Positions 1-21,829 of a DNA stretch of 21,829 nt are shown piece after piece; the first letter of the stretch is position 1, and the number at the start of each line of letters is the position of its first letter. A model generated the notes under the pieces. It saw only the letters and a list, made by a program, of their open reading frames with translations. It did not search any database and was not told where the DNA came from. Origin of the DNA: a virus; IMG/VR virus record IMGVR_UViG_3300028844_002207, positions 1-21,829 of that record, one strand, 5' to 3'. The translations under genes were made by a program, and so were the position numbers.

Positions 1-1
1 A

Positions 2-1087
2 CTTAATAGATCTGGTCTTAGTGCAGTAACAGTTGATCTTGACGGAAGATATGTTACAAGCTCAGGTGTTACTTCTATAGCTACTACAAACGGTATTACA
101 GGTGGTACAATAACCTCAACAGGTACAATTGAAGTAGATAGCACCGTAGTAAGAACTTCAGGCACACAATCAATAGGTGGTGTCAAAACATTTACAAGTA
201 ACACACAATTTAACGGTTATCTTAGAGGTGGTGGACAACAACTTGTATTAAATGCAGGTGAAGCATATTCTGTAGCAACAGGACAAACAAATGAATTTCT
301 TTATATAAATGCTGAATCAGGATTGCAGATAAACTCTTCTCCTGATAACTGGAATACTGGATGGGCAAATAGAAAAACAACAACAATAAATGACACAAGT
401 GGTAATTCTACTTTTGCCAATGATATAATAGTATCAGGTGGTGATATTACTCTTGGTGGTACAGGAAGAATACAAGGTGTAGACACAGTTTCATCTGGTA
501 CAGATGCAACAAGTAAAACATATGTAGATAATGCTATAAGCAATTATAGACCTCCAATGCCAGGTGCTCCTTCCAATGTATCAGCTTCAGTAGTTGGTCA
601 AACAATAGAAGTTATATTTGGTAAATCATCAACAAGTAGTATAGATTACTATCAAGTTTGGTCATCAGATGATGGTGCAGATTTTGGTATTATAGGTCAA
701 GTACCACAAGATGATTTTGCTAGTACAATGACTATTGTAGACACTACATTTAATACTAGTGGTACAATGTCATATAGAGTGTATGCTGTTAAAGAAGGTA
801 TATATTCAAGTCCTACTTTAGTAAGTCAAGCATATAGTTCAGGTGTACTGTCTGTGATCAATATGTCAGTAATACAGTTACCATCTGCATATTATGTTCA
901 ATATGATTTACCTTTATCAAGGTTTATAGACCATATAGAAATATATATGGACTCACAACCTACAAAAGCTGCATTATCAAGAAGTAATGCATTATTAGTT
1001 TATAGTGGAATGAATTCATCTTACATGCATAATGTAGGAGCAAGTAGAAATTTTCATCAGTTTTGGGTGGAAGTAATAACAACATAA
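2..1087 (+). CDS. Tail fibre protein, 5'-truncated, with C-terminal FN3-like domain
   Basis: The frame is open from nt 2 ([35 protein letters not shown]...VRTSGTQSIGGVKTFT...) into the tracked 323-1087 ORF, so the TTG at 323 is internal. It is Gly/Ser/Thr-rich with fibre motifs. The C-terminal PGAPSNVSA...YYQVW...YRVYAV pattern is FN3-like. Confidence 0.8.
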   Translation, partial: LNRSGLSAVTVDLDGRYVTSSGVTSIATTNGITGGTITSTGTIEVDSTVVRTSGTQSIGGVKTFTSNTQFNGYLRGGGQQLVLNAGEAYSVATGQTNEFLYINAESGLQINSSPDNWNTGWANRKTTTINDTSGNSTFANDIIVSGGDITLGGTGRIQGVDTVSSGTDATSKTYVDNAISNYRPPMPGAPSNVSASVVGQTIEVIFGKSSTSSIDYYQVWSSDDGADFGIIGQVPQDDFASTMTIVDTTFNTSGTMSYRVYAVKEGIYSSPTLVSQAYSSGVLSVINMSVIQLPSAYYVQYDLPLSRFIDHIEIYMDSQPTKAALSRSNALLVYSGMNSSYMHNVGASRNFHQFWVEVITT

Positions 1088-1088
1088 G

Positions 1089-1271
1089 ATGTCAGAAAGA
1101 GGAACTGAAACAACAGATGATAGACAGTACTGGTTAGACTGTCTAGCTGAATTTGAAGAAGCATTAGCTGAAGAGTTAAATATGGTAAACGTAGCTCCTG
1201 CAGGTTCTAATGATAGTATGATTAAAATGTTACAATTTGAAATACAAGAATGTTTAAAGCAACTAACGTAA
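1089..1271 (+). CDS. Small acidic helical hypothetical protein (60 aa), possibly a fibre chaperone/adaptor
   Basis: The ATG is 1 nt after the previous TAA, with A at -3. It fills the gap between two fibre-type genes and overlaps the next ORF by 22 nt. Function is unknown. Confidence 0.6.
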   Translation: MSERGTETTDDRQYWLDCLAEFEEALAEELNMVNVAPAGSNDSMIKMLQFEIQECLKQLT

Positions 1272-2995
1272 GTAAAAGTAATATAAAGTCCATTGTAGGG
1301 TGTGCCTCTAATAATTATAGTGGGCAAGTTGCTATTGTACCTGTAACTAAAAGAGGTATGAGTAATGTTACTGTGTCTTCAGGTGGTGGTGAATATGATG
1401 GTGGAGATAGACTTATCGGTTATACAACTGCTTATGAAATAGATGGTGACTTGCTTTTTACAGTAGGTTGGGGTGACGGGTTTGCAGTACGCAGACTTAA
1501 TGATGATGGCTCAATGACTAGGTTGTTTTTTGATTCTAATTTTCTATGGAGAGACTCAGGTAGTACATACAACCACATTCAATCTATTTGTATTGATAAA
1601 AAAAATAAGAAAGGTGTAGTTATGACTTATAATGTTAATGGCTATACTACATTTGACTACAGCGGTCTTATGAATGGAGGATCAACCTTTGTTAAAGACC
1701 CAAGACCAACACACAGTAATCCTCAAATATATATAGGATCACAAGATACTGGTGGAGGTTATGTAGAAAGCACAGGGTTATATTATGTAGGAGGCTTATG
1801 TGCAGCAGGAGAATGGGCATATGCATCTGACTATGATGCAAGACATTATAAAAGATGCATGCGTAGAAATATGAAGACTGGTGTTGAAGAAAGATTGTAT
1901 ATGGATGCAACAGCAGGAAACATAATGCTTGAAGGTTCAGCACCTGTAGATAGAAATGGATATAGAGGTTGGATTATGTATGATTCAATAAATGACAGAA
2001 TATTATATGCTTATTATCATAATGCAAATTTTTCTTTGATACTAGATGCATCAACAGCTAATCCTAAATCAGTTTATGTTGATATGGGTGATGCAGGACA
2101 AGGAGATGATGGATATGAACAAGGATGGTTTATACCTGATCCAATAAATGAACCAAATATATTTTGGGTTGGGGCAGCTGGTAGGCATAGTCTAGTTGAT
2201 GTAACACCGTGTTTTACTGGGACAAAAGTAACAGTTTTACAGATTACATATGAAGGTGGTACTAATCCTGGTAATAATTATGCTATTTTAATGAGGGCAG
2301 GCACAAAGTATCAAGATGTTCAAGGTGGTCAACCAACTGATAAGATGATTGGTCATCCTAATTTTATCCCTACTGCAGCAGATAGAGGTGGAGCTATGAT
2401 ACCAGGATTCTTAGATCCAGATAATAACAGGTATGTTGCATTACGTAGACATGATACAGTTGTTGAAGATACTACATCAGAAGGAAGGGGTAGATCTTAT
2501 AGAGCTGATTATGGCTGTAACATTACTAGAATGTATTCAACAAATGGTGAAGAATGGTGGATTCAGATGGGTTATGGATACGATGGGCATGGTTTTAGAA
2601 TTTGGGATGCAAAATATGCTAATCATTTTTTTCCTGATTGGGAAGTGGTATATGGTCCTTATACATTAGATAATTCTGCGTCTATTGATTTTATTTTTTG
2701 GAATAGAGTAGATTATTTTGTTCCTAATGGATGTACACTTAGTTACTATGTATCTAATGATGATGGAGTAACGTGGGAAATATATTCAGGAACAGATACG
2801 GGAGAGCATACATTTTCAAAACAAGGGGATAAGCTTTTAGTAAAAATATCTGCATCAGGTGATATATCTAAAAATGCATATAAGATGAGTGATACAGAAG
2901 ATTTTATACTGTTTGGAACTAAGTATGCAGCAGAAATGGATCCTGCAATTAAACAAAAAATGACTAAGTTTAAATTAAGAGGAAAAAAGAAATAA
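1250..2995 (+). CDS. Putative tail-associated receptor-binding protein (beta-rich, 581 aa)
   Basis: Long ORF rich in Gly/Tyr/Asp/Trp. It has a C-terminal beta domain ([13 protein letters not shown]...[15 protein letters not shown]) and a basic tail (KFKLRGKKK), and lies between fibre genes. The start could be 1250 or the later ATG at 1358. Confidence 0.6.
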
Positions 2996-2996
2996 T

Positions 2997-5900
2997 ATGG
3001 CAACAATAACTGGCTCACAAAGATTATTATCTTTAGAAGGTAACACTGTAGATACTACTGTTTCTTTAGGGACAGGTGGTAGGTTGTTTGATCATTCAGG
3101 GTCTGCTGGTACTAAAGGTCAGATTCTTAGTACAACAGGTACAACTGTAGAATGGGTTGATGATAAAACAGGTACAAATAATTATGTATCAGGTATTAGC
3201 TTTAATACAACAAATGGAGTTTTAACATTGACACGTTCAGGTCTAGGAGATCTTACAGTAGATTTAGATGGTAGATATTTAACCTCTGCATCAAACTTTT
3301 ATCTTAATGGTATAACTAAATCAGGTAACACACTTACGTTTAGTGTTAGTGGTACTACAAATCAAACATATACATTTGGATCTAATGCGTTTAATAGTTC
3401 AACTATTTATGCTGAGCCAGGTATATTTAGTGGTGGAGGTACACCAACTTTAGCTTCCGGAGTAACTGGAGCAGAAGTAAGGTCATTAATTGGAGCTGGA
3501 ACAGGTTCAGGATCCATGAGCTCTTGGACAATAAAAGAAGGTAATGGTACTGAGTCAACTGCTGTTACTAACGGAGAGACTTTTACTATTGCTCAAGGTA
3601 CAGGTATTACATCTGAGATGACATCAACAAGTAGTGGTGGAACTATAACTATTACTAATACATTGCCGGATACTGGTAGACCTGCAATTTTATCTGATGG
3701 TACAAGTCCAACTTTAAATACAGGAATAAGTGCCTCAGAGGTAAGATCCCTTATAGGAGCAGGAACAGGAAATGGTAGTTCTAACTTAGTTATTGGTACA
3801 ACATCAACAACTGCAATGGCAGGTAACACTACAACTATCACTGCTCAACAAGCTACAGATATTGCAAATAACAATAAGAAAATAACAGATAGTGGAACAC
3901 CAGCAGTTTTATCTAATGGTACTACTCCTTCACTAAACTCAGGAATATCAGCTTCAGAAATGAGAAATCTTATTGGGGCAGGTACAGGTAATGGATCATC
4001 TAATTTAGTAATTGGAACTACCTCTACAACTGCAATGGCTGGTAATACAACAACTATTACAAGTGGTCAAGCATCAGATATTAGTAAAAATAATCTTAAG
4101 GTTAGTGATACTGGTGTGCCAGCAATACTTTCAAATGGAACTACTCCATCTCTTAATTCAGGAATTAGTGCTGCAGAAGTTAGAACATTAATTGGTGCAG
4201 GTACCAGCTCAAGTTCAGGTGTAACAAGTGTTGCAACTGGTAATGCTAATACACTAACTAAGAGTGGTACAACATCAGTAACGTTGACACCAAATACCGG
4301 TATTGTAACTTCTACTTCTACTAATTTAGCAACAGGTGCTCAGATATCAGCAGCCATTGATAAAGCTGTAACAGGAGTATTAAAATATATGGGAACATGG
4401 AATGCATCTGCTAATTTACCAGCACTGCAAACTGGAATAGGAAATGTAGGTGAATATTATATTGTATCTACAGCAGGTAATACAAATTTAGATGGTATTA
4501 CTGACTGGGCAGTAGGTGACTGGGCAGTATTTTCTGATCAAGCTACAGATGCTTGGCAGAAGATAGATAATACTCAAGTAGGTAATGTAACAGGTAGTGG
4601 TTCATCAGGTAGAGTAGCATATTGGAATGGCTCATCTAACATTACAAGTGATGCAGGATTAACATTTAATGGCAGTACAAATGCTTTAACTGTTAGTGGT
4701 GCGGTAACTTGGAGTGGTGGTAGTTCAGCAGAATCTAATTCTGCATATGATAATACTATTACAGGATTCTCTGATAGTGGATCTTCAACAAAGACTTTAA
4801 CATTAACACAAAGAGATGGTGGTACTTTAACAACATCTTTTAGTGTACCACAAGGAACAATGTCTTCATGGACTATTAAAGAAGGAAATGGAACAGAAAG
4901 TACAGCTGTTACAAATGGTGAAACATTAACAATAGCACAAGGTAGTGGTATACAATCAGAAATGACTTCTACAACTAGTGGAGGTACTATTACTATTACA
5001 AATACAGATAGAGGTTCTTCTCAAGATATATTTAAAAATGTAACTAATGGGATTGCTACTATTGTAGCTAAAGGTAACAATGATACTTTAACTATTTTAG
5101 GTTGTAAAGGAACAAATGTAGAAATTGATCCAGAAGCACAGACTGTATCTATATGTGCCGATAAGCAAACATTATCCGTAGTAGGACAAACACTTACTAT
5201 TAGTGATAGTAATTCTGTAACAATGCCAACTAATACAGGACCGCAGGGTCCTAAAGGTGATCAGGGTATACAAGGTATACAAGGAGTTACAGGTTCCGCT
5301 GGTGCCAAGGGAGATCAAGGTGATCAAGGTATTAGAGGTCTTACCGGAGCTGCAGGAGCTGCCGGTGCCAAAGGTGATACAGGAAGTCAAGGTATACAAG
5401 GGATACAAGGATTAACTGGAGCAGCTGGAGCAGCGGGAGCCAAAGGAGATACTGGAGATAGAGGTCTTCAAGGTATACAAGGAAATCCTGGTGCAGCAGG
5501 TGCTAAGGGAGATACTGGAGCTAGAGGAGCAACAGGATCTGCTGGTGCAGCCGGAGCAAAAGGGGACACAGGATCACAGGGTGCAAAGGGTGATACTGGA
5601 TCACAAGGTCCAGCAGGACCTAATGGCGGAACATACCATTATACTAATTCAGGTGATAATGCAAGTAAATATAGATTCTGGGGTACTTCAGCTACTTATG
5701 GTATAGGAATGGTGTCCGGTCAATCTTATGGTTATTTAAATGACTATGCTACAGTATTCCAAATGAATAATGATGCAGACCGTGGATGGGTTTGGAAATA
5801 TGAAGGTCAGGGAAATAATGATGGTGCTATGTCATTAACAACTTCCGGTAAATTAAAAGTTAAAGGAGTTGTTGACGCTGGTTCTGTGGCTATAGATGGT

Positions 5901-6503
5901 AATCAAGTAATTAATATTAAAGGTGATTGGGTTGGTAATCCCACAGGTTTAACAGGACCTAAAGGAGACACCGGTTCACAAGGTATTCAGGGTATTCAAG
6001 GTGCTACAGGATCTCAGGGTCCGGCTGGAGCTAAAGGAAATACGGGTTCTCAAGGACCTGCCGGAACTAATGGATCTGATGGAAATGACGGAGCACCGGG
6101 TGCAACAGGAGCCACTGGACCAAGGGGTGCAACTGGATTAACTGGAGCTACAGGAAGCCAAGGACCACAGGGACCACAAGGTGATAAAGGACCTACAGGT
6201 AGTCAAGGACCAACCGGATCAAGAGGACCTCAAGGTTTAACTGGTCCAACAGGGAGTCAAGGCCCGCAGGGAATACAAGGTCCTGCAGGTTCTAAAGGTA
6301 ATACGGGATCTACTGGTGCTACTGGTGCCACTGGACCACAGGGTCCTCCCGGTCAAGATGGTGGTGGTGATATTTATTTGAATGGAAAGTCAACAACAAT
6401 AAAATCACAAGAATTTTTTACAGAAGGTAAAACTGCATTCTTACGTATAACTTTTGAAGATGGAACCAGTACTTGTATATTATTAAGTAACTGTGAATTT
6501 TAA
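2997..6503 (+). CDS. Long modular tail fibre protein with collagen-like tracts (1168 aa)
   Basis: Internal 49-aa and 73-aa repeats; a YMGTWNA...[10 protein letters not shown]...DWAVGDW...WQKIDNT fibre module (~4380-4573); two uninterrupted Gly-X-Y tracts; a short C-terminal domain. Confidence 0.85.
3516..3662 (+). repeat. 49-aa fibre repeat A, copy 1 (copy 2 at 4860-5006)
   Basis: [49 protein letters not shown]; 45/49 aa identical to copy 2. Confidence 0.95.
3669..4205 (+). repeat. Tandem 73-aa (219-nt) fibre repeat B, about 2.5 copies
   Basis: Units start at 3669, 3888 and 4107 (D[TS]GxPA[IV]LS[DN]GT.P.LN.GISA.E.R.LIGAGT...). A diverged partial copy lies at ~3414-3506. Confidence 0.95.
4860..5006 (+). 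repeat. 49-aa fibre repeat A, copy 2
   Basis: [49 protein letters not shown]. Confidence 0.95.
5238..5624 (+). repeat. Collagen-like tract 1 (43 Gly-X-Y triplets)
   Basis: [12 protein letters not shown]...GSQGPAGPN, uninterrupted; counted by hand. Confidence 0.95.
5946..6359 (+). repeat. Collagen-like tract 2 (46 Gly-X-Y triplets)
   Basis: GLTGPKGDT...GPQGPPGQD, uninterrupted; counted by hand. Confidence 0.95.
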
Positions 6504-6523
6504 TAATTTATAAAACCATTATT

Positions 6524-6955
6524 ATGAAAAAGAAAAAAACAACTAAAAAGAAGGTAGTAGCTAAAAAGGTAGCTAAAAAGGTAATTAAAAAGGTAGAGGC
6601 ACCTGTAGTACAGGAGCAGCTATCTCAAAGGTTTTATTTTGATATAGAGTCTTTAGTGACAGATGGTAACTCTTTGATAAAAGAAATAATATTTACTTAT
6701 ACAGGTTCATTAGTTATACCTAAGTCATTAAAATCAACATATGAAAAGAAAAGTGTAACTGTACATGGATCATATATTGTAAAAGATACTGATGAAGGAG
6801 TTGTAACAACGCAAGATTATAAATCATTATCTAAAAATGATGTAAAAACATTCTTAGTAAAGTATTTACGTAATGACTATATAACAGGAATGCAGGATGT
6901 AATTAAGAAAGATTTACTACCTGAAACAAATTTAGTTGTTGATCTTCCTTGGTAG
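6524..6955 (+). CDS. Tail-fibre-associated protein with Lys-rich N-terminus, ending in LPW (143 aa)
   Basis: Lies directly after the fibre gene, with an A-rich leader (TAAAACCATTATT-ATG). A C-terminal ...LPW is common in small fibre-associated or chaperone proteins of aquatic phages (recognised from memory, not searched). Confidence 0.65.
   Translation: MKKKKTTKKKVVAKKVAKKVIKKVEAPVVQEQLSQRFYFDIESLVTDGNSLIKEIIFTYTGSLVIPKSLKSTYEKKSVTVHGSYIVKDTDEGVVTTQDYKSLSKNDVKTFLVKYLRNDYITGMQDVIKKDLLPETNLVVDLPW
6560..6595 (+). repeat. 12-nt tandem repeat x3 encoding AKKV-AKKV-IKKV
   Basis: gctaaaaaggta gctaaaaaggta attaaaaaggta. Confidence 0.9.
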
Positions 6956-6978
6956 TTTCTAAAATATCATTATCTTTG
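6949..6978 (+). promoter_or_regulatory. Bacteroidota housekeeping-sigma promoter (-33/-7)
   Basis: TTG (6949-6951), a 19-nt spacer, then TATCTTTG (6971-6978). This matches the TTG-N19-TAnnTTTG consensus exactly and ends 31 nt before the ATG at 7010. Confidence 0.75.
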
Positions 6979-7009
6979 AAGAGTATACAAATTTTAAAAA
7001 CCAATTATA

Positions 7010-7270
7010 ATGGCAAAAGCAAAAAAGATTTCTAAAAAGGAATTAGAAGAAGTTAAAGATCTTCAAAATCAAATTAATACATTACTTATGAATATAGGTA
7101 ATGCTGAACTAGTTAAGAATCAATTAGTATCTAAACATTCAGAACTGCAAGCTGAATGGAAAACTGTAAGTGAATCATTAGAGACAAAATATGGTTCAGT
7201 TAATATTAGCCTTGAAGATGGTACTATATCTGATATTGAGAAAGAAGACACCCCTTTAGAAAAAGCTTAA
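7010..7270 (+). CDS. Small coiled-coil hypothetical protein (86 aa)
   Basis: Heptad-like helices followed by LETKYGSVNISLEDG. It has its own promoter and an A-rich leader without a Shine-Dalgarno sequence. Confidence 0.8.
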   Translation: MAKAKKISKKELEEVKDLQNQINTLLMNIGNAELVKNQLVSKHSELQAEWKTVSESLETKYGSVNISLEDGTISDIEKEDTPLEKA

Positions 7271-7290
7271 ATTTTATTCTCATAACTGTT

Positions 7291-7343
7291 TACAAAATTT
7301 TTTAAAACTAGCATTAACTTGTTTGGTTTTAAAAAATTTTGTA
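7291..7343 (+). repeat. 20-bp inverted repeat / long hairpin (possible terminator or regulatory stem)
   Basis: tacaaaattttttaaaacta (7291-7310) pairs with tggttttaaaaaattttgta (7324-7343), with one G-U wobble. Confidence 0.8.
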
Positions 7344-7356
7344 TATTATAAATGTA
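7337..7356 (+). promoter_or_regulatory. Putative phage-specific (late) promoter motif, copy 1
   Basis: ttttgtatattataaatgta; 18/20 identical to 11598-11617. Both copies are intergenic and lie upstream of structural gene runs. Confidence 0.55.
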
Positions 7357-7399
7357 TAGTTTACAACAACGCAGTACATTATAGTAAAATAAAACATTT

Positions 7400-9634
7400 A
7401 TGATCCCAACGAACTCAAGCGGCACCACAAATGGATGTGATAATATATCTTCTAATTGTGTAATATGGCAAGGGCCAGATATTTCTTGTATAGACCTATG
7501 TAATGGTGACTCTATTAGTGAAGTTGTATTTAAACTTGCAACTAAGGTTTGTGACCTTTTAGAAAGTGGTGTAGATATGAACCCTAATCTTACTGGGTTA
7601 GATATTACTTGTTTAAATGTTAGAGGTGCTACGCCTACTCAACTTGTTCCTGTTTTACAGGCAATGGTTAATCAAATATGTTTAAATGCAGATAGTGGTA
7701 GTGGAAATGATAAATCTACTGCTTCTCTTCCTATAATGACATTACCTGCATGTATGCAGTATAATGATGCAAGCGGTAATCCAGTAACTCAACTTCCATT
7801 AGATCAATTTGCTACACTTATAGCAAATCAAGTATGTACTAATTTAGCAAGTATTAATACAATCAATTCAACATTAACAAGTTTAAATACAAGAATAGAT
7901 GTACTAGAAGCTTGTGTATTACCTTGTAGTGGTGCTGTTGTAGAAGCTCAAATTGTACCTACATGTATAAGTAATGTAGGGGTTTTAACTAATGTTTCAG
8001 TAGTTGTACTAGCATTAGAAAGTGCGTTTTGTGAATTAAGAAATGCAGTTGGATTTCCATCTGCTATAAATTCTGCAATTTCACAATCTGCAATAACAGG
8101 TTCATATACTCAGTTATCAAATAGTGATGCATCATATAGTGGTATAGTTGGATGGAATAATTCAGCTTCTACATTAGCTCAGTCTATGCAAAACGCATGG
8201 GTTGTGATTGATGATATGTATTCAGCTATTACAAGCATTCAAACAAATTGTTGTCCTGGAGGATGTGATGGAATTATATTCTCATATACTACTGCAAATA
8301 CTATCAGTGGTGGTACAGGTTTAATAACAGACGTAGTATTTAACTTTATAAACTCATCTATACCTAGTACATTTAATGATAGTGCAGGTTTTAGTAAAAT
8401 CACAATAGTTGATTCTAAAGGTGTTTCAACTCAGCAAATTGTTAGTGTATCATCATTACAGAATAATTCTACAGGTATAAGTGTAAATGTAGCATCATTA
8501 GATACTGCTACAGATCTAACTGCAACAGTTGAGTTTAGTGTTACAGATGGAAATGATACATGTGTTGAAACGCAATCTAGTTTAATAACAGGAATTATTC
8601 CTTGTCCATCTATGACTATAAGTAGTATAACACAGAATTCTTTTAATTTCCAATTTAATAATTTATTAGGAACTACAGCAACATACCTTATAGAAGTAAT
8701 TAATTCTTCTGGTACAGTTGTAGCTACAGATACTATAAACAACCCAGGATCTAGCGTAACAGGATCATTTTCAGGTTTAATACCACAAACAGTATATAAT
8801 ATTAGATTAACGGTATCTATAAGTGGAGGGTCAAATGTTTGTCCAAATATAGCAATTGAAACACTCACAGCAGATGCACCATGTAGTCAAGGTATGGATG
8901 TAGTATTCTTAGTAGATTATACAAGTAGTATGACATCTCAAATTCAAACAATACAATCAGGAGCGGCTAATTTAGTAAGTACAATAGATTCTTCATCAGG
9001 ATCAAATAATTATAGAATAGGTTTAACTACTGTAGATGAAACTAGTGGAGATCCAAATTATGGTACTTGTGCTGATTACACAGTTCTTCCAACAACACAA
9101 AGATTAGTTGTTGCTGGTTCTGCCGGAACTAATTTAATATATACTGCTTGGGAAATGTTTGCCAATGATAACGGAACTGCATTTACAACTCAGCTAAATA
9201 AATTAGCTGGAGGTGTAGATGGTACTTGTGTTAACATGGGATCAGGAGCAGGTGGAGCTGAACCAATGGATTTAGCACTACAACAAGTAGTTGGAGGTGC
9301 TGCATTTAATGGAGCATTTAGAAACAATGTTGCAAAATATGTTATACTAATTACAGATAATTTACCGGGAGGAGATGAAGATATAATGAATATGACAACA
9401 TACTCTAGAATCCTGTCATTGATAACAACATGTAATAATAATGGAATTAAAGTATTCTGTATGGGAGCAGGTGTTAATATGGATTGGGATAATGGTGGAA
9501 CAATAAGTCCAGCAGTATATCCTTGGAGAGAGCTTGCAACTGGAACAGGAGCTACGTATACTACGAGCACTGATCCAAGTACAATATCTAGTTTAATAAT
9601 ATCTGGTTGTGGAGGCAGTACTCCATTAACCTAA
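7400..9634 (+). CDS. Cys-rich structural protein with FN3 and C-terminal vWA domains (744 aa)
   Basis: N-terminal Cys module (CDNISSNCVIWQGPDISCIDLCNGDSI) and a coiled-coil segment. FN3-like region at ~8603-8870 (FSGLIPQTVYNIRL). vWA at ~8894-9610 (DVVFLVDYTSSM...YRIGL...AEPMDLAL...FRNNVAKYVILITD). Confidence 0.75.
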   Translation: MIPTNSSGTTNGCDNISSNCVIWQGPDISCIDLCNGDSISEVVFKLATKVCDLLESGVDMNPNLTGLDITCLNVRGATPTQLVPVLQAMVNQICLNADSGSGNDKSTASLPIMTLPACMQYNDASGNPVTQLPLDQFATLIANQVCTNLASINTINSTLTSLNTRIDVLEACVLPCSGAVVEAQIVPTCISNVGVLTNVSVVVLALESAFCELRNAVGFPSAINSAISQSAITGSYTQLSNSDASYSGIVGWNNSASTLAQSMQNAWVVIDDMYSAITSIQTNCCPGGCDGIIFSYTTANTISGGTGLITDVVFNFINSSIPSTFNDSAGFSKITIVDSKGVSTQQIVSVSSLQNNSTGISVNVASLDTATDLTATVEFSVTDGNDTCVETQSSLITGIIPCPSMTISSITQNSFNFQFNNLLGTTATYLIEVINSSGTVVATDTINNPGSSVTGSFSGLIPQTVYNIRLTVSISGGSNVCPNIAIETLTADAPCSQGMDVVFLVDYTSSMTSQIQTIQSGAANLVSTIDSSSGSNNYRIGLTTVDETSGDPNYGTCADYTVLPTTQRLVVAGSAGTNLIYTAWEMFANDNGTAFTTQLNKLAGGVDGTCVNMGSGAGGAEPMDLALQQVVGGAAFNGAFRNNVAKYVILITDNLPGGDEDIMNMTTYSRILSLITTCNNNGIKVFCMGAGVNMDWDNGGTISPAVYPWRELATGTGATYTTSTDPSTISSLIISGCGGSTPLT

Positions 9635-9660
9635 AATAAATAAAAATAAAAAAATAAACA

Positions 9661-10221
9661 ATGGCATGTAATTGTACAAAATGTAGTCAAAAATGTAGTT
9701 GTGCTGACACAGCAATAACTAATGCATGTACCTATACTGATTGTAGTACAGGTAGTGAAAGGTGTGATGATGTGCAGTGTGCTTCATGTGTAAGCTATTG
9801 TGGAACATCTTTTCAAATAGGTGATCCTGGTAGTAGAATAGTTATAACTTCTGGTGAAAGATTAGATTCTATTATACAAAAGTTTTCTATGATATTATCT
9901 AACGGCCTTGGGACATGTACTTCAAATGATGTACAACATGATCCATATAATGTTTATGCAGGTGCAGTAACAGGTAGTACTATTTCAGTTATATGGGATG
10001 GAATATGGAGTAACAGCACAGGTTTAAATGTATATGTTGATGAACAAATATCACCTGTAGGATGGACATTAGCTAATCCACTAGGACCTATTGTACCTAC
10101 AGTAAATAACTTTACTATAACAAATTTAACTGCTAGTACAGCATATAAAGTTAAAGTTGTAGATGCTGGTAACACAGGATGTAAACCAATTGAAATACTT
10201 ATTTCAACTCTGTCAGCATAA
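9661..10221 (+). CDS. Cys-rich protein with C-terminal FN3-like domain (186 aa)
   Basis: 11 Cys in the first 47 aa. PYNVYAGAVTGSTISVIW...ITNLTASTAYKVKV is FN3-like. Confidence 0.75.
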   Translation: MACNCTKCSQKCSCADTAITNACTYTDCSTGSERCDDVQCASCVSYCGTSFQIGDPGSRIVITSGERLDSIIQKFSMILSNGLGTCTSNDVQHDPYNVYAGAVTGSTISVIWDGIWSNSTGLNVYVDEQISPVGWTLANPLGPIVPTVNNFTITNLTASTAYKVKVVDAGNTGCKPIEILISTLSA

Positions 10222-10227
10222 AAAAAA

Positions 10228-10267
10228 CAACACGTGGTGGTTTGTTGGTTTTCTACTACAAACGTTG
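10228..10267 (+). other. Putative RNA hairpin with a 12-nt U/G loop just upstream of a terminator
   Basis: caac/gttg and gtggtgg/ctactac stems enclose the loop tttgttggtttt (10241-10252). Confidence 0.4.
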
Positions 10268-10268
10268 G

Positions 10269-10302
10269 AAGAGGCTGGATATATTCCAGTCTCTTTTTTT
10301 TT
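10269..10302 (+). terminator. Rho-independent terminator
   Basis: aagaggctgga-tatat-tccagtctctt stem-loop (one G-U pair) running into a T9 tract. Confidence 0.85.
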
Positions 10303-10304
10303 CT

Positions 10305-10312
10305 TATCTTTA
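10305..10312 (+). promoter_or_regulatory. Possible Bacteroidota -7 promoter element (variant)
   Basis: TATCTTTA is one mismatch from TAnnTTTG. It lies just after the terminator and 27 nt before the ATG at 10340. No clear -33 TTG. Confidence 0.4.
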
Positions 10313-10339
10313 CAATAAAAAAATCAAATTATTTAACTT

Positions 10340-11563
10340 ATGGATAATATAAAGCAAAAAGTTCTTGACAGTTTAAAATGGAAAAAGCACCCATCTTATT
10401 GTGCTGAAAAACTGAACATTACAGAAAAGCAATATAAGAAAGTAAAAAAAGAATTATTAGCAGAAAGAAAAAACAAAAGAAAGAAATCTATATTTTTTAG
10501 TAAAGCTGCAGACAATGCACAAATTGCAGAAGCAATTGATTTAGAAAATGGAACTGGGAAGTTATCTGGAACTTTTGATCATGAGCCTAAAAGTGCAGAA
10601 GAAATAATAATCTTACTAAAGATAGACACTGATAAATGGAAATTGTCTCAGTATTGGAATAAACAAATGGGTGATCACTGGAGAGTTTCAGCATTAGTAT
10701 CACAAATAAAAAATCCAGAAGAAAAACTATTTGAAGACTTACTAAAAAACTGGACTCCCAAAAAATACAAAATATCAAATATACCTTATAAAAATAAATT
10801 TACTGATGATCCACATTGTGCAGTAATATCTCTACAAGATATTCATTTTGGCAAAGAAGGTAATGATACCATAGATAAAGATTTTGAAGATACAGTTAAG
10901 AACTTAGTTAGTAGAGCAAATGCTATACATCACATAGAAACTATGTACTTTGTTGTAGGAGGTGATTTAATCAACATGGATACCTTCCAGGGCACAACTA
11001 CAAGCGGAACACTTTTAGACAACTGTATGAGCGCTACAGAGGCTTATGTACAAGCATTTGATGCAATGCATTGGGCTGTAACATATATTAAATCTTTTTG
11101 TGACAAATTAGTAGTAGTATATGTTCCGGGAAATCATGATAGACTTTCTTCTTATCATTTAGCTCATGCTCTCTCAAGATCAATAGACTGTGATAAGATA
11201 ACATGGGATGTAAAATATGAAGAAAGAAAGGTTCATGTATGGCATAATAACTTTAATGCATTTGAACATGGGGATAAGCGTAGCAAGAATAATCCTTTAA
11301 TATATGCATCAGAGTATCCAAAAGCTTGGGGTGACACAACAAACAGAACATTATTTAAAGGTCATATACATACAGACAGAAAGGTTGAATATATGACATC
11401 AAATGAAACAGCAGGTTTTATAGAAAAGACGTTACCTAGCCTGGGTAAAACAGATTACTATCATTATAGTAACAAATATGTAGGCAATAGACGTTCAGGT
11501 AAACTAGAAATACAACACCCTACAATGGGTAATATATGTGAATTAACTTATCAAGCATTGTAA
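10340..11563 (+). CDS. Calcineurin-like metallophosphoesterase (Mre11/SbcD-type motifs) with basic N-terminal region
   Basis: All five superfamily motifs in order: DIHFG (10838), GGDL, GNHD (11129), EHGD, GHIH (11360). The N-terminal CAEKLNITEKQY is HTH-like. Confidence 0.9.
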   Translation: MDNIKQKVLDSLKWKKHPSYCAEKLNITEKQYKKVKKELLAERKNKRKKSIFFSKAADNAQIAEAIDLENGTGKLSGTFDHEPKSAEEIIILLKIDTDKWKLSQYWNKQMGDHWRVSALVSQIKNPEEKLFEDLLKNWTPKKYKISNIPYKNKFTDDPHCAVISLQDIHFGKEGNDTIDKDFEDTVKNLVSRANAIHHIETMYFVVGGDLINMDTFQGTTTSGTLLDNCMSATEAYVQAFDAMHWAVTYIKSFCDKLVVVYVPGNHDRLSSYHLAHALSRSIDCDKITWDVKYEERKVHVWHNNFNAFEHGDKRSKNNPLIYASEYPKAWGDTTNRTLFKGHIHTDRKVEYMTSNETAGFIEKTLPSLGKTDYYHYSNKYVGNRRSGKLEIQHPTMGNICELTYQAL

Positions 11564-11601
11564 AGACCTCACATTAAATTTCTTTAAGTGGGGTTTTTTT
11601 T
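11562..11601 (+). terminator. Rho-independent terminator
   Basis: aaagacctcac-a-ttaaa-tttc-tttaa-gtggggttttt stem-loop with a T8 tract, immediately after the stop codon. Confidence 0.8.
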
Positions 11602-11617
11602 GTAAATTATAAATATA
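11598..11617 (+). promoter_or_regulatory. Putative phage-specific (late) promoter motif, copy 2
   Basis: ttttgtaaattataaatata; 18/20 identical to 7337-7356. Confidence 0.55.
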
Positions 11618-11622
11618 ACTGT

Positions 11623-12189
11623 ATGATCAACAATTTCAAAAAACCTGATTTGAAAGCTCCTAGATATAGAGAGAAAAGAATGGGGTTATTAAATGAAGAA
11701 ACAATCAAAGAGTTTAAAGACAAGAAACCTTTATACTCTGACATAGATAACGTTAAATTAAAAAAGATAATAAATATATATAATGTTAGACTTTGGAATG
11801 CTGTAGTAGAGAATAGAGATGGTGTAGAGTTGCCTGATTCATTAGGGTATCTATTTATTGGTACATGTCCTTCATCAAAATCAGTGAATACTAATTATGC
11901 TCTTTCAAATCAGTATGGTAAAGTCTTACAAAATAAAAACTGGGAAACAGATGGAAATTTAGGTAAAATATTTTATACAAATTACTCAACTAAATATAGA
12001 TTTAAAAATAGGGAGTTGTGGAGATTTGTAGCATGCAGAGATTTTAAAAGAACTGTTGCAAAAACTTACCCCATCAATTGGACCAAATATGTAGTAATGA
12101 AAAATAAATACAAGGTGGCTCATCTTTATGATGAAAACCCTGAAGAAACCATTAAAGCATTAAAGTATTATAATGAATTTGAAAAATAA
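11623..12189 (+). CDS. crAss-like IHF/HU-related protein (188 aa)
   Basis: Basic protein. KKIINIYNVRLWNAVVENRDGVELPDSLGYLFI resembles the HU/IHF helix-2/beta-1 pattern. Its position before the tail tube and stabilisation genes matches the conserved crAss-like gene order. Confidence 0.6.
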   Translation: MINNFKKPDLKAPRYREKRMGLLNEETIKEFKDKKPLYSDIDNVKLKKIINIYNVRLWNAVVENRDGVELPDSLGYLFIGTCPSSKSVNTNYALSNQYGKVLQNKNWETDGNLGKIFYTNYSTKYRFKNRELWRFVACRDFKRTVAKTYPINWTKYVVMKNKYKVAHLYDENPEETIKALKYYNEFEK

Positions 12190-12194
12190 AAAAC

Positions 12195-12869
12195 ATGGCA
12201 ACAATAGCAGACGTAGTATCAAGAATTAGAGGCCAAGTAAAAGCAGGAGTTCAAGATGCTTTTGTCACTGATAGATATATCTATAGCTTAATTGAAAAGT
12301 ATGCTCAGTTTTTAATGAGAAGGCAAGATTATGCAAATAAATTATTAAAATTTAATTCAGTATGGAAAACATTACCATATGTAGAATTAATTGAAGTAGA
12401 TAAAGTTGAAGCTCATTGTGCTGGAATACAAAGTGGTTGTACAATAAAACGTTCAAAACATAGATTACCTTCAATGTTTGAAGGTTACTGGGGTCCATTA
12501 ATACGTACCATTAGTTCAATAGATGGTTCACAAGAGCTGCAAGGAACCCAACCTGGTACATATACATCATTAACAAAAAGTACTTCTTTTAGATATAACA
12601 AAACATTATATTTTTGGTGGTTAGATGGTTACATCTACTGTCCAAACATTGCATGGGATGCAATTAAAGTAGAAGGTGTATTTGACTCAGATATAACTAA
12701 ATGGGATTGTGATACAGAAAATGATTGCACCCCTAGATATGAGCAAGAAATTTACATACCAGAAGCATTGTTTGCAGAAATAGAAAGCCAAGTTATTGCT
12801 ACTATGTCAGGTACATTACAAATACCATCTGAAGATTCAGATAACAAACGTAACATAGCAAGAACTTAA
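12195..12869 (+). CDS. Putative tail ring/adaptor structural protein (224 aa)
   Basis: The N-terminal TIADVVSRIR...TDRYIYSLI helix pair and C-terminal YIPEALFAEIESQVI helix are typical of P22 gp4-like/crAss ring proteins; gene order supports this. Confidence 0.6.
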   Translation: MATIADVVSRIRGQVKAGVQDAFVTDRYIYSLIEKYAQFLMRRQDYANKLLKFNSVWKTLPYVELIEVDKVEAHCAGIQSGCTIKRSKHRLPSMFEGYWGPLIRTISSIDGSQELQGTQPGTYTSLTKSTSFRYNKTLYFWWLDGYIYCPNIAWDAIKVEGVFDSDITKWDCDTENDCTPRYEQEIYIPEALFAEIESQVIATMSGTLQIPSEDSDNKRNIART

Positions 12870-12880
12870 AAAATACAACA

Positions 12881-13795
12881 ATGGGGGTATCACAAAAATA
12901 TAGAACTTTTAGTCAATTGATGGAAGATGTTTCCATTGATTTTTCAACGTATGCACTTGAAGGATTAATTGAACCTGCTCAACTTATTAAAGTTGCAACA
13001 CGTGTAAATTATGATTTAGGGTTACGTATACATAGAACTAAAGAAGTTATTATAGATATAGAACATGGTAAAGGTCAATTACCTTTTGATTTTCAATATT
13101 TAAACTACGCATTTAGATGTGGATCATACACTGTAAATAGCACAATGCCATCAGGAACCCATGTTGAAACATTCAATGACGTACCATATGTTCCTGCTCC
13201 TGGTGATGTAGCACCATGTGAAGATGGAAAGGTATGTAAAGATGTATGTGTTGTTAAAACATGTAATGATAAAGATAGTTATCAATTAGTTCAGAGAATA
13301 GGGGGTGGTCAATTTAGAACATTTAATACTTGGACTGAATTAAGAATCAAAGACGTTAATGATAAAGTTTGTTACTGTCCTAGTCTAGGTGCACAAGCAG
13401 TAGATATAGCAGAAGTAAAAGATGGTTTTTTAATAACTACGTTTAATACAGGAAAAGTCTATTTAAGTTACCAAGGTGCTATGGAAAATGCAGAGGGTGA
13501 TTTATTAGTATTAGATCAACCATATTGCAATGAATATTATGAGTATGCAATAAAACAAAGAATATTAGAAAATATGGTTTGGAATGGTGAGAATGTATCT
13601 CAACAATTACAGCTAGTAGAAAGTAGACTAAGAGGAGCAAGAAATAACGCATTAGGTTTTGTTAATACACCAAACTTCCAAGAAATGAGAAAAGTTTGGA
13701 ATATGAACAGAAGAGCACAGTATCATAATTATTACAATATGTTTTTAAGTTATGCGCCTGCTAACCCTCAAGTAGTAACAGGACCAAAGAGATAA
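12881..13795 (+). CDS. Putative tail tubular/ring protein (P22 gp4-like, crAss Ttub; 304 aa)
   Basis: GKGQLPFDF...GFLITTFNTGKVYLSYQG...EGDLLVLD...YYEYAIK pattern; lies directly upstream of the muzzle gene. Confidence 0.65.
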   Translation: MGVSQKYRTFSQLMEDVSIDFSTYALEGLIEPAQLIKVATRVNYDLGLRIHRTKEVIIDIEHGKGQLPFDFQYLNYAFRCGSYTVNSTMPSGTHVETFNDVPYVPAPGDVAPCEDGKVCKDVCVVKTCNDKDSYQLVQRIGGGQFRTFNTWTELRIKDVNDKVCYCPSLGAQAVDIAEVKDGFLITTFNTGKVYLSYQGAMENAEGDLLVLDQPYCNEYYEYAIKQRILENMVWNGENVSQQLQLVESRLRGARNNALGFVNTPNFQEMRKVWNMNRRAQYHNYYNMFLSYAPANPQVVTGPKR

Positions 13796-13801
13796 TATAT
13801 T

Positions 13802-16800
13802 ATGGCTAAAAAGGAAACACCTCCTCAACCACAGGGCAAAGGTTCATCATCAGTAAATATAAATACATTTACTAAAGGTATGAATAAAGATGTTGCTCCT
13901 TCATTTGAAGGTCAACAAGCATGGTGGCATGCAAGGAATGCAGCAAATAATTCTGAGGATGGAGATATAGGAATGATTGGCAATGAGCCATCAAACTTAT
14001 CATGTGGTGTTATTCCATATACAGTTATAGGTGCTATACATAGATATGGTGATGAGTGGATAGTTTTTTCAACTGATAATGTAAGTTCTGAAATAGGAAG
14101 GTTTGATGATAGTGAATGTAAGTACACTACATTAGTTAATGACCCGTGTTTAAATTTTACTAAAAAACATTTAATTACAGGTGCAGCAAAAGAAAATTTT
14201 GATTGTACTTGGGAAGTATATTGGGATGATGCAAACAATCCATCAAGAGCTTTAAATATAGATGATATACCCTGGAAAAAAGTTCAAATTACAGGTCCGG
14301 ATATTGATGGAGACCCGTGTGTTAGATATGAAATCATAGAACCTAAAAAATTAGATTGTCAAGAAATAAGATTAGCTCCACTAGTAGATACACCTTGTAT
14401 AGAATTAGATAAAGCAACAGACGGTGGTATGTTACGTAATGGAACGTATCAAGCATTTATTGCATATGTAGAGAATGAACAAAAAGTTACAGACTATATT
14501 GGTATATCTAATTTACAATCTTTATTTAGTCACCAAGGTTCAGATAGTTCTTTAAATATAAAAGTTTCTAATTTAGATCAAGATTATTATTATTATGAAT
14601 TAGTACTATTAATGAGAAACCAAGGCCAAACTCTAGCAAAGAGAATTGGTTTATATAGCACAGAACAATCAGACATTAATATTGATTTTATAGATCCAGC
14701 ATTACCTGCTATAGATTTAAAATTAATACCTCTTAGAAGTCCGGCTTATGAAAAGTCAGAGTCTATGTTTGTTGTAAATGATTGGTTAATAAGACAAGGA
14801 CCAACTGAACAATTTGATTTTAATTATCAACCTATTGCAAATCAAATCCAAACAAATTGGGTTATAAATTCTTTGTCTAGTAAGTATTACACATTAGGTG
14901 GAAACAAGTTAGGTTTCATGCGTGATGAGCAATATGCATTTTTTATTAGATGGATATATAATACAGGTGAAAGATCTTCTTCATATCATATACCCGGAAG
15001 GGCTCCAGAAAACTATAATGGTACTATGGAGAATGAAATTGTATTTGGAGATAATGTATTAAATACTGATGGAGAACCTTTATTTAAAGTATATAATACT
15101 GCAACTGCAACAAATTTAAATCTTAACGAACCTCAAGAAGATAATAGTTTAGTTATTGCAAGAGGTAAAATGGGCTATTGGGAATCAACAGAACTTTATC
15201 CATCTAACAGACCAGATATTTGGGGTAATCTATGTGGTAAACCTATAAGACATCACAAGATGCCTGATGAGTCAATAGGGGGTGCAAACTCTCCATTACA
15301 TATTAGTACTACTGATGGTGATAATATAAATTTAGTAGGTGTTGAATTTACTAATATTGGTAGACCTAAATATAATGACGGATCTTATATTGAAAATGTT
15401 GTAGGTTATGAAATACTAAGAGGGTCTAGACAAGGAGCAAGATCTATTTTGGCAAAAGGTATGTTTAAAAACATGCGTAAATATGATATACCAGATTCTG
15501 AAAATATACTAGGAAATTCACAAGGGTTGTATCCTAACTATCCTTATAACTCTTTGCAGCATGATGTATTTTTTCAAGATGGTACTAGAAATAAAACCAC
15601 AGAGAATTTTTGTGATCAAGGAGATTTTACAGGAAGTATAAATCATTATGAACCTTTAAAGGGATTTACAAAGGATGTGTTTTCTTTTCATGCTCCAGAT
15701 TTAATGTTTGCTAAACCATTTTTAAATGCATATGAAACTAAAATATATGGTAACATTCATGGCAAGTCTGCAGGCAGGTTTACTCCTTCAGAAGATCACC
15801 CACAATTTAAATTACTAAGACCTGCTGCTGCATCTCTTGCAGTAGTAATAGGAATTGGATATGCTCTTAATGCTGTTCAGGGTACTACAAACAAGAAAGC
15901 ATTACCGGTTCAAGGTTTGAATCCAGTATATGCACCATGGTTTGTTGGAGGTTTTACTAATGGTGGTACTGTAACAGGTGGATTTACTGCTGCCCCAGCA
16001 TCAATAGGTGCTTTAGCAATAGGTAATGCAATATGGGATATTTTATTAGATACACTATTAGATGACCTTGTAGATTTTGCAGATATATATGCAGGTGGAA
16101 TTGTTTCATCAACACAATTAAATATTCAGGGTGCAACTAACTTCGTAAAAACTGCAGTCCCTGGTACTCAAGGTGGTGGTATTGAAGAAGGAACAGTTTA
16201 TGATAAACCTGAAGCAGCAATGCCAAGTCTTCTAAGAGGAATCATTGGTGTATCAATGGCACAAAAGAATATTGCAATAGGTGGTGATGAAATCATTGAT
16301 TTATTTTATAACATGGTTAGTTTTTATGACTTTGTTTTAAAATATAACTCTACTGGATTCTTTAATAATTTTGCAAAAATTAATCAGAACGATATATTTA
16401 GAACAAAAAATAATGATTCTAATTATATAGGATCATCATTTCAAACTTTTGATGGTATTAAATATAAAATTAATAATTTATTTAGACCATCTACTGTAGC
16501 TGTTTCAACAGAAAAAGAATTAGCTATACCTACTACAGTTGATTATTCACGTTTTGCACTTGGTGGTTATGTAAGAACTGATGGTAGCGTTAATGATTTT
16601 CAAAATTCTTTAATTAAAGACTTTAGTAAAGCAGAAAGACAAACAAGTATATCTGCATTATACGGTGCTTTAAAGTTTAACTTTGATAATCAGTATGGTC
16701 AATTAGATGGTATAAAGCAAATACAAATGAGAGGTTGTGTTGAGTTATTAGATAATAACTTACCACCTGAAGCTTTATATACATCTAAACCAATCTTTAG

Positions 16801-19800
16801 TGGAGATGTGTCAATTAATAGATATACTGAAAAATGTATAATGCCTATTTTTACAAACTTCTTAAAAGGGCAACCCAACGGTCATGCATTTGATTATAGT
16901 TTATATGTAAACATACCTTATCCAAGATTTTGGTTAAACTCAACTAAGTTTGACATAAGTAATATGGCACGTGAAGTTGCAACATTAGGTTTAGCTTCAG
17001 GGTCATGGGAAGATGCTTTACCAACAAATCAATTTTATTTAGATAGAGGATCTGGAAACTGTCAAAGCACAAATCTTTTTGGAAGTCTGTTTGGAGGTTC
17101 AGGTGGAGGTGGAAATTTAAATCCTGCTTTTCAAATGAAAAGGGCATATATGTATACTCATATAAATGGGATTAATGAATTCTTTGTAGAGTCAGAAGTT
17201 AATTTAGCATATAGAGATTGGGAAGATTCACCAGATAAAAGATTCTATGACGCTTATGAGTATAATGACTTAGGTGTACTATTTCATGCTGATAATATTA
17301 AAGCAGATAACTTTTATAAGTATGATGATTCATTGTCTGGATCAAAGTTTCCAACTCAAATGACTTCATTTGGTCAGGTGCAACCTAGGGATTATGACCC
17401 ATATGTTTCTGAGACATGTTTTGTTAGTTATCCAAAAAGATTAATTTATTCATTACAAGCACAGGAAGAATCAAAAAGAGATTACTGGAGAGTGTTTTTA
17501 AATAATAACTATAAAGATTTTAAAAATGAAGTAAGTGTTATTAAACCTATAAATAAGAATGGAGCATTAATATTCTTCCCTTATTTATCTCCTCAAATGT
17601 TTCAAGGTCTTGATACATTAAAGACTCAACTAGACACAAAGCTTACTATAGGTGACGGAGGTTTATTTAGTCAACCGTTCCAAAATGTTGCAAATGCAGA
17701 TTTGTCAAATGAGTATGGATCATGTGAAAGTTTAAGAGGTGTTATTAATACACCATTAGGATTATTTTTTATATCTCAACAACAAGGTAAAATATTTCAA
17801 TATGCTGGTAAAGGTATGGACCCTATATCTAATAATGGAATGAAATGGTGGTTTAACAAATACTTACCTTCTAGATTTATAAAACAATTTCCAAGTTCAG
17901 AAAATACACAATGGACAGATAATCCTGTAGCAGGAGTAGGATGTCAAGTAATGTATGATTCAGTAGATGATATAGTCTACTTTATGAAAAAAGATTATCA
18001 ATTGAAGCCTGACTACATAGGTCAAGCAACATTTGTTGATAGACCGTTTAAACCTGTAGAAATAAGAGGAGAGGCAAGAGTACCAGTAAGTATTGATATT
18101 GGTGATCCAGTATATTTTGATGATTGCTCATGGACAGTGTCTTATGATCCAAAGTCTAAAGCATGGATATCTTTTCATGACTGGCATCCTGAGTTAGCTT
18201 TACCTAGTATAAATCATTTCTTTACAACTAAGACAGTAACTACTACAATACCACAATGTCCTCCGGGATATAATTTTAATTCTACTACTGGATTATGTGA
18301 GATAGGGATTAATGAATCAATACCTGCTGAAGTAACTATAGAAAACATTGCAGCTACAATAGGAGGTGGTCCTGTAAATTGTTTAGTTGATGTAGTAATA
18401 TCAATGGATGTATCTGGTAGTACTAATCAGTTTGGTAGAAGAGCGGCTCAACAAACTTGGTTGACTGCATTTTTAAATGATCCACAAATACAAACATTTA
18501 TGTCCAACAGTCAAATGCAAATTGGATTTGATGTATGGGATGGTGCAGCACGTGTTTATACTATGCCGGGAGGTGTAACAATGAGTCATACAATAACAGA
18601 AGCGCAAGCTACTGCTTGGTATAATGCAAACTGGACTGGTGGCTCAACTAATGTACTTTTAGGATTACAGACTGGTAATGGCATACTAACTAATCCAGCT
18701 AATTCAACATTAGGTGATAGAACATCACAACCTAATTATAGAGCTATACAGATTCTTATTACAGATACAACTAGTGCACCAGGTAATAATGTTGGTCAAA
18801 CTTTTACATCTGTTGGTGCAGGTACTGCTCCAGCATATCAATTTGTTTATGCAATGTATTGTGGTGCAACTTCTTCAATACCACCAACTCCGGGTGTATT
18901 GAATGATATATCTATGTCAAATGGGCCAGTAAATGTTGATCCATTTCAATTTGGTATTAATGCATCTGACCCAACAACTTTTCAAAGTGTAGCAACAGCA
19001 ATTGCAGGAGCTGTATGTGGTACTGATTTTACTTGTGATTGTCCAGCAGGATATACTAAAGTATTTTTAGATCCGGTTACTTCTACTTATACTGCAACAT
19101 CTGGTGCATGTGATGACGTAACTCCTCCAATATGTAGAAAGGTAACTTGTGAATGTCCAACATCAACAGTTCCAGGATCAACAACAACTCAATCAGGAAC
19201 ATGTCCAGATACAGCTCCTGGTATATTTATTATTGGAGATCCAACTTGGATAGATCCAACACCATTAATATGTAATTATTTCTATTTTGATTCTGTAACA
19301 CCTAATTATAATGTAGGAGGATTTTGGAGACACAATGTAAGATGTGATTCATTTGTAAATTATTATGGTGAAGACTATCCTTGGGAAATAGATTTAATAT
19401 CTAATACAGGTCAATCTGTTAATACAGTAAGAAGTTTTGAATATCAATTAGAAACTTATGTATATAAAGGAGACCCACAATATAATATGTGTGGTGGAGA
19501 TAAATGGGAAGATTTAGATTTTAACTTTGATGCTTCTATTATTTATAATAATGATCAAACATCAGGTTTACTATTATTAAATCCACAACCAGTTAATAGT
19601 CCTTGGACAAACTTAGACTTTCCAACTTTACAATTTAATGGTATACAAATACTAGTTTCTAAAGTAGAACACAAATTTAGATTTAATCAATTTTGGGATG
19701 TAACTAATGACAGAGGAGAATTCACAAATGCAGAGCAGCCTATATTTGATACATCATGTAATGGTTATGTAAGACCATTAAATTACATTAACATTAATTA

Positions 19801-19933
19801 TGCAAAGAGTGCTACTCAACGTAAGAAGTTTAGACATTATTCTAATAATGTTATTTTACGTAGAAATGTATCTGGAAACAGAAAGATGTTATTGAGATTA
19901 AATAATACTAAACTTTTACTATCACAAAGATAA
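13802..19933 (+). CDS. Muzzle / tail stabilisation protein (P22 gp10-like, crAss Tstab) with inserted vWA domain (2043 aa)
   Basis: N-terminal NTFTKGMNKD motif, FMRDEQYAFFIRW, and SWTVSYDPKSKAWISFHDWHP...WRHN...NYYG near the C-terminus, as recalled for crAss-like muzzle proteins. Size and gene order fit. DVSGS MIDAS motif at 18407-18421. Confidence 0.75.
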   Translation: MAKKETPPQPQGKGSSSVNINTFTKGMNKDVAPSFEGQQAWWHARNAANNSEDGDIGMIGNEPSNLSCGVIPYTVIGAIHRYGDEWIVFSTDNVSSEIGRFDDSECKYTTLVNDPCLNFTKKHLITGAAKENFDCTWEVYWDDANNPSRALNIDDIPWKKVQITGPDIDGDPCVRYEIIEPKKLDCQEIRLAPLVDTPCIELDKATDGGMLRNGTYQAFIAYVENEQKVTDYIGISNLQSLFSHQGSDSSLNIKVSNLDQDYYYYELVLLMRNQGQTLAKRIGLYSTEQSDINIDFIDPALPAIDLKLIPLRSPAYEKSESMFVVNDWLIRQGPTEQFDFNYQPIANQIQTNWVINSLSSKYYTLGGNKLGFMRDEQYAFFIRWIYNTGERSSSYHIPGRAPENYNGTMENEIVFGDNVLNTDGEPLFKVYNTATATNLNLNEPQEDNSLVIARGKMGYWESTELYPSNRPDIWGNLCGKPIRHHKMPDESIGGANSPLHISTTDGDNINLVGVEFTNIGRPKYNDGSYIENVVGYEILRGSRQGARSILAKGMFKNMRKYDIPDSENILGNSQGLYPNYPYNSLQHDVFFQDGTRNKTTENFCDQGDFTGSINHYEPLKGFTKDVFSFHAPDLMFAKPFLNAYETKIYGNIHGKSAGRFTPSEDHPQFKLLRPAAASLAVVIGIGYALNAVQGTTNKKALPVQGLNPVYAPWFVGGFTNGGTVTGGFTAAPASIGALAIGNAIWDILLDTLLDDLVDFADIYAGGIVSSTQLNIQGATNFVKTAVPGTQGGGIEEGTVYDKPEAAMPSLLRGIIGVSMAQKNIAIGGDEIIDLFYNMVSFYDFVLKYNSTGFFNNFAKINQNDIFRTKNNDSNYIGSSFQTFDGIKYKINNLFRPSTVAVSTEKELAIPTTVDYSRFALGGYVRTDGSVNDFQNSLIKDFSKAERQTSISALYGALKFNFDNQYGQLDGIKQIQMRGCVELLDNNLPPEALYTSKPIFSGDVSINRYTEKCIMPIFTNFLKGQPNGHAFDYSLYVNIPYPRFWLNSTKFDISNMAREVATLGLASGSWEDALPTNQFYLDRGSGNCQSTNLFGSLFGGSGGGGNLNPAFQMKRAYMYTHINGINEFFVESEVNLAYRDWEDSPDKRFYDAYEYNDLGVLFHADNIKADNFYKYDDSLSGSKFPTQMTSFGQVQPRDYDPYVSETCFVSYPKRLIYSLQAQEESKRDYWRVFLNNNYKDFKNEVSVIKPINKNGALIFFPYLSPQMFQGLDTLKTQLDTKLTIGDGGLFSQPFQNVANADLSNEYGSCESLRGVINTPLGLFFISQQQGKIFQYAGKGMDPISNNGMKWWFNKYLPSRFIKQFPSSENTQWTDNPVAGVGCQVMYDSVDDIVYFMKKDYQLKPDYIGQATFVDRPFKPVEIRGEARVPVSIDIGDPVYFDDCSWTVSYDPKSKAWISFHDWHPELALPSINHFFTTKTVTTTIPQCPPGYNFNSTTGLCEIGINESIPAEVTIENIAATIGGGPVNCLVDVVISMDVSGSTNQFGRRAAQQTWLTAFLNDPQIQTFMSNSQMQIGFDVWDGAARVYTMPGGVTMSHTITEAQATAWYNANWTGGSTNVLLGLQTGNGILTNPANSTLGDRTSQPNYRAIQILITDTTSAPGNNVGQTFTSVGAGTAPAYQFVYAMYCGATSSIPPTPGVLNDISMSNGPVNVDPFQFGINASDPTTFQSVATAIAGAVCGTDFTCDCPAGYTKVFLDPVTSTYTATSGACDDVTPPICRKVTCECPTSTVPGSTTTQSGTCPDTAPGIFIIGDPTWIDPTPLICNYFYFDSVTPNYNVGGFWRHNVRCDSFVNYYGEDYPWEIDLISNTGQSVNTVRSFEYQLETYVYKGDPQYNMCGGDKWEDLDFNFDASIIYNNDQTSGLLLLNPQPVNSPWTNLDFPTLQFNGIQILVSKVEHKFRFNQFWDVTNDRGEFTNAEQPIFDTSCNGYVRPLNYININYAKSATQRKKFRHYSNNVILRRNVSGNRKMLLRLNNTKLLLSQR

Positions 19934-21828
19934 TGGCACGTAAAAAAAGCATAGGACTACCGGGAGGACCAAATGAATATCTTCAAGATATAACACAATA
20001 TATATCTGTAGATGGTTATAAACGTACTAGCTCTGATAAAACCAATCCGGTTAATATCATTGAGTCAGGTTCAATAACAATGGAGGATGTAGATTTTCCT
20101 GTTATGGGAACAGATAATCTAGGTAATAGTCAGATAATGATGCCTGGTAATAACTATCAGTTTCCAGGAGATAGTGTGTTAGAAGTACCTATGGCACAGA
20201 CAGGTTATGAAGTTCCAAAAAGAAATGGTGTTAGGGACAATGAGGATGGTTCTGTGTCCACACATCTTATGGCAACTGAAACTTTAGATGGTAAAAATTG
20301 GTTTTCTTTTCCTACATTATTTCAAGATGAAGATGGTACTTGGGTTGACATGTCTGAACAAGCAAAAATAGACTGGAAGCCTGTATATGAAGAAGCTAAA
20401 AGAAGAGGTGAGATTATAGACTTTGGAAAAGATAAAGAACGTGCATTAAAGTTTGGTAAAGGTTCTTGGAAACCTAAAATGAAACTTGGTGGTGGTTTAT
20501 TAGATAAAACCATGGAATGCAATAGTTGTGGTTGGAAATGGAAAGCTGCAGATGGTGGAGCTGATGTCTCTACATGTCACAAGTGTGGTGGTAGTGCATT
20601 ACCAAAAGCTCAAAATGCAGGTGAGGACATAGGAGTAAAAATTGATGATGATGTTGTTAAAAATTCATTTCAAAGTCAGTGGTTAGATTCACCAATGTAT
20701 AAGGAAATCTTAGCAAATGAAGTTGGCCCAAATGATGACGCTGACTTTATAACTTTTGGTAGAAAATCTAATTTAGAAAATATAAATCTTGAGCTTGAAG
20801 ATGGTGTAAAAGAAGGAAATGAGGGAACAGCTGCAGTATCATATAATAATAATGGAAAGATTAAATTTTATGAACCAGCACAAGCTGGTTTGGATCAAGA
20901 TCATGTTCATGTAAATACTGCTGAACATGAAATAGGTCATAGTAGTGATAGAGTAGGGCCCGACACACGGGCTAAATATATGGTAAATTTATCTTTAAAG
21001 GATAAAGCAGCTTTAGCAAATTTTACTGGTTCAATGACATCACCTTTTGTTAGTTTAGCAAATGCAGGATATAATTTTTTAACTGACCAACCATTAAATG
21101 ATTTACAAAGAAGAGGTATGCAGATTACAAAAAATCTGGGTACAGATAGGCTTATACCTGAAAAAACTGTTAAAAGATTTAATGATGAAAGACTTAATAT
21201 AGAGGGTTATGATGATAATGGAGTTCCTATAATAAATAATTATGATGAAGCATACTATGAGAAATATGATGATAAAGGTAATCCTATAGTAAAGTTTAAC
21301 AGGGATGGGACTATACAAGAAGGATCTATAGGTATTTCTAAAGATAGTTGGGCTGATTATGTGTCTGAACCAACAGAAGCTAGAACTAGATTAAATACAA
21401 TTAGATCAGCAGCACAAGATTTAGGTATATATGATCCTTTTACGGAAAAGTTAACTCCAGAAAAATATCAAGAATTAAAATCTAGAGTGAAAGATTTAGA
21501 TAGAGGAGAAGATAGTGGTTATAATCCTTTATTACAGTTGCAAGATATATATAGTGATGATGAAATATTTGATATGCTTAATACTGTATCAGATGCATCT
21601 AAAGATTCTAAATCAAGGTATGCACAAAAAGGCGGTGCAATTCCAAAAGCACAAACAGGTAATAGAGGTAATAATACATTAGATGAGGCAGTCATTCCTG
21701 TTTTAGAAGGAGCAGCTGAAAAGGCAGATGAATTTTCTACATGGCTAGGTAAACAAACTAAGGATTTAATGAGTCCAGATCTTGATATAGAAACTAGATT
21801 AAAAATGTTTGAACAAGTAAGACCTGTT
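19933..21828 (+). CDS. Modular virion cargo/ejection protein, 3'-truncated (>632 aa), with Zn ribbon and HExxH zincin-like domain
   Basis: The ATG overlaps the muzzle stop (TAATG) and the frame stays open to the window end (MARKKSIGLPGGPNEY...FEQVRPV; manual translation). CNSCG...CHKCG at 20518-20589, HEIGH at 20926-20940, YVSEPTEARTR at 21358-21390. Absent from the supplied ORF track because it has no stop codon in the window. Confidence 0.85.
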   Translation, partial: MARKKSIGLPGGPNEYLQDITQYISVDGYKRTSSDKTNPVNIIESGSITMEDVDFPVMGTDNLGNSQIMMPGNNYQFPGDSVLEVPMAQTGYEVPKRNGVRDNEDGSVSTHLMATETLDGKNWFSFPTLFQDEDGTWVDMSEQAKIDWKPVYEEAKRRGEIIDFGKDKERALKFGKGSWKPKMKLGGGLLDKTMECNSCGWKWKAADGGADVSTCHKCGGSALPKAQNAGEDIGVKIDDDVVKNSFQSQWLDSPMYKEILANEVGPNDDADFITFGRKSNLENINLELEDGVKEGNEGTAAVSYNNNGKIKFYEPAQAGLDQDHVHVNTAEHEIGHSSDRVGPDTRAKYMVNLSLKDKAALANFTGSMTSPFVSLANAGYNFLTDQPLNDLQRRGMQITKNLGTDRLIPEKTVKRFNDERLNIEGYDDNGVPIINNYDEAYYEKYDDKGNPIVKFNRDGTIQEGSIGISKDSWADYVSEPTEARTRLNTIRSAAQDLGIYDPFTEKLTPEKYQELKSRVKDLDRGEDSGYNPLLQLQDIYSDDEIFDMLNTVSDASKDSKSRYAQKGGAIPKAQTGNRGNNTLDEAVIPVLEGAAEKADEFSTWLGKQTKDLMSPDLDIETRLKMFEQVRPV

Positions 21829-21829
21829 T

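Follow-up and report, generated by a model that had tools for sequence, protein, structure and literature searches.

At every joint of a long modular protein, which is probably the first of the cargo (ejected) proteins of a marine crAss-like phage, there is a single conserved peptide, ([G-G]-[SA]-L)-P-[KM]-A-[QK]-x-G-[G/x]-E. Sequence comparisons show that modules are exchanged at this peptide, both within the gene for that protein and between cargo genes 1 and 2. The junction peptide, called the tag below, is real and very widespread; it is also apparently undescribed, and a search of the literature for a description of it found none. We assign a probability of about 0.45 to the reading that the tag is an uncut seam or a docking or loading handle.

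A modular protein next to the muzzle-like gene

Translation of positions 19933-21828 of the window (the whole stretch of 21,829 nucleotides analysed) gives an open frame of 632 aa that starts at 19933. Only the end of the window truncates it; the full target ORF in the genome encodes 1,766 aa. The features of the window on which the argument draws are these.

12195-12869, + strand: tail ring protein 2 of a crAss-like phage (Pfam CrAss_Ring_2, E 2e-17)
12881-13795, + strand: tail ring protein 1 of a crAss-like phage (Pfam CrAss_Ring_1, E 6e-8)
13802..19933, + strand: muzzle-like virion protein, 2,043 aa (PHROG 37948 / 15100, 'virion structural protein', E 7e-47)
19933..21828, + strand: target ORF, first 632 aa of a cargo-type protein, reaching extended coordinate 25233 past the window
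19933..20187, + strand: N-terminal anchor module, aa 1-85 (a small beta domain preceded by a basic leader and the invariant GLPGGPN)
20188..20211, + strand: junction tag 1, PMAQTGYE, aa 86-93 (PMAQTG at aa 86-91, 20188-20205); pLDDT under 50, sequence diverging right after
20212..20472, + strand: module 2, aa 94-180, a folded alpha/beta domain (pLDDT 79-88)
20473..20496, + strand: junction tag 2, PKMKLGGG, aa 181-188 (PKMKLGG at aa 181-187, 20473-20493); 7.8 bits, pLDDT under 50, HSP breaks at aa 181-189
20497..20598, + strand: Zn-ribbon mini-module, aa 189-222, with CxxC...CxxC in its sequence
20599..20625, + strand: junction tag 3, LPKAQNAGE, aa 223-231 (LPKAQNAG at aa 223-230, 20599-20622); 12.5 bits, pLDDT under 50, HSP breaks at aa 220-231
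20626..21615, + strand: zincin-like metallopeptidase module, aa 232-561 (HEIGH at 20926-20940; candidate third ligand Glu482 at 21376-21378)
21616..21666, + strand: composite junction tags 4 and 5, RYAQKGGAIPKAQTGNR, aa 562-578; 9.3 and 11.5 bits, pLDDT 28-39 (tag 4, YAQKGG, aa 563-568, 21619-21636; tag 5, PKAQTG, aa 571-576, 21643-21660)
21667..21828, + strand: beginning of the large C-terminal body, from aa 579, helical in this part

The stop of the muzzle-like ORF overlaps the start of the target ORF at 19933, and the order Ring2, Ring1, muzzle-like gene, target ORF fits the placement of Crassvirales cargo of the C1/C2 type. In crAss001, too, the muzzle gene comes after the ring genes (PMC10172136). 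This ring and muzzle-like gene order bears out the first-pass annotation, which had placed a modular cargo-type protein just past a muzzle-like gene. No Pfam cargo family matched the target protein or the next three proteins at E<=0.01, no significant BLAST or HMM match linked the target ORF (gene 1) to crAss001 gp45/gp46, and tblastn with the 632 aa found no match among 50,697 cultured-phage records. Further downstream the target carries SLT, two LysM, and YkuD domains, which, with the zincin-like module, makes at least two unrelated enzyme/effector domains on one polypeptide. The target protein is probably packed inside the virion and injected.

In overall layout, conserved modules at the two ends of the protein, the N-terminal one being the anchor, enclose a variable string of modules. 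The anchor is matched by 2,509 representative proteins (at least 2,500 protein clusters), and its HMM matches gp041 of Cellulophaga phage phi17:2, a virion structural protein, with an E of 3e-18. The variable string here consists of an unknown alpha/beta domain, the Zn ribbon, the zincin, and a wall-degrading SLT/LysM/YkuD body. Module 2 is found at other positions in three homologues (P0024, P0085 and P0134), and the Zn ribbon (aa 181-231) travels as a unit in more than 20 homologues and is missing from one, L005. After aa 578, some 1,120 aa are free of tags until PNYAVGGE at aa 1701, behind which lies the conserved C-terminal module of 58 aa.

The junction peptide and the exchange of modules

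Translation of 19933-21828 places all five proposed boundary motifs where they had been reported. The original description of a motif recurring at domain boundaries thus stands for five copies; a sixth AQxG sequence, PAQAGL at aa 315-320, is a loop within the zincin. PAQAGL was also considered as a pseudo-substrate inside the zincin, and this was rejected, as the motif is not conserved across homologues. The consensus is P-[MK]-A-[QK]-x-G-[G/x]-E, with G-G-[SA]-L often found in front of internal copies; composite tags 4 and 5 fit the internal form G-G-[SA]-[LI]-P-K-A-Q-x-G. Among 145 homologues, the columns of tag 1 show P at 97%, M at 74%, A at 85%, Q at 72%, G at 93% and E at 50%. The tag is present also in cargo genes 2 and 3, and two tiny ORFs, of 60 and 72 aa, are made mostly of tags. 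Against an uncut reading, the basic leaders with Gly-Gly at N-termini, the tiny tag-only ORFs and a G-x-E resembling A-x-E give the tag the look of a protease substrate.

The tag is commoner than chance both in homologues and in the proteome of this phage, as the motif had been supposed to be. When a scoring matrix trained solely on the first tag copy in the 145 homologues is run over the remainder of these proteins, it detects another 112 copies at a threshold of 10 bits, compared with 4.0 in local shuffles; at 14 bits it finds 53, compared with 0.4. Internal tags occur in 123 distinct contexts. The phage's own proteome, 28,639 aa scanned with the homologue-built matrix at a cut-off of 6 bits, yields 16 matches at or above the cut-off, compared with 4.6 in shuffles; six of the 16 lie inside the target ORF (binomial p 2.6e-4) and 12 lie in the six cargo genes (p 4.5e-3). 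Cargo proteins show no enrichment of plain Gly-Gly, and therefore 'GG' alone is not the signal.

Tags coincide with the ends of local homology. Across 120 internal tags, the HSPs that stop no more than 12 aa from a tag number 1,224 and those that span it 754, whereas at random positions 391 end and 1,252 span. HSP ends outnumber spans at 76 of the 120 tags, compared with 13 at random (maximum 22). Within the target, alignments break at aa 91-96, 181-189, 224-231, 570-576 and 1704-1706, which are the tag positions. In the AlphaFold2 model of the first 632 aa, pLDDT falls below 50 at aa 88-95, 178-192, 220-232, 316-321 and 553-594, and all five motifs sit in such low-pLDDT linkers between folded modules. 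Both suppositions about the motif, that it would occupy inter-domain positions in models and that it would be the precise point at which homologues acquire, drop or exchange modules, are therefore upheld, the second by the HSP-break statistics.

The diversity behind the first tag is considerable: the 80 aa that follow it form 53 clusters among 140 proteins, so at least about 50 different modules can follow one shared N-terminal module. In three homologues (P0091, P0092 and P0131), the module that directly follows tag 1 is one from gene 2, IEIKPENKGKF. Module content is mostly wall-directed, with LysM in 14 of 39 homologues, PG_binding_1 in six, SLT in four, YkuD in three, and lysozyme and ART-PolyVal in one each. 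The first cargo protein carries cell-wall enzymes as cassettes and evolves fast.

Cut or uncut

The module at aa 232-561 is probably zincin-like. HEIGH (aa 332-336) lies on a modelled helix, 327-338, and reads HE[VI][GS]H in close homologues; the candidate third ligand, the conserved Glu482, lies in Y-x-x-x-P-x-E-A-R on helix 480-496, and D339, Y476, P480 and E482 are each kept in at least ten of 11 homologues. The best rows returned by VIA-align for this module are nearly all zincins, among them neprilysin (Z 5.7), PepO, the VgrG2b effector, lethal factor and PPEP, at weak Z values of only 4-5.7, and a Foldseek search of the whole model against the PDB returned nothing at E<=0.001.

The further proposal that this zincin releases the other modules is not supported. 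The zincin is the commonest enzymatic module among homologues. HExxH occurs in only 40 of 110 long homologues, and tag density is equal in those and in the 70 that lack it; nor does the AlphaFold model place any tag in the zincin cleft. Prohead-type and GG-type proteases (S77, S78, C5, C39) were not detected in this genome or in four relatives, five incomplete genomes on contigs 39-81% complete, and Pfam/PHROG scans of most larger ORFs, together with directed protease searches, gave only zincin-type candidates from these incomplete genomes. HExxH is carried also by a 4,616-aa RNA-polymerase polyprotein, of which only a catalytic stretch of about 300 aa aligns with gut crass phages (23-27% identity), and by a DUF2201_N protein. 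The zincin is optional, and the joints are probably not processed by it; as optional cargo, it would probably serve as an effector or as a wall/envelope enzyme.

Evidence from crAss001 comes through a weak homology. The gene-2 module IEIKPENKGKF resembles gp45 aa 370-424 with a BLAST E of 3e-5 (against 11 sequences) and an HMM conditional E of 2.3e-6, values that correspond to an E of about 0.2 at PDB scale, and phmmer finds nothing. If this homology holds, the marine joint AKSG|IEIK corresponds to gp45 AKDGG|DIKIK, and the next joint, WKKEEGG, to gp45 NAFGG/TQGG. By the residue range stated in the paper, gp45 aa 425-552 is a compact portal-bound domain (Bayfield 2023, PMC10172136); by sequence, this one domain begins with AFGG and includes TQGG and NEGG. 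By analogy, the gp45 structure, which describes the mature virion only, argues against cutting after Gly-Gly. Neither of the two crAss001 papers reports processing. For cargo gene 3, the most conserved part of the model (aa 25-230) has a pLDDT of about 30, the model has no Foldseek match, and the gene 3 HMM does not match gp45.

The uncut reading thus rests on the gp45 domain that extends across joints, on the optional nature of the zincin, on the failure to find S77, S78, C5 or C39 proteases in the five incomplete genomes, and on the precedent of the N4 virion RNA polymerase, which bears a zincin and is reported as packaged unprocessed (PMC5512222). The peptide would stay uncut in the virion and act both as a flexible seam and as a docking or loading handle; the modules, like beads on a string, would be loaded and then retained at the portal or tail until infection, when they would thread their way out in unfolded form. 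Of the two options offered in the first-pass annotation, a docking or packaging tag fits better than a cleavage site.

Cleavage is the main rival, though the less likely reading. The target would then be a true polyprotein, cut at the tags by a packaged metallopeptidase, either while still in the capsid or once ejected. That enzyme could be the in-cis zincin in proteins that have one; for the others, it could be the HExxH domain from the 4,616-aa polyprotein or a DUF2201 metallopeptidase-VWA/MoxR pair. Consistent with this are the exposed linkers that hold tags at every module boundary, the N-termini of cargo genes 1-3 and of crAss001 gp45, where Gly-Gly comes after a short basic leader, the two tiny ORFs mentioned above, and the frequency of the zincin together with the two other HExxH carriers. 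Earlier work has proposed that zincins autoprocess polyvalent proteins and that fused crAss RNAP polyproteins are cut. The tag's G-x-E is similar to A-x-E, the site recognised by the SPN3US gp245 protease (PMC10052503), although Glu follows Gly in only 41-50% of tag copies. Pieces of gp45 are located at two distant virion sites (Bayfield 2023, PMC10172136). Finally, a clear full-length gp45 band was not found in the 2018 MALDI data: by peptide-mass fingerprinting of the public crAss001 lists for gel bands 1-10, gp45 never exceeds four weak matches, and the bands represent gp44, gp50+gp47, gp49+gp44, gp20, gp26+gp22, gp22+gp25, gp25 and gp23, a pattern compatible with cut and with uncut protein. 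Set against these points are the indifference of tag density to an in-cis zincin, the empty cleft, the failure to detect S77, S78, C5 or C39 proteases in the five incomplete genomes, and the undivided gp45 domain.

A broader proposal combines loading with cutting: the tag might be a portable loading-and-release code, common to Crassvirales and some other Bacteroidota phages, whose flanked modules would be packed, ejected, and freed by a co-packaged metallopeptidase after exit, leaving wall-degrading and anti-host effectors separate. We regard this as unlikely.

Conserved glycine-rich motifs flank the swappable segments of T-even gp38 adhesins, a precedent for reading the tag mainly as a recombination seam, in which CCW AAA GCW CAA NNN GGT permits in-frame exchange of modules and the peptide is a tolerated flexible linker. 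Exchange does occur exactly at the tag, tag codons differ little from copy to copy (about 12 of 18 bases the same, in an AT-rich genome), and recombination functions are encoded by the genome in the form of a PD-(D/E)XK nuclease and an AAA_24 protein. The peptide itself, however, is conserved among representatives less than 50% identical, with P, A and G at 85-97% and x free, and it persists in other codons as [FY]QxGG in phi17:2 and A[FY]GG in crAss001. Tag copies also differ synonymously, for homologous exchange 14-18 bases would be a very short stretch, and a role purely at the DNA level leaves the N-terminal leader tags unexplained, all of which makes this reading quite improbable. Chance similarity among unrelated low-complexity, Gly-containing linkers, which the loose definition of the earlier motif and the lack of Gly-Gly enrichment might have suggested, is ruled out by the 28-fold to more than 100-fold excess over shuffles, obtained with a matrix trained on independent positions, and by the strong association with boundaries.

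Comparison with known systems

The SLT domain borne by the target is found also in T7 gp16, an ejected podovirus protein in which it opens the cell wall. T7 gp16 is not known to have swappable cassettes or a recurrent junction peptide. The capsid targeting sequence (CTS) of T4 internal proteins is likewise a short peptide on head-packed, injected proteins, in the leader position, and the distribution of the tag over leaders, joints and tiny tag-only ORFs resembles capsid targeting of this kind. The G-x-E of the tag resembles the A/G/S-x-E sites of T4, phiKZ and SPN3US prohead proteases (PMC10052503). Tags of the T4 type, however, occur only at the N-terminus, and a known protease that requires Glu at P1 cuts them off (PMC10052503), whereas the tag here is also internal and C-terminal, often lacks the Glu, and has no such protease found with it.

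Like the target, the polyvalent proteins of phages and conjugative elements (Iyer et al. 2017, PMC5512222) combine numerous enzymatic or effector domains in a single polypeptide delivered by the virion. Zincin (MPTase) modules are common in both data sets, at about 36%, and ART-PolyVal occurs in one target homologue. No junction motif is described for polyvalent proteins, the word 'linker' appearing 0 times in the text of that paper; the target family differs also in having mostly peptidoglycan-directed modules and fixed anchor modules at both termini.

The crAss001 cargo protein C1 (gp45; PDB 7QOG, 7QOI, 7QOJ, 7QOL, 8CKB; PMC10172136) resembles the target in lying directly after the muzzle gene and in having a basic N-terminal leader followed by Gly-Gly. 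It consists of small modules with joints of the A-[YF]-G-G type, compared with AQxG[G]E here, and the parts resolved by cryo-EM, aa 214-245 and 425-552, lie between such joints. Unlike the target, gp45 (842 aa) has no recognised enzymatic modules; it has no detectable homology to the target ORF itself, and the N-terminal module HMM does not match it.

How megadaltons of protein are loaded into the particle and pushed into the host is an open question (PMC10172136), and structures of crassvirus ejection proteins have been called for (PMC13434306). The tag predicts where modules start and end in unannotated giant ORFs, and it supplies mutagenesis targets and peptide substrates with which cutting and docking may be told apart. 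If it is a loading code, it would offer a route for packing foreign proteins into phage particles.

For experiments, the nearest cultured relatives are Cellulophaga phages phi17:2 and phi4:1, the only cultured phages matched by the N-terminal module alone. These are 145-kb non-crAss phages (Lightbulbvirus), and their gp041/gp40, annotated as a virion structural protein, is 895 aa in length and without a zincin. It nevertheless shares the N-terminal anchor module with the target, is encoded downstream of genes for a tail protein and for a muzzle-like protein of 2,289 aa, and has tags of the form [FY]-Q-x-G-G.

The junction tag and its genome setting

Five short motifs that the first-pass annotation had read in the first 632 aa of the target ORF were all confirmed by translation, and are copies of one junction peptide (the tag), P-[MK]-A-[QK]-x-G-[G/x]-E. 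Searching 1.84 billion representatives by phmmer with aa 1-100 yielded 2,509 proteins (E<=0.001) that range in length from 70 to over 2,500 aa. Among the 150 best matches, 145 have an N-terminal anchor module ending in P (97%), M (74%), A (85%), Q (72%, otherwise K), any residue, G (93%), one of G, I or L, and E (50%); sequence divergence among the 145 begins immediately after this first tag. An eight-column matrix trained on the first tag copy alone, then scanned over the remainder of the same proteins, found 112 further copies at 10 bits or more, compared with 4.0 in shuffles preserving local composition, and 53, compared with 0.4, at 14 bits or more. These internal copies, from 123 distinct contexts, give a longer consensus, G-G-[SA]-[LI]-P-K-A-Q-x-G-x-E. 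Within the phage's own proteome, 6 of the 16 matrix hits fall in the target ORF and 12 of the 16 in the six cargo genes. The tag, for which literature searches found no published description, is confirmed and generalised.

The window corresponds to positions 59251-81079, read on the minus strand, of an 89,257-bp IMG/VR virus record, which is about 78% complete. Upstream of the target ORF, Pfam identifies ring proteins 2 and 1 of the crAss type, and after them comes a 2,043-aa muzzle-like virion protein (PHROG), whose stop codon overlaps the target ATG at 19933. The target ORF, open for 632 aa up to the window end, encodes 1,766 aa in the genome and is followed in order by ORFs of 915, 983, 1,155, 4,616 and 1,927 aa, the order of crassvirus cargo and virion RNA-polymerase genes (PMC10172136). 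The portion of the target protein beyond the window contains domains of the SLT, LysM (two) and YkuD families; a single ambiguous base (N) gives an X near aa 1560, in the C-terminal lysozyme-like region. Two further genes noted in the window are a tail-fibre gene and one inside the tail module, flanked by tail-fibre-region genes on one side and ring-protein genes on the other.

Window 2997-6503, + strand: tail-fibre protein, 1,168 aa, long collagen-like repeats (PHROG tail-fibre/collagen-like matches, best E 1e-59)
Window 10340-11563, + strand: Mre11/SbcD-like DNA repair exonuclease, 407 aa (PHROG 704, E 6e-46)

Tags at module boundaries

Three tests, on alignments, on breaks within the target protein and on a structure model, agree that tags sit at module boundaries. 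In all-against-all BLAST of 110 long homologs, the 120 internal tags have 1,224 HSP ends no more than 12 aa away and 754 HSPs running across them; at random positions the counts are 391 and 1,252. Ends outnumber spans at 76 of the 120 tags, against 13 for random positions (maximum 22 in 100 trials). Homology blocks of the target protein break at aa 91-96, 181-189, 224-231, 570-576 and 1704-1706, with a tag at each. An AlphaFold2 model of aa 1-632 (24-row alignment, mean pLDDT 70) places its folded modules at roughly aa 20-86, 100-177 and 233-552, and all five tags lie between such modules, as the first-pass reading would have it, within the stretches of pLDDT <50 (aa 88-95, 178-192, 220-232 and 553-594).

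The plug-and-play architecture proposed at first pass is supported both by these HSP ends and by IMG/VR relatives of 1,733, 1,844, 1,073 and 895 aa, which keep the first 85 and last ~58 aa while entire blocks between motifs are replaced, deleted or inserted. The 80 aa after tag 1 form 53 clusters among 140 proteins. The other cargo genes share the tag. Gene 2 has the same kind of seam and likewise gains and loses modules there, at DQAKSG|IEIK, KEEGG|EF, APKAADG|VE and KQNGG|EQ, the last of which precedes a conserved C-terminal peptide. Because its IEIKPENKGKF module stands directly after tag 1 in three gene-1 homologs, cassettes move between cargo genes. Gene 3 homologs carry P-M-A-[QR]-[FY]-G-x-E near aa 275-320. 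The best-conserved part of gene 3 is its N-terminal 230 aa, with dozens of invariant columns among 39 homologs, including MxDGG and EAEGGET; despite this conservation, AlphaFold pLDDT there is about 30, as might be expected if this segment takes up its fold only within the assembled virion.

L002 (genome piece) 3586-6537, - strand, extended window coordinates 28044-30995: cargo gene 3
L015 (Cellulophaga phage phi17:2) 11968-14655: gp041, annotated virion structural protein of a 145-kb non-crAss phage

The phi17:2 protein has the target's N-terminal anchor module plus [FY]-Q-x-G-G tags, and its gene lies downstream of a tail-protein gene and of the gene for a muzzle-like protein of 2,289 aa. 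Module, tags and position together indicate that the tail and cargo module extends beyond Crassvirales.

The zincin-like module and other protease candidates

We accept aa 232-561 as a zincin-like module. A predicted helix carries its HEIGH motif. Conservation extends to Asp339 and to Y476-x-x-x-P480-x-E482, in which Glu482 may be the distant third ligand. Nearly every top VIA-align row is a zincin, though at low Z (4-5.7); the rows include neprilysin, PepO, Zmp1, the VgrG2b effector, lethal factor, PPEP and SprT-like proteins. The earlier proposal that this zincin cuts the protein's own tags is not supported, and a zincin in cis cannot account for the tag in general: any HExxH occurs in only 40 of the 110 long homologs, tag density is similar with it and without it (1.53 vs 1.83 per 1,000 aa), and no tag occupies the zincin cleft of the AlphaFold model. 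The HExxH motifs of those 40 come from several unrelated zincin types. The target module is tag-flanked in all its homologs, like every other cassette.

When most of the larger ORFs were scanned with Pfam and PHROG, only three protease candidates emerged: the target zincin, a single HExxH within the 4,616-aa protein, and the following. The genome has three HExxH proteins in all.

L013 (genome piece) 4856-7294: putative metallopeptidase (DUF2201_N) with a fused VWA-like domain, replication module

This gene adjoins a MoxR-type AAA ATPase, and the pair resembles N4 gp24/gp25.

Cleaved or uncut

We favor the tag as an uncut seam or docking handle, at a probability of roughly 0.45. Structural evidence comes from gp45, cargo protein C1 of Bacteroides phage crAss001, which has many A-[YF]-G-G joints; both of its cryo-EM-resolved pieces, aa 214-245 and 425-552 (PMC10172136), fall between such joints. 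Residues 370-424 of gp45 and the marine IEIKPENKGKF module align colinearly (E 3e-5 by BLAST among 11 sequences; HMM conditional E 2.3e-6), a weak homology, with E about 0.2 at PDB scale and no match by phmmer. This alignment equates marine AKSG| with gp45 AKDGG|, and the next marine joint with gp45 NAFGG/TQGG. Residues 425-552, described as a single compact portal-bound domain (PMC10172136), begin with AFGG and include TQGG, which argues that the mature virion protein is uncut after Gly-Gly there, at a joint probably homologous to the marine one.

Cleavage at the tag is the main rival reading, somewhat less likely, and several features suggest it. All cargo proteins examined (genes 1-3 and gp45) start with a basic leader and Gly-Gly, and the G-x-E of the tag is reminiscent of A-x-E, where prohead proteases of giant phages cut. 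In another part of the genome, beside a holin-like gene and one for a small tail protein, two very small ORFs consist almost only of tags.

L014 (genome piece), extended window coordinates 58712-58930 and 60422-60604: Lys-rich ORFs of 72 and 60 aa, 3-5 x-x-x-G-G tags each (MRTGG, MRKGG, YKMGG; YTYGG, AKSGG, FMSGG, KMYGG)

Against cleavage, besides the single gp45 domain, no more than 41-50% of tags have the Glu, and no S77 (T4), S78 (HK97), C5 (adenain) or C39 protease was found in this genome and four relatives, all incomplete. That the tag is purely a recombination seam we regard as improbable.

Fingerprinting of publicly available MALDI lists from crAss001 gels gave no band in which gp45 predominates, which is compatible with either a cut or an uncut protein. 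In the same phage, the two uppermost bands, 1-2, match the 157-kDa muzzle protein gp44 and lie above the 270-kDa RNAP subunits (PMC6235969, supplementary MALDI lists), a position that suggests SDS-resistant gp44 oligomers.
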